Origin: a virus
Taxonomy: Duplodnaviria > Heunggongvirae > Uroviricota > Caudoviricetes
Virus record (IMG/VR): IMGVR_UViG_2711768058_000014
Strand: one strand, 5' to 3'
DNA length: 14,974 bases
Shown here: piece by piece, positions 1 to 14,974 of the stretch
Position numbering within the stretch: position 1 is the first letter of the stretch
How the letters are laid out: each line of letters opens with the position of its first letter
The notes under the pieces: generated by a model
What the model was told of the DNA's origin: nothing
The model's input: the letters and a program-made list of their open reading frames with translations, nothing else
The model's database searches: none
Made by a program: the position numbers and the translations under genes

Positions 1-1218
1 ATGAACAAACTGAGCGACACATTGCTAAGGAAACTTCATGGTAAGCCAGCGGAGAAAAACACGTTTTATAGCGATGGCGGAAATCTGAGCGTGAAATATT
101 TAACATCAGGGAAATTAACCTGGTATTTCACTTACAGGGCAGGAACGGGAAGAGAGACACGACCGGAACGTATTAAGCTGGGAAATTATCCTGATCTGAG
201 TCTGAAAGCAGCCAGGGAAAAAGCCGCCCAGTGCCGCGCATGGCTGGCTGAGGGGAAAAATCCACGTCATGAGATGAATTACACCGTACAGGAAGCGTTA
301 AAGCCCGTAACGGTTGGCGATGCGCTCACCTACTGGCTTGAGTCTTACGTAAAGGAAAACCGCGTGGATTATATCGCCCTGAAAAGGCGACTTAATAATC
401 ACGTAATACAGCAGATTGGTGCTATGCCGCTGGATAAATGCGAGCTACGGCACTGGCTGGCCTGTTTTGACCAGGTGGCAAAGCGAACGCCTGTTACTGC
501 CGGATTCGTGCTACAGGCGTGCAAACAGGCGCTTAAGTTCTGCCGTAGGCGGCGCTATGCAATCAGCAACGTTCTGGACGATCTGAACGTGGCGGACGTT
601 GGGAAAAAACCGGATATAAGCGAACGTGTCTTAAGCACCAAAGAACTGGGCGAGTTATTGCAGGCGCTGGATAAAAAAATATTTTCCCCTTACTACGTCG
701 CGTTAATCCGCCTCCTGATTGTCTTCGGAGCCAGAACGGTAGAACTGAGGTTATCGGAGATCGGGGAGTGGGATTTTACGGAAATGCTATGGACCGTTCC
801 GAAGGAGCACAGCAAAACGAAGGTCGCAATATTCCGGCCCATACCGGAAGCGATCCTGCCGTTCGTCACGCAGCTGGTGGAGCAGAACAGGCACACGGGC
901 TTATTGCTGGGGGAAGCGAAACAGGAGGCCAGCGTATCGCAGTATGGAAGATTAGCGCACAGGAGGCTTAATCATCCTCACTGGTCACTGCATGACATCC
1001 GGCGCACCTTTACAACCATGCTGAACGATTTAGGCGTTGATCCGCATGTCGTGGAGCAGCTTACAGGTCATCAGATGCCAGGAATGCAGCGAGTTTATAA
1101 TCATTCCCGTTATCTGGATGCTAAACGCAATGCGCTGGATATGTGGACGGAGCGGTTAGGGATACTGGCGGGAACACATGAAAACGTAACCACGCTACCA
1201 GTAGCCAGAAGAAAATAA
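1..1218 (+). CDS. int: P4-family tyrosine integrase
   Basis: 405 aa; N-terminal arm-binding-type region (LSDTLLRKL...FYSDGGNLSVKY...KLGNYPDLSLKAAREKA) and C-terminal catalytic region with HDIRRTF...H...Y residues typical of tyrosine recombinases; ATG at position 1. Confidence 0.9.
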   Translation: MNKLSDTLLRKLHGKPAEKNTFYSDGGNLSVKYLTSGKLTWYFTYRAGTGRETRPERIKLGNYPDLSLKAAREKAAQCRAWLAEGKNPRHEMNYTVQEALKPVTVGDALTYWLESYVKENRVDYIALKRRLNNHVIQQIGAMPLDKCELRHWLACFDQVAKRTPVTAGFVLQACKQALKFCRRRRYAISNVLDDLNVADVGKKPDISERVLSTKELGELLQALDKKIFSPYYVALIRLLIVFGARTVELRLSEIGEWDFTEMLWTVPKEHSKTKVAIFRPIPEAILPFVTQLVEQNRHTGLLLGEAKQEASVSQYGRLAHRRLNHPHWSLHDIRRTFTTMLNDLGVDPHVVEQLTGHQMPGMQRVYNHSRYLDAKRNALDMWTERLGILAGTHENVTTLPVARRK

Positions 1219-1265
1219 TTTTTTTCGTGTTTTTTCAGTATGCGCATACTGGATATGCGAACAGA

Positions 1266-1320
1266 TACAACATGCAACAATGAGCAACAATGCGGAACAA
1301 CTACGAACAAGAGACGAAAA
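1266..1320. repeat. Five to six (C/G)AACAA copies at exact 10-bp phasing
   Basis: Blocks ...tacaa / caacaa / caacaa / gaacaa / gaacaa / cgaaaa end at 1270, 1280, 1290, 1300, 1310, 1320. Confidence 0.55.
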
Positions 1321-1404
1321 AGTGTACGGATTTATAAGTAGCTGATTTTTAATGTGTTACTGGTTTTTTATACACTAGCGAATCACTCTTTAAATAGCGA
1401 GAAA

Positions 1405-1436
1405 AAAGGCATGAAACAATATTTTATGCCTTTGTA
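1405..1436. terminator. Hairpin AAGGCAT-(13 nt)-ATGCCTT flanked by A-run and T-run, possibly bidirectional
   Basis: Inverted repeat with U-rich flank read directly from sequence, between int and alpA. Confidence 0.35.
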
Positions 1437-1592
1437 TTAACATGAATTTAAATGATTTTATCCTGATTATTCCTGTTTCTGTAAACCATACGACCTCAAC
1501 ATTTGCCAACTCTGAATCATCCTGACACAATCAGACACCTCCCAACGCAATAGAACACGAAATAACTCTTTAAGAAACGAAAGGGGGCAATA

Positions 1593-1781
1593 GTGTTAAG
1601 CACTGATCGGTTTATACGTGAAAAAGAATGCGAAAAGCTAACAGGCCTTAGCCGCTCATGCCGCTACCGCCTGGAAAAGGCCGGACAATTCCCATCACGT
1701 CGTAAACTTGGCGGTCGTTCCGTTGGCTGGTCTTTATCCGAGGTTCTGGCCTGGAAGGATAGCTGCAAGGCAGTTCATTAA
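1593..1781 (+). CDS. alpA: AlpA-family transcriptional regulator (MerR-like helix-turn-helix)
   Basis: 62 aa; KLTGLSRSCRYRLEKAGQFPSRRKLGGRSVGWSLSEVLAW matches the AlpA pattern; GTG start preceded by AAGGGGG ribosome-binding site. Confidence 0.8.
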   Translation: MLSTDRFIREKECEKLTGLSRSCRYRLEKAGQFPSRRKLGGRSVGWSLSEVLAWKDSCKAVH

Positions 1782-2045
1782 TCACGCTGGCGGCACGCAG
1801 CCGCCACACATCCACTAATACAGAGATATAACCATGAAGATTGAATATGCGCCCGAACGTGGGCGGGGATTCGTTCGCCCTGGTGAAACTGAAAAACAAC
1901 AAAATTGGGGTTTATCAGGAATAAAAAAAGCGGCCCCGAAATGGAGCCGCCTTTCTGAACAGATAACCCGCTGCGCCGTTTGTGTGTGTGATCCCAAACA
2001 TAAGAACGGCAATGATAGTCGCTATCAGGCTGGTGGGCAATGTTA

Positions 2046-2219
2046 TCAGTCTGGTTCAGTTCGTTGCCATACCTGCAATGAGCGCTTTTCCCTGTACTCT
2101 TTAAGGAATTGCTCAAGGGCAAAAGCACATGGCGCGAATCTTTCTGATTCATGCTCTATCTTTCTGCGCCGTCTTTTCCGTGCCGGTGATAATGTTTTGG
2201 TCAATTCTTTATCGGTCAT
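2046..2219 (-). CDS. Small basic hypothetical protein (57 aa, ARKRRRRK stretch)
   Basis: ORF downstream of the RHH gene on the same strand; AGGA 7 nt upstream of the internal ATG at 2219; possible terminator hairpin at 1930-1950 with T-run on the minus strand. Confidence 0.4.
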   Translation of the reverse strand: MTDKELTKTLSPARKRRRRKIEHESERFAPCAFALEQFLKEYREKRSLQVWQRTEPD

Positions 2220-2276
2220 TGTGTTGTCCTGCATAGCAATGCGCCGTAGTACCTCACACCACGGCGCTGGTGATGG

Positions 2277-2456
2277 TTACTCCTGCTCTTTGGCCTTGCG
2301 GCGCTGGCGGCGTTTGATTTCGCCTTTAACGGCAGTAACTATAAATTGCGCTTTGCTTTCACCTTCATCTAAATTTTTTTCTAAGTCTGCAACAACATCA
2401 TGCGGGAATCTGGCATTTAACTGTTGCGACTTATTATTTGTTGAACCTGTTGCCAT
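2277..2456 (-). CDS. Ribbon-helix-helix (Arc/CopG-like) DNA-binding protein, candidate repressor
   Basis: 59 aa from ATG at 2456, preceded by GAGAGGA; predicted beta-strand QQLNARFPHDVV followed by two helices; faces a divergent intergenic region. Confidence 0.6.
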   Translation of the reverse strand: MATGSTNNKSQQLNARFPHDVVADLEKNLDEGESKAQFIVTAVKGEIKRRQRRKAKEQE

Positions 2457-2477
2457 TACAGAATCCTCTCTAAGTTG

Positions 2478-2568
2478 GTGCGATTCAGTATACACAAAAA
2501 AAATTCAGAGAAAAAGGCTTGAAGTGCGATTCACTTGCTGATAGGTTAAAAACAGATGGTGCGATGCA
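2478..2568. promoter_or_regulatory. Three copies of GTGCGAT(T/G)CA in the divergent promoter region, candidate operators
   Basis: Copies at 2478-2487, 2524-2533 (inside AAGTG-cgatt-CACTT) and 2559-2568 (inside GGTGC-gat-GCACC). Confidence 0.45.
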
Positions 2569-2640
2569 CCAAATAACAACACCCCGCAGTGCGGGAACAC
2601 ATACGGGGCGTCTAACCAACAACGTAAACTAGGAGCCGTT

Positions 2641-2841
2641 ATGGTTGCCGTAAATCATATACCACACCTTGTACACACACAAACGGCCTTTGTGTGGCGT
2701 TTTCTGGCACTGAGTGCCGGAGAATCTCAAATCATCCACGTAACCGCCTGGACGGAACGCGAAGCGCGTAGCCGTTGCCCGTCCGGTTGTGTTGCTGTAT
2801 TCGCCGCCCGTATTCGTCAGGAGGTGTGCCATGTGCAATAA
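2641..2841 (+). CDS. Hypothetical small protein (66 aa), possible first gene of the replication operon
   Basis: AGGAG 5 nt upstream of ATG; stop overlaps the next start; composition unremarkable, so uncertain. Confidence 0.35.
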   Translation: MVAVNHIPHLVHTQTAFVWRFLALSAGESQIIHVTAWTEREARSRCPSGCVAVFAARIRQEVCHVQ

Positions 2842-3070
2842 AACCACACCGGACGCAGCAGCCGCCGCGCTCACTACGCTGATGCACGCGCTTATTGATA
2901 TTTCTGTTATTGCTGACAGGGCGCATAAGCACGCCACCAATGAAACAGAATATGCCGGGGCTTTCGTTCCTCATTCGCTGGCGGTTATGCAACTTAGTGC
3001 TGATATGGCGCTGAATGAGGATAAAGCCATCCTGATTGCTGATTGTGAAAATGGGGGTGGTTATGCGTGA
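2831..3070 (+). CDS. Hypothetical small helical protein (79 aa)
   Basis: AGGAGG ribosome-binding site then ATG at 2831; stop overlaps the next start in ATGCGTGA. Confidence 0.55.
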   Translation: MCNKTTPDAAAAALTTLMHALIDISVIADRAHKHATNETEYAGAFVPHSLAVMQLSADMALNEDKAILIADCENGGGYA

Positions 3071-3296
3071 TGATCGTTTTAATTCCCTGAAACAGGAATT
3101 TTCCGGCGTTCCTGATGATGCGGCTGATGCGCTTTCGTCAATGCCAGAGCTTATTAGAGCGGCTTTTTTCTTACTTTCCACGAGAGAATATAAATCAACG
3201 GGGCTTGATGTACTGAATATCGCCGCCGATTATGCGGAATATGTGGCAGAGGCGCATTACAGAAGAAAATTTCCTGAGGATGTAAGCCATGCGTGA
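3063..3296 (+). CDS. Hypothetical small protein (77 aa, starts MRD)
   Basis: GGGGGTGG ribosome-binding site; ATGCGTGA overlaps at both ends (translational coupling). Confidence 0.55.
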   Translation: MRDDRFNSLKQEFSGVPDDAADALSSMPELIRAAFFLLSTREYKSTGLDVLNIAADYAEYVAEAHYRRKFPEDVSHA

Positions 3297-3522
3297 TATT
3301 TACCACGAAACAATATACCGTGCATCACTTGCACTTTCTCACAGTGAAAGCATGATGGAAATATTGCGGATGTGCCTTGAATCCTTTGGCGATAATGAAC
3401 GTAATGCAAAAAAAACGCGGATTATTACATCATTAATAACGCTTCTTGAGCCTGTAATAAATGAGTTGCAGGAAATAGAGACATTGCACGACAGATATAA
3501 CGAACAGCACACCGGAGAATAA
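3289..3522 (+). CDS. Hypothetical small protein (77 aa, starts MRD)
   Basis: Start embedded in the same ATGCGTGAT junction as the preceding gene. Confidence 0.55.
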   Translation: MRDIYHETIYRASLALSHSESMMEILRMCLESFGDNERNAKKTRIITSLITLLEPVINELQEIETLHDRYNEQHTGE

Positions 3523-3527
3523 AAATA

Positions 3528-3827
3528 ATGAAACTTAAATATTCTGGCTTAACTGCCAGTGGCAACACTCACCCTAAATTTACGCGCGGTGATATTTACC
3601 GCGACCAGTACGGCGGCACGGTAATGATTAAGGGCGTGGAAGAACGGCGCGTAACCTACCGCCGTGAAGGCTACGAATATGACTGCGTGATGCCTGTTTA
3701 TCAGTTCCGGCGTGATTTTTCTCTGGTACAGGCAGCGCCCCGCAGTAAACCAACCAGCAGGGAGAAAGCACGCGCCAATATTCAGGAAATAAAAAAGATA
3801 CTTAACGTATTCAGGGGTAAAAAATGA
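3528..3827 (+). CDS. Hypothetical protein (99 aa)
   Basis: ATG 6 nt after the previous stop; its stop overlaps the primase start (ATGA). Confidence 0.6.
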   Translation: MKLKYSGLTASGNTHPKFTRGDIYRDQYGGTVMIKGVEERRVTYRREGYEYDCVMPVYQFRRDFSLVQAAPRSKPTSREKARANIQEIKKILNVFRGKK

Positions 3828-5578
3828 AACTGGCACCGAACGTAAAACAGCAGTCACGCGGCATAAAACACAAAGAAACAGAAGTCATTATTTTTGCGGG
3901 TAGTGATGCCTGGTCACACGCGAAACAATGGCAGGAACATGATGCGCGTATGGCCGGAGATAATGAGCCTCCTGTGTGGCTTGGGGAGCAGCAGCTATCC
4001 GAACTGGATAATCTGCAAATTGTGCCGGAAGGCCGAAAATCAGCACGCATATACAGGGCCGGATATCTTGCGCCAGTAATGATAAAGGCGATTGGCCAGA
4101 AGCTGGCGGCGGCAGGCGTACAGGATGCAAATTTTTACCCTGATGGTATGCACGGTCAGAAGGTGGAGAACTGGCGCGAATATCTGGCCCGTGAGCGCCA
4201 GAATCTTTCTGATGGTCTGGTCATTGAGCTTCCGGTAAAGCAAAAGGCGCAACTTTCGCAGATGGCGGACAGTGAGCGCGCGCAGCTGCTTGCCGATCGC
4301 TTTGATGGCGTTTGCGTACATCCTGAAAGTGAAATCGTTCACGTATGGCGCGGCGGGGTATGGTGTCCGGTCAGCACAATGGAACTTAGCCGCGAAATGG
4401 TGGCGATCTATTCAGAGCACAGGGCCACTTTCAGCAAGCGCGTAATCAATAACGCCGTGGAAGCGTTAAAAGTTATTGCCGAACCAATGGGCGAGCCGTC
4501 CGGCGATTTGCTGCCGTTCGCCAATGGTGCGCTTGACCTGAAAACGGGGGAATTTTCCCCGCACACGCCGGAGAACTGGATCACCACGCACAACGGCATT
4601 GAGTACACGCCACCAGCACCAGGGGAGAACATCCGCGATAACGCGCCAAACTTTCATAAATGGCTTGAGCACGCAGCCGGAAAAGACCCGCGCAAGATGA
4701 TGCGTATATGTGCCGCGCTGTACATGATTATGGCGAACCGGTACGACTGGCAGATGTTTATTGAGGCCACCGGAGATGGCGGGAGCGGTAAAAGTACATT
4801 CACGCACATAGCCAGCCTTCTGGCAGGGAAACAGAACACGGTAAGCGCTGAAATGACGTCGCTTGATGATGCTGGTGGACGTGCGCAGGTTGTCGGGAGT
4901 CGTCTTATCGTCCTGGCTGACCAGCCGAAATATACAGGCGAAGGAACGGGCATCAAGAAAATCACGGGCGGTGACCCCGTGGAAATTAACCCGAAATACG
5001 AAAAGCGTTTCACGGCTGTAATCAGGGCGGTGGTGCTGGCGACCAACAATAACCCGATGATATTCACCGAACGGGCCGGAGGTGTGGCACGTCGTCGCGT
5101 GATTTTCCGTTTCGACAATATCGTCAGTGAGGCCGACAAAGACAGGGAGCTACCGGAAAAGATCGCGGCTGAAATCCCTGTCATTATCCGCCGATTGCTG
5201 GCGAACTTTACCGACCCTGAGAAGGCACGGGCTTTACTACTGGAACAGCGTGACGGTGATGAAGCTCTGGCAATAAAGCAACAGACGGATCCGGTTATTG
5301 AGTTTTGCCAGTTCCTGAATTTTCTGGAGGAAGCACGCGGCCTGATGATGGGCGGCGGTGGCGATTCAGTGAAGTACACGACCAGAAACAGCCTTTACCG
5401 CGTCTATCTGGCGTTTATGGCGTACGCAGGCAGGAGCAAACCGCTAAACGTAAATGACTTTGGCAAGGCTATGAAGCCAGCCGCGAAAGTTTACGGACAT
5501 GAATATATTACGCGGAAAGTTAAGGGAGTAACGCAGACTAACGCAATAACAACAGACGAGTGCGACGCGTTTTTATAA
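3824..5578 (+). CDS. P4-family primase / D5-type NTPase replication initiator (pri-rep)
   Basis: 584 aa; Walker A GDGGSGKST about residue 320 followed by a Walker B-like hydrophobic stretch ending LIVLAD; region resembles the phage/plasmid primase P4 C-terminal domain; iterons immediately downstream. Confidence 0.85.
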   Translation: MKLAPNVKQQSRGIKHKETEVIIFAGSDAWSHAKQWQEHDARMAGDNEPPVWLGEQQLSELDNLQIVPEGRKSARIYRAGYLAPVMIKAIGQKLAAAGVQDANFYPDGMHGQKVENWREYLARERQNLSDGLVIELPVKQKAQLSQMADSERAQLLADRFDGVCVHPESEIVHVWRGGVWCPVSTMELSREMVAIYSEHRATFSKRVINNAVEALKVIAEPMGEPSGDLLPFANGALDLKTGEFSPHTPENWITTHNGIEYTPPAPGENIRDNAPNFHKWLEHAAGKDPRKMMRICAALYMIMANRYDWQMFIEATGDGGSGKSTFTHIASLLAGKQNTVSAEMTSLDDAGGRAQVVGSRLIVLADQPKYTGEGTGIKKITGGDPVEINPKYEKRFTAVIRAVVLATNNNPMIFTERAGGVARRRVIFRFDNIVSEADKDRELPEKIAAEIPVIIRRLLANFTDPEKARALLLEQRDGDEALAIKQQTDPVIEFCQFLNFLEEARGLMMGGGGDSVKYTTRNSLYRVYLAFMAYAGRSKPLNVNDFGKAMKPAAKVYGHEYITRKVKGVTQTNAITTDECDAFL

Positions 5579-5593
5579 TTTTTTGTAATTGCT

Positions 5594-5817
5594 GTCTACC
5601 CTGTCTACCTGAGTAAAGAAAAATACATTTAATTCAGTGCATTAAGTTAGGTAGATAGCCTTTTTTTACTGTCTACCCACTATCTACCCTCTCTACCTGA
5701 TTTTACCTGAATCAGACAGGGAGGTAGACACGGGGTAGATAGTGGATAAAAGCACTCTACCCCGCTGAAAGCCGCGCCATTACTGGTATGAGGGCCACTA
5801 AGGTAGATAAGGTAGAC
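5594..5817. repeat. Replication origin iterons: about 11 copies of heptamer (G/A/C)TCTACC in both orientations, with an AT-rich spacer
   Basis: GTCTACC at 5594, 5603, 5671; ATCTACC 5682; CTCTACC 5691, 5755; inverted GGTAGA(C/T) at 5650, 5723, 5734, 5802, 5811; AT-rich stretch 5620-5670. Confidence 0.7.
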
Positions 5818-5866
5818 AAGGGGAGGCACAACTCAAAACTTTTTAAACGAGGGGGTAAAAATAAAT

Positions 5867-6145
5867 ATGCACACTTCAGGGAAATTTAATAAATCACTCA
5901 AAAAACGCAGAGACAGAACAGAACCGAAATATCGCGCGTTAGACATGACAGAGCACGCTTTAAAGGTGGCAATCAGAACGATAGACCGCCACGCGGGGGA
6001 AGGATACGCGAAAGCACATCCCGAACTGATAAGCGCATTCATGACCACGACGGCGGCAAATTTTGCCACGCTGACAGAGCGGGAGATTGCCGAAGCGGAA
6101 CAGGTAACAACCATCAACGTTAAAACCGGAGAGGTGGAATCATGA
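5867..6145 (+). CDS. Hypothetical protein (92 aa)
   Basis: GAGGGGG ribosome-binding site; ATGA overlap with the downstream SSB-like gene. Confidence 0.55.
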   Translation: MHTSGKFNKSLKKRRDRTEPKYRALDMTEHALKVAIRTIDRHAGEGYAKAHPELISAFMTTTAANFATLTEREIAEAEQVTTINVKTGEVES

Positions 6146-6552
6146 CAGCACAGATAGCAGCTTACGGGCGGCTGGTGGACGACCCGCAGGTAAAACAGAC
6201 CAGCAAGGGTACACCGATGACGCTGGCGCGTATGGCGGTATCGCTGCCATGTAGTCAGGCGCAGGATGGGCAGGCGACGTTATGGCTATCGGTCATCGCA
6301 TTTGGTAAGCAGGCCGACTTCCTGGCTAAACATCAAAAAGGCGACGTTGCCAGCGTATCCGGCACGATGCAGGTCAGCCAGTGTACCGGACAGAATGGGG
6401 AAACGCGGCAGGGTTATCAGGTTATTGCAGACAGCGTAATCAGTGCCCGTGCGGCACTTCCTGGCGGGAACAGACGCAAAACCACAGGCACACAGGGTAA
6501 TCAGCCACCAGCGGGAGGCGATGACCCTTACGGTGACGGTATTCCGTTCTGA
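6142..6552 (+). CDS. Divergent single-stranded-DNA-binding (SSB)-like protein
   Basis: 136 aa; OB-fold-like N-terminal part (AAYGRLVDDPQVKQT...LWLSVIAFGKQADFLAKH...), Gly/Pro/Gln-rich linker and acidic tail ending DDPYGDGIPF (compare SSB DDDIPF). Confidence 0.7.
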   Translation: MTAQIAAYGRLVDDPQVKQTSKGTPMTLARMAVSLPCSQAQDGQATLWLSVIAFGKQADFLAKHQKGDVASVSGTMQVSQCTGQNGETRQGYQVIADSVISARAALPGGNRRKTTGTQGNQPPAGGDDPYGDGIPF

Positions 6553-6562
6553 GGGGGTGGCG

Positions 6563-6835
6563 ATGGTACATGACCGCATAGCGGAAGAACTCGAGGCGAA
6601 AGGCTTTTACCGGAGGGCGGCGGCGCGATGGGGTGAAGTCATGCTGCTGGTGGAGACAGACAAGGAACGGCATCAGGTTACGATGCGACGGCTGGAATGT
6701 TCCAGGAAGGCACAGAAGCCACCGGAGCCGCCGGATAACTTCGGAGACCTGAGAAAGGCAGTAGATCGCACTTATGCTGAAATGGGTATAGATGGTGTAA
6801 GCGATGAAATATGGCGTAATTACCCAGACAGCTAA
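6563..6835 (+). CDS. PerC-like small transcriptional regulator (tentative)
   Basis: 90 aa from ATG after GAGGGGGTGG; N-terminal MVHDRIAEELEAKGFYRRAAARWGEV recalled as PerC-family-like; not verified. Confidence 0.45.
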   Translation: MVHDRIAEELEAKGFYRRAAARWGEVMLLVETDKERHQVTMRRLECSRKAQKPPEPPDNFGDLRKAVDRTYAEMGIDGVSDEIWRNYPDS

Positions 6836-6840
6836 TCAAC

Positions 6841-6865
6841 AGCCGGAGAAATCCGGCTTTTTTTG
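6841..6865 (+). terminator. Rho-independent terminator (AGCCGGA-gaaa-TCCGGCT then T7)
   Basis: Perfect 7-bp GC-rich stem, 4-nt loop and U-tract directly after the PerC-like gene. Confidence 0.7.
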
Positions 6866-6959
6866 CACCAGTTGAAACGGTATGGTGCATTACCGGGTTT
6901 TCGTCACGGTCAGGCATAGTTACTATCTGAAACAAACAGACACAACAGAGGAAAAAACA

Positions 6960-7184
6960 ATGCCGATGAAATTTGATGAGATATTAAAACAGCGTGATAA
7001 ATACCATGCTGACAACATGGAGACGATGAGCATCAATGATTACCGCGCATTCCTGGAGACGGGCGCACTGATTGAAAAGGATCAGCATGGTTTTGTGAGA
7101 TGTGCTCTATCCGGTGAAATGCTGGCGGTAAATCCTGAACAGATAGATGCATTGATAGAATTTCTGAAAGGGATCAGGGACTGA
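6960..7184 (+). CDS. Hypothetical small protein (74 aa), cassette-like ORF between identical terminators
   Basis: GAGG ribosome-binding site; flanked by 24-bp identical terminator repeats. Confidence 0.5.
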   Translation: MPMKFDEILKQRDKYHADNMETMSINDYRAFLETGALIEKDQHGFVRCALSGEMLAVNPEQIDALIEFLKGIRD

Positions 7185-7194
7185 GCACCCATAC

Positions 7195-7218
7195 AGCCGG
7201 AGAAATCCGGCTTTTTGT
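7195..7218 (+). terminator. Second copy of the same terminator hairpin
   Basis: acagccggagaaatccggcttttt is identical at 6839-6862 and 7193-7216. Confidence 0.65.
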
Positions 7219-7438
7219 CATTTTTTGTAAATTATTTGTTCGTGGTTGTTCCACGTTGTTCACTGAGCGGATCGGCATATTTTACCCGAACTGAATCATG
7301 ATTATTCTCGCCCGTGGTGCCAGGACGCTGGGGCCACTTTTCCGCCTGTTAATGTTCTCGCCAATATTCATTACCAGGCGGGAAAACGATCGGTGCGATT
7401 GCTGATTTCCTTATGAAAAACGGTTGAGTTTTTGCCGC

Positions 7439-7475
7439 GTCCTGGAGTTCCTTACTTAACCCCAGGACTTTTTTT
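7439..7475 (+). terminator. Terminator-like hairpin GTCCTGG-(16 nt)-CCAGGAC plus T7, ending at the capsid ATG
   Basis: 7-bp stem at 7439-7445 and 7462-7468, U-tract 7469-7475, ATG at 7476; no Shine-Dalgarno sequence. Confidence 0.5.
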
Positions 7476-8633
7476 ATGCCGAGAATAATCGAATTACGCC
7501 AGCAGAAAACCGCCATTAAAAATCAGATGCGCGACATGCTGGAGAACGCGGAAAAAGAAAACCGCAGTCTTAACGATGCTGAGGGCGCAAAATTTGACGA
7601 ATTACGCACTAAAGCTGAATCCCTCGATAAAGACATTTCCCGCCTTGAAGCCATTGCAGACGAAGAGCGCAGCAAGCCAGGTAAAAGCAGTCAGACCACT
7701 GACCCCGCAGAACTACGCAACTACATCCTGACAGGTGAAACCCGCGCATTAAGTACAGGCGTTCCCGCTGATGGTGGTTATACCGTTATCCCCGAGCTGA
7801 ACACCGAAATCATGCGAATGCTGGCGGATGAATCCACCATGCGCCGCATCTGTACCGTGAAGAAAATCAGCAGCAACGAGTTTAAGCAGCTTGTTTCCGC
7901 TGGCGGTGCGACCGTTAACCACGGTGAAGAGGGTAAGGCACGCGAACAGACCAGCACCCCGCAGATTAACGAGGTGAGCATTAAGCTGTATCCGGTCTAT
8001 GCGTACCCGCGCACCACACAGGAAATCGTGGATTTTTCCGATGTGGACATCCTTTCATGGCTGACGGGTGAGATTGGCGACACCTTCACGGAAACCGAAG
8101 AAAGCGATCTGGTTGTGGGCGACGGTGACAAAAAAGCAAAAGGTTTTTTATCCGTACCCCGTGCAGAGAAGAACGACAAAGAGCGTGATTTTGGTACGTT
8201 GCAGGTAATTAAACCTTCCGAATCTCTGGCGTGGACATCTGCGGACCCGCTGATCGACCTGAAATTTGCATTACGTAAAAAATACCGCAAAAACGCGGTC
8301 TGGGTGGTTAACTCCACGACGGCGGCAAAACTTCAGAAGGTGAAGAACGCGAACGGTGATTACATCTGGCGCGACCGTTTACAGGCGGGTGATCCTGATA
8401 CGTTGCTGGGCCTTCCGGTCGAATATCTGGAGTTTATGCCTGATAACGTTATTGCCCTGGGTGACTTCAAACGCGGTTACTACATTGTTGATCACGAAAC
8501 AGGTGTTCGCACCAGACCGGACAACCTCACAGAGCCGGGCTTCATCAAAATTTTCACGCAGAAATATTTAGGCGGTGGCGTGGTGGATTCGAACGCGATC
8601 AAGATTCTGGAACTGCCACAAGACGACGATTAA
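7476..8633 (+). CDS. HK97-fold major capsid protein with N-terminal coiled-coil delta (scaffold) domain
   Basis: 385 aa; coiled-coil N-terminus (RQQKTAIKNQMRDMLENAEKE...DKDISRLEAIADEER) then a capsid-like body; size and position next to protease and portal. Confidence 0.9.
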   Translation: MPRIIELRQQKTAIKNQMRDMLENAEKENRSLNDAEGAKFDELRTKAESLDKDISRLEAIADEERSKPGKSSQTTDPAELRNYILTGETRALSTGVPADGGYTVIPELNTEIMRMLADESTMRRICTVKKISSNEFKQLVSAGGATVNHGEEGKAREQTSTPQINEVSIKLYPVYAYPRTTQEIVDFSDVDILSWLTGEIGDTFTETEESDLVVGDGDKKAKGFLSVPRAEKNDKERDFGTLQVIKPSESLAWTSADPLIDLKFALRKKYRKNAVWVVNSTTAAKLQKVKNANGDYIWRDRLQAGDPDTLLGLPVEYLEFMPDNVIALGDFKRGYYIVDHETGVRTRPDNLTEPGFIKIFTQKYLGGGVVDSNAIKILELPQDDD

Positions 8634-8643
8634 CAGCATACAG

Positions 8644-8672
8644 AAGGGGCTTAAAAGCCCCTTTAGTGTTTT
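8644..8672 (+). terminator. Hairpin AAGGGGC-ttaaaa-GCCCCTT with U-rich tail after the capsid gene (partial terminator)
   Basis: Read directly from sequence; placement typical of attenuation after a highly expressed capsid gene. Confidence 0.45.
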
Positions 8673-8687
8673 ATGGGTGAAAAAATT

Positions 8688-9245
8688 ATGAAGAGTATGG
8701 AAATCCGGTCATCGGAAATCACCACCAGCGGAGCCGGTACGCTGACGGGCTACGTTGTTCGCTGGGATAAGCTTTCAGAACTGCTATGGGGGGAGTTTTA
8801 CGAAAAATTCCAGCGGGGGGCGTTTACTGAGTGGCTTGCGGCGGGTAATGACGTTCGCGGCCTGTATGAGCATGACCACAGCATGTTACTGGGGCGCACC
8901 CGTTCCGGCACGCTGAAACTGGAAGAGGACGACACAGGGTTACGCTTTGAACTTACCCCACCGGATACCAGCACAGGGCGTGACGTTATCGAACTGGTTA
9001 AACGTGGTGATATATCCGGCATGAGCTTTGGCTTTCGTTCCCGTAAGGATGTATGGGATACCACAACAGATCCATGCGTGCGCACCGTGCTGGTGGCGGA
9101 ACTGTACGAAATTACCGTTACATCCGTACCGGCTTACCCTGATTCCGGCGTGGAGCTGGCCCGCCGTTCCCTGTATGAGCAGCACCCCGAAAAAATGCCG
9201 CGTGCGGATAATCGCCGCTGGTGGGCGGATTTAGCGGGGGTGTGA
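8688..9245 (+). CDS. HK97-family prohead protease (S78-like)
   Basis: GYVVRWDKLS...GAFTEWL...LYEHDHSMLLGRT...GDISGMSFGF pattern; start could instead be the ATG at 8673 (no ribosome-binding site there). Confidence 0.85.
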   Translation: MKSMEIRSSEITTSGAGTLTGYVVRWDKLSELLWGEFYEKFQRGAFTEWLAAGNDVRGLYEHDHSMLLGRTRSGTLKLEEDDTGLRFELTPPDTSTGRDVIELVKRGDISGMSFGFRSRKDVWDTTTDPCVRTVLVAELYEITVTSVPAYPDSGVELARRSLYEQHPEKMPRADNRRWWADLAGV

Positions 9246-9246
9246 T

Positions 9247-10458
9247 ATGTGGCCTTTCAGAAGAAAAAAAGAGCAGCGCAGCATGACGCTGGATGAATTT
9301 ATGGCGCTGGCCGGCACATCGAACACGGGGTCGGGTGAGTACGTATCATCGGGGACAGCGGAATCACTGCCCGCCGTCATGAACGCCGTCACGGTCATCT
9401 CTGAGGCGGTGGCTACCATGCCATGCTACCTGTACCTGGTACGCAATGAGAAGGGGAAGGAGGCCCGAGAGTGGCTTGATTCTCATCCGGTCGATCACAT
9501 CCTCAACGAGCGCCCGAACGCGTGGCAGACTCCCTACCAGTTTAAGCGAATGATGATCCGCCACTGCCTGTTAAACGGTAATGCTTATGCGGTGATTCAG
9601 TGGGGGCGTGATGGTTTTCCGGTGGCTTTACATCCTTACCCGCCGCAGTCGGTGAACGTGGAGCAGACAGGCGAACACAACTGGCGCTACTGCATCACTG
9701 ACGCCTACACCGGAAACACCCGCAACTATTTACCGTGGGAGGTTCTCCACCTTCGTTACTCCACGGATGACGGTTTTATGGGGCGCTCACCTGTAACCAT
9801 CTGCCGCGAATCGCTGGGGCTTGGGCTGGCCCAACAACGCCACGGCGCGAGCGTGATGCGTGATGGCATGATGGCGGCAGGGGTTATCACGTCAGGCGAA
9901 TGGCTGGACGGCGTGAAAGGCAAACAGGCATTAGCCGCACTGGAACGCTACAAAGGGGCCAGAAACGCCGGAAAAACGCCCATCCTTGAAGGGGGTATGA
10001 GCTATCAGCAGCTGGGCATGAGTAATCAGGATGCTGAATGGCTGGCCTCCCGTCGCTTCACCATTGAAGACATCGCCCGAATGTTCAACGTCTCGCCGAT
10101 TTTTTTGCAGGAATACAGCAACAGCACCTACAGCAATTTCAGCGAGGCAAGCCGCGCATTTCTCACTATGACGATGCGCCCGTGGCTGGCGAACTTTGAG
10201 CAGCAGATAAAAAACGCCCTGCTGGTGGCCTCGCCTGTACCTGGTATCCGGTATCAGGTGGAGTTTGACAGCGCGGACCTGTTACGGGCCACACCTGGCG
10301 AACGCTTTGCCACCTATGAACGCGGCATCAAATCCGGCGTTATGTGCCCGAACGAAGCCCGCGAACGTGAAGGGCTGTCCCCGCGTGATGGTGGTGATGA
10401 GTTCAGCCAGGCATGGAAACAGGAAGTAAAAATCAGCGAGGGAGAAAAACCGGAATGA
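9247..10458 (+). CDS. HK97-family portal protein
   Basis: 403 aa; portal-like conserved central and C-terminal regions (EDIARMFNVSPIFLQEY...MRPWLANFEQQI); start overlaps the protease stop. Confidence 0.9.
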   Translation: MWPFRRKKEQRSMTLDEFMALAGTSNTGSGEYVSSGTAESLPAVMNAVTVISEAVATMPCYLYLVRNEKGKEAREWLDSHPVDHILNERPNAWQTPYQFKRMMIRHCLLNGNAYAVIQWGRDGFPVALHPYPPQSVNVEQTGEHNWRYCITDAYTGNTRNYLPWEVLHLRYSTDDGFMGRSPVTICRESLGLGLAQQRHGASVMRDGMMAAGVITSGEWLDGVKGKQALAALERYKGARNAGKTPILEGGMSYQQLGMSNQDAEWLASRRFTIEDIARMFNVSPIFLQEYSNSTYSNFSEASRAFLTMTMRPWLANFEQQIKNALLVASPVPGIRYQVEFDSADLLRATPGERFATYERGIKSGVMCPNEAREREGLSPRDGGDEFSQAWKQEVKISEGEKPE

Positions 10459-10793
10459 ACATAGGGCGACTGCGTGACAGGGTAACGATTCAGACCCTGA
10501 AACAGACCAGGGATATAACCGGCGAAATACTCGAAACGTGGGAGGACGGTCACACACTCTGGGCAAGCGTGAACATGATCAGCAGCAAGGAGGCCATTTC
10601 ATCGGGTGCAGAGCTGGCGATTGGTACCGTAAGGATCTGGATACGGTACCGGAAGGACATCAACGCCACCAGCCGGATAAAGGTCAGTACGGGGCCGCTG
10701 GCGGGGCGTGTACTGAATATCATCGGGCAGCCGCTGCCGGATGCCGCCAGGACACGCCTTGAAATTCTTTGTCGTGAGGGCGCGGAAAAATGA
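10455..10793 (+). CDS. Head closure / head-tail adaptor protein (Phage_H_T_join-like)
   Basis: MNIGRLRDRVTIQ...IRYRKDI...LEILCRE pattern; ATGA overlap with the portal stop. Confidence 0.75.
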   Translation: MNIGRLRDRVTIQTLKQTRDITGEILETWEDGHTLWASVNMISSKEAISSGAELAIGTVRIWIRYRKDINATSRIKVSTGPLAGRVLNIIGQPLPDAARTRLEILCREGAEK

Positions 10794-11086
10794 CAGAAGA
10801 ACTTATCACCCTGGAAGAAGTGAAACTCCATTGCCGCATCGATGGCGACGAGGAAGACCAGTTAATCAGCGGATACATTGCCGCATCGCTTGAGGCGTGC
10901 CAGATACATATAGGCAGGCGCTTTGATGACGGGCTGGAGTTCACGCCAGCCATAAAGATTGGCTGCATGATGTTTATCGCTCACCTGTACGAGAATCGCC
11001 AGCTGGTAGCGGATAACGCAAAAACGCGCGTACCCATGACGATTGGCGCGCTCTGGACGGCTTACCGTGATGTGGGGGTGTACTGA
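10790..11086 (+). CDS. gp6-like head-tail connector protein
   Basis: ITLEEVKLHCRIDGDEEDQLISGYIAASLEA resembles the Phage_connect_1 N-terminus; ATGA-type overlaps at both ends. Confidence 0.7.
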   Translation: MTEELITLEEVKLHCRIDGDEEDQLISGYIAASLEACQIHIGRRFDDGLEFTPAIKIGCMMFIAHLYENRQLVADNAKTRVPMTIGALWTAYRDVGVY

Positions 11087-11526
11087 TGCCGTGGCAACCA
11101 TTAAGACGATGCACAGAACCAGGCTGTAACAGGCGCGTGAAGTCCGGCAAGTGTGAGGAGCACAGGCGGGCGGCATGGCGTGCAGAGGATGCCAGACGAG
11201 GACACCGCCGCGCGCGTGGGTACTCCAGACAGTGGGACAAATACCGCGCCATGTATCTGAGTAAAAACCCGTTATGCGTGCGATGCCTTGAGAAGGGGAT
11301 ATATACGCCCGCCGTGGTGGTGGATCACATTATCCCGATTAATGGCGGTGATGATGTTCTCTTCTGGCCCGAATGGAACCATCAACCATTGTGCCAGGCG
11401 TGTCATAACCAGAAAACGAAATGGCTTGATCCGGCAACAAAAAGCAAGCGTGCCGCAGGTGGATTTCATGAAGAGGAAGAACGGGCCGCTAACCGCAATA
11501 ACTGGATGTATGACGCTGATGAATGA
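11086..11526 (+). CDS. HNH endonuclease, packaging-associated
   Basis: CxxC...DHIIPINGG...WNHQPLCQACHNQKT: HNH motif with zinc ligands; sits just upstream of TerS/TerL. Confidence 0.85.
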   Translation: MPWQPLRRCTEPGCNRRVKSGKCEEHRRAAWRAEDARRGHRRARGYSRQWDKYRAMYLSKNPLCVRCLEKGIYTPAVVVDHIIPINGGDDVLFWPEWNHQPLCQACHNQKTKWLDPATKSKRAAGGFHEEEERAANRNNWMYDADE

Positions 11527-11692
11527 GCGGGAACAAAACCGCCTTATCCGTGGACTTATAAGGCAGCGTGACGCATGGAAGACACAGGAAACAGGGCATA
11601 AAGATAAAGCGTCAGGACGCGCAGAACGCATCACAGCGAAGCGATTAACCGACCGTGACCGCGAGGTTATGGAATGTTTCCGCAATCGCTGA
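11510..11692 (+). CDS. Possible small ORF (60 aa) overlapping the HNH 3' end
   Basis: ATG in the +2 frame 17 nt before the HNH stop; no clear ribosome-binding site; basic and helical. Confidence 0.25.
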   Translation: MTLMNEREQNRLIRGLIRQRDAWKTQETGHKDKASGRAERITAKRLTDRDREVMECFRNR

Positions 11693-11814
11693 TGAGGCTG
11701 TATGACGGGGTGGGGGGCGTTTTCAGGACAAACCCGACCCCGCCGGGCACCGAACGCCTCCTCAAATTTTTATGCACGGGAATTTTTTGAAAAATAATCT
11801 GACGAAAAATAAGC

Positions 11815-12171
11815 ATGGCAAGACCACCGAAAGCCCCCGCCTACCTGGATGACATCGCCGTGAAGCAGTGGCGGGAAAAATCGCGGCAGCTTGCGGAACG
11901 GGGAGACCTGACCCCCGCCGACTGGAGCAATCTGGAACTGTATTGTGTCAACTACTCCATTTACCGGAAAGCCGTCGCAGACCTTGCGGCGCGCGGGTTC
12001 AGTATTGTTAACAGTCAGGGCGGCGAGAGCAGAAACCCCGCATTAAGCGCGAAATCAGACGCTGAAAGGGTGATGATAAAAATGGCCTCCTTGCTCGGTT
12101 TTGACCCGATAAGCCGCCGTAAAAACCCACCGGAAACAGAAGAAGAGGACGAGCTTGACCGCCTGGAATAA
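11815..12171 (+). CDS. terS: Terminase small subunit (P27-family-like)
   Basis: 118 aa; PADWSNLELYCVNYSIYRKAVADLAARGF...LLGFDPISRRK pattern; overlaps the TerL start. Confidence 0.8.
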   Translation: MARPPKAPAYLDDIAVKQWREKSRQLAERGDLTPADWSNLELYCVNYSIYRKAVADLAARGFSIVNSQGGESRNPALSAKSDAERVMIKMASLLGFDPISRRKNPPETEEEDELDRLE

Positions 12172-13816
12172 GTACGCAGAAGACGTAAAAACGGGCAAAA
12201 TTCCGGCCTGTAAACGGCTGAAACAGGCCGTTAAACGGTACTTTTCGGACCTTAAAAGCCCCCTATACACGTTCGATCGTGAGGTTGTGGAGCGGTTTAT
12301 TTCCTTTTCCAGGGTGTGCCCGCACGTAAAAGGACCGATGCGTGGCAGACCCATTGAGCTGGAGCCGTGGCAGCAGTTCGCCTTTGCGTGCATCCTCGGC
12401 TTTAAGGTTAAGGCCACCGGACGGCGCAAATACACGAGCGCCTTTATCGAAGTGCCGCGCAAAAATGCGAAATCCACGACCGCCGCGATTCTGGCTAACT
12501 GGTTTCTGATTATGGAGAACGGTCAGCAGGATATCTACACCGCAGCGGTGAGCCGTGACCAGGCGCGGATCGTCTTTGATGATGCGCGTCAGATGTGCCT
12601 TTTATCCCGACCGTTACGCAGGCGGGTGAATATTCAGGCGCATAAGGTGATACACCCGAAAAGCAACAGCCTGTTAAAGCCGCTGGCAGCAAAAGCGGCA
12701 ACCATCGAGGGAACAAACCCAAGCCTTTCCATCGTGGACGAATACCACTTGCACCCCGATAACGGCGTTTATTCCGCGCTTGAGCTGGGGATGGGCGCAC
12801 GTCCCGAAGGGCTGTTATTTGCCATTACCACATCAGGCAGCAACGTCGTTTCAGCCTGTAAGCAGCACTATGATTATTGCTGCCAGATCCTGGACGGCGA
12901 AGAGGTTAACGATTCAATTTTTGTACTGATTTACGAACTGGACGACGAAAACGAGGTTGATGATCCGGCGATGTGGATAAAGGCGAACCCTAATATTGAT
13001 GTTTCCGTCGATCGTGAAAAACTGGCCTCAACCATCCAGAAAGCGCGGGGTATTCCGTCGCAGTGGGTGGAGATGATGACAAAGCGATTTAATATCTGGT
13101 GCCAGGGGGCTACCCCGTGGATGGGTAACGGCGCATGGGCTGAGTGTGCCGGAACGTTCACGGAGGAAGATTTACACGGCCAGGAGTGTTACGCGGGGCT
13201 GGACTTATCATCAACCAGCGATATTTCCAGCGTGTGCTATGCCTTTCCGGTCGGTAAAACCATTATGCTGGTTTCCCGTCACTATCTGCCGGAATTTCAG
13301 CTACAGAACCCCGCCAATAAAAACCGCGCCATCTATCGTCAGTGGGCTAAAGCAGGCTGGATACGCACAACGCCTGGCGACTGCATTGATTACGACCGGA
13401 TCAGAGATGACATCATGCAGGACGCGGAGAAATTTAATATCAGGCTGGTGGGCTTTGATACGTGGAACGCCACGCATCTCAGAACGCAATTACAGGGGGC
13501 AGGTTTTGAGGTGGAGCCGTTCCCGCAAACCTACCTCAGATTCAGTCCGGCGGCGAAATCGTTCGAAGTTTTTGTTAACCGCAGGGTGATTGTGCATCGT
13601 GGCGATCCGGTGTTGTCCTGGTCGATGAGTAACGTCGTGATGCAGAGTGACGCGAACGCCAATATCAAGCCGAACAAGAAAAAATCACCGAACAAGATAG
13701 ACCCGAGCGTGGCGGCGCTGATGGCGTTTGGTACATTCCAGGCAGAGCATGAGGATTTTGCTTTTGATATAAGCGACAGCCACCGCCAGAAACTGGAAGA
13801 ATTTAGCGGGGTGTAA
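12155..13816 (+). CDS. terL: Terminase large subunit (ATPase-nuclease)
   Basis: 553 aa; ATPase region with Walker A-like VPRKNAKST and downstream acidic nuclease-like residues; TTG start after GAGGA. Confidence 0.9.
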   Translation: MTAWNKYAEDVKTGKIPACKRLKQAVKRYFSDLKSPLYTFDREVVERFISFSRVCPHVKGPMRGRPIELEPWQQFAFACILGFKVKATGRRKYTSAFIEVPRKNAKSTTAAILANWFLIMENGQQDIYTAAVSRDQARIVFDDARQMCLLSRPLRRRVNIQAHKVIHPKSNSLLKPLAAKAATIEGTNPSLSIVDEYHLHPDNGVYSALELGMGARPEGLLFAITTSGSNVVSACKQHYDYCCQILDGEEVNDSIFVLIYELDDENEVDDPAMWIKANPNIDVSVDREKLASTIQKARGIPSQWVEMMTKRFNIWCQGATPWMGNGAWAECAGTFTEEDLHGQECYAGLDLSSTSDISSVCYAFPVGKTIMLVSRHYLPEFQLQNPANKNRAIYRQWAKAGWIRTTPGDCIDYDRIRDDIMQDAEKFNIRLVGFDTWNATHLRTQLQGAGFEVEPFPQTYLRFSPAAKSFEVFVNRRVIVHRGDPVLSWSMSNVVMQSDANANIKPNKKKSPNKIDPSVAALMAFGTFQAEHEDFAFDISDSHRQKLEEFSGV

Positions 13817-13829
13817 TGAGGTCAGCAGC

Positions 13830-14111
13830 ATGACAGAAGCCGAAATAACGGGATTAATCCGCCGCGTTGCCGGAATCAGCCAGCAGGTTGACGAACAGGC
13901 CACGCAGCCGGACAGCGTGACAGCCGAAAACTATGCGCGTGTTGTTGCTGAGGTGATGCGCCGTGATGGTATAGAACTTAATGGCGTGGATATGCGCAAC
14001 ATACGAACCAGAGTTCTTGAGTTGCTGGCCTACCGTCGCCGCGTGGAGATGTATCGGGAGAAGGAGAAAATAACGTACCACTGGAAGAAGCCGGAGCGGT
14101 TGCGGCGGTAA
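13830..14111 (+). CDS. Hypothetical protein (93 aa), last island gene after TerL
   Basis: GAGG ribosome-binding site 8 nt upstream of ATG; helical and charged; no recognisable motif. Confidence 0.5.
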   Translation: MTEAEITGLIRRVAGISQQVDEQATQPDSVTAENYARVVAEVMRRDGIELNGVDMRNIRTRVLELLAYRRRVEMYREKEKITYHWKKPERLRR

Positions 14112-14227
14112 CTGGTTGATATTCCCGACGGCCCAAAAATGGGTTGGCTACACCCCTCACAACTACGACATTTTCGCAGTTTAATTAATGGTCAGCTTAA
14201 TCGCTAACCCGCTGATATTTTCGGAAA

Positions 14228-14630
14228 CCTCAATTTGAGGAAGTCGGCGCGGTAACTCGCTGAACTTTAAGCAAAGCGCAAAATTGCGCTTGCGGAATAA
14301 TCATTATGATTACGCAGATGATTAAGGAATGACCGAAGGCGGAAATTCGCCTGTGGTTAATGGGGGAGTTGCAGATCTGCAACTCGACCATGAAACTACG
14401 GAAACTACCCGTAGTTTGGGTAGTAAGAGTAACACCCAGATTTTGGGGCTTACTCGTGATACCCAAATTTGGGGTATCAGTGGCAACCATAACGACTTTC
14501 GTTACGGTTGATGCTTTTACCCCATTGGGGGAAAGGTATTACGATAATCATAACACCTACCGAACAGGTAAAGCCCACCAGCCTGATTAACGTTTAACCG
14601 GAAAAAAATTCCGGTAGGTGGGGATCCCCA
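14228..14630. repeat. Cluster of at least seven different short perfect or near-perfect palindromes (hairpin-capable)
   Basis: CCTCAAtTTGAGG 14228-14240; AAGCGCAAAATTGCGCTT 14274-14291; AGTTGCAGATCTGCAACT 14367-14384; AAACTACccGTAGTTT 14402-14417; GATACCCaaatttgGGGTATC 14458-14478; ACCGGAAaaaaaTTCCGGT 14597-14615; TGGGGATCCCCA 14619-14630. Confidence 0.6.
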
Positions 14631-14741
14631 TATCGACATTAACGCCCCTCATGAATTGGTGTGCTTCCCCCTGGAAAGATGATCCGCCTGTATATTTCTT
14701 GTGTCTATTTGTTCCACGTTGTTTCATACAGTGCACCGAAC

Positions 14742-14765
14742 GGTGTAGTCACTGGTGTAGTCATT
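14742..14765. repeat. Tandem 12-bp direct repeat GGTGTAGTCA(C/T)T x2 next to palindrome CACCGaaCGGTG
   Basis: 14742-14753 and 14754-14765; palindrome 14734-14745; candidate recombinase arm-type sites near the right junction. Confidence 0.45.
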
Positions 14766-14809
14766 TTGCGATTTTTGGCACTTTTTGCGGTGTTAATTAT
14801 TTAATTAAA

Positions 14810-14974
14810 TCAATGTGTTATGCGAAATAAGTTATATATAACAGCAATAAATAATGCGAGAATAAACGGCACGATGATCTCGGCGGCAAAACGGATACCG
14901 CAGAGAATAATGACCAGCATTCCCAACATAATGACGATTTTTAGGCCATTGAGCGTGATGATCGGCTTTGCCAT
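14810..14974 (-). pseudogene. tqsA: Truncated 5' fragment (54 codons) of a tqsA/ydgG-like inner-membrane transporter gene
   Basis: Minus-strand translation [54 protein letters not shown]; N-terminus recalled as TqsA-like; the premature stop falls where island DNA begins. Confidence 0.5.

Follow-up and report, generated by a model that had tools for sequence, protein, structure and literature searches.

The window, i.e., the whole stretch of 14,974 nucleotides that was analyzed, harbors an element located inside tqsA according to the PGAP annotation of an identical genome. Judged from Pfam matches, this element carries the gene set that defines a capsid-forming PICI (cf-PICI), namely int, alpA, and primase together with its own capsid, protease, portal, connectors, HNH, TerS, and TerL, and without tail or lysis genes (10.1101/2022.09.08.507074). 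In cf-PICIs, the gene following alpA has been described as a variable region whose function is unknown (10.1101/2025.02.11.637232). From alpA to the primase gene, the following features were found:

1593 to 1781, plus strand: alpA (Pfam Phage_AlpA, E 5e-18), convergent with the putative repressor operon
1834 to 2541, plus strand: long open reading frame of 235 aa, an eta-like "bridge" frame, antisense to both minus-strand genes and to the operators
1923 to 1951: hairpin GCGGCCCC-GAAAT-GGAGCCGC with A7 and T-rich flanks, T7 run on the minus strand
2049 to 2219, minus strand: 57-aa open reading frame downstream of the repressor gene, with conserved core ERFAPCAFALEQFLKEY and a variable basic patch
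2277 to 2456, minus strand: 59-aa putative repressor gene, YlcI/YnfO family, ribbon-helix-helix (RHH)-like; ATG at 2456, RBS AGAGAGGAT
2641 to 2841, plus strand: icd-like gene, first in the operon of promoter P_R (NCBIfam phage_ICD_like, E 6e-18)
3824 to 5578, plus strand: gene of a D5-type primase, assigned by matches with Pfam D5_N and DUF5906 and by PGAP in the identical island; end of the P_R operon

The icd-like gene, which belongs to a cell-division-inhibitor family (NCBIfam), overlaps the next gene of the P_R operon. The module also occurs in the prototype EcCICFT073. The hairpin at 1923-1951 was missed by a simple scan; it presumably serves as terminator between the convergent alpA and repressor operons, and several weak Rfam matches at this position are terminator look-alikes.

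The 59-aa protein and the overlapping and adjacent reading frames

An earlier note on this DNA had postulated that a small RHH protein is encoded on the minus strand, and this open reading frame proved to be real. Its 59-aa product matched the NCBIfam family NF041551 (YlcI/YnfO) over residues 9-50 with 63.3 bits at a cut-off of 30 (E 1.5e-17); the identical protein WP_000190566.1 carries the YlcI/YnfO name in PGAP, and a match with phrog_949 was obtained as well. Homologues form 134 clusters in Enterobacterales. Amino-acid conservation amounts to 60-90% across genera; furthermore, start, RBS, and promoter are conserved. Family alignments revealed the RHH sequence pattern of strand, helix, G-E-S turn, and helix, with residues 9-18 (KSQQLNARFP) as the predicted β-strand. 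Using hhalign, the protein could be aligned with Arc over strand and helix 1 (E 8.9e-4, probability 23%), and Mnt gave no match. The window protein had no Pfam match; members of the family showed sub-threshold matches with Pfam families of the RHH clan, namely PSK_trans_fac (best 2.9e-4), RHH_1 (0.029), TacA1, HicB, and CB_ParB_C. PDB searches with two profiles returned nothing significant (best 3no7 at E 0.35), and tblastn against 50,697 phage genomes gave no match at 1e-3.

Structure prediction, proposed in the earlier note as a check, agreed with the expected fold in part. The AF2 monomer (mean pLDDT 68.5, i.e., low confidence) contained two helices of residues 19-30 and 35-58 separated by the G-E-S turn; the N-terminal segment, however, was predicted as a short, weak helix of residues 8-13 and not as a strand. 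Foldseek searches with the AF2 monomers of this protein and of the 57-aa product were uninformative or empty. The YlcI/YnfO match, the RHH pattern, and the Arc alignment indicate that the 59-aa protein is very probably an RHH-type DNA binder, as had been supposed.

The long plus-strand frame shares the frame of icd-like and is closed in this window by two stops, TGA-TAG at 2539-2544. Through 60 "intergenic" codons it contains no stop in 12 of 15 loci (0.28 expected); in many loci and in EcCICFT073 it continues in frame into the first operon gene. In the PGAP annotation of several genomes, this frame is listed as a protein or pseudogene and the minus-strand open reading frames are missing. Being open far beyond chance, this frame with its in-frame continuations could be taken as the real gene and the minus-strand RHH frame as secondary or spurious. 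Yet its product, which had no Pfam match and belongs to no family, is rich in Cys, Ser, Leu, and Arg as expected of antisense translation and is cut by the two stops in the window, whereas the RHH protein has a curated family, the RHH pattern, and the conservation described above. We consider this explanation extremely improbable. Moreover, the eta frame of P4 matters through its translation (PMC10111431), and therefore both frames can be real without conflict; the conserved stop-free plus frame resembles P4 eta/kil. Apparently, PGAP annotation is systematically misleading at these loci, with the antisense frame often called and the small minus-strand genes missing.

The reading frame downstream of the repressor gene was called with 62 aa (2046-2234). 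The 57-aa form starting from ATG 2219 has a better RBS (AGGA 7 nt upstream), and the match with phrog_21027 (E 1.6e-15) begins at this ATG. It is presumably co-transcribed with the repressor gene. In the PGAP annotation of the identical genome it is absent; in CFT073 it is annotated. Two helices were predicted for its product (pLDDT 72), a solved fold, a Pfam family, or a toxin family was not matched, and PADLOC gave no defence-system match for any small open reading frame.

The earlier note had regarded the 57-aa protein as a possible co-repressor or toxin-like partner. A type II toxin-antitoxin pair, with the RHH protein as autoregulating antitoxin and the 57-aa basic protein as toxin, would fit the order of a small RHH gene followed by a second small open reading frame, the autoregulatory operators described below, and the weak matches of family members with the antitoxin families PSK_trans_fac, TacA1, and HicB. 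However, the 57-aa frame is 100% identical beside four repressors that differ in allele or type, one of them a distinct Arc-like type, and in loci L027 and L028 its reassortment was independent of that of the RHH gene. All of its homologues (36 clusters) are from E. coli or Shigella, and a homologue adjoins the RHH gene in none of the 22 loci from other genera. Furthermore, two of the three operators are located on the divergent promoter and not on the promoter of the supposed pair. A toxin co-evolving with an RHH antitoxin directly upstream, as in type II systems, was thus not found; the pair was rejected for lack of co-inheritance and is very unlikely, and the proposed role of the 57-aa protein as a partner of the repressor found no support.

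Putative operators, predicted promoters, and exchange of the cassette

The earlier note had described three copies of the motif GTGCGAT(T/G)CA between the repressor gene and the icd-like-to-primase operon. Exact copies are indeed present at 2478, 2524, and 2559, all on the plus strand, and two of them lie inside short inverted repeats. Operators and predicted promoters are arranged as follows:

2478 to 2487, motif on the plus strand: putative operator O1 GTGCGATTCA, abuts the -10 region of P_L and covers its +1 position
2487 to 2492, minus strand: -10 region TATACT of P_L, promoter of the repressor/57-aa operon
2519 to 2547, plus strand: P_R, with -35 region TTGAAG (2519-2524), 17-nt spacer, and -10 region TAGGTT (2542-2547)
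2522 to 2536: putative operator O2, palindrome AAGTGCGATTCACTT with core GTGCGATTCA at 2524-2533, overlaps the -35 region and spacer of P_R
2557 to 2571: putative operator O3, palindrome TGGTGCGATGCACCA with core GTGCGATGCA at 2559-2568, about +4 to +18 of P_R

Transcription from P_R presumably starts near 2554; the -35 region of P_L is weak (TTTTCT, 2509-2514). A simple consensus scan of the window missed P_L, P_R, and the antisense promoter described below, and positional conservation alone revealed them. In nearly all cassettes, the -10 region of P_L ends 31 nt before the repressor ATG and is directly followed by the +22 site, and P_R shows the same geometry, with the -35 region starting 62 nt and the -10 region ending 90 nt from this ATG. 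Examples of P_R are TTGACG-17-TAATAT (L026) and TTGACG-17-TAAATT (L027b). No promoter other than P_R could be recognised immediately in front of the replication operon as a whole.

When one mismatch was allowed, the whole window contained four motif copies at 2.56 expected, a count that is not unusual. Three copies within 91 bp of the 184-bp spacer were matched by 11 of 2000 dinucleotide shuffles. No credible further operator copies, by which the regulon might include alpA, int, or the packaging genes, were detected in the 15-kb window. We regard comparative evidence as the stronger argument for these sites. About 30 related cassettes were compared, and 18 of them, originating from at least 10 genera, were tabulated. 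Most of the tabulated cassettes have three GTG-N5-CA(C) sites at +22, +67, and +89 to +103 from the repressor ATG. The outer GTG/CAC and Arg16 are invariant across cassettes; the inner pentamer varies together with residues 11-14 of the predicted β-strand. The strand KSQQLNARFP pairs with the pentamer CGATT in E. coli, Citrobacter, Morganella, Pectobacterium, and Xenorhabdus, and nine other strand variants have their own pentamer each; GTGGCTGACAC is an example of an operator of another allele.

Probably, the outer GTG/CAC is contacted by the invariant Arg16 and the inner five bases by the variable strand residues 11-14; because the same DNA encodes both, the covariation is also compatible with the product of the overlapping plus-strand frame as binder. 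Judged from the comparison, short repeated or palindromic operators would be bound through the strand in the manner of RHH proteins. The motif can thus be assigned by comparison as the operator set of the minus-strand protein, which overlaps the promoters of both the replication operon and the repressor itself, and at the level of sequence, repressor and operators are a cognate, exchangeable specificity ("immunity") cassette.

Alternatively, the repeats may be sites of another protein, that is AlpA boxes, iterons of a primase-bound origin, or Icd-like sites. AlpA/Vis-type proteins bind repeated sites, and direct repeats preceding a replication operon are conceivable as iterons. Additionally, AlpA activates PICI genes (PMC6092414). 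However, the window, L025, L027, and L028 encode AlpA proteins that are 100% identical, despite different cassettes with entirely different operators. Likewise, operators differ between the window and L024, in which the Icd-like protein, DUF4222, and the primase N-terminus are 100% identical. The operators track the RHH β-strand across genera, and their positions are tied to promoter hexamers. Based on these mosaic E. coli islands, in which identical proteins occur with different operators, AlpA boxes and primase iterons were rejected, and we assign hardly any probability to binding of another protein.

The conserved hairpin and a predicted antisense RNA

A further palindrome, CCGCAGTGCGG, mentioned in the earlier note together with the repeats, is present at 2585-2595; as a protein site it did not hold up, being the inner part of a covarying hairpin. 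This hairpin belongs to a group of minus-strand features:

2579 to 2611, minus strand: conserved hairpin SL2, followed by a U-rich tract (2570-2578)
about 2612 to 2646, minus strand: predicted 5' stem-loop SL1; its apical loop contains the anti-Shine-Dalgarno (anti-SD) CUCC, and its stem contains the antisense of the icd-like start codon
2571 to 2647, minus strand: predicted cis-antisense RNA of about 77 nt, both ends being predictions
2654 to 2682, minus strand: predicted antisense promoter inside icd-like, with -10 TATGAT (2659 to 2654) and -35 TTGTGT (2682 to 2677)

SL2 showed compensatory changes in 9 of 13 pairs, and the observed values were reached by none of 500 shuffles; RNAalifold also recovered the hairpin. 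The proportion of pairing cells was 95.3% on the minus strand as compared to 85.1% on the plus strand; mismatches on the latter are A.C or C.A and correspond to G.U on the minus strand. The U-tract following SL2 is interrupted. Most likely, SL2 represents the intrinsic terminator of an antisense RNA. Two functions on the plus strand were considered and rejected: for pairing of the SL2 loop with a downstream SD on the same mRNA and for a boxB/boxA-like antitermination signal, complementarities were inconsistent between loci and the mismatch pattern indicated the other strand.

An antisense RNA of about 77 nt that covers the icd-like ribosome site is predicted because of the minus-strand hairpin and the conserved promoter inside icd-like. 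Its calculated fold has -31.5 kcal/mol (z = -2.95), and 25 of 28 loci form SL1 with a loop that contains the anti-SD. In almost all loci, the distance between the end of a TAnnnT hexamer and a TGGTTA anchor is 35-36 nt despite differing Icd-like N-termini; this conservation may be partly protein-driven because the promoter overlaps the coding region. The antisense RNA region did not reach the gathering score of any Rfam family. A SymR-like match at 2575-2646 on the minus strand was non-significant and at chance level (E 1.4, 19.8 bits at a gathering score of 61). C4 and isrK gave no match within 1200-3900, neither at the gathering score nor at E up to 10. An immunity RNA of the P1 c4/P4 CI type was rejected on account of the missing covariance-model match and the pairing of the conserved hairpin on the opposite strand.

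Proposed regulation and comparison with known systems

AlpA is the published activator of PICI induction and is required for induction of E. coli PICIs including cf-PICIs (PMC6092414; 10.1101/2022.09.08.507074). In EcCICFT073, over-expression of AlpA alone leads to induction, and alpA is essential; the contrast with Stl-controlled Gram-positive islands has been termed a mystery (PMC6092414). Our comparison points to an exchangeable repressor encoded by E. coli-type satellites themselves; this question had been left open by the field.

We consider it likely that the locus functions as a combined repressor/operator and antisense-RNA module. The Arc/Mnt-like RHH protein would bind the three 11-bp GTG-N5-CAC operators over the back-to-back promoter pair. 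Judged from their positions, occupancy of O1 at the -10 region and start of P_L would result in autoregulation, occupancy of O2 would fill the -35 region and spacer of P_R, the presumed sigma-70 promoter of the replication operon, and protein bound at O3 would cover the P_R start and occlude RNA polymerase. As a second layer, the antisense RNA extending from inside icd-like to SL2 would face the icd-like ribosome site with its anti-SD loop and block translation of leaky P_R transcripts, and polarity would also lower expression of the downstream replication genes. Induction is the least certain step: transcription from a helper-activated alpA promoter, being translated, may read through the stop-free plus frame as in P4 eta, thereby bypassing P_R and opposing P_L. 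When the element enters a naive cell, in which repressor is missing, transient activity of P_R would be expected.

The reading as a master repressor relieved by the helper, put forward in the earlier note, is unproven because published induction runs through AlpA. Since over-expression of AlpA alone induces EcCICFT073 and alpA is essential (PMC6092414), the repressor would not be the only, and perhaps not the main, switch. This sufficiency of AlpA also agrees with a more limited role, in which RHH protein and antisense RNA only silence a potentially toxic icd-like gene in a SymR/SymE- or type I/II toxin-antitoxin-like manner and induction is entirely due to AlpA (PMC6092414). The affiliation of icd-like with cell-division inhibitors, the antisense RNA targeting only the icd-like ribosome site, and the weak SymR-like resemblance are in line with this. 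Nevertheless, silencing P_R and icd-like would silence the primase too, because P_R is the sole recognisable promoter directly upstream and icd-like overlaps the next gene; furthermore, the cassette occurs in many alleles, as is usual for immunity regions and not for a housekeeping safety catch. We therefore regard a purely local regulator as unlikely.

The combined repressor and antisense-RNA module may, as a rather speculative generalization, be extended to both classical and capsid-forming enterobacterial PICIs. These would share an allele-specific immunity system, consisting of RHH repressor, three operators, and cis-antisense RNA, on the opposite strand inside an eta-like frame that stays untranslated until the helper turns on alpA. 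The result would be a bistable switch, with P_L on and P_R off in the quiescent state, and with alpA read-through on, P_L opposed, and the repressor bypassed in the induced state; alleles would correspond to incompatibility or exclusion groups. The region downstream of alpA obtains a concrete, testable role through the repressor, the operators on the replication-operon promoter, and the predicted antisense RNA, and the same module is available in the laboratory model EcCICFT073. If true, the scheme would account for the primase operon staying off without AlpA, predict immunity or incompatibility classes among satellites, and establish a mechanistic connection between PICI regulation and the control systems of P4 (eta/kil), P22 immI, and plasmid CopG/RNAII.

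The immI region of phage P22 encodes the RHH repressors Arc and Mnt and the sar antisense RNA. There, an RHH repressor is divergent from the controlled operon with operators over back-to-back promoters, and sar is a short antisense RNA from inside the operon, over the ribosome site of the gene kept off. The window module is alike in its divergent RHH-like repressor, its putative operators on back-to-back promoters, and its predicted antisense RNA; the strand pattern Q-x-N-x-R-x-P of Arc is also found in the window protein, the overall similarity to Arc being marginal (E about 1e-3, probability 23%). P22 controls an antirepressor and has operators of 21 bp (Arc) and 17 bp (Mnt), whereas the window module would control a cell-division-inhibitor-like gene plus the replication operon, with one repressor instead of two and three 11-bp GTG-N5-CAC sites.

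Plasmid pMV158 likewise combines an RHH repressor, CopG, with a translation-blocking countertranscript, RNAII, over replication genes, and there must be no repression when a new host is entered (PMC4485353, PMC5717011). However, copG is co-transcribed with repB from the promoter that CopG represses (PMC4485353, PMC5717011), whereas the window repressor is divergent; its predicted antisense RNA targets the first small gene of the operon and not the initiator, and the element is an integrated satellite instead of a plasmid. SymR/SymE resembles the module by an antisense RNA of about 77 nt that has its promoter in the 5' coding region of the target and covers SD and start codon, and by a potentially toxic small target protein also under a transcriptional repressor (PMC1891008). 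It differs in that the Rfam score is at chance level, other protein families are involved, and the window target heads a replication operon.

Stl of SaPIs and Rpr of Gram-positive PICIs are also satellite-encoded repressors divergent from the replication module, which would keep the island quiescent; however, they are unrelated proteins of larger size with a helix-turn-helix, their genes have the same direction as int, and their repression is relieved by proteins of the helper (PMC6092414). The window repressor showed no Stl/Rpr homology and no helix-turn-helix family match in Pfam, PHROG, or NCBIfam, and its gene points away from the replication operon, with alpA lying between it and int in convergent orientation to it.

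P4 contains vis, the nested genes eta and kil, a constitutive promoter P_LE inside eta, and the CI RNA; translation of eta prevents termination, and kil is nested in its frame (PMC10111431). The window is alike in the order of int, alpA/vis, a long frame, a nested in-frame short killing- or division-inhibitor-like gene, and primase, in a predicted constitutive promoter inside the long frame and a predicted small RNA controlling the start of the operon, and in the proposal that translation of the long frame from an upstream helper-activated promoter carries transcription through. P4, however, has no protein repressor, and its CI RNA (Rfam C4/isrK) is derived from the same strand by processing (PMC10111431), whereas the predicted immunity functions of the window, i.e., RHH gene, operators, and antisense RNA, are located on the opposite strand inside the long frame.

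The island and its 59-aa repressor candidate

The window is a capsid-forming phage-inducible chromosomal island (cf-PICI) of Escherichia coli. An identical copy is located inside tqsA of E. coli PS2Canimalfeces12, and int-alpA-...-primase regions resembling that of the window were found in 1764 of 5426 complete E. coli genomes. Through the island, tqsA (AI-2 transporter) is interrupted; the N-terminal part of this gene lies at the right-hand window end (14810-14974, minus strand), and the rest, left of int, is annotated as a pseudogene in the compared locus L001. The early region contains the following genes.

1-1218: integrase
1593-1781: AlpA
2641-2841: icd-like gene, followed by four small ORFs
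3824-5578: D5-type primase

Further genes encode SSB, PerC, major capsid, S78 protease, portal, head-completion, connector proteins, HNH, TerS and TerL; neither tail nor lysis genes were found among the window genes by ORF calls and Pfam.

A minus-strand ORF at 2277-2456 encodes a 59-aa protein. With the NCBIfam YlcI/YnfO model this protein exceeds the curated cut-off, and an uncharacterised PHROG was matched as well; a Pfam match was not obtained. Homologues were found in Enterobacterales only. The family is a small one: 1.84 billion proteins contained 94 representative clusters of it, and at E 1e-3 the protein was encoded in no phage genome of a collection of 50,697 records. A ribbon-helix-helix (RHH) fold is probable. 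Alignments revealed the RHH signature: a short strand, polar/hydrophobic and closed by R-x-P, precedes two helices that are joined by a G-E-S turn. Profile comparison aligned QLNARFPHDVV to QFNLRWPREVL of Arc (E 8.9e-4); furthermore, family members repeatedly matched RHH-clan families and the RHH protein 3no7, all below threshold. In an AlphaFold monomer of modest confidence, both helices were placed where expected and the N-terminal strand was absent.

Predicted operators and promoters, and exchange of the cassette

The triplicated 10-mer described in the earlier note beside this small gene was confirmed as exact copies, GTGCGATTCA at 2478-2487 (O1) and 2524-2533 (O2) and GTGCGATGCA at 2559-2568 (O3). 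The second and third copies are embedded in the palindromes AAGTGCGATTCACTT (2522-2536) and TGGTGCGATGCACCA (2557-2571), and the window holds no operator copies beyond these three. Allowing one mismatch, the number of 10-mers over the whole window was not unusual; three copies within the 184-bp spacer were matched by 11 of 2000 shuffles. The significance of the motif rests on comparison across cassettes, each comprising an RHH gene and its operators. Three sets were compared: 22 loci of other species gathered via protein alignment, mosaic E. coli islands obtained via BLAST, and the prototype EcCICFT073. Promoter elements were located by position-specific scoring. In nearly all cassettes, GTG-N5-CA(C) sites occur at +22, +67, and +89 to +103 from the RHH ATG, and a minus-strand -10 (TATACT) ends 31 nt before this ATG; on the opposite strand, a -35 (TTGAAG or TTGACG) starts 62 nt and a second -10 ends 90 nt from it. 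The window contains the predicted promoters P_L, of the repressor gene, and P_R, of the icd-like-to-primase operon.

2487-2492, minus strand: P_L -10, with O1 directly downstream
2519-2524: P_R -35, overlapped by O2, which fills the spacer
2542-2547: P_R -10, with O3 just past the inferred start

This predicted geometry is that of a repressor which would occlude the operon promoter and limit its own synthesis. Across cassettes, the outer GTG/CAC never varies, nor does Arg16, and the inner pentamer tracks the predicted beta-strand of the RHH protein.

Predicted beta-strand, inner operator pentamer, and loci (L numbers denote compared loci)
KSQQLNARFP; CGATT; E. coli, Citrobacter, Morganella, Pectobacterium, Xenorhabdus
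KSKKLEARVP; GCTGA; L024, L026
KSQMTTVRIP; TATTT; L027a
KSQTVAARVP; TT(C/T)AA; L027b
KSQSVTARIA; TAAGA; L028b
KSQKLQ(T/A)RAP; GAGTC; L016, L019
KSRQKTARVP; GGAGT; L017
KSQFMTARVP; TGTAT; L020
KSQALKARVP; GGCCA; EcCICFT073

The mosaic E. coli islands L024, L025, L027 and L028 dissociate the cassette from AlpA, Icd and primase; hence, the sites do not belong to these proteins. The window, L025, L027 and L028 share a 100% identical AlpA, yet the cassettes differ, and the repeats were therefore rejected as AlpA boxes. In L024, Icd-like, DUF4222 and the primase N-terminus are 100% identical to those of the window but RHH allele and operators differ, which likewise excluded Icd sites and primase iterons. 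Covariation and positional conservation lend good support to the proposal of a repressor acting through operators on the replication-operon promoter.

In L025 and L028, another protein of Arc-like type (Pfam Arc, E 0.038) occupies the RHH slot. The alternative genes (L025 1383-1556 and L028 1387-1566, both minus strand; L029, O157:H7, around 12700) encode unrelated-looking sequences (PYQMRLPEDF... / PFQFRLDPDL...) and have palindromic sites of their own, CATGGTAATTACC. Neither in L025 nor in the O157:H7 island did PGAP annotate the gene. Two cassettes in tandem are present in L027 (1158-2339) and L028 (1126-2251), and every one of them comes with a separate small ORF downstream and a separate leader hairpin; L028 pairs an Arc-like with a YlcI/YnfO type. 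Substitution and tandem arrangement would both fit a modular immunity determinant. EcCICFT073 (L030 243-1053; CFT073 NC_004431 1380242-1381052) contains the same module with an identical 57-aa ORF, the YlcI/YnfO allele KSQALKARVP, an icd-like gene, and operators GTGGGCCACAC at +67 and +90. In Pectobacterium/Dickeya (L005-L012), icd-like follows the repressor-controlled promoter and, in L005 and L008 at least, int and alpA come after icd-like in the same direction; here, the module may control integration/excision genes instead of taking the post-alpA position.

The 57-aa ORF, a predicted antisense RNA and an overlapping frame

A second minus-strand ORF comprises 62 aa from 2234 or, more probably because of an AGGA ribosome site, 57 aa from ATG 2219. 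It is probably co-transcribed with the repressor gene, ending at a hairpin with a T7 run (1923-1951). This hairpin, located between the convergent alpA and repressor operons, has A7 at one flank and a T-rich run at the opposite flank. It likely terminates the minus-strand operon and, less strongly, alpA; L024 has a different hairpin sequence at the matching position. The ORF family is restricted to E. coli and Shigella, with the core ERFAPCAFALEQFLKEY kept and the basic patch variable. Structure prediction yielded two helices, and no fold, Pfam or PADLOC entry was matched. A basic partner, co-repressor or toxin-like, had been proposed here. Against this, the ORF occurs with 100% identity next to four different repressor alleles or types, EcCICFT073 included, was shuffled independently of the repressor in L027 and L028, and has no homologue in any of the 22 loci of other genera. 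The ORF is no partner in specificity, and a type II toxin-antitoxin pair is unsupported, since the ORF is not co-inherited with the repressor and lacks a Pfam/PADLOC match.

The further palindrome, CCGCAGTGCGG, listed in the earlier note beside the triplicated motif, is the inner part of a covarying minus-strand RNA hairpin. Its 13 pairs (2579-2611) are conserved in 28 of 28 distinct sequences with compensatory changes in 9 of the 13; none of 500 shuffles reached the observed measures. Standard pairs account for 346 of 363 cells on the minus strand vs 309 on the plus strand, where mismatches are almost all A.C or C.A, corresponding to G.U on the minus strand; a U-rich tract follows the hairpin on the minus strand only. 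Inside icd-like, a minus-strand TAnnnT hexamer ends 35-36 nt from a conserved TGGTTA anchor in almost all loci, a position kept despite differing Icd-like N-termini. The window hexamer is TATGAT (2659 to 2654, minus strand) with TTGTGT 17 nt upstream.

2571-2682, minus strand: predicted cis-antisense RNA and promoter (TTGTGT-17-TATGAT), with the covarying hairpin as putative terminator

The predicted transcript (~2647 to ~2571, ~77 nt) folds with -31.5 kcal/mol (z = -2.95), and in 25 of 28 loci a stem of 12-14 bp forms in its 5' half and has the anti-Shine-Dalgarno CUCC in its apical loop. No Rfam family was matched, and the SymR-like score was at chance level. We infer that this RNA would block icd-like translation by targeting ribosome site and start codon. 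A leader motif, TCTAACCA(C/A)AA, is strictly conserved between hairpin and icd-like SD (window 2611-2640, all related loci); its minus-strand form pairs with the sequence antisense to the start codon (GCCA/UGGU).

Additionally, a stop-free plus-strand ORF (1834-2541) runs antisense to the cassette and through the operators in the icd-like frame; it is closed by TGA-TAG at the P_R -10, and the frame continues to 2641. Across the RHH gene this frame is open in 15 of 16 alleles (expected ~0.45 per allele), and the next 60 'intergenic' codons are stop-free in 12 of 15 loci vs 0.28 expected; the other two plus frames contain 6-19 stops. The frame, kept open well beyond chance expectation, is also present in L003, L004, L013, L016-L018, L020, L021, L025, L027 and L030, and enters the first operon gene in many loci and in EcCICFT073. 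Its product matched no family and looks like antisense translation. PGAP labels it hypothetical protein or pseudogene. In P4, eta follows the alpA homologue vis; the constitutive promoter and the immunity RNA both lie within eta, as does kil, which is nested in the eta frame, and eta translation from the upstream late promoter prevents termination (PMC10111431). The plus frame resembles eta/kil as a long frame after alpA/vis, often with a nested in-frame gene. By analogy with eta, transcripts from a helper-activated alpA promoter would be translated through the frame and reach the replication genes. The AlpA-dependent ORF3 fusion of EcCICFT073 (PMC6092414) would fit such read-through. AlpA of Pseudomonas is an antiterminator (PMC7969949, PMC9371919). 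Two features of the region had not been noted at first: a putative antisense RNA and an overlapping frame that is eta-like.

Comparison with known systems

In Gram-negative PICIs, a global repressor is unclear according to Fillol-Salom et al. (PMC6092414). A 2025 cf-PICI preprint (10.1101/2025.02.11.637232) describes the gene after alpA as variable and of unknown function, and the HE-PICI paper (PMC10111431) discusses this region only in terms of Bro-network proteins and immunity RNAs. In the literature searched, the module was not described, and nothing relevant was found on YlcI/YnfO or on PICI with ribbon-helix-helix or antisense RNA. The reading of a master repressor awaiting the helper is unproven; since EcCICFT073 carries the same module, the predictions can be tested there, and an open question in satellite biology is now directly testable in an existing model system.

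Stl/Rpr membership was rejected, as homology was absent and the geometry differs; membership in the C4/CI RNA family was rejected because no model matched and the predicted RNA would be read from the other strand. P22 immI combines Arc/Mnt with sar. The predicted module would work like P22 immI and is similar in layout to the P4 leader; it would also work like CopG with RNAII of pMV158 (PMC4485353, PMC5717011).

Follow-up and report, generated by a model that had tools for sequence, protein, structure and literature searches.

The window, by which the whole analysed stretch of 14,974 nt is meant, is 100 % identical to sequence from Escherichia coli strain JMF1, where an element of ~15 kb interrupts tqsA. 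[quoted passage not shown] The packaging part lies after perC, and comprises genes for an HK97 capsid (matching TIGR01554 at 1e-87), prohead protease, portal, head-closure protein and head-tail connector, with HNH, P27-type TerS and TerL genes furthest to the right (RefSeq features). The annotation from int to the right tqsA fragment lists no gene for tail or lysis functions, and an Rfam scan of the window returned no structured RNA at gathering thresholds. [quoted passage not shown] As the int/alpA/primase set of this element, together with its capsid-to-TerL set and the lack of tail and lysis genes, corresponds to the published definition, the host element is, judged by its gene content, a cfPICI.

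Table 1. Coordinates of the features in and around the ssb gene of the window
Feature	Position (nt)	Strand	Remarks
Integrase	1–1218		
HTH/AlpA-like regulator	1593–1781		
Primase-helicase (Pri-Rep)	3824–5578	+	D5_N, DUF5906 and Pox_D5; P4-family primase C-terminus
Iteron array, putative replication origin	5593–5818	.	Nine exact GGTAGAYA plus degenerate copies
ORF92	5867–6145	+	92 aa, function unknown (phrog_1231); stop overlaps ssb start
ssb	6142–6552	+	ATG start, 136 aa plus TGA; same protein as RefSeq WP_053295553.1 (100 % identity)
OB-fold domain of SSB, residues 1–102	6142–6447	+	AlphaFold2 (AF2) model, Foldseek, BLASTP versus E. coli SSB
Codon 81 of ssb	6382–6384	+	TGT (Cys) versus TGG (Trp) in relatives; aligned with W88 of E. 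coli SSB, an ssDNA-stacking residue
Disordered linker of SSB, residues 103–126	6448–6519	+	pLDDT 55–65; carries family motif S-A-R-x-x-R-P-G-G-(R/K)
C-terminal tip of SSB, DDPYGDGIPF, residues 127–136	6520–6549	+	Homologous to SSB-Ct (E. coli ...DFDDDIPF)
PerC-family regulator	6563–6835	+	PF06069, E = 3e-45; last gene of the ORF92-ssb-perC block
Intrinsic-terminator-like hairpin and T-run	6839–6862	+	Just 3′ of perC; splits replication block from capsid operon

Comparison with two prototype islands indicates that the element is a mosaic, with a CFT073-type replication module joined to an EDL933-type packaging module. Positions 2820–6786 (DUF4222, primase, origin, ORF92, ssb and perC) are 92 % identical to EcCICFT073 of strain CFT073, and positions 5891–14123 (ORF92 through TerL and beyond) are 97.1 % identical to the EDL933 island, i.e. 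the 15.4 kb prototype cfPICI EcCIEDL933. Taken with the gene content, this latter identity bears out the proposal, made in an earlier reading from the sequence only (hereafter the sequence-only reading), that ssb is encoded by a satellite. The helicase and origin of EcCIEDL933 differ from those of the window, being of the DUF927 type, whilst the ORF92-ssb-perC block is shared (97 %); replication specificity has therefore been swapped between ~4246 and 5890. The exchange of helicase and origin with retention of this block also argues that the SSB is not co-adapted to one particular initiator. The arrangement of a primase-helicase, an iteron origin, a small ORF with an ATGA overlap, ssb and perC is common to both prototypes and the window, and the position of perC relative to ORF92 and ssb is the same in CFT073, EDL933 and other islands. 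The insertion site is different, with the island of the window residing in tqsA and the prototype next to phoQ. EcCIEDL933 is known to be induced in a helper-phage-dependent manner, to form small capsids and to be transferred with helper tails.

With regard to the putative origin, the sequence GGTAGAYA has nine exact occurrences where 0.48 are expected, with both orientations represented, and 9/9 fall within the array 3′ of the primase-helicase gene. An AT-rich tract (~5611–5648) separates the first iteron pair (5593–5609) from the other copies, and the iteron region is near-identical to that found 3′ of pri-rep in EcCICFT073. The PICI origin has been placed immediately 3′ of pri-rep (Fillol-Salom et al. 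2018), and the layout of iterons and AT tract seen here resembles that described by these authors.

ORF92 and ssb are joined by an ATGA overlap, in which the TGA of the former (6143–6145) shares two residues with the ATG of the latter (6142–6144), and a Shine-Dalgarno-like run, GGAGAGGTGG, is located at 6128–6137. The overlap on which the suggested translational coupling of the two genes was based is confirmed; the pairing, on the other hand, lacks conservation. Homologues of ORF92 occur solely in islands of E. coli, Shigella and Citrobacter, tblastn detects none adjoining the SSB in islands of Klebsiella or Edwardsiella, or in further ones of E. coli, and the ORF that overlaps the start of ssb in other islands is either unrelated (257 or 110 aa) or absent. 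A conserved ORF92-SSB two-gene unit was accordingly rejected. Searches of Pfam and NCBIfam with ORF92 produced no significant match, its only PHROGs match is to the unknown-function family phrog_1231, and the AF2 model is that of a small helical protein of low confidence (pLDDT 65). A sigma-70 promoter scan upstream of ORF92 yielded no plus-strand candidates, and hence the ORF92-ssb-perC block is probably transcribed from the upstream early operon.

The product of ssb, MTAQIAAYGRLVDDPQVKQTSKGTPMTLARMAVSLPCSQAQDGQATLWLSVIAFGKQADFLAKHQKGDVASVSGTMQVSQCTGQNGETRQGYQVIADSVISARAALPGGNRRKTTGTQGNQPPAGGDDPYGDGIPF, is identical to a RefSeq entry that already bears the name single-stranded DNA-binding protein, and several searches place it within the bacterial SSB family. 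When aligned to SSB profiles, as the sequence-only reading had proposed, it matches PF00436 (Pfam SSB) with 58.6 bits (E = 7e-16; gathering cut-off 26 bits), with residues 5–99 covering model positions 4–101 of 104, and phrog_44 (PHROG 44, single strand DNA binding protein) at E = 7.5e-37. Matches to SSBs in the PDB number 21 by sequence and 38 by family profile, the latter including E. coli SSB (1e-12). Conversely, its score of 49.4 bits against TIGR00621, the chromosomal-type ‘ssb’ subfamily, lies below the curated cut-off of 53.95, and the OB domain shares 25 % identity with that of E. coli SSB (BLASTP). These last two values make the label ‘divergent’ a fair one, whilst ‘SSB-like’ undersells the molecule: it is a genuine, bacterial-type member of PF00436, and its profile scores place it in a divergent short lineage of that family, outside the housekeeping TIGR00621 subfamily.

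Structural predictions agree with this placement. An AF2 model built on an alignment of 67 diverse relatives has pLDDT values of >90 across residues 1–102, and displays strands at residues 3–11, 16–19, 25–36 and 44–54, a helix at 55–62, and strands at 69–82 and 88–101; that is, the SSB-type order of four strands, one helix and two long strands. The best 50 Foldseek matches to this model in the PDB are bacterial SSBs in 50/50 cases (E ~5e-9, probability 1.00). An OB fold, a five-stranded barrel whose helix falls between strands 3 and 4, is therefore predicted with confidence, where its absence had been named as grounds for abandoning the SSB assignment; its extent, however, is three quarters of the protein rather than the N-terminal half first supposed. 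In the BLASTP register, W48 and F54 correspond to W54 and F60 of E. coli SSB, and are conserved as Trp in 63/67 and as Phe in 66/67 of the diverse relatives, respectively. Only G74 and F136 are invariant across the 67-relative alignment.

Beyond the OB domain, the linker reads RAALPGGNRRKTTGTQGNQPPAGG, and its description as Gly/Pro/Gln-rich is fair, given that these three residues account for 11/24 positions (46 %). It is basic in character, with three Arg, one Lys and no acidic residues, and includes an RRK cluster; the AF2 confidence over residues 103–136 (pLDDT 55–65) is consistent with disorder. The S-A-R-x-x-R-P-G-G motif that follows the OB domain is basic, strongly conserved and family-specific, with R106 retained in 58/67, P107 in 57/67, and both S101 and A102 in 53/67 of the diverse relatives. 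The C-terminus reads ...GGDDPYGDGIPF, and so ends in DDPYGDGIPF exactly as had been stated. What does not hold is the proposal that this ending mimics the SSB tip. An exhaustive search with HMMER obtained 257 matches at E <= 1e-10 from 1.84 billion cluster representatives, and many of these are short SSBs of ~125–150 aa with (P/D)F(D/N)D-x-(I/L)PF at the C-terminus. The 67 diverse relatives were drawn from these matches, and among them F136 is present in 67/67, D132 in 62/67 and P135 in 43/67, giving a consensus of PFDDxIPF. Because the tip is conserved family-wide in this manner, homology is favoured and mimicry rejected. The commonest ending among 120 close relatives is GGDDPYGDDIPF (59 sequences), and tail variants in this set are GDDIPF (most), GDNIPF and GDGIPF, making the form in the window a minority one; the sister allele of EcCICFT073 itself ends in GDDIPF. 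From these alignments, DDPYGDGIPF is best described as an ordinary homologous SSB C-terminal tip, slightly less acidic than the ...DDDIPF of E. coli.

In overall plan the protein is like E. coli SSB (178 aa; PDB 1eyg, 1eqq, 1kaw), in that one N-terminal OB domain is followed by a disordered linker and an acidic ...IPF tip. There are, nonetheless, several differences: an equivalent of W40 is lacking and the L23 region is shorter; the linker is ~24 residues long and basic, as opposed to ~56 and neutral; the tip retains one Asp of the DDD triplet along with two upstream Asp; and the S-A-R-x-x-R-P-G-G motif after the OB domain is particular to the family of the window protein.

The SSBs of the two prototypes are also 136 aa in length, with that of EcCICFT073 (WP_000126698.1) carrying four substitutions relative to the window and the GDDIPF tail, and that of EcCIEDL933 (WP_000126692.1) carrying two, with an identical GDGIPF tail. 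Both keep W81 and R106, each of which is altered in the window allele. Position 81, which is Cys in the window, is occupied by Trp in 106/109 of the close relatives and by an aromatic residue in 64/67 of the diverse ones. The second change, R106L (CGT to CTT at 6457–6459), falls inside the S-A-R-x-x-R-P-G-G motif and breaks it; L106 is common to the window and at least two other strains, whilst the EDL933 and CFT073 alleles have Arg. An O157:H16 allele differs from the window protein solely by its W81, a non-synonymous change, and the EDL933 and window alleles are separated by two non-synonymous and five synonymous changes. In these comparisons W81C is a private substitution of the window allele. 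The exact window protein is encoded on 17 NCBI contigs from several isolates, and as it recurs in this way the allele can be taken as a real polymorphism. Owing to W81C and R106L, ssDNA binding by the window SSB may be weaker than that of the sister alleles, i.e. the allele may be hypomorphic in this respect.

The SSB lineage is common in E. coli, where ssb is found in 1098/5426 complete genomes (~20 %), with as many as six copies in a single genome. In a collection of 50,697 phage genomes the best match has 34 % identity, the nearest being SSBs of staphylococcal phages, and the gene occurs on 36/72,556 plasmids, for which the top records are the same island gene. A close phage or plasmid origin was rejected on these grounds, and the lineage is, by this survey, essentially island-specific. 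For relatives at 57–72 % identity, ssb lies directly after a primase-helicase in all islands examined (Edwardsiella, Klebsiella and E. coli), with the primase being of the D5_N/DUF5906 or DUF927 type in Edwardsiella and E. coli, and Toprim+DUF927 in Klebsiella. A contig scan with the single SSB protein produced three Klebsiella loci, and the genomic context comes mainly from contigs encoding the relatives. Upstream, the genes called in the islands of Edwardsiella and E. coli are int and an AlpA-family regulator, and in those of E. coli a ProQ/FinO-like gene and perC lie 3′ of ssb. Capsid genes are absent from most of these related islands, and the SSB is therefore a standard part of enterobacterial PICI-type satellites rather than a cfPICI speciality.

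Other mobile elements, among them conjugative plasmids and temperate phages, also encode extra PF00436 proteins, which usually have a host-like tip and are thought to supplement host SSB; F ssb is reported to rescue ssb-1(ts) E. coli. The window protein resembles these (F ssb, and staphylococcal phage SSBs encoded beside Erf/Sak recombinases) in being an additional SSB supplied by a mobile element. It differs in its partners, which are a primase-helicase and an iteron origin as opposed to a recombinase or the leading region of a plasmid, as well as in its low identity to the phage SSBs and the rarity of its lineage on plasmids.

Considered together, these features suggest that ssb is a replication-module gene of an E. 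coli phage-inducible chromosomal island, the product of which coats ssDNA and recruits the host replisome via its tip; a probability of roughly 0.7 is assigned to this reading. The gene is not a new one, since it is annotated in RefSeq, is present in both prototype satellites and is classed under replication in the literature, and the SSB name goes back to the O157 Sakai genome (‘prophage Sp7 ... single stranded DNA-binding protein’). Among the genes of Gram-negative PICIs, SSB has been listed under replication, in one group with Primase and DUF5906, the PICI replication genes whose positions coincide with those of mapped origins (Mageeney et al. 2023). The suggestion in the sequence-only reading that the protein may serve island replication agrees with this, and with the conserved site of ssb, which in all the related islands examined is next to a primase-helicase and an iteron origin. 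The role as such is supported by homology and gene position, and the literature searched contained no experiments, either mutant or biochemical, on any PICI, cfPICI or satellite SSB.

The sequence of events envisaged is as follows. A helper phage would induce the island, leading to expression of the rightward early operon, and the iteron-flanked AT-rich tract would then be melted by the Pri-Rep helicase. The SSB of the island, which is presumably homotetrameric, would coat the ssDNA thereby exposed, along with the lagging-strand template, during high-copy, concatemeric replication, and its ...D-x-I-P-F tip would recruit host SSB-interacting proteins of the replisome and of repair (e.g. the Pol III chi subunit, PriA and DnaG). 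In this way the island might gain its own supply of SSB at a time when the SOS-damaged chromosome, the helper and the satellite compete for that of the host. Such a contribution is probably helpful rather than essential, because the rep-ori of EcCICFT073 is a functional replicon, rep and ori being enough on their own for a plasmid to replicate in E. coli (DH5alpha), and host SSB can evidently do the work. It is likely that ssb is absent from that rep-ori fragment.

A first alternative is that the copy in the window is hypomorphic or drifting, with W81C and R106L marking relaxed selection on a protein that contributes little. Both substitutions are at strongly conserved sites, as detailed above, W81C is the one change that sets the protein apart from the O157:H16 allele, and the sufficiency of rep-ori with support from host SSB would make loss of function tolerable. 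Set against this are the intact ORF and its recurrence across several isolates, and the fact that the island is otherwise intact, with 97 % identity to a prototype that is proficient in transfer. In E. coli SSB, moreover, replacement of a single Trp lowers ssDNA binding without eliminating it. Drift of this allele is therefore regarded as unlikely, albeit with some claim to attention.

A second possibility, raised in the sequence-only reading, is that the protein acts as a decoy or competitor, whereby its IPF tip, or mixed tetramers, would titrate SSB-interacting proteins (RecQ, ExoI, PriA, chi and RecO, among others) away from host or helper, interfering with helper replication or recombination, or biasing resources to the island. 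The tip is indeed the most conserved part outside of the OB core, the lineage is essentially island-specific, and the tail in the window is less acidic than canonical DDDIPF; a conserved tip, however, is equally expected of a normal replicative SSB, and the ssDNA-contact aromatics, which would be superfluous in a pure protein decoy, are kept family-wide. Moreover, lambdoid helpers depend on host SSB, so that such titration would presumably harm the island's own replication also. The decoy is also disfavoured by EcCIEDL933, the SSB of which is only two residues apart and has the same tail, and which does not impair its helpers: neither titre nor plating of HK106 and HK446 is reduced. The decoy is thus thought improbable. 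As an annotated SSB that adjoins the origin of a known E. coli satellite, the protein is better viewed as a routine replication accessory than as a new kind of decoy.

Similarly doubtful is a more elaborate version, in which the island SSB would be a specialised adaptor that diverts the host SSB-interactome or SSB-sensing immunity for the benefit of the satellite, with the W81C/R106L/G133 allele a separation-of-function variant. In favour of this one can cite the lack of a close phage homologue, the conserved basic S-A-R-x-x-R-P-G-G-(R/K) motif and the invariant terminal Phe. If it were true, the window allele would bind its partners but ssDNA only weakly. Least probable of all is a role in defence or counter-defence, with the SSB shielding island ssDNA from host nucleases, or triggering or blocking SSB-sensing immune systems, and so altering the success of helper or competitor phages: although Retron-Eco8, Hna, DARNA and DRT10 are reported to sense phage-encoded SSBs, satellites often carry defence cargo (PMC10085698), and the gene is very widespread, ssb sits within the conserved replication block and outside the variable accessory regions, EcCIEDL933 does not interfere with its helpers, and PADLOC models match neither the SSB nor its neighbours. 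Membership of a defence system was rejected on the basis of the last of these, there being 0 PADLOC matches for SSB, ORF92, PerC and five other small ORFs.

With the island SSB seen as an accessory to replication, the point of interest becomes what a satellite gains from an SSB of its own when rep and ori already make use of host factors. In this regard, the natural W81C allele offers a ready test of selection on ssDNA binding in these islands.

By sequence comparison, the island is a mosaic of segments of the EcCICFT073 type (the prototype E. coli PICI) and the EcCIEDL933 type (the prototype capsid-forming PICI). The C-terminal part of its helicase and its origin are of the EcCICFT073 type, with 92 % identity, whilst from ORF92, the 92-aa ORF preceding ssb, through TerL, it is 97 % identical to EcCIEDL933, which unlike the window harbours a DUF927 helicase. 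Relative to the EDL933 locus, the replication-specificity module has been swapped across window positions 4246-5890, with a breakpoint lying just upstream of ORF92. The intergenic array contains nine exact iterons against 0.48 expected, displays an AT-rich tract after the first iteron pair, and is near-identical to the origin region of EcCICFT073. With regard to the integrase region, DNA identity is 92 % to EcCIEDL933 and 86 % to EcCICFT073. In E. coli JMF1 the island interrupts tqsA, whereas both prototypes instead reside between roxA and phoQ.

Features of the island (window positions)
Feature	Position	Strand	Remarks
Integrase region	1-1218		Compared in the JMF1 locus
Right end of the window	14810-14974		Compared in the JMF1 locus
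235-aa ORF	1834-2541	+	RefSeq: incomplete pseudogene
72-aa ORF	2277-2495	-	3′ part annotated by RefSeq as YlcI/YnfO-family gene
Iteron array	5593-5818		GGTAGAYA, both orientations; between primase gene and ORF92
W81C codon	6382-6384	+	ssb; aligned to E. coli SSB W88
Post-OB motif	6442-6477		SSB residues 101-112, directly after OB fold
R106L codon	6457-6459	+	ssb
'Trigger factor, frameshifted'	about 6804-6919		116-nt RefSeq pseudogene; JMF1 locus 13205-13320
Direct repeat ACAGCCGGAGAAATCCGGCTTTTT	6839-6862; 7193-7216		Exact, 24 nt
100-aa ORF	6882-7184		phrog_1957; between perC and capsid gene

The two copies of ACAGCCGGAGAAATCCGGCTTTTT, each forming a terminator-like hairpin with a T-run, bracket the 100-aa ORF. 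The trigger factor annotation, which overlaps the end of perC and is present in JMF1, EDL933 and other strains, looks like a spurious call that has been propagated. Capsid-less E. coli PICIs (L008-L013, positions about 9460-9995) possess a ProQ/FinO-like gene (PF04352) between ssb and perC, which is lacking in the window, EcCIEDL933 and EcCICFT073. Elsewhere, the 72-aa ORF, overlapped on the opposite strand by the 235-aa ORF, is the only leftward gene, with the rest of the island transcribed rightward.

The exact window ssb allele is carried by 17 contigs, and W81C is the sole difference between it and the O157:H16 allele. Alignment of relatives demonstrates that positions 81 and 106 are both strongly conserved elsewhere in the family. 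Amongst diverse relatives, conservation of the motif S-A-R-x-x-R-P-G-G-(R/K) exceeds that of most of the OB domain, with R106 present in 58 of 67 and P107 in 57 of 67. This motif, which is absent from E. coli SSB, is specific to the family.

Follow-up and report, generated by a model that had tools for sequence, protein, structure and literature searches.

The window, the whole 14,974-nt stretch of DNA that was analysed, carries a 74-codon gene (ORF74) that stands between two identical copies of a 24-nt hairpin repeat and that is present in some islands of its family and absent from others. We propose, with a probability of roughly two in three, that this unit is an old, dispensable gene module of a phage satellite, which is insulated by the terminators standard in its family and is lost or exchanged by recombination across the repeats.

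The repeat ACAGCCGGAGAAATCCGGCTTTTT occurs as two exact copies on the + strand of the whole window (Table 1), and no third copy of the 24-mer is found in the window even when up to three mismatches are allowed. None of 200 dinucleotide-preserving shuffles of the window contains any 24-mer match. Because the sequence outside each copy differs on both sides, the length of the repeat is exactly 24 nt. Each copy contains a stem of seven pairs, five of them G-C (AGCCGGA/TCCGGCT), closed by a GAAA loop of the GNRA type, and the 3' tail is TTTTTTT after the stem of copy 1 and TTTTTGTCATTTTTT after that of copy 2. RNA folding gives -13.2 kcal/mol (z = -3.2) for copy 1 and -12.8 kcal/mol (z = -2.6) for copy 2, and a search of Rfam with 6400-7600 returns no RNA family. 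Copy 1 begins 3 nt past the perC stop codon and copy 2 begins 8 nt past the stop codon of ORF74. Both copies are called terminator-like by prediction, as each presents a G+C-rich stem-loop and a U-tract on the coding strand downstream of a stop codon, the arrangement expected of an intrinsic terminator. Between the copies lies a unit of 330 bp that consists of a 97-nt leader, a ribosome-binding site and the 74-codon frame. The first-pass annotation had described identical 24-bp terminator repeats at 6839-6862 and 7193-7216, and both the positions and the hairpin were verified.

Table 1. Features around the repeat-bounded unit (positions in the window)
Feature	Position	Strand	Details
perC/pchE-like gene, last of the replication/regulation block	6563..6835	+	Pfam PerC E=9e-45; RefSeq WP_000233299.1
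Predicted terminator, copy 1; 24-nt repeat	6839..6862	+	Hairpin 6841-6858, GAAA loop, T-run to 6864
Leader of the small gene, 97 nt	6863..6959	+	Inverted repeat, weak promoter candidate, ribosome-binding site
74-aa gene, 8.56 kDa, pI 4.9	6960..7184	+	phrog_1957 family; identical to EDL933_1785 / WP_001132080.1
Predicted terminator, copy 2; 24-nt repeat	7193..7216	+	Hairpin 7195-7212, tail TTTTTGTCATTTTTT
Capsid operon upstream region, start of the HK97-type packaging module	7217..7475	+	TTGTTC x3 array, 10-bp phasing, 7236-7261
HK97-fold major capsid gene, first of the packaging operon	7476..8633	+	Pfam Phage_capsid E=2e-61; RefSeq

The window represents a capsid-forming phage-inducible chromosomal island (cf-PICI) of E. 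coli and is a close relative of the prototype EcCIEDL933. Every sizeable gene lies on the + strand, and the gene order by Pfam is a P4-type tyrosine integrase (Arm-DNA-bind_3), a D5-type primase (3824-5578), SSB (6142-6552) and PerC, followed after the small ORF by the HK97-fold capsid gene, an S78 prohead protease and a portal gene. An identical island in E. coli PEC240, which interrupts tqsA and is bounded by the two tqsA halves, also carries head-closure and connector proteins, HNH, TerS and TerL (RefSeq). The cf-PICI gene set (architecture as in bioRxiv 10.1101/2022.09.08.507074) is complete in about 15 kb, with a PICI-type integrase, an alpA-like regulator, replication genes and an HK97-type head and packaging module, and tail and lysis genes are absent from the island, matching the cf-PICI definition. 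According to the available text of the two preprints on EcCIEDL933 (bioRxiv 10.1101/2022.09.08.507074 and 10.1101/2025.02.11.637232), that island is induced by a helper phage and packaged into its own small capsids with helper tails, and the mutations made concern packaging genes; the first of them reports that AlpA is needed for induction of such islands. Keyword searches of both reveal no mention of the ORF74 gene, of the function of the island perC, or of terminators or promoters. Helper induction and packaging have been shown experimentally for EcCIEDL933, whereas the island in the window is known here from its sequence. The two islands share the same gene order, with an identity of 98.2% over 5965-8100, 99.7% over 6563-6862 and 98.3% over 7217-7560, and the 74-aa protein is identical to EDL933_1785, encoded just upstream of the capsid gene 1786. 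They differ in that the repeat copies of EDL933 are distinguished by one loop base, whereas the island of the window has two identical copies and is located in tqsA.

Related islands fall into cassette-bearing and cassette-less ones, and the difference is exact. Cassette-less islands lack exactly 354 bp, which is one repeat plus the interior, and perC and the capsid region are then adjacent. E. coli 266917_2 and FORC_043 have one hairpin behind perC, and the sequence that stands after copy 2 in the window comes directly next. Pairwise BLAST alignments of the window with cassette-less islands, which include L002, L004 and L048, break at 6862 and restart at 7193, with 24 nt of the subject common to both segments. 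This bears out the earlier description of a discrete single-gene segment, since the alignments break precisely at its bounds and share one 24-nt copy. The same polymorphism is seen in a second background, a packaging module with lambda-like capsid and decoration genes, where the ORF74 unit is present in L003 and absent from L005. In IMG/VR, 17 HK97-type islands have the unit and 19 do not, and the corresponding numbers in the lambda-like background are 19 and 17 junctions. The presence/absence comparison that the first-pass annotation had proposed for the 354-bp segment is thus positive in two packaging-module backgrounds. The 330-bp interior is found at 592 places in 539 of 5,426 complete E. 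coli genomes, at full length each time, and the stretch of perC and its terminator at 824 places in 728 of them. The capsid upstream region is present in 360 of these genomes and is contiguous with the cassette in 214, indicating that about four in ten HK97-type islands are without it. This region (7217-7475) is conserved at 94-100% in HK97-type islands with the cassette present or absent. The cassette-less islands are 97-98% identical to the window over 2.1 kb, and EDL933-type cassette-bearing islands are 98.2% identical. No near-identical pair of islands that differ by the cassette alone was found, the best cassette-less relatives being those at 97-98% over 2.1 kb.

The hairpin is not specific to the ORF74 unit. 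We scanned IMG/VR for the 24-mer, permitting A or C in the loop, and classified the flanks of each copy at the 78 loci obtained, a sample chosen for carrying the 24-mer, in which junctions built on other terminators are therefore under-represented. The results show that the hairpin connects each of three types of perC 3' end with the ORF74 unit, the HK97 module, the lambda-like module or a fourth module, and that 9 of the 12 combinations of perC type and downstream module are seen. The hairpin also closes the ORF74 unit, and the lambda-like capsid module is closed by a further copy, AAGGCCGGAGAAATCCGGCTTTTT, 2.27 kb downstream. Similarity between islands ends at 6862/6863 or begins at 7193. 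At least 170 copies differ from one another only at the second loop position, where A, C or T occurs, and at bases lying outside the stem; the resulting loops GAAA, GCAA and GUAA are all of the GNRA type. This restriction of loop variation to the N of GNRA fits a constraint at the RNA level. The diversity of the hairpins (about 0.03) is six- to eightfold lower than that of the immediate flanks (0.18-0.26). A hairpin lies 3' of perC in every related island, and its second loop base alone varies. One predicted terminator with a GNRA loop thus appears to mark module joints across the E. coli PICI family. The same hairpin is also repeated in an unrelated phage-like metagenomic contig (L046).

The two copies around ORF74 are usually not identical. 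Copy 1 has the GAAA loop at 31 of 32 junctions, while the GCAA loop is found in copy 2 in 14 of 19 cases in the HK97 background and in 19 of 19 in the lambda-like background, where copy 2 reads ATAGCCGGAGCAATCCGGCTTTTT. The copies are perfectly identical in a minority of islands (4 of 19 of the HK97 type), and in most relatives the copies are 1-2 nt apart, with a difference of 1 nt in EDL933. The first-pass annotation had derived the cassette from an insertion by duplication of the terminator, a view at odds with a hairpin common to many junctions and with copies that mostly differ. The downstream module predicts without exception both the 3' end of the ORF and the variant of copy 2, end-a occurring with the HK97 module and end-b with the lambda-like module. 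This perfect co-variation indicates that the ORF74 gene has travelled with each packaging module for some time, and no free exchange at copy 2 is seen in the IMG/VR sample.

ORF74 is a real gene under purifying selection. RefSeq annotates the same 225-nt CDS (WP_001132080.1) in the identical island. The mechanical list of open reading frames also gives a longer 100-aa frame that starts at 6882, but the remote homologues align starting with the methionine at 6960 and not with the 6882 frame. The 74-aa ORF was noted before as having its own ribosome-binding site, and AGAGGA (6947-6952) indeed lies 7 nt ahead of the ATG. Recovery of the frame from its start codon was possible at 36 loci; all 36 have the 74 codons uninterrupted, and their 14 nucleotide alleles encode 8 protein variants with a pN/pS of 0.15. 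The sole family match of the ORF is phrog_1957 (E=7.1e-42; residues 1-74 on profile positions 1-74 of 82), a PHROGs family without functional annotation. An exhaustive HMMER search of 1.8 billion representatives retrieved 17 further small proteins with 30-43% identity, which have in common Y28, DHHGF and LSGE.LA.N.EQ.D.LIE.L. A 1383-aa match in the same search (P0019) is a repeat protein aligned through seven short stretches and was disregarded. The AlphaFold (AF2) model, built with the alignment of homologues, has a pLDDT of 91.6 and consists of three helices, a three-stranded sheet and a C-terminal helix. No similar fold was found among solved structures or viral predicted structures, and neither ORF74 nor 18 aligned relatives match Pfam, NCBIfam or PADLOC. 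A small, acidic, satellite-specific protein of this kind could plausibly bind a protein of the helper phage or of the host.

The distant homologues place the gene in satellites. Genes for homologues with 35-46% identity occupy the slot that separates the replication module from the HK97 capsid operon in cf-PICI-like elements, including elements of Salmonella and Klebsiella. In L084, the homologue lies between the primase and the HK97 capsid gene, and in L087, L091, L094 (Klebsiella, a 17-kb circle) and L095 (Salmonella Senftenberg) it follows a RepA-type helicase and origin iterons and precedes the capsid module. The homologues of Arsenophonus come after TerL in 16-kb circular records. Most of the contexts that could be read are satellite-like; one homologue adjoins an Hcp-Tlde1 pair. 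No homologue is found in 50,697 phage genomes at the DNA or the protein level. All close relatives come from E. coli and Shigella, and a single-protein search of genome contigs returns a Shigella flexneri locus only. Synteny in cf-PICI-like satellites together with absence from phages argues against a foreign origin, and the earlier description of the gene as cargo, if foreign DNA is meant by it, is not supported. Repeated terminators do not flank the distant homologues, and in the Salmonella element two unrelated terminators lie one on each side of the homologue, which indicates that the repeat architecture is specific to the E. coli/Shigella lineage.

We also examined the direction of change. 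A neighbour-joining tree was built from the opening 1.4 kb of the HK97 module at 36 loci; the tree is crude, and the module recombines. Islands with (17) and without (19) the cassette are interspersed in it, and parsimony on this tree requires at least six changes of state, with the cassette-bearing state basal. The G+C content of the unit is 43.6-43.9%, against 51-58% in the flanks, and is within the lowest 10% of 225-nt windows; as a sign of horizontal acquisition this is ambiguous, since synteny in satellites and absence from phages speak against a foreign origin. The basal and interspersed cassette state and the synteny of the distant homologues favour repeated loss or exchange of an old gene over one recent insertion, and loss was probably the predominant direction. 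Of the earlier description as a moron cassette, the discrete optional unit is retained, and its origin by insertion is disfavoured.

The leader of ORF74 carries the inverted repeat TGCACCA(6864)-N12-TGGTGCA(6883) and can form alternative hairpins at 6864-6889 and at 6878-6895, the latter followed by GGTTTTCG. Scanning the leader for promoters yields no sigma-70 consensus site, and the best hexamer pair, TTTTCG(6898)-17-TACTAT(6921), matches at 7 of 12 positions and is a weak candidate. Transcription of ORF74 from a promoter of its own is therefore only putative. The 3' portion of the leader, about 60 nt, is nearly invariant in 22 haplotypes, including those in which the ORF is 7% diverged, and the diversity of the leader (0.031) amounts to half of the 0.064 at third codon positions of the ORF. 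Alignment of the upstream regions reveals no shared motif in the leaders of the distant homologues, which are origin iterons.

The protein is detectable in cells. According to the available text of a TMT proteomics study (PMC5120812), "hypothetical protein EDL933_1785, 9 kDa" was found in the cell extract and in the supernatant of exponential, uninduced O157:H7 cultures, and its authors assign it to CP-933C together with a PchE-like activator and class its gene as outside an operon. EDL933_1785 can be equated with the ORF of the window on four grounds: its gi number (667691364) directly follows that of the prophage SSB (667691363) in the available text of PMC5120812; the capsid gene of EcCIEDL933 is gene 1786 (bioRxiv 10.1101/2022.09.08.507074, 10.1101/2025.02.11.637232); 407 nt separate the SSB stop codon from the ORF start, which matches the reported intergenic length of 406 nt (PMC5120812) if perC is taken as unannotated; and the EDL933 protein is identical to that of the window, with a mass of 8.56 kDa. 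In one strain, EDL933_1785 is elevated jointly with the PchE-like protein and SSB (PMC5120812, available text), a pattern equally compatible with read-through of copy 1 and with an own promoter; differences in copy number could also account for it. The gi numbers of capsid, protease and portal are not among the listed table rows in the available text of PMC5120812. These data are suggestive of a small protein that is made while the packaging operon is silent; the proteomic signal could also come from a spontaneously induced subpopulation. The proposal of independent expression in the first-pass annotation is supported in part: the ribosome-binding site, the predicted downstream terminator and the detection in uninduced cells (PMC5120812, available text) speak for it, and the lack of a sigma-70 consensus site speaks against it.

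We suggest that these observations fit together as follows. Both repeats would be copies of an intrinsic terminator placed at the module junctions of this satellite family, copy 1 ending the perC transcript and copy 2 that of the 74-aa gene, and they would insulate the small gene, which has the replication/regulation block on one side and the capsid operon on the other. Without induction, the gene would be expressed by read-through of copy 1, from a weak promoter of non-consensus type in the conserved leader, or by both routes. Copy 2 would shield the capsid operon, whose expression should depend on induction, from this transcription. Direct repeats 354 bp apart would permit deletion through short-homology recombination or replication slippage, and homologous exchange, either within the hairpin or within the modules next to it, could transfer the unit among islands in one cell, of which a genome may have up to five. 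Because the direct repeats bound the unit and recur in cassette-less relatives, such a deletion is possible and would explain the clean 354-bp polymorphism.

Several other readings were weighed against this one. ORF74 might be a classical moron, a gene of foreign origin, equipped with a promoter and a terminator of its own, that arrived in a single insertion, duplicated the perC terminator and benefits the host as cargo expressed from the quiescent island. Such an origin would readily produce a clean presence/absence difference between genes that are adjacent in relatives, a unit with G+C below that of its flanks, a predicted terminator downstream and a strongly conserved leader; it also agrees with the protein detected without induction and the gene classed outside an operon (PMC5120812, available text), and with the moron definition quoted in PMC3594210. 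We nevertheless consider it unlikely, as the leader has no consensus promoter, the terminator is common to many other junctions and its copies usually differ, on the capsid-module tree cassette-bearing islands are scattered among the others, with their state basal and six or more changes required, and the family is restricted to satellites, syntenic in cf-PICI-like elements and absent from the 50,697 phage genomes. It is improbable to a far greater degree that the hairpin is primarily a recombination site at the DNA level, an analogue of attC, with termination secondary and the ORF74 unit a mobile cassette. The 24-mer does join unrelated sequences, with at least six upstream and at least six downstream contexts, its diversity of about 0.03 is well below the 0.18-0.26 of the flanks, and it is repeated in the unrelated phage-like contig L046. 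However, the element is just an 18-nt stem-loop with a T-run, its variation is confined to the N of GNRA as an RNA hairpin predicts, and it is invariably sense-oriented after a stop codon. The sole recombinase of the island is the P4-type tyrosine integrase at the island end, an IntI-like gene being absent, and a dedicated enzyme is not required, since an identity of 24 bp is enough for slippage or for exchange mediated by a phage recombinase.

One could also suppose that the ORF is non-functional and that the 354 bp are a duplicated regulatory leader or attenuator of the capsid operon in which the frame is incidental. The alternative hairpins in the leader (6864-6889 and 6878-6895) and the lack of a known domain or fold in the ORF would agree with that, but the evidence already contradicts it: pN/pS is 0.15 with the frame intact at 36 of 36 loci, remote homologues share conserved motifs, the AF2 model has a pLDDT of 91.6, peptides were detected by mass spectrometry (PMC5120812, available text), and Rfam has no match. 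A bolder extension of the preferred reading, which we hold to be doubtful, is that the GNRA-loop terminator serves as a universal adaptor for the shuffling of modules (perC types, the small gene and both kinds of capsid module) in E. coli PICIs and cf-PICIs, possibly catalysed by helper recombinases while the elements co-replicate, and that the acidic 74-aa protein is a new effector acting on host or helper. If this were true, satellites would evolve through cassette exchange at a dedicated 24-nt joint.

On the preferred reading, that of an old, dispensable module between family-standard terminators, EDL933_1785 is a real gene of the prototype cf-PICI that is under purifying selection, restricted to satellites and dispensable. 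Naturally occurring pairs of similar islands with and without it offer test material if the protein acts on the helper or the host. The terminator repeats would provide a simple structural reason for the cassette polymorphism, and the three perC types and four downstream modules that meet at one predicted terminator give a testable handle on satellite mosaicism. Current concepts are unchanged, as temperate phages are well known to carry accessory genes bounded by terminators and to exchange modules; the ORF74 unit is a new, well-documented example of an optional accessory gene bounded by predicted terminators, in a recently described class of phage satellites.

Mosaic lambdoid phages have short conserved boundary or linker sequences at their module junctions. 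The hairpin resembles them as a short conserved stretch between non-homologous modules where the similarity of genomes starts and stops, and it differs from them in being a complete predicted intrinsic terminator with a GNRA loop and in occurring in two or three copies per element, which bracket deletable units. Like an integron cassette, the unit is a single ORF with no recognisable promoter, with hairpin-forming repeats at its bounds and a variable presence. The ORF74 unit is nevertheless not an integron cassette: attC sites are about 57-141 bp long with paired R/L boxes and are accompanied by IntI and attI, whereas the repeat here is 24 nt with an 18-nt hairpin that is predicted to act as an RNA terminator, and the island has no integron integrase, attI or array. 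The likeness to the morons of lambdoid phages (e.g. HK97 gene 15; PMC3594210) lies in a single small gene between genes that are adjacent in relatives and a factor-independent terminator downstream (predicted here); the lower G+C content and the protein detected in uninduced cultures may be further points of likeness. Unlike morons, the ORF74 unit has no recognisable promoter and resides in a phage satellite rather than a phage, its family is syntenic in satellites, absent from phage genomes and not foreign-looking, and the flanking terminator is a family-wide junction element and not a component of the insert.

Two variants of the same terminator flank a lambda-like capsid/decoration module of four genes (2.27 kb) in a PICI type that does not form its own capsids (for example, in locus L003), which makes this module another terminator-bounded unit, larger than that of the 74-aa gene. 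Islands of this type without the module were absent from our sample, which was selected for carrying the 24-mer. The hairpin is not exclusive to PICIs because the 24-mer is also present in an unrelated, phage-like metagenomic contig (L046), where it lies downstream of small genes and which encodes a P22 antirepressor-type protein. In L046 and L040, the 24-mer is embedded in a longer common repeat (ttttgtcctttc...ttgta).

Positions of repeats and related features in the window and in related loci
Feature	Position	Strand	Location or remark
TTGTTC x3 array, 10-bp phasing	7236-7261	+	Intergenic, upstream of capsid operon
TTGTTC x3 array, 10-bp phasing	1275-1320	-	Intergenic, between int and alpA-like gene
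TTGTTC x3 array, 10-bp phasing	14699-14724	+	Intergenic, near island right end
Inverted repeat TGCACCA-N12-TGGTGCA	Within 6864-6895		Starts leader of the 74-aa gene
24-mer	L046 5204-5227 and 8259-8282	-	Also L040 193-216
16-nt inverted repeat TACCCACTATCTACCC	5674-5689 / 5733-5748		94% complementary, 43 nt apart
'Trigger factor' pseudogene	6804-6919; L001 8105-8220; L096 1742-1857		RefSeq/PGAP
Terminator variants flanking lambda-like module	L003 4505-4528 and 6776-6799		Also 30+ other loci

Around terminator copy 1, the frameshifted 'trigger factor' pseudogene spans both the perC stop codon and the terminator, and it looks like a short spurious frame whose mis-annotation has been propagated. 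In the leader of the 74-aa gene, the fourth pair of the TGCACCA-N12-TGGTGCA repeat is A-T, G-C, or A.C among relatives, which lends the pairing thin covariation backing. A possible second hairpin (6878-6895), followed by GGTTTTCG, overlaps this repeat; the overlapping hairpins could act either as an operator or as an attenuator-like switch.

The TTGTTC x3 arrays (5 matches versus 0.03 expected) are accompanied in other loci by a related motif, AATTATTTGTTCG, which is found upstream of the capsid gene in a Klebsiella cf-PICI (L094 4859-4874 and 4916-4931) and downstream of a homologue of the 74-aa gene in L085. An island regulator or the integrase probably binds at the arrays and at AATTATTTGTTCG. 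The TACCCACTATCTACCC inverted repeat is located in a 288-nt gap 3' of the primase gene and is a likely replication origin; the equivalent gap in distant cf-PICIs contains direct iterons directly upstream of the 74-aa gene homologue (L094 3788-3977 and L084 4694-4919).

Three records of 16-17 kb labelled as plasmids, from Klebsiella pneumoniae (L094, CP018459.1) and Arsenophonus nasoniae (L088 and L089; CP123539.1 and CP038627.1), carry a complete HK97-type head/packaging module together with replication genes, and have the appearance of circular cf-PICI-like satellites, not of plasmids. The island in the window interrupts tqsA, whereas the gi order in the EDL933 proteomics source (PMC5120812) places the prototype EcCIEDL933 (locus L096) between pepT and phoP/purB, indicating that the chromosomal attachment sites differ between these near-identical islands.

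Follow-up and report, generated by a model that had tools for sequence, protein, structure and literature searches.

Known leader systems and the capsid-forming islands

Capsid-forming PICIs (cf-PICIs) make their own capsids and borrow only the tails of a helper phage. They are under development as delivery vehicles. AlpA of the PICIs activates island genes and its own promoter; like P4 Vis, of which it is a remote homologue, it is a small Xis-like protein that works at att sites and promoters (PMC6092414). An alpA mutant of EcCIEDL933, a cf-PICI shown to make capsids, was not induced (bioRxiv 10.1101/2022.09.08.507074). The literature that we searched describes neither a leader RNA for the capsid operon of P4 or of PICIs nor the timing of cf-PICI capsid production.

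Three other systems combine leaders and terminators in ways that bear on such an operon. In the lambdoid PR'-qut-tR' (6S) arrangement, which is under Q antitermination, a promoter-proximal intrinsic terminator lies 160–190 nt downstream, before the head genes. Attenuators (trp-type, BglG/SacY RAT-terminator and dual-acting riboswitches) use exclusive helices that share the 5' arm of the terminator and are off by default. AlpA of P. aeruginosa is induced on DNA damage or phage induction and stands upstream of alpBCDE, an operon with an intrinsic terminator (PMC7969949); it has a Q21-like fold, a C-terminal HTH and DNA-contacting residues R128-H142 (PMC9371919).

The stretch analyzed here, referred to as the window, comprises 14,974 nt and is an E. 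coli cf-PICI with tqsA as insertion site (Table 1). A structured 5' leader RNA of the capsid and packaging operon would have its 3' end in the hairpin directly before the major capsid protein gene. Our best reading, to which we assign a probability of roughly 0.45, is that this leader works as a default-off gate in which a terminator and ribosome-site occlusion are combined with a built-in anti-terminator.

The locus resembles each of the described systems in part. With the lambdoid leader it shares the place of the terminator, and in related satellites of the same capsid family such a leader is preceded by a PF06530 Q gene. It differs in having no Q gene or recognised Q-binding element, in a terminator that abuts the start codon and contains the Shine-Dalgarno (SD) sequence, and in being a conserved multi-hairpin RNA with a predicted built-in anti-terminator whose sister leaders are terminator-less. 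As in the attenuators, two helices compete for the 5' arm of the terminator, and with the SD in the 3' arm one refolding would open both transcription and translation; unlike the attenuators, the leader shows no conserved leader peptide, and neither a ligand pocket nor an RNA-binding protein or Rfam family is known for it. A regulator called AlpA and an operon behind an intrinsic terminator recall P. aeruginosa, but the AlpA of that species is a Q21-like protein of ~150 aa, whereas the island AlpA is Xis/Vis-like. Finally, as far as sequence can tell, the locus is reminiscent of P4 Vis and PICI AlpA in that the same phased repeats occur in the two att arms, 5' of alpA and at the capsid promoter.

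Table 1. Features of the cf-PICI window that bear on the capsid operon leader.
Feature	Position	Strand	Evidence or description
Phased TTGT array between int and alpA	1267..1310	-	five copies
alpA, Xis/Vis-like regulator	1593..1781	+	Pfam/PHROG matches
PerC-family gene	6563..6835	+	homologue 5' of every type A leader examined
Terminator t1, 3' of PerC gene	6839..6862	+	AGCCGGAGAAATCCGGCT then Ts; -12.6 kcal/mol, z -4.0
Terminator t2, 3' of 74-aa gene	7193..7216	+	24-nt copy identical to t1; -12.6 kcal/mol
Phased TTGT array at capsid promoter	7215..7261	+	five copies, 10-11 bp spacing
P1, candidate promoter	7256..7283	+	TTGTTC, 16 nt, TATTTT; 7/12 consensus matches
P2, candidate promoter	7281..7308	+	TTTACC (7281-7286), 16 nt, TATTCT (7303-7308); 8/12 matches
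Hairpin H1	7314..7337	+	GUGGU.CCAG-GACG-CUGG.GCCAC; -17.0 kcal/mol; covariance-model match; type B covariation
Putative anti-terminator arm CCAGGACGC	7320..7328	+	H1 5' arm and loop
Hairpin H2, long stem	7338..7385	+	-20.4 kcal/mol, z -5.0; covariance-model match
Partner of 7320-7328, GCGUCCUGG	7437..7445	+	covers the entire 5' arm of the terminator
Terminal hairpin	7439..7468	+	7 bp, A.C mismatch, 3 bp, 8-nt loop
Shine-Dalgarno core AGGA	7464..7467	+	8 nt 5' of ATG, within hairpin 3' arm
U7 tract	7469..7475	+	directly 3' of stem; all type A loci have T7 or T8
Major capsid protein gene, HK97-type	7476..8633	+	ORF and homologue comparison
Terminator-like hairpin immediately 3' of capsid gene	8643..8664	+	consensus scan and folding
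Phased TTGT array, attR arm	14699..14724	+	followed by 23-nt repeat 14741-14763

A terminator-like hairpin over the capsid ribosome site

ATG 7476 is the first start codon past an in-frame stop, and M1 and E6-K11 are unchanged among capsid protein homologues; judged from this comparison, it is the true start of the capsid gene. A minus-strand ORF of 55 aa across the leader and the capsid start (7349-7516) found no support and was set aside.

The initial annotation described a hairpin and U7 tract abutting this ATG, and both are real. GTCCTGG (7439-7445) pairs with CCAGGAC (7462-7468), with five G-C among the seven pairs, and GTT/AAC lengthens the stem past one A.C mismatch, reducing the loop from a nominal 16 nt to 8 nt if these inner 3 bp form. 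The T7 tract adjoins the stem end on one side and the start codon on the other. RNA folding, which the annotation had proposed as a check, gave a stable structure of -14.1 kcal/mol against a shuffle mean of -6.4 (z -3.8, 0/200 shuffles as stable; z -4.1 in a second shuffle run). A G+C-rich stem right before the U-tract and about six or more U 3' of the stem are two features of an intrinsic terminator; the consensus terminator scan skipped the hairpin solely because its nominal loop exceeds 8 nt. The loop is larger than expected of a strong terminator. Hairpin, T-tract and ATG are kept in 42/44 related loci, an O157:H7 island included. These type A leaders comprise 10 sequence versions, and 42 of the 44 form the hairpin at -11 kcal/mol or below. 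In one variant a CC-to-TT double change makes the stem perfect over 11 bp, in L050 a 9-bp stem carries another loop, and the O157:H7 strain Xuzhou21 has an identical hairpin with a T8 tail.

The SD sequence that the annotation had reported missing is present: AGGA forms part of the hairpin's 3' arm, which makes it occluded rather than absent. Its anti-SD duplex is worth -4.0 kcal/mol, compared with -6 to -12.5 for most other island genes. One would not expect so weak and hidden an SD before the gene for the most abundant virion protein, and SD-independent or standby initiation on the U-tract could be an alternative. No promoter fits between hairpin and ATG, so read-through is obligatory for capsid transcripts, and a gate is the natural reading of a hairpin and U-tract in front of the capsid gene.

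The leader as a conserved structured RNA

Upstream of the hairpin, the leader is structured as well. Folding of the whole leader against shuffles gave z -4.6, and related leaders across Enterobacterales exist in >80 distinct versions with strong covariation. The common sister leaders (type B) have the same architecture without any U-tract, and the conserved function therefore cannot be termination alone; on this sequence comparison, termination is a lineage-specific addition. A covariance model made from type B leaders alone and then run on the window matched 7311-7426 (E 0.0033) with H1 and H2 aligned. On 1.58 Mb of related loci it found 40 loci with one hit each, all of which end 15 nt inside the capsid gene. 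The model places the old leader end at 7405-7426, which suggests, from alignment, that the terminator segment joined the leader later. In type B, 96% of stem cells are paired, against 31-48% with the partners slid; 9/10 pairs of H2 covary with both sides changed, as do 2 pairs of H1. Leader lengths range from 134 to 162 nt, and the span tracks the length of H2.

The only Rfam hit in the window at E <=1 was a spurious mir-135 at 5665-5746, and in the type B locus L132 no Rfam match overlapped the leader. Represented by >80 distinct sequences, strongly covarying and without an Rfam entry, the leader is a candidate regulatory RNA family for curation.

Several other uses of the leader sequence were considered and rejected. 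Leader-peptide attenuation would call on a 35-codon uORF (7298-7405), whose reading frame is broken by indels in L036 and L038; a mini-ORF at 7413-7427 lacks an SD and is missing from L050. An 11-bp perfect complementarity between 7300-7310 and 7480-7490 has uncompensated variants (GAGTATT, CAG); its first segment overlaps the P2 -10 and its second is coding sequence, and the match is probably chance or of relevance to P1 transcripts only.

As inverted repeats, H1 and the terminal hairpin could in principle also be bound by a dimeric protein, so that a DNA-level site (operator, packaging or recombination) or a chance inverted repeat might be invoked instead of an RNA. We give this hardly any credence: some changes are compatible with G.U pairs, the spacing of the complementary segments varies, the U-tract is on the coding strand only and the shuffle z-scores run from -3.8 to -5.0. 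The plus strand of the window holds only six runs of at least seven Ts, and by a rough estimate a perfect 7-bp stem before one of them is very unlikely by chance. A cos, ori or operator at the leader was likewise rejected, as the ori is likely the iteron region 5660-5750, the cos is expected 5' of terS, and spacing and G.U changes point to RNA.

A terminated leader of ~160 nt could itself be the product, acting in trans as a small RNA on helper or host. Short PR'-tR' transcripts of Stx phages are reported to act in trans, the RNA here is predicted to be stable and modular in structure, with a 3' end of the canonical sRNA type, and in the type B island L002 a gene for a ProQ/FinO-family protein lies immediately 5'. 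Against this stand the type B leaders, which without a terminator would yield no discrete sRNA, the constant joining of the leader to the capsid start and the lack of an evident target or seed, and we regard a small RNA as very improbable.

A predicted alternative helix would exclude the terminal hairpin

The 5' arm and loop of H1 can pair at 9/9 positions with the segment that covers the 5' arm of the terminator. Transcripts with 3' ends at 7446-7460 have this alternative helix as their minimum-energy fold, and from 7464 onward the fold flips to H1 plus terminator; type B leaders L132 and L064 show the same nascent-RNA behavior. At equilibrium the terminator pairs have a probability of ~1, and forcing the alternative helix costs 7.4-10.6 kcal/mol.

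In type B the helix has eight contiguous pairs (columns 14-21/119-126) and is formed in 34/34 sequences. One pair changes from U-A to G-C in 5 sequences, with the upstream base also covarying with its partner inside H1. G.U variants occur in type B as well as in L267, and the metagenomic variant L359 weakens the helix. The sequences differ by type (CCAGGACGC:GCGUCCUGG in A, GACGUGAG:UUCACGUC in B) with complementarity and a GACG:CGUC core retained in both. Spacing of the partners varies with H2 length, which fits RNA pairing and not DNA looping. Taken from the alignments, the support for the helix consists of one or perhaps two compensatory events that arose independently, plus a few wobbles. 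Within type A the sequences are too alike for a test.

In the gate that we favor, transcription would start at a weak sigma-70 promoter, most likely P2, near 7315, and the RNA would fold into H1, H2 and the terminal hairpin. In the E. coli lineage the latter, with its U7-U8, would act as an intrinsic terminator at which transcription stops a single base short of the AUG. In read-through RNA the same hairpin would bury AGGA, the only SD core, and a weak A-tract/U-tract helix would also take in the AUG. Opening would come from the mutually exclusive helix, in the presence of which neither the terminator nor the SD-occluding stem could form. The anti-terminator is predicted to be most stable only over the ~20 nt between the making of the two terminator arms; the decision would be kinetic or factor-assisted and the final equilibrium OFF. 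H1 (-17 kcal/mol) is the first hairpin to form, and a loop of 4 nt offers a poor toehold. The anti-terminator may form rarely without a helper factor.

The same elements could operate without any switch, with the hairpin as an attenuator that leaks constitutively and that also tunes mRNA structure and translation. Read-through would then be fixed, expression would be set only by promoter activation (AlpA, PerC) and island copy number, initiation would be of the standby or S1 type on the U-rich tract, and H1 would mainly shield the mRNA. The large loop suggests a sub-maximal terminator, and the predicted +1 falls exactly on H1. The hairpin after the capsid gene is what a stable monocistronic capsid mRNA would have. 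Moreover, Xuzhou21 has the leader hairpin, and the capsid-making EcCIEDL933 belongs to a second O157:H7 strain, which makes it probable that the gate permits capsid production. Nevertheless, this account leaves unexplained the complementarity of H1 to the 5' side of the terminator, kept in two leader types with covariation, and a stem of -14 kcal/mol over a weak SD normally lowers translation strongly. We consider a leader without a switch rather unlikely.

Promoter candidates and phased repeats

According to the initial annotation, the leader would begin at a candidate sigma70 promoter with TTGTTC and TATTTT (P1) and extend for ~185 nt to the hairpin. The promoter sequence is present, but at 7/12 matches it is weak, lies under the threshold of the promoter scan and is conserved in type A only, not in the sister islands. 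The P2 -10 lies 5 nt before H1, matching the place of the type B -10 (TATCTT/TATGTT), and the P2 position is kept in both leader types and across genera. The leader does end at the hairpin; if P2 is used, its length becomes ~160 nt.

Five TTGT copies precede the capsid promoter, three of them as TTGTTC (7236, 7246 and 7256). They include a widely conserved box, TTTGTAAATTATTTGT (7224-7239), that is kept 5' of the capsid leader from E. coli to Pasteurellaceae. TTGT triplets at 10-bp spacing gave 5 hits against 0.01 expected, located in the int-alpA region, at the capsid promoter and in the attR arm, plus the attL arm. By its sequence, the capsid-promoter array is a candidate site at which AlpA and/or PerC may bind. 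It would probably be bound by AlpA, because the same array occurs at the attL arm, in the int-alpA region and at the attR arm, and possibly also by a PerC-like anti-H-NS protein. A PerC homologue lies upstream in 44/44 type A loci, compared with 2/118 type B loci. The island AlpA (62 aa) matches Pfam Phage_AlpA and the PHROG "excisionase and transcriptional regulator" (1.7e-17), and its sole match in a PDB sequence search was 8c3t, a 73-aa AlpA-family protein. A generic phased-repeat search of the sister islands was too noisy to reveal co-evolution of regulator and site, and the 14-mer GCCAGGACGCTGGG was too unspecific to serve as a query against viral contigs.

Antitermination by Q and other proteins

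The gate could also be opened by processive antitermination, through a Q-like protein of the helper or an unrecognised island protein, the leader then being the analogue of lambda PR'-tR' 6S. Six related islands (L070, L072, L085, L086, L303 and L341) have a PF06530 antiterminator Q gene that ends ~270 nt 5' of the capsid ATG and an intrinsic terminator in the leader; in L341 this terminator with its T7 directly abuts an in-frame ATG. From gene content, Q-type control of the capsid operon exists within the family. The known helpers are HK106 and HK446, which we take to be lambdoid and hence to encode Q proteins. With a start at P1 (near 7290), TATTCT 7303-7308 would fall at ~+14 to +19 as a -10-like element, and it would equally be the -10 of P2; sigma-dependent pauses that load Q arise at such early -10-like elements (PMC9371919).

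For the window itself, the searches point the other way. Neither the window nor any type A or type B locus gave a tblastn match to the L341 Q protein, and Pfam and PHROG scans of the island ORFs found no Q homologue. The leader holds no boxA (<=2 mismatches) or boxB (<=4 mismatches) of the lambda N/nut kind and no RfaH-type ops. The island AlpA, being of another protein family, was rejected as a P. aeruginosa-type antiterminator, and the GGGACG element that lies between -35 and -10 in that system is missing from both the P1 spacer (7262-7277) and the P2 spacer (7287-7302). The idea that a Q-class leader gave rise to the type A terminator was rejected as well: there is no likeness past TTTTTTTATGYCGAGA, and the window leader resembles the Q-class leaders only in the T-run and capsid start. 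A Q protein would need a cognate element, and a box kept from E. coli to Pasteurellaceae argues against the Q of one helper. Conserved H1, H2 and alternative helix, together with the terminator-less type B leaders, would also go unexplained. Processive antitermination is in our view quite unlikely.

Of the antitermination gate in the initial annotation, the obligatory read-through holds and a terminator gate is supported, with Q found in relatives but absent here. The proposed helper-supplied antiterminator gives way to a cis-acting RNA switch, which explains more of the data.

Implications for the island and its relatives

A wider proposal is possible, although we hold it to be doubtful. Cf-PICI capsid operons of Enterobacterales would share an undescribed leader RNA of H1, H2 and terminal hairpin that is off by ribosome-site occlusion and is opened by co-transcriptional strand exchange from the invariant GACG loop of H1, with a helper or island factor as trigger. 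The E. coli lineage would have gained the U-tract and with it a dual gate, always with a PerC gene upstream, maybe as the native function of PerC. This could account for the PerC-like genes on such islands. If true, the leader RNA would be a control point for the commitment of the satellite to particle building, gating the first and most abundant structural gene. A default-off gate of terminator and ribosome site would also matter for expressing the packaging module in cf-PICI vehicles.

Upstream boundary of the leader

The protein of 74 aa encoded 5' of the leader gave a single-sequence AlphaFold model with a pLDDT of 57, which is unusable. The two further terminators that the initial annotation placed upstream of the leader (t1 and t2) are real, and t2 marks a module breakpoint.

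Genomic context of the capsid leader

The window sequence is identical to the tqsA-inserted island of E. coli JMF1, and an O157:H7 island shares 98% identity across the region and carries the same leader. The regulatory and replication genes are arranged in the order int, alpA, icd-like, DUF4222, P4-type primase, SSB, PerC-family and a 74-aa gene, and the capsid and packaging genes in the order HK97-type major capsid, prohead protease, portal, head closure, connector, HNH, TerS and TerL. This is the organization of the capsid-forming PICIs (cf-PICIs) typified by EcCIEDL933 (bioRxiv 10.1101/2022.09.08.507074). The words promoter and terminator are absent from that paper, and no account of packaging-operon control was found. 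Just 3' of the primase gene, a large inverted repeat (5660-5750) that contains iterons of the TCTACC type is probably the island replication origin; it also gave a spurious sub-threshold mir-135 match.

Features of the island and its capsid leader (window coordinates unless a locus is named).
Feature	Coordinates	Strand	Location or property
alpA	1593-1781		regulatory/replication genes
PerC-family gene	6563-6835		regulatory/replication genes
74-aa gene	6960-7184		phrog_1957, unknown function
Major capsid gene	7476-8633		HK97-type
Phased TTGT array	7215-7261	+	capsid promoter
Phased TTGT array	1267-1310	-	int-alpA spacer
Phased TTGT array	14699-14724	+	100 nt inside attR
Phased TTGT array, fourth	L003 8899-8935	+	attL arm
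P2 (candidate promoter), TTTACC	7281-7286		-35-like
P2 (candidate promoter), TATTCT	7303-7308		-10-like
H1 (leader hairpin)	7314-7337		-17.0 kcal/mol
H2 (leader hairpin)	7338-7385		-20.4 kcal/mol, z -5.0

A conserved hairpin and U-tract abut the capsid start codon

The initial annotation placed a terminator hairpin and seven Us directly before the capsid gene, with no Shine-Dalgarno (SD) sequence. The hairpin is real: GTCCTGG (7439-7445) pairs with CCAGGAC (7462-7468), followed by an A.C mismatch and three further pairs that leave an 8-nt loop. It folds at -14.1 kcal/mol compared with a shuffle mean of -6.4, and none of 200 shuffles was as stable. Seven Ts (7469-7475) follow directly and run into ATG 7476, a start that is secure because it is the first start codon past an in-frame stop and because capsid residues M1 and E6-K11 show no variation among homologues. 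The claim that an SD is missing was wrong, as AGGA (7464-7467) sits 8 nt 5' of the ATG, within the 3' arm of the hairpin. Its pairing with the anti-SD is weak (-4.0 kcal/mol, whereas most of the island's other genes reach -6 to -12.5).

Ten versions of this terminal segment occur among 44 loci from IMG/VR, Shigella and E. coli with terminator-bearing leaders like that of the window (type A). All 44 have a T7 or T8 tail, 42 have a hairpin of -11 kcal/mol or better, and AGGA is retained in 42. A CC-to-TT double change converts the A.C mismatch to A-U and one G-C to G.U, resulting in a perfect 11-bp stem, and in L050, the most divergent relative (capsid 69% identical), a 9-bp stem (GTCCTGGTG/CATCAGGAC) closes a loop of unrelated sequence. 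The hairpin and U7 are a real, conserved RNA element. Directly 3' of the capsid stop codon lies another strong terminator-like hairpin (8643-8664, -16.3 kcal/mol), so that the capsid gene is bracketed by two such structures, an arrangement consistent with excess monocistronic capsid mRNA.

The leader is structured and shared across Enterobacterales

Folding of region 7185-7500 gave a z of -4.6, and besides H1, H2 and the terminal hairpin the leader forms a smaller hairpin. A capsid-protein search of species genomes yielded 80 related loci. Sister leaders without a U-tract (type B) precede the capsid gene in Citrobacter, Klebsiella, Enterobacter, Kosakonia, Proteus, Providencia, Serratia, Erwinia, Pantoea, Yersinia, Rahnella and Pectobacterium. 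Their order is a -10 hexamer (TATCTT or TATGTT), a 5-nt spacer, H1 (GTGGCACTCAGACGTGAGCCGCCAC), a long variable H2, a C/U-rich linker and a terminal hairpin (UGGUUUC...GAAACCA), which contains a weak SD and ends 4-5 nt before the AUG. Covariation within type B is strong by RNAalifold and pair counts: both sides have changed in nine of ten H2 pairs and in two H1 pairs, and 96% of alignment cells are paired vs 31-48% with partners slid. A metagenome scan anchored solely on the capsid N-terminus added 54 distinct type B leaders.

When trained on type B leaders only, a covariance model matches window 7311-7426 (18.4 bits, E 0.0033), aligning H1 and H2. Over 1.58 Mb of loci it matched 40 loci, once each and always at the capsid start. 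In Rfam, a family for this leader was not found. That the terminated leader serves as a trans-acting sRNA seems very improbable. The 3' end of the type B model, just before and including AUGAAAAAA, aligns to TTTCCTTATGAAAAAC (window 7405-7427). There, ATG 7413 shares the frame of ATG 7476 and soon meets a stop (ATG AAA AAC GGT TGA). This ATG may be left over from an ancestral start, in which case the terminator segment would be a later addition.

The promoter first proposed (P1; TTGTTC 7256-7261, TATTTT 7278-7283) matches 7 of 12 consensus positions, falls under the scan threshold and is conserved in type A only. Both leader types have a -10-like hexamer 5 nt 5' of H1 and a -35-like hexamer 16 nt further upstream, which in the window form P2. 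From P2 the RNA would begin at H1, giving a leader of ~160 nt; under P1 use, the TATTCT of P2 would instead fall at about +14 to +19 as a -10-like element. We favor P2 as the more probable capsid promoter, with P1 the less probable one. The P2 -10 region (7300-7310) also shows 11-bp perfect complementarity to capsid codons 2-5 (7480-7490), which in P1 transcripts would enclose the entire leader. Its variants are uncompensated and the match is probably due to chance.

An alternative helix could gate the terminator

Perfect complementarity exists between CCAGGACGC (7320-7328), in the 5' arm and loop of H1, and GCGUCCUGG (7437-7445), which includes the whole terminator 5' arm. The helix they would form and the H1-plus-terminator fold are mutually exclusive. 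At equilibrium H1 and the terminator are favored, with a terminator pair probability of ~1 and a cost of 7.4-10.6 kcal/mol for forcing the alternative helix. For nascent transcripts with 3' ends at 7446-7460, the alternative helix is the predicted minimum-energy structure, and the predicted fold flips away from it after synthesis of the terminator 3' arm. Type B leaders are predicted to fold in a matching sequence of steps. The type B equivalent, GACGUGAG with UUCACGUC, is paired in 34 of 34 sequences. One U-A pair becomes G-C in five sequences, its upstream base covarying also with its partner inside H1; G.U variants are present, and one metagenomic variant weakens the helix. Types A and B share only a GACG:CGUC core, with complementarity kept in both. 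Partner distance varies with H2 length, which fits RNA pairing rather than DNA looping, and a DNA-level site or a chance repeat is the least probable explanation.

The element is read most economically as a default-off gate combining an intrinsic terminator with ribosome-site occlusion. The gate would stand at the 3' end of a conserved structured leader that would carry its own anti-terminator. A constitutively leaky attenuator without a switch is possible, if doubtful.

The suggestion of gating by an antiterminator is borne out in part, for the capsid family. Six related loci (L070, L072, L085, L086, L303 and L341) carry a Q gene (PF06530, E 4e-34) that ends ~270 nt 5' of the capsid ATG, and their leaders contain an intrinsic terminator, so Q-type control exists in this family. 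L341 has a different hairpin whose T7 tail runs directly up to an in-frame ATG located 21 nt 5' of the usual capsid start, and L086, which also carries int and alpA, looks like a cf-PICI. However, no Q homologue was found in the window, nor boxA, boxB or ops in its leader, and no sequence similarity was found between this leader and the Q-class leaders. The antiterminator AlpA of P. aeruginosa has a Q21-like fold and is larger (PMC7969949, PMC9371919), whereas the island AlpA has 62 aa and does not match it. Factor-dependent processive antitermination is an unlikely explanation for the window.

Phased repeats and upstream genes as candidate inputs

Three TTGTTC copies at exact 10-bp spacing (7236, 7246, 7256), with two more TTGT copies upstream, form one of the TTGT(T/G)(C/G/T) direct-repeat arrays found at four island places (see table). 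TTGT triplets at this spacing number 5 in the window vs 0.01 expected. Conservation of the 16-nt box TTTGTAAATTATTTGT (7224-7239) 5' of capsid leaders extends across Enterobacterales and to Testudinibacter. An identical 23-nt CGGTGTAGTCACTGGTGTAGTCA, a tandem of GGTGTAGTCAC, lies inside both island ends (window 14741-14763, L003 8941-8963), each copy ~15 nt after the array of its att arm; integrase arm-type sites probably lie within it. The island AlpA falls in Pfam Phage_AlpA and, among the PHROG families, in "excisionase and transcriptional regulator". In PICIs, AlpA switches on island genes as well as its own promoter, and it is distantly homologous to P4 Vis (PMC6092414). We infer that the arrays are probably binding sites for this Xis/Vis-like AlpA, which would wire the capsid promoter directly to the island's inducer. 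AlpA is the probable driver of this promoter, and PerC perhaps a second one.

In related Pasteurellaceae loci (L113-L120, L107, L125), the E. coli array position, ~230-260 nt 5' of the capsid ATG, holds four or five perfect tandem copies of a 10-bp unit: TTGTTCACCA in Haemophilus, GTGTTCACTA in Lonepinella and AGTCTCCACT in another Haemophilus. The terminal hairpin is missing from these loci, and the ribosome site of the capsid gene is a plain AAGGA.

The two further terminators reported upstream are identical 24-nt copies (t1, 6839-6862; t2, 7193-7216) on either side of the 74-aa gene. In some or many related islands this gene is absent and PerC is followed by just one terminator, and E. coli genome matches also break at about 7190-7216, a pattern suggesting that the gene may be gained or lost by recombination between the copies. 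About half of type A islands are without it, but 97 of 118 type B loci, and Gilliamella as well, have it directly 5' of the capsid leader. A single-sequence AlphaFold model of its product reached a pLDDT of 57 and was unusable. In RefSeq, the stretch 6804-6919, across t1 and the spacer, is annotated as a frameshifted "trigger factor" pseudogene, a call that is almost certainly spurious.

A PerC homologue lies directly upstream in 44/44 type A loci vs 2/118 type B loci. Proteins of the Pch/PerC group bind AT-rich DNA and counteract silencing by H-NS (PMC4764244). The association could partly reflect linkage by descent; the PerC alleles are 38-100% identical. PerC may natively serve to regulate the capsid promoter or leader of its own island. 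In L002, an E. coli type B island, a gene for a ProQ/FinO-family RNA-binding protein (2197-2739) occupies the place of PerC, two genes 5' of the capsid leader.

What the first reader, a model, noticed from the sequence alone, without database searches (positions are those of the whole stretch)
14112..14700. ORF-poor region of about 600 bp packed with distinct perfect palindromes
At least seven different inverted repeats, each able to form a 5-7 bp stem with a 3-7 nt loop, lie within about 400 bp; three have GATC-containing centres (AGATCT, GGATCC). No convincing ORF is present (only low-complexity frames without a ribosome-binding site). Candidates are a structured non-coding RNA, a packaging (cos/pac) recognition region after TerL, or clustered operator and recombination sites. 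None of the annotated genes explains it.
Basis: seen in the sequence. Interest (0 to 1): 0.6.

Follow-up and report, generated by a model that had tools for sequence, protein, structure and literature searches.

The report
Hairpin-rich non-coding tail of a satellite island
The 600-bp stretch is the conserved, gene-free right end of an E. coli phage satellite (a capsid-forming PICI): it holds a repeated unit made of a consensus site for the DNA-bending protein IHF followed by a stem-loop, plus further palindromes that lead into the integration site, and it is not the DNA-packaging site.

Summary
The region has 12 perfect hairpins with stems of at least 6 bp, against about 1.3 expected; the rest of the window has 0-4 per equal-sized stretch. 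The window is an EcCIEDL933-type cf-PICI inserted in tqsA. The region lies between the last gene (a 93-aa ORF, phrog_1561) and attR.

It is modular and mosaic:
- **Tandem array.** It starts at the ORF's stop codon. Each unit is a conserved box followed by a stem-loop. The box's invariant bases match the IHF consensus in register. The stem sequences differ but stay paired (at least 8 stem classes). Islands carry 1-6 copies, all on the sense strand.
- **Relative with a 45%-identical ORF.** It keeps the same plan.
- **Further modules.** These include a 20-bp perfect palindrome and AACTAC repeats.
- **Conserved block.** This runs into the attP arm, which holds a doubled integrase motif, an IHF site and the core. 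The arm lies just right of the reported coordinates.

The region is shared by PICIs with unrelated packaging systems. The known cos sites of classical PICIs map upstream of the ORF, so a cos/pac role is unlikely.

Best reading (confidence about 0.4): an island-specific, BIME/RIP-like trailer. It would be co-transcribed as protective 3' stem-loops and bind IHF on the DNA, followed by recombination-accessory sites. The function is untested.

The parts
13830..14111 (+). Last conserved gene of the island (93 aa, phrog_1561, function unknown). Its stop codon lies inside the first box of the array.
   Evidence: Predicted as three helices with no fold match. The family is narrow: 36 representatives at 50% identity.
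14107..14146 (+). Module 1: type-A box GGTAACTGGTTGATATTCCCGA followed by stem-loop CGGCCCA-AAAA-TGGGTTG (14129-14146). The box contains a perfect IHF consensus, TATCAACCAGTTA, on the minus strand at 14109-14121.
14160..14182 (.). Decayed copy of the AAACTACG...CGTAGTTT palindrome. It is a perfect 24-bp palindrome in L002.
14203..14247 (+). Module 2: type-B box GCTAACCCGCTGATATTTTCGG followed by a two-tier stem-loop. The box contains a perfect IHF consensus, TATCAGCGGGTTA, on the minus strand at 14205-14217. The outer stem is CGG/TCG and the inner stem is CCTCAA-T-TTGAGG (14228-14240).
14251..14293 (+). Module 3: type-A box with a degenerate IHF match (TAACTCGCTGAAC), followed by stem-loop AGCAA-A-GCGCAA-AA-TTGCGC-TTGC.
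14294..14327 (+). Type-C module: conserved flanks (GAAT / ACGCAG / AAGG) around a stem that covaries between islands. The stem is AATCAT/ATGATT here, GGTCAT/ATGACC in L002 and L093, and GGTG/CACC in L062 and L088.
14337..14352 (.). Stem-loop AGGCG-GAAATT-CGCCT
14361..14483 (.). Optional block F. It contains a 20-bp perfect palindrome (14366-14385), four AACTAC/GTAGTT half-sites that can form alternative hairpins (14393-14424), and stem-loops at 14424-14456 and 14457-14479. It is present at 94% identity in the helper-embedded PICI L003 and absent from the EcCIEDL933-type island L087.
14484..14536 (+). Two stem-loops at the start of the widely conserved block (14484-14510 and 14514-14536). Substitutions keep pairing mostly through G-U on the + strand. 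At the same position L073 has an unrelated hairpin.
14597..14635 (.). Stem-loop ACCGGAA-A5-TTCCGGT (14597-14615), followed by the right half of a conserved 24-bp palindrome, CGATATGGGGATCCCCATATCG. The left half is deleted in this island, leaving TGGGGATCCCCA.
14709..14846 (+). attP P arm, just outside the reported coordinates. It contains TTGTTCCAcgTTGTTTCA (14709-14726), the doubled motif GGTGTAGTCActGGTGTAGTCA (14742-14763), the IHF consensus AATCAATGTGTTA (14808-14820) and the crossover core ATAACAGCA (14838-14846).
   Evidence: The same 23-mer recurs 133 bp beyond the attL core, just upstream of int. The geometry equals the doubled motif described for HE-PICIs (PMC10111431). IHF match.
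11693..11814 (+). HNH-terS intergenic gap with a G-rich tract: the more likely position of the cf-PICI cos site. It is not part of the finding and is listed as the rival location.
   Evidence: The HK97-type arrangement hnh-cos-terS is taken from established knowledge.

Best explanation
The region is the cis-acting, non-coding trailer of an E. coli-type PICI. It is built from small autonomous modules that recombination shuffles between islands.

**Left half (about 14103-14296).** This is a tandem array, with a period of about 48 nt between adjacent copies, that begins at the stop codon of the last gene. Each unit is an IHF-consensus box followed by a short stem-loop.

**Proposed mechanism.** I propose it works like an island-private version of the chromosomal BIME-1/RIP elements (IHF site plus palindromic units at the 3' ends of operons).
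- The array is read through as the 3' end of the rightward late (packaging) operon.
- Its sense-strand stem-loops stall 3'-to-5' exonucleases and so protect and define the 3' end of the message.
- On the DNA, IHF bound at the boxes bends the duplex. This forms a structured buffer between the heavily transcribed operon and the attP arm.

**Right half (14361-14700).** It carries further stem-loops and sequence-conserved palindromes or repeats (the 20-bp palindrome, AACTAC repeats, a remnant of a 24-bp palindrome). These are candidate sites for island or host DNA-binding proteins that assist Int at the adjoining P arm.

**Shown.**
- Position, modular anatomy, covariation and strand bias.
- Match to the IHF consensus.
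- Linkage to the 93-aa ORF.
- The attP arm.
- Absence of the known cos sequences.

**Inferred.** Transcription through the region, RNA protection, actual IHF binding, and any role in recombination.
For: **Location.** The region lies between the last ORF and attR of a cf-PICI inserted in tqsA.

**Hairpin excess.** 12 observed against 1.3 expected.

**Array anatomy.**
- 135 box matches in 44 related loci are all on the ORF's strand, with 1-6 per island. The first is always 7 nt before the ORF's end.
- Spacing between adjacent copies is typically 48 nt.
- The invariant columns are TAA....TGA. This is YAANNNNTTGATW, the complement of the IHF consensus WATCAANNNNTTR, in exact register. The four N positions vary freely (consensus as given in PMC8942017 and PMC10380432).
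- The window has 5 consensus matches against 1.0 expected. Three are in this right end.
- The relative whose ORF is 45% identical (L088) has 5 perfect boxes, each followed by a hairpin. The locus holds 6 matches against 0.57 expected.

**Covariation.**
- The inner stem is 96% paired.
- 4 of its 5 pairs show changes on both sides.
- The covariation score is 0.515, against 0.165 in shuffles (0 of 500 reach it) and at most 0.14 when partners are slid.
- There are at least 8 stem classes.

**Strand bias.**
- G-T pairs outnumber A-C mismatches 22 to 6 on the + strand.
- The mean energy advantage of the + strand is 0.5 kcal/mol.
- Most one-sided changes in 14484-14536 give G-U on the + strand.

**Linkage.** The type-B box occurs in 42 IMG/VR contigs. 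In 41 of them the ORF lies 42-410 nt upstream on the same strand.

**Analogy.** BIMEs vary in tandem copy number between strains, the BIME-1 linker carries an IHF site, and REPs act as mRNA stabilisers, terminators and insulators (PMC3333891).

**attP arm next door.**
Against: - No transcript data exist, so it is not shown that the region is transcribed or that the message ends here.
- No intrinsic terminator was found. The stems are short (5-12 bp), much weaker than REP hairpins.
- The strand bias rests on related, non-independent copies.
- The alignment used for the covariation count was anchored on predicted hairpins, which favours pairing.
- IHF binding is inferred from a consensus only.
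- The third window box and several boxes in relatives deviate from that consensus.
- The A/T tract abuts the core, whereas I recall it as spaced away from the core in classic IHF sites. This comparison was not checked against any source.
- The top of the stems is nearly constant (CA-loop-TG). This could also indicate a sequence-specific partner.
- A Klebsiella cf-PICI (L086) lacks the 93-aa ORF and has only about 340 bp between its last ORF and int, so the element does not appear to be essential to the cf-PICI way of life. I did not inspect that gap for modules.
Confidence: 0.4

Rival explanations
1. Purely DNA-level recombination accessory region. Here the whole stretch is an unusually long extension of the attP P arm. 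IHF at the boxes, and a directionality factor such as AlpA (or the 93-aa protein) at the AACTAC repeats and palindromes, would wrap the DNA to control the direction of Int recombination. The palindromes would matter as duplex protein sites or cruciforms, not as RNA.
For: - The region adjoins a bona fide P arm with a doubled Int motif and an IHF site.
- The IHF consensus is kept in the boxes.
- L088 has four direct AACTACG repeats about 11 bp apart, next to the 24-bp palindrome, roughly 100-130 bp from the arm motif.
- The 24-bp and 20-bp palindromes are conserved in sequence across islands with different integrase arm motifs.
- By established knowledge of lambda, Xis, Fis and IHF sites sit in the P arm at the end of the prophage opposite to int. 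The layout here is the same.
Against: - The array lies 550-740 bp from the core, far beyond known arms (about 150-250 bp).
- Module order and number vary, and the distance to the core varies from under 200 to about 600 bp. This is hard to reconcile with a phased nucleoprotein complex.
- At least 8 different stem sequences within single islands argue against one palindrome-binding protein.
- A G-T over A-C asymmetry is not expected for duplex sites.
Confidence: 0.2
2. A functional RNA in its own right. The array would be a multi-hairpin RNA, processed from the 3' UTR, that binds and titrates a protein: the 93-aa product, or a host or helper factor. Alternatively it would be cut into small RNAs. 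The conserved box would then be an RNA recognition or cleavage motif rather than an IHF site.
For: - Covarying stems carry conserved single-stranded flanks in two module families.
- All 135 copies have the sense orientation.
- G-U pairs are biased to the + strand.
- The array is tightly linked to the 93-aa ORF.
- Alternative pairings are possible in 14294-14327 and 14393-14424.
Against: - No Rfam match even at E < 0.8.
- No promoter or terminator delimits an RNA.
- The box matches a DNA-binding consensus position by position, which would have to be coincidence.
- Copies within an array are diverged, unlike known repeat RNAs. By my recollection, type III antitoxin and CsrB-like RNAs keep the bound motif constant.
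Confidence: 0.15
3. Selfish or neutral repeat debris. The modules would be miniature repeat elements or recombination scars. They would accumulate in the only dispensable DNA of a size-constrained cos-packaged satellite, serving at most as stuffer that tunes genome length.
For: - Mosaic distribution, variable copy number, decayed copies and truncated palindromes (14160-14182; the half 24-bp palindrome).
- Modules occur in another order in L093.
- One island has a box fused straight to host DNA.
Against: - The plan is kept in the relative with a 45%-identical ORF, with fresh stem sequences and perfect boxes.
- Invariant positions sit amid freely varying ones.
- Compensatory changes are present.
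- The modules are not found elsewhere in E. coli chromosomes or in phages.
- No transposase-like gene is present.
Confidence: 0.15
4. Packaging signal (cos or pac, or an accessory cosB-like terminase-loading site) of the cf-PICI, lying after terL.
For: - It is non-coding DNA next to the terminase genes, with repeats and IHF-type sites. This is reminiscent of lambda cosB, which has R sites plus an IHF site (cos anatomy in PMC6739421).
- cf-PICI DNA has cohesive ends (bioRxiv 10.1101/2025.02.11.637232).
Against: - The region is shared with PICIs that lack this terminase and use lambda-type cos sites mapped elsewhere.
- There is no cosN-like sequence.
- Copy number varies between cf-PICIs with the same packaging gene set.
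- The Klebsiella cf-PICI L086 has no 93-aa ORF after terL and only a short gap before int.
- Its particle-derived record begins and ends in the HNH-terS gap.
- In HK97-type systems cos lies between hnh and terS (established knowledge).
Confidence: 0.04

Closest known systems
BIME-1 / RIP (RIB) elements of E. coli: REP palindromic units flanking a linker that carries an IHF site, at the 3' ends of transcription units
   Same: - IHF-consensus sites combined with short extragenic palindromes.
- Position directly after the last gene of an operon.
- Tandem arrangement whose copy number differs between strains.
- Stems that differ in sequence but keep complementarity (PMC3333891).
   Different: - No sequence similarity to REPs, and no conserved GTAG next to a 30-40-nt imperfect palindrome.
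- Stems are only 5-12 bp with A/T-rich loops.
- All units are co-oriented rather than alternating.
- The modules are confined to PICI right ends (1557 of 5426 E. coli genomes, 1-6 places each), not hundreds per chromosome.
- No associated RAYT gene.
attP P arm of lambda-type tyrosine integrases, and the doubled arm motif described for helper-embedded PICIs
   Same: - The doubled motif lies about 80 bp upstream and 133 bp downstream of the core.
- An IHF consensus sits beside the core.
- The arm is at the end of the element opposite to int.
   Different: - These features occupy 14709-14846, to the right of the finding.
- The motif sequence (GGTGTAGTCA) differs from the published HE-PICI motif (TGTATTGC).
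- The finding itself extends 130-730 bp further out than any described arm.
Lambda-type cos sites of classical E. coli PICIs (EcCICFT073 cos1, cos2) and lambda cosB
   Same: Non-coding DNA in the packaging-proximal part of a PICI. Lambda cosB also combines repeated protein sites with an IHF site.
   Different: - cosQ/cosN sequences are absent here.
- cos1 and cos2 map upstream of the 93-aa ORF.
- This island carries its own HNH/P27-TerS/TerL system.
Lambda nut sites (boxA plus the boxB hairpin)
   Same: A conserved linear box followed at fixed distance by a 5-bp stem with an A-rich loop, on the sense strand.
   Different: - The position is at the end, not the start, of the operon.
- Loops lack the GNRA-like G, and stems and loops vary freely.
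- The box does not match boxA.
- This comparison was made by inspection and from memory only.

Membership tests
lambda-like cos site (as in EcCICFT073 cos1/cos2) | cosN resembling GGGCGGCGACCT, with cosQ upstream and cosB downstream | tested here: not met
   No match with up to 3 mismatches inside 14112-14700. The cos1/cos2 deletion primers hit classical PICIs upstream of the 93-aa ORF and nothing in this region.
HK97-type (HNH-dependent) cos site | Located between the hnh gene and terS | tested here: not met
   The finding lies downstream of terL and the 93-aa ORF. The hnh-terS gap is 11693-11814. The particle-derived cf-PICI record L086 starts and ends in that gap. The cohesive ends themselves were not mapped.
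Packaging site of any kind | Co-varies with, and is specific to, the cognate terminase | tested here: not met
   The same modules occur in islands with lambda-type (Rpp), Nu1-like and HK97-type packaging genes. Copy number differs between cf-PICIs with the same packaging gene set.
Known RNA family (Rfam 15) | Covariance-model score at or above the gathering threshold | tested here: not met
   0 matches at gathering threshold. The best sub-threshold E-values are 0.85-4.7, all to irrelevant families.
Intrinsic (Rho-independent) terminator | G+C-rich stem followed by a U tract | tested here: not met
   Two weak pattern matches against 1.6 expected. None of the array hairpins is followed by a T run.
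IHF binding site | Match to WATCAANNNNTTR (WATCAR accepted) | tested here: met
   14109-14121 and 14205-14217 are perfect matches, and 14808-14820 lies in the att arm. L088 has 5 of 5 boxes perfect. The invariant columns coincide with the specified positions.
IHF binding site | Actual binding and bending by IHF | not testable with these tools
   Needs EMSA, footprinting or ChIP.
REP/BIME | GTAG tetranucleotide next to a 30-40-nt imperfect palindrome; REP and inverted REP alternate; hundreds of chromosomal copies | tested here: not met
   All 135 units are co-oriented. Stems are short. Hits occur only in genomes with PICIs, 1-6 places each. Family definition from PMC3333891.
attP arm of the island's tyrosine integrase | Arm-type repeats present on both sides of the core at fixed distances | tested here: met
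   Met for 14742-14763 and its twin near int (geometry as in PMC10111431). This lies outside 14112-14700, and no copy of the motif lies inside the finding.
PICI replication origin / P4 crr-like cis replication region | Rep iterons: two inverted sets around an A+T-rich spacer, or the same iterons repeated at a distance | tested here: not met
   The origin is at 5586-5823 with TGTCTACC iterons. Block F is 94% identical in L003, whose iterons are TGTTCACC.
Protein-coding gene | Reading frame conserved in relatives | tested here: not met
   Mechanical ORFs of 54-86 aa exist, but they are disrupted by module-sized indels in relatives.
Dam-regulated GATC cluster | GATC enriched and conserved | tested here: not met
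   3 sites against about 1.65 expected. The palindrome centres are AAATTT, GAATCC or GATTCC in relatives.

The most novel reading that the evidence does not exclude
The 93-aa protein and the box-plus-hairpin array form a previously undescribed cognate pair. The small basic three-helix protein would recognise the repeated box-hairpin units encoded immediately after its own gene, either as sense RNA or as extruded or bent DNA together with IHF. Through them it would control a step common to all E. coli-type PICIs. Examples are read-through into attP/int in the circular form, the direction of recombination, or the fate of the late transcript. This would be a new cis/trans regulatory device of phage satellites. 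It might also explain the reported 'hypothetical gene' whose loss severely reduces EcCIEDL933 transfer, if that gene is this ORF. I could not establish that identity.
Probability: 0.15. Interest if true: 0.7.

Novelty: new variant of a known kind. Interest (0 to 1): 0.5.

Why it matters
PICIs and cf-PICIs are major vehicles of gene transfer in enterobacteria. Their genes have been dissected, but their non-coding right end has not been described in the PICI papers I could read.

**What this work shows.** That end is a conserved, modular set of cis elements. A box-plus-hairpin array with an IHF consensus is linked to a gene of unknown function.

**What it offers experimenters.**
- A concrete, deletable target with coordinates.
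- A testable host-factor dependency (IHF).
- A warning that the cos site of cf-PICIs should be sought in the hnh-terS gap, not after terL.

**If the trailer has a function.** If it stabilises the late message or helps Int, it would matter for engineering PICI-based delivery vehicles. In those, 0.5-0.7 kb of apparently empty DNA might otherwise be discarded.

Tried and rejected
- **Rfam.** Searches at gathering and permissive thresholds found nothing. There are no tRNA or tmRNA genes.
- **Promoter and terminator scan.** Nothing above chance.
- **Lambda cosN search.** Negative.
- **Phage collection.** BLAST of the region found no match.
- **Box or its complement elsewhere in the island.** This tested a P4 CI/seqA-type RNA-RNA pairing idea. 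There are only the three array copies.
- **crr-like second Rep-binding region.** Rejected, because the AACTAC repeats do not co-vary with the origin iterons.
- **Cargo or defence-gene hotspot.** Rejected. In about 50 related islands the space between the ORF and the att arm never holds a gene.
- **Integron attC, CRISPR or solitary repeat, type III antitoxin repeats, Tus/Ter site.** Considered by inspection and dropped. The box does not pair with a 3' partner, the repeats are too diverged, or the key bases differ.
- **Structure of the 93-aa protein.** The model has moderate confidence (pLDDT 70.5) and no PDB fold match at E < 2.
- **RNAalifold on a plain MAFFT alignment of modules.** It failed because the hairpins were misaligned. 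I had to anchor the alignment on predicted loops, which biases pair counts.
- **Genome-collection scan with the single protein.** It returned only one locus.
- **Identity of 'gene 1792'.** Could not be established from the cf-PICI paper.
- **Known sRNA search.** The O157 sRNA Esr41 is in another O-island (OI-43), and the review I read lists none for OI-51.
Full report
**1. Where the finding sits**

The window is an E. coli capsid-forming phage-inducible chromosomal island (cf-PICI). Its gene order is:
- integrase;
- AlpA-type regulator;
- primase-replicase with its iteron origin;
- SSB;
- HK97-type capsid, protease and portal;
- head-tail connectors;
- HNH endonuclease;
- a 60-aa ORF;
- P27-family TerS and TerL;
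- a final 93-aa ORF (13830-14111, phrog_1561, unknown function).

The last 144 bases are the 5' fragment of the host gene tqsA. The other fragment lies beyond the integrase, so the island is inserted in tqsA. 5424 of 5426 complete E. coli genomes match the host part, and 189 match at least 80% of the 875-base query. The finding (14112-14700) is therefore most of the non-coding right end of the island, between its last gene and attR.

**2.

- There are 12 perfect inverted repeats with stems of at least 6 bp and loops of at most 8 nt. Dinucleotide shuffles gave 1.26 +/- 1.12 (maximum 5 in 500).
- With stems of at least 7 bp there are 8, against 0.32.
- Other windows of equal size in the island hold 0-4.
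- Both strands fold far better than shuffles (z = -7.3 and -10.8), as expected for palindromic DNA.
- Two palindromes have GATC centres (14366-14385 and 14619-14630). The third GATC is not in a palindrome.
- GATC is not enriched (3 against about 1.65 expected). Relatives keep the palindromes with other centres. Dam methylation is therefore not the point.
- Mechanical ORFs exist but are broken by module-sized indels in relatives.

**3. The region is modular and mosaic**

Pieces of it occur in 1557 of 5426 E. coli genomes, at 1-6 places each. Every context inspected was the right end of a PICI. The inspected contexts include:
- classical Rpp-type PICIs next to phoQ, tqsA or narP (L002, L004, L094);
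- helper-embedded PICIs inside a prophage terminase or capsid gene (L003, L095);
- the EcCIEDL933-type cf-PICI, O-island 51 (L087).

BLAST mapping of about 50 right ends distinguishes three parts:
- a variable left part, 14100-14480;
- an optional block, 14361-14483;
- a block, 14482-14815, kept at 76-91% identity in most islands.

**4. The array**

Starting 7 nt before the end of the 93-aa ORF in every island, a unit recurs 1-6 times, always on the ORF's strand (135 of 135 copies). Adjacent copies are typically 48 nt apart. The unit has two parts.

*The box.* It is about 20 nt long and comes in two types:
- type A: GCGGTAACTnGyTGAwmTT;
- type B: GCyTAACCCGyTGATwyTTTCGG.

*The stem-loop.* It is often two-tiered.

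The window has three units:

| Unit | Coordinates |
|---|---|
| 1 | 14107-14146 |
| 2 | 14203-14247 |
| 3 | 14251-14293 |

The prototype-like island L087 has six.

The invariant columns of the box are TAA....TGA. This is YAANNNNTTGATW, the complement of the IHF consensus WATCAANNNNTTR, in exact register. The four unspecified positions vary freely (consensus cited from PMC8942017 and PMC10380432).
- Two of the three window boxes are perfect matches. A third perfect match lies beside the att core. The window has 5 matches against 1.0 expected.
- In L088, whose ORF is only 45% identical, five boxes are perfect matches and each is followed by a hairpin. The locus has 6 matches against 0.57 expected.

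The stems differ between units: CCCA/TGGG, CCTCAA/TTGAGG, GCGCAA/TTGCGC, TTCGCC/GGCGAA, CAGCC/GGCTG, AGCTCA/TGAGCT, CCCCC/GGGGG and others. They stay paired:
- the inner helix is 96% paired;
- 4 of its 5 pairs show changes on both sides;
- the covariation score is 0.515, against 0.165 in shuffles (0 of 500 reach it) and at most 0.14 with slid partners.

The alignment had to be anchored on predicted loops, which favours pairing. The number of pair types and the slid controls are the more robust part of this result.

The top of the stem is almost always CA-(A/T-rich loop)-TG.

Near-pairs are G-T far more often than A-C on the + strand (22 against 6). The + strand folds slightly better. Both point to the sense strand as the folding strand, but the copies are not independent.

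The type-B box occurs in only 42 of 2.9 million IMG/VR contigs. In 41 of them the ORF lies 42-410 nt upstream on the same strand. One PICI without the ORF (L093) has the modules after its capsid gene, in a different order.

**5. Other modules**

- **Type-C module (14294-14327).** It has conserved flanks around a stem that covaries between islands: AATCAT/ATGATT, GGTCAT/ATGACC and GGTG/CACC.
- **Block F.** It holds the 20-bp perfect palindrome. Relatives keep it palindromic through symmetrical changes (TTGCAAATTTGCAA, GTGCAAATTTGCAC). It also holds four AACTAC/GTAGTT half-sites that allow alternative hairpins.
- **AACTACG repeats in L088.** Four direct copies lie about 11 bp apart, next to a 24-bp palindrome, CGATATGGGGATCCCCATATCG. 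This palindrome is conserved in sequence in islands with different integrase arm motifs. This window retains only half of it, at 14619-14635.
- **Two stem-loops at 14484-14536.** They are conserved, and most of their one-sided changes give G-U on the + strand. At the same place L073 has an unrelated hairpin.

**6. What lies to the right: the attP arm**

- The 23-mer CGGTGTAGTCACTGGTGTAGTCA occurs at 14741-14763. It occurs again 133 bp beyond the attL core, just upstream of int.
- The shared core is ATAACAGCA (14838-14846).
- This geometry equals that of the doubled motif reported for helper-embedded PICIs, at -81 and +132 (PMC10111431). The motif sequence differs.
- With the IHF consensus at 14808-14820, this defines the P arm at about 14709-14846, just outside the reported coordinates.

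**7. Not a packaging site, not an origin**

*Packaging.*
- There is no cosN-like sequence in the region.
- The primers used to delete cos1 and cos2 of EcCICFT073 (supplement of PMC6092414) map upstream of the 93-aa ORF in classical PICIs. They match nothing in this region.
- The modules are shared by islands with unrelated packaging genes. Their number differs between cf-PICIs with the same packaging gene set.
- The cf-PICI papers do not map cos.
- In HK97-type systems cos lies between hnh and terS (established knowledge). That gap (11693-11814) has a G-rich tract.
- The record of a particle-derived Klebsiella cf-PICI begins 22 nt before terS. It ends at a sequence homologous to about 11708-11732. 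This is weak evidence, because records are often rotated to start at terS.

*Origin.*
- The origin is at 5586-5823, with TGTCTACC iterons, as described for PICIs (PMC6092414).
- The AACTAC repeats do not follow the iteron type.

**8. Interpretation**

Two facts need explaining together:
- a DNA-type consensus (IHF) in the box;
- strand-specific, covarying stems placed directly after the last gene.

The known system that unites both is the BIME-1/RIP class of chromosomal repeats. These are IHF sites combined with palindromic units at the 3' ends of operons. Their tandem copy number varies. Their known roles are mRNA stabiliser, terminator, insulator and protein-binding site (PMC3333891). The PICI modules fail the membership test for REP/BIME: no GTAG-REP, co-oriented units, short stems, and confinement to PICIs. 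They are an analogue, not a member.

I therefore favour an island-private trailer that does three things:
- it protects and defines the 3' end of the late transcript;
- it binds IHF on the DNA;
- it is followed by accessory protein sites that lead into the P arm.

My confidence is about 0.4, because transcription, RNA protection and IHF binding are all inferred.

| Rival | Confidence |
|---|---|
| Purely DNA-level extended recombination region | 0.2 |
| Functional RNA or protein-RNA module tied to the 93-aa protein | 0.15 |
| Selfish or neutral repeats | 0.15 |
| Packaging site | 0.04 |

**9. Novelty and interest**

None of the PICI papers I could read describes this region. The kind of element is known: IHF sites plus palindromic units, and att-proximal accessory sites. 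The family, its linkage to phrog_1561 and its restriction to PICI right ends appear to be new. I rate it a new variant of a known kind. Interest is moderate (0.5): it is a well-defined, testable cis element in an intensively studied class of satellites, but it has no demonstrated function.

Noticed in passing
window 14831-14974 (and L001 808-1713): The island interrupts tqsA, which encodes the autoinducer-2 exporter. The 5' fragment reads 46 native codons and then runs into island DNA. About 190-200 of 5426 complete E. coli genomes carry this junction, so these strains probably lack TqsA.
   Followed up: partly
window 11693-11814: The HNH-terS gap contains a G-rich tract (GGGGTGGGGGGCG). The record of a particle-derived Klebsiella cf-PICI (LR881103.1) ends at the homologous point and restarts 22 nt before terS. 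This gap is the likely cos site of cf-PICIs, which the cf-PICI papers I read do not map.
   Followed up: partly
window 5586-5823: The PICI replication origin has two inverted sets of (C/T)TGTCTACC iterons around an A+T-rich spacer. The helper-embedded PICI L003 has P4-type TGTTCACC iterons instead.
   Followed up: yes
window 14742-14763 and L001 1843-1864: A doubled motif, GGTGTAGTCActGGTGTAGTCA, lies on both att arms, about 80 bp upstream and 133 bp downstream of the core. [quoted passage not shown] Other integrase types show their own doubled motifs: GGTTATACG in L062 and L093, and ATGTGTATAG in L088.
   Followed up: partly
L063 about 2925-2960 (146 nt after the ORF): A type-B box is fused directly to the phoQ-side host flank, with the whole att arm missing. 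This looks like a deletion that has immobilised the island.
   Followed up: no
L003 6326-7447; L095 2775-4486: Two relatives are helper-embedded PICIs, inserted in a lambdoid prophage terminase (gpA) gene or capsid gene. In L095 an 'abortive infection family protein' gene lies on the opposite strand between the PICI end and the interrupted prophage gene.
   Followed up: no
L093 2457-2760: A PICI at yejO in an O111:H8 strain lacks the 93-aa ORF. It still has the same modules after its capsid gene, in a different order with the 24-bp palindrome first. The modules are therefore autonomous and can be shuffled.
   Followed up: partly
window 6846-6864 and 7200-7216: Two copies of a canonical terminator-like hairpin, GAGAAATCCGGCTTTTTTT. 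The same sequence flanks cos1 in EcCICFT073. It shows that the island does use ordinary intrinsic terminators elsewhere, but not at its right end.
   Followed up: no
window 13830-14111: The 93-aa ORF family is very narrow: 36 representatives at 50% identity among 1.8 billion proteins. It has an invariant basic C-terminus, WKKPERLRR. Its last codons and stop form part of the first box.
   Followed up: partly

Follow-up and report, generated by a model that had tools for sequence, protein, structure and literature searches.

A probable capsid-forming PICI in Escherichia coli tqsA and the anatomy of its attachment site

The window, meaning the whole 14,974-nucleotide stretch of DNA analyzed here, is very probably a ~15-kb capsid-forming PICI (cf-PICI) integrated in E. 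coli tqsA, with positions 14709-14974 serving as its right attachment site, attR. Host identity ends abruptly inside the gene, the missing part of tqsA lies directly beyond the opposite end of the island, and the two ends share a 9-bp core, ATAACAGCA, within which, on comparison of the occupied and empty sites, recombination must fall.

Gene content and class of the island

The island carries an integrase gene at its left end, a small regulatory region, and a long block of replication and head genes, all read on the plus strand:

1-1218, plus strand: tyrosine integrase of P4-like architecture, with PF13356 (Arm-DNA-bind_3, E = 1e-18) and PF00589
1593-1781, plus strand: AlpA-family small DNA-binding protein (PF05930, E = 5e-18)
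3824-13816, plus strand: rest of the cf-PICI, with D5-type primase, HK97-type capsid, protease, portal, head closure, connector, HNH, TerS, and TerL

RefSeq starts int at a GTG codon 12 nt left of the first base of the window, and the catalytic residues of a tyrosine integrase are present in the alignment within ARTVE (R245), HDIRR (H331, R334), GHQ (H357), and VYNH (Y366). The AlpA-family protein corresponds to the PICI activator and is likely to act as recombination directionality factor too. Combining Pfam matches with the RefSeq annotation of E. coli JMF1, gene order runs from int through AlpA and Icd-like small genes, the D5-type primase (D5_N/DUF5906/Pox_D5 in Pfam), SSB, and PerC to the head and terminase genes, and no tail or lysis genes are found among the 24 CDS that RefSeq annotates within the JMF1 island. 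A length within ~10-18 kb, int at one end, a short direct repeat, alpA with a primase-type gene, and a head/terminase set together place the island among cf-PICIs.

In the cf-PICI prototype EcCIEDL933 (bioRxiv 10.1101/2022.09.08.507074), the gene plan is alike, with int, alpA, a primase-type gene, capsid, protease, portal, connectors, HNH, TerS, and TerL, and with tail and lysis genes absent. The preprint counts six E. coli attB sites for cf-PICIs, four of them common to classical PICIs (Alqurainy et al., bioRxiv 10.1101/2022.09.08.507074). The classical PICIs EcCI042 and EcCIK1516 share the published core ATAACAGCA in tqsA with the window, and the arms of the predicted excised site (attP) are essentially the same in 11-kb classical PICIs at tqsA. 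Those islands differ in being ~11 kb long and in carrying a phage-capsid-redirecting module (capsid-like, decoration, TerS/Rpp-type), whereas the window holds a full HK97-like head and terminase module in ~15 kb total. The TIGER islands Eco282.16.tqsA, Eco33.11.tqsA, and Eco557.15.tqsA (PMC7192596) are likewise 11-16 kb elements in tqsA that disrupt a Pfam domain without restoring it; they come from a purely computational survey in which att anatomy and PICI or cf-PICI identity are not given.

The tqsA junction and its occupancy

The right end of the window and its counterparts in other genomes are described by the following features:

14838-14974, minus strand: host-derived 5' end of tqsA, from the start codon to codon 45 plus 2 nt, with TqsA protein identity up to residue 46
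14810-14974, minus strand: truncated ORF of 54 codons, made up of TqsA residues 1-46, eight element-encoded codons (YNLFRITH), and a TAA stop
14838-14846: att core ATAACAGCA, 9 bp, duplicated at attL and attR
attB: GGGTTAAGAATAACAGCAATAAATAATG, from an unoccupied genome (L002)
attL: GGGTTAAGAATAACAGCATTTTATCATTT, from two carrier genomes (L001 and L003)
attR: AAGTTATATATAACAGCAATAAATAATG, from the window

The initial annotation named the N-terminus of TqsA/YdgG on the minus strand, and this identification is borne out: 14838-14974 matches the first 137 nt of annotated tqsA at 100% in more than 5,000 E. coli genomes. A megablast query of 14400-14974 matched 5,423 of 5,426 complete E. coli genomes. 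In nearly all of these only 14838-14974 is covered, at 99-100% identity, and the gene is annotated 'tqsA: AI-2 transporter TqsA', while the entire 575 bp is found in 208 of the 5,426. Host identity stops at 14838, placing the divergence at 14837/14838, inside the range of 14830-14840 estimated earlier. The 54-codon length of the frame was also read correctly, although its stop lies ~45 bp right of the tandem repeats and not right where they begin, as had been stated. The full-length TqsA of the unoccupied genome scores 268 bits against PF01594 (AI-2E transporter family) and has the same length and sequence class as PDB 7NB6; a Pfam search with the 54-aa ORF alone returns no match. In both carrier genomes that were inspected, RefSeq labels the 5' piece a partial pseudogene.

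Alignment to the intact tqsA locus of the unoccupied genome indicates that the gene runs on past 14838 with a different sequence, and thus an uninterrupted gene with the sequence of the window is ruled out. The 3' part, which the initial annotation proposed to seek upstream of int beyond the left edge, is found there: the remaining 906 bp of tqsA lie directly left of int in both carriers (L003 2407-3312). One of these, L003, is E. coli JMF1, whose copy of the island is 100% identical to the window over all 14,974 bp. The attL copies of the core are at 3305-3313 in L003 and at 2936-2944 in L001, and the island measures ~15.0 kb from core to core (L003 3305-18344). At the core, attL, attR, and attB have only the 9 bp ATAACAGCA in common; past a 3-bp gap after it, four more bases match (GTTAnnnATAACAGCA).

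As an in-silico equivalent of PCR for the empty site, the survey of complete genomes finds tqsA uninterrupted, with an intact attB, in 5,174 of 5,426, and split at the ATAACAGCA site in ~249. Gene disruption and a protein-coding att site, offered earlier as alternatives, both hold and are a single fact. Classical PICIs of 11 kb and cf-PICIs of 15 kb sit at this one junction, and it recurs in strain W24 with an island whose right arm is only ~90% identical. One junction shared by different island types and by a diverged arm points to repeated, independent, site-specific events. These observations agree with the literature, in which 'ATAACAGCA / tqsA' is given as the PICI att site of EcCI042 and EcCIK1516 (Fillol-Salom et al. 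2018, Table S1, PMC6092414) and tqsA is listed among core genes disrupted by integrated elements (Bobay et al. 2013, PMC3603311).

Core anatomy and a sister island at roxA-phoQ

A comparison for the core is offered by EcCICFT073-type PICIs, which are integrated between roxA (ycfD) and phoQ:

14840-14846: proposed overlap (strand-exchange) region AACAGCA, 7 bp, placed by homology to the sister attP
14832-14839: candidate core-type integrase half-site TTATATAT, on the element side, within the palindrome GTTATATATAAC
14831-14842: palindrome GTTATATATAAC, sitting on the att core
tqsA-type attP: left half-site TTATATAT, overlap AACAGCA, right half-site TTTTATCA
roxA-phoQ sister attP: left half-site TGATAAAA, overlap GGACATA, right half-site TTTTATCA

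The integrases of the two island types are 90% identical, and their arms, with the core excluded, agree at ~95%; the tandem repeats, the TGTTYCA pairs, and the C' half-site TTTTATCA are among the shared elements. They differ in that a ~27-bp core block is replaced, reading TGATAAAA-GGACATA there and TTATATAT-AACAGCA here, and in that the sister attB is intergenic (core GGACATATTT), so that no gene is disrupted. That core is published as 'GGACATATTT / ycfD-phoQ' for EcCICFT073 (Fillol-Salom Table S1, PMC6092414), and it is confirmed by the reconstructed empty roxA-phoQ site, which is present at >=80% coverage in 4,823 genomes.

In the sister attP, GGACATA is flanked by a perfect inverted repeat, TGATAAAA/TTTTATCA, with a 7-bp spacer. 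A gapless alignment of the two attP sequences sets AACAGCA opposite GGACATA and TTATATAT opposite TGATAAAA, and for this reason the overlap is placed at 14840-14846; the 7-bp overlap of the tqsA-type islands is accordingly proposed to be AACAGCA. The window core does not have the clean inverted repeat of its sister, since TTATATAT matches TGATAAAA at five of eight positions. The overlap is identical between attP and attB, being part of the shared 9-bp core, and the host half-sites to its left are alike, with TTAAGAAT in tqsA and TGAAGTAT at roxA-phoQ.

The core replacement is itself gapless (L004 4843-4857 and 17359-17368; alignment columns 263-290, window 14820-14846). From these alignments, a small core cassette, together with about a dozen substitutions in Int, seems to account for the switch in target specificity. 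In the E. coli O157:H7 strain Show KS 470-1, an IS3-family element breaks the integrase gene of the roxA-phoQ PICI close to the 5' end (L004 5137-6350), and that island is probably locked in place. An integrase search of genome contigs returned one locus, a roxA-phoQ-type island of Shigella flexneri in which the int ORF is interrupted.

Arm repeats and other motifs near the junction

Left of the core, five features are of note:

14710-14716 and 14720-14726, plus strand: pair of TGTTYCA motifs, 10 bp apart, the second repeated arm motif
14734-14745: palindrome CACCGAACGGTG, overlapping the first arm repeat
14742-14765, plus strand: tandem 12-bp repeats GGTGTAGTCA(C/T)T, candidate arm-type integrase sites of the P arm
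14799-14810: palindrome ATTTAATTAAAT, containing the ORF stop codon
14808-14820, plus strand: IHF-consensus-like site AATCAATGTGTTA (WATCARNNNNTTR), between the arm repeats and the core

The tandem repeats and a nearby palindrome had been put forward as possible integrase or excisionase arm-type sites, an idea that fares well for the repeats and poorly for the palindrome. The two repeat copies are exact, GGTGTAGTCACT at 14742-14753 and GGTGTAGTCATT at 14754-14765, and a scan of the window allowing at most one mismatch finds no further copy; none of 200 shuffles reaches the observed repeat count. A second tandem pair occupies the left arm (L003 3442-3465), leaving 24 bp between its end and the int start codon. 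The island has four copies of GGTGTAGTCAYT in all, in one orientation; in attP order, one tandem pair lies to the left of the core at a distance of 72 bp and the other to its right at 128 bp. The sister island at roxA-phoQ keeps this layout with a variant unit, GGTGTAGT(T/C)AAT. In the W24 arm the repeat is kept with one change, and the ~70-bp block that holds the repeats is the best-conserved part of that diverged arm. The integrase combines an arm-binding domain, PF13356, with repeated sites that are predicted from sequence on both attP arms. Repeats on both arms, their conserved block, and PF13356 in Int together give good comparative support to the four GGTGTAGTCAYT repeats, two per arm, as candidate arm-type sites for the integrase N-terminal domain.

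It is also conceivable, though rather unlikely, that the GGTGTAGTCAYT repeats are operators for another protein (AlpA/RDF or an int repressor) or duplications of no function. The left-arm pair lies where a transcriptional operator plausibly could, and for EcCIDI14 the same repeat is published under the plain label 'att site core' (Fillol-Salom Table S1, PMC6092414). The placement of the repeats on both arms in one orientation, at 72 and 128 bp from the core, is nevertheless the classical P/P' arm layout, their conservation in the W24 block and the presence of Arm-DNA-bind_3 in Int argue in the same direction, and islands that differ in the repeat variant (CACT versus TAAT) also differ in the Int N-terminal domain. 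A role as arm-type sites remains the preferred reading.

The published EcCIDI14 'att site core', CGGTGTAGTTAATGGTGTAGTTAATT (PMC6092414 Table S1), corresponds to the tandem arm repeat (window 14741-14766) that the islands described here have on both arms. It is probably the arm repeat and not the crossover core. The 14-bp tandem repeats given for yejM-luxR islands in the same table may be a similar case.

The second arm motif, TGTTYCA, is present in six copies, all on the plus strand, forming three pairs with an exact 10-bp spacing that are confined to the two att arms; ~0.15 copies are expected in that much DNA. The left-arm pairs are at L003 3337-3353 and 3400-3416, and the right-arm pair is invariant in four aligned right arms. 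As a guess, TGTTYCA could be a candidate site for an AlpA-type directionality factor or another accessory protein. The match to the IHF consensus at 14808-14820 is kept in the metagenome contig L006, in W24, and in the O157 sister island despite divergent neighboring bases, which hints that this short motif may be an IHF site.

The palindrome CACCGaaCGGTG was rejected as a separate site, as it is lost on the left arm and degraded in W24. The counterpart of its longer form CACCGAACGGTG is CAACGATCGGTG on the left arm and CGCCGAACGGTG in W24, and CACCGAACGGTG is probably incidental. A promoter and terminator scan of 13800-14974 finds such sites no more frequently than in shuffled sequence.

The excised form

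Excision is predicted to join the right arm, ATAACAGCA, the left arm, and int in that order, giving an attP sequence that contains AAGTTATATATAACAGCATTTTATCATTT. A search of viral contigs with an exact 31-mer of attP gave no match because of polymorphisms 5' of the core, and shorter patterns succeeded. In place of the PCR for an excised circle that had been suggested, this in-silico equivalent found attP in two metagenome contigs, both of them 11-kb classical PICIs that have the int-attP module in common with the window and neither of them the 15-kb cf-PICI itself. In the first, the IMG/VR metagenome contig L006, the initial 119 nt are perfectly repeated at the end, leaving a unit of 10,979 bp, and this perfect terminal repeat indicates a circle or a concatemer. 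Its Int is 99% identical to that of the window, L006 being the one contig compared. In the second, L033 (ENA metagenome contig CYGL01000683.1, 11,271 bp), attP is internal. L033 has no terminal repeat; it may derive from an 11-kb PICI in linear, packaged (cos-ended), or permuted form.

Fate of tqsA

Integration leaves no intact full-length transporter gene, as tqsA is split after codon 46. Judging from the hydrophobic pattern, the break would fall within the second hydrophobic stretch of TqsA. The 3' fragment comprises 301 codons and enters the PF01594 profile (327 positions) near position 32, the missing residues 1-46 corresponding to approximately the first 31 positions. The reading frames at the junction show that the island provides no replacement N-terminus and that tqsA is disrupted. 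The PF01594 domain is broken with no restoration by the element, and separate events have struck one and the same position, which is the pattern of regulated gene integrity. The survey of Mageeney et al. (2020, PMC7192596) treats 11-16 kb tqsA islands in the same way, recording domain disruption without restoration and proposing regulated gene integrity.

Some integrated elements preserve the gene that they enter; when e14 and phage 21 integrate at icd, gene function is restored. An equivalent outcome at tqsA, in which the element gives a new start, N-terminus, or promoter and a functional TqsA is made from the 3' part, is highly improbable. A 60-codon ORF in the left arm is in phase with the 3' part of tqsA, and in-frame ATG and GTG codons occur a few codons into the fragment. 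Against this, consecutive in-frame stops, TGA-TAA, stand at the junction between the left-arm ORF and the tqsA codons, and for that reason a replacement N-terminus was rejected. The fragment is also without residues 1-46, RefSeq calls both tqsA pieces pseudogenes, and Mageeney et al. (PMC7192596) score the gene as disrupted without restoration.

The left-arm ORF is annotated in L003 at 3319-3501 on the minus strand, just left of window position 1, as a 60-aa hypothetical protein (WP_001332680.1). It runs antisense over the int start and the left-arm repeats, ends with TGA-TAA at the tqsA junction, and has no match in a Pfam search. It is probably not a real gene.

Nothing was found in favor of reading the truncation as an error of assembly, or as a deletion or rearrangement with no link to site-specific integration. 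Such a reading has a negligible probability, given the identical junction in 208 complete genomes that span diverse serotypes and hosts, a reciprocal attL with a 9-bp duplication that refutes this reading, and the two attP contigs. Disruption by site-specific integration thus stands, and since the core is identical at both ends, excision should, by in-silico reasoning, regenerate attB and rebuild tqsA exactly.

Structured and repeated regions elsewhere in the island

Upstream of the attachment region, 14350-14535 is a non-coding segment with dense nested inverted repeats that folds into four to five hairpins with a minimum free energy of -88.5 kcal/mol (z = -8.95 on the plus strand and -8.46 on the minus strand). 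Other PICI-like islands, inserted at other sites, for instance beside tRNA-Ile/mug, contain a counterpart of 14361-14483 with 74-95% identity, which lies at their right end and follows immediately on a homologous ~93-aa ORF. The hairpins are preserved in these relatives, with a few compensatory or symmetric changes. Searches of the window and the right arm against Rfam at gathering and E-value thresholds returned nothing meaningful, the only hit being TD-1 at 20.9 bits against a 64.5-bit threshold. A lambda-type cos site was considered for this region and rejected, as cosN GGGCGGCGACCT is absent. The segment may encode a structured RNA, or its palindromes may form a set of binding sites for protein.

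Two other repeat regions are present. Three diverged direct repeats of ~32 nt (CGsTAACnnGyTGAwnTTy…), spaced 96 and 48 bp apart, follow the 93-aa ORF (13830-14111) at 14106-14281. Directly downstream of the D5-type primase (3824-5578), five short tandem-repeat arrays with units CTGTCTACC, ACTATCTACCC, TAAGGTAGA, and others occupy 5570-5821, a region whose appearance suggests an iteron-type origin of replication for the island.

Proposed mechanism

The junctions show that the P4-like tyrosine integrase recombined the attP of the circular island with an attB inside codons 44-46 of tqsA, with the exchange falling within the shared 9-bp core. As a result, a 137-nt 5' piece of tqsA stands at the island's right end, and the 3' piece, 906 nt long, stands left of int. 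The IHF-like site and the paired TGTTYCA motifs, whose roles are conjectural, may help to fold the arms onto the core. Excision would probably be driven by the AlpA-family protein upon induction of the island by a helper phage, and Int could repress its own gene through the left-arm repeats 24 bp upstream of its start.

Significance

The feature is an ordinary one, since the ATAACAGCA/tqsA att site and the disruption of tqsA have already been described, and the main value of the analysis lies in correct annotation of the window as a cf-PICI at a published PICI att site within tqsA. It adds an attP map that covers the core, a probable 7-bp overlap, the repeats of the two arms, a second motif in pairs, and a site resembling the IHF consensus, as well as direct sightings of the excised junction in metagenomes. 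A further addition is that tqsA and roxA-phoQ specificity differ by a small core cassette in near-identical int-attP modules.

Owing to islands at the ATAACAGCA site, ~4-5% of complete E. coli genomes are without an intact AI-2 exporter gene. Two speculative readings of this arrangement, to which we give a low probability, concern its regulation and its evolution: the split of tqsA may be a reversible switch, and, in a more technical vein, Int, 90% identical between the two island types, may have been retargeted from roxA-phoQ to tqsA by exchange of the ~27-bp attP core cassette. Active lysogeny and regulated gene integrity are exemplified by the comK phage phi10403S in Listeria and by the sigK skin element. 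In those systems, as at tqsA, a site-specific element splits a conserved gene that precise excision can rebuild; they differ in that their excision is demonstrably regulated and has a phenotype. A regulatory switch for tqsA was proposed on computational grounds in 2020 (Mageeney et al., PMC7192596). If the switch exists, an integrated satellite would abolish AI-2 export, and AlpA-driven excision triggered by a helper phage would rebuild tqsA, coupling quorum-signal export to satellite induction in a form of regulated gene integrity. If Int is retargeted by swaps of the core cassette, this integrase family would be easy to reprogram.
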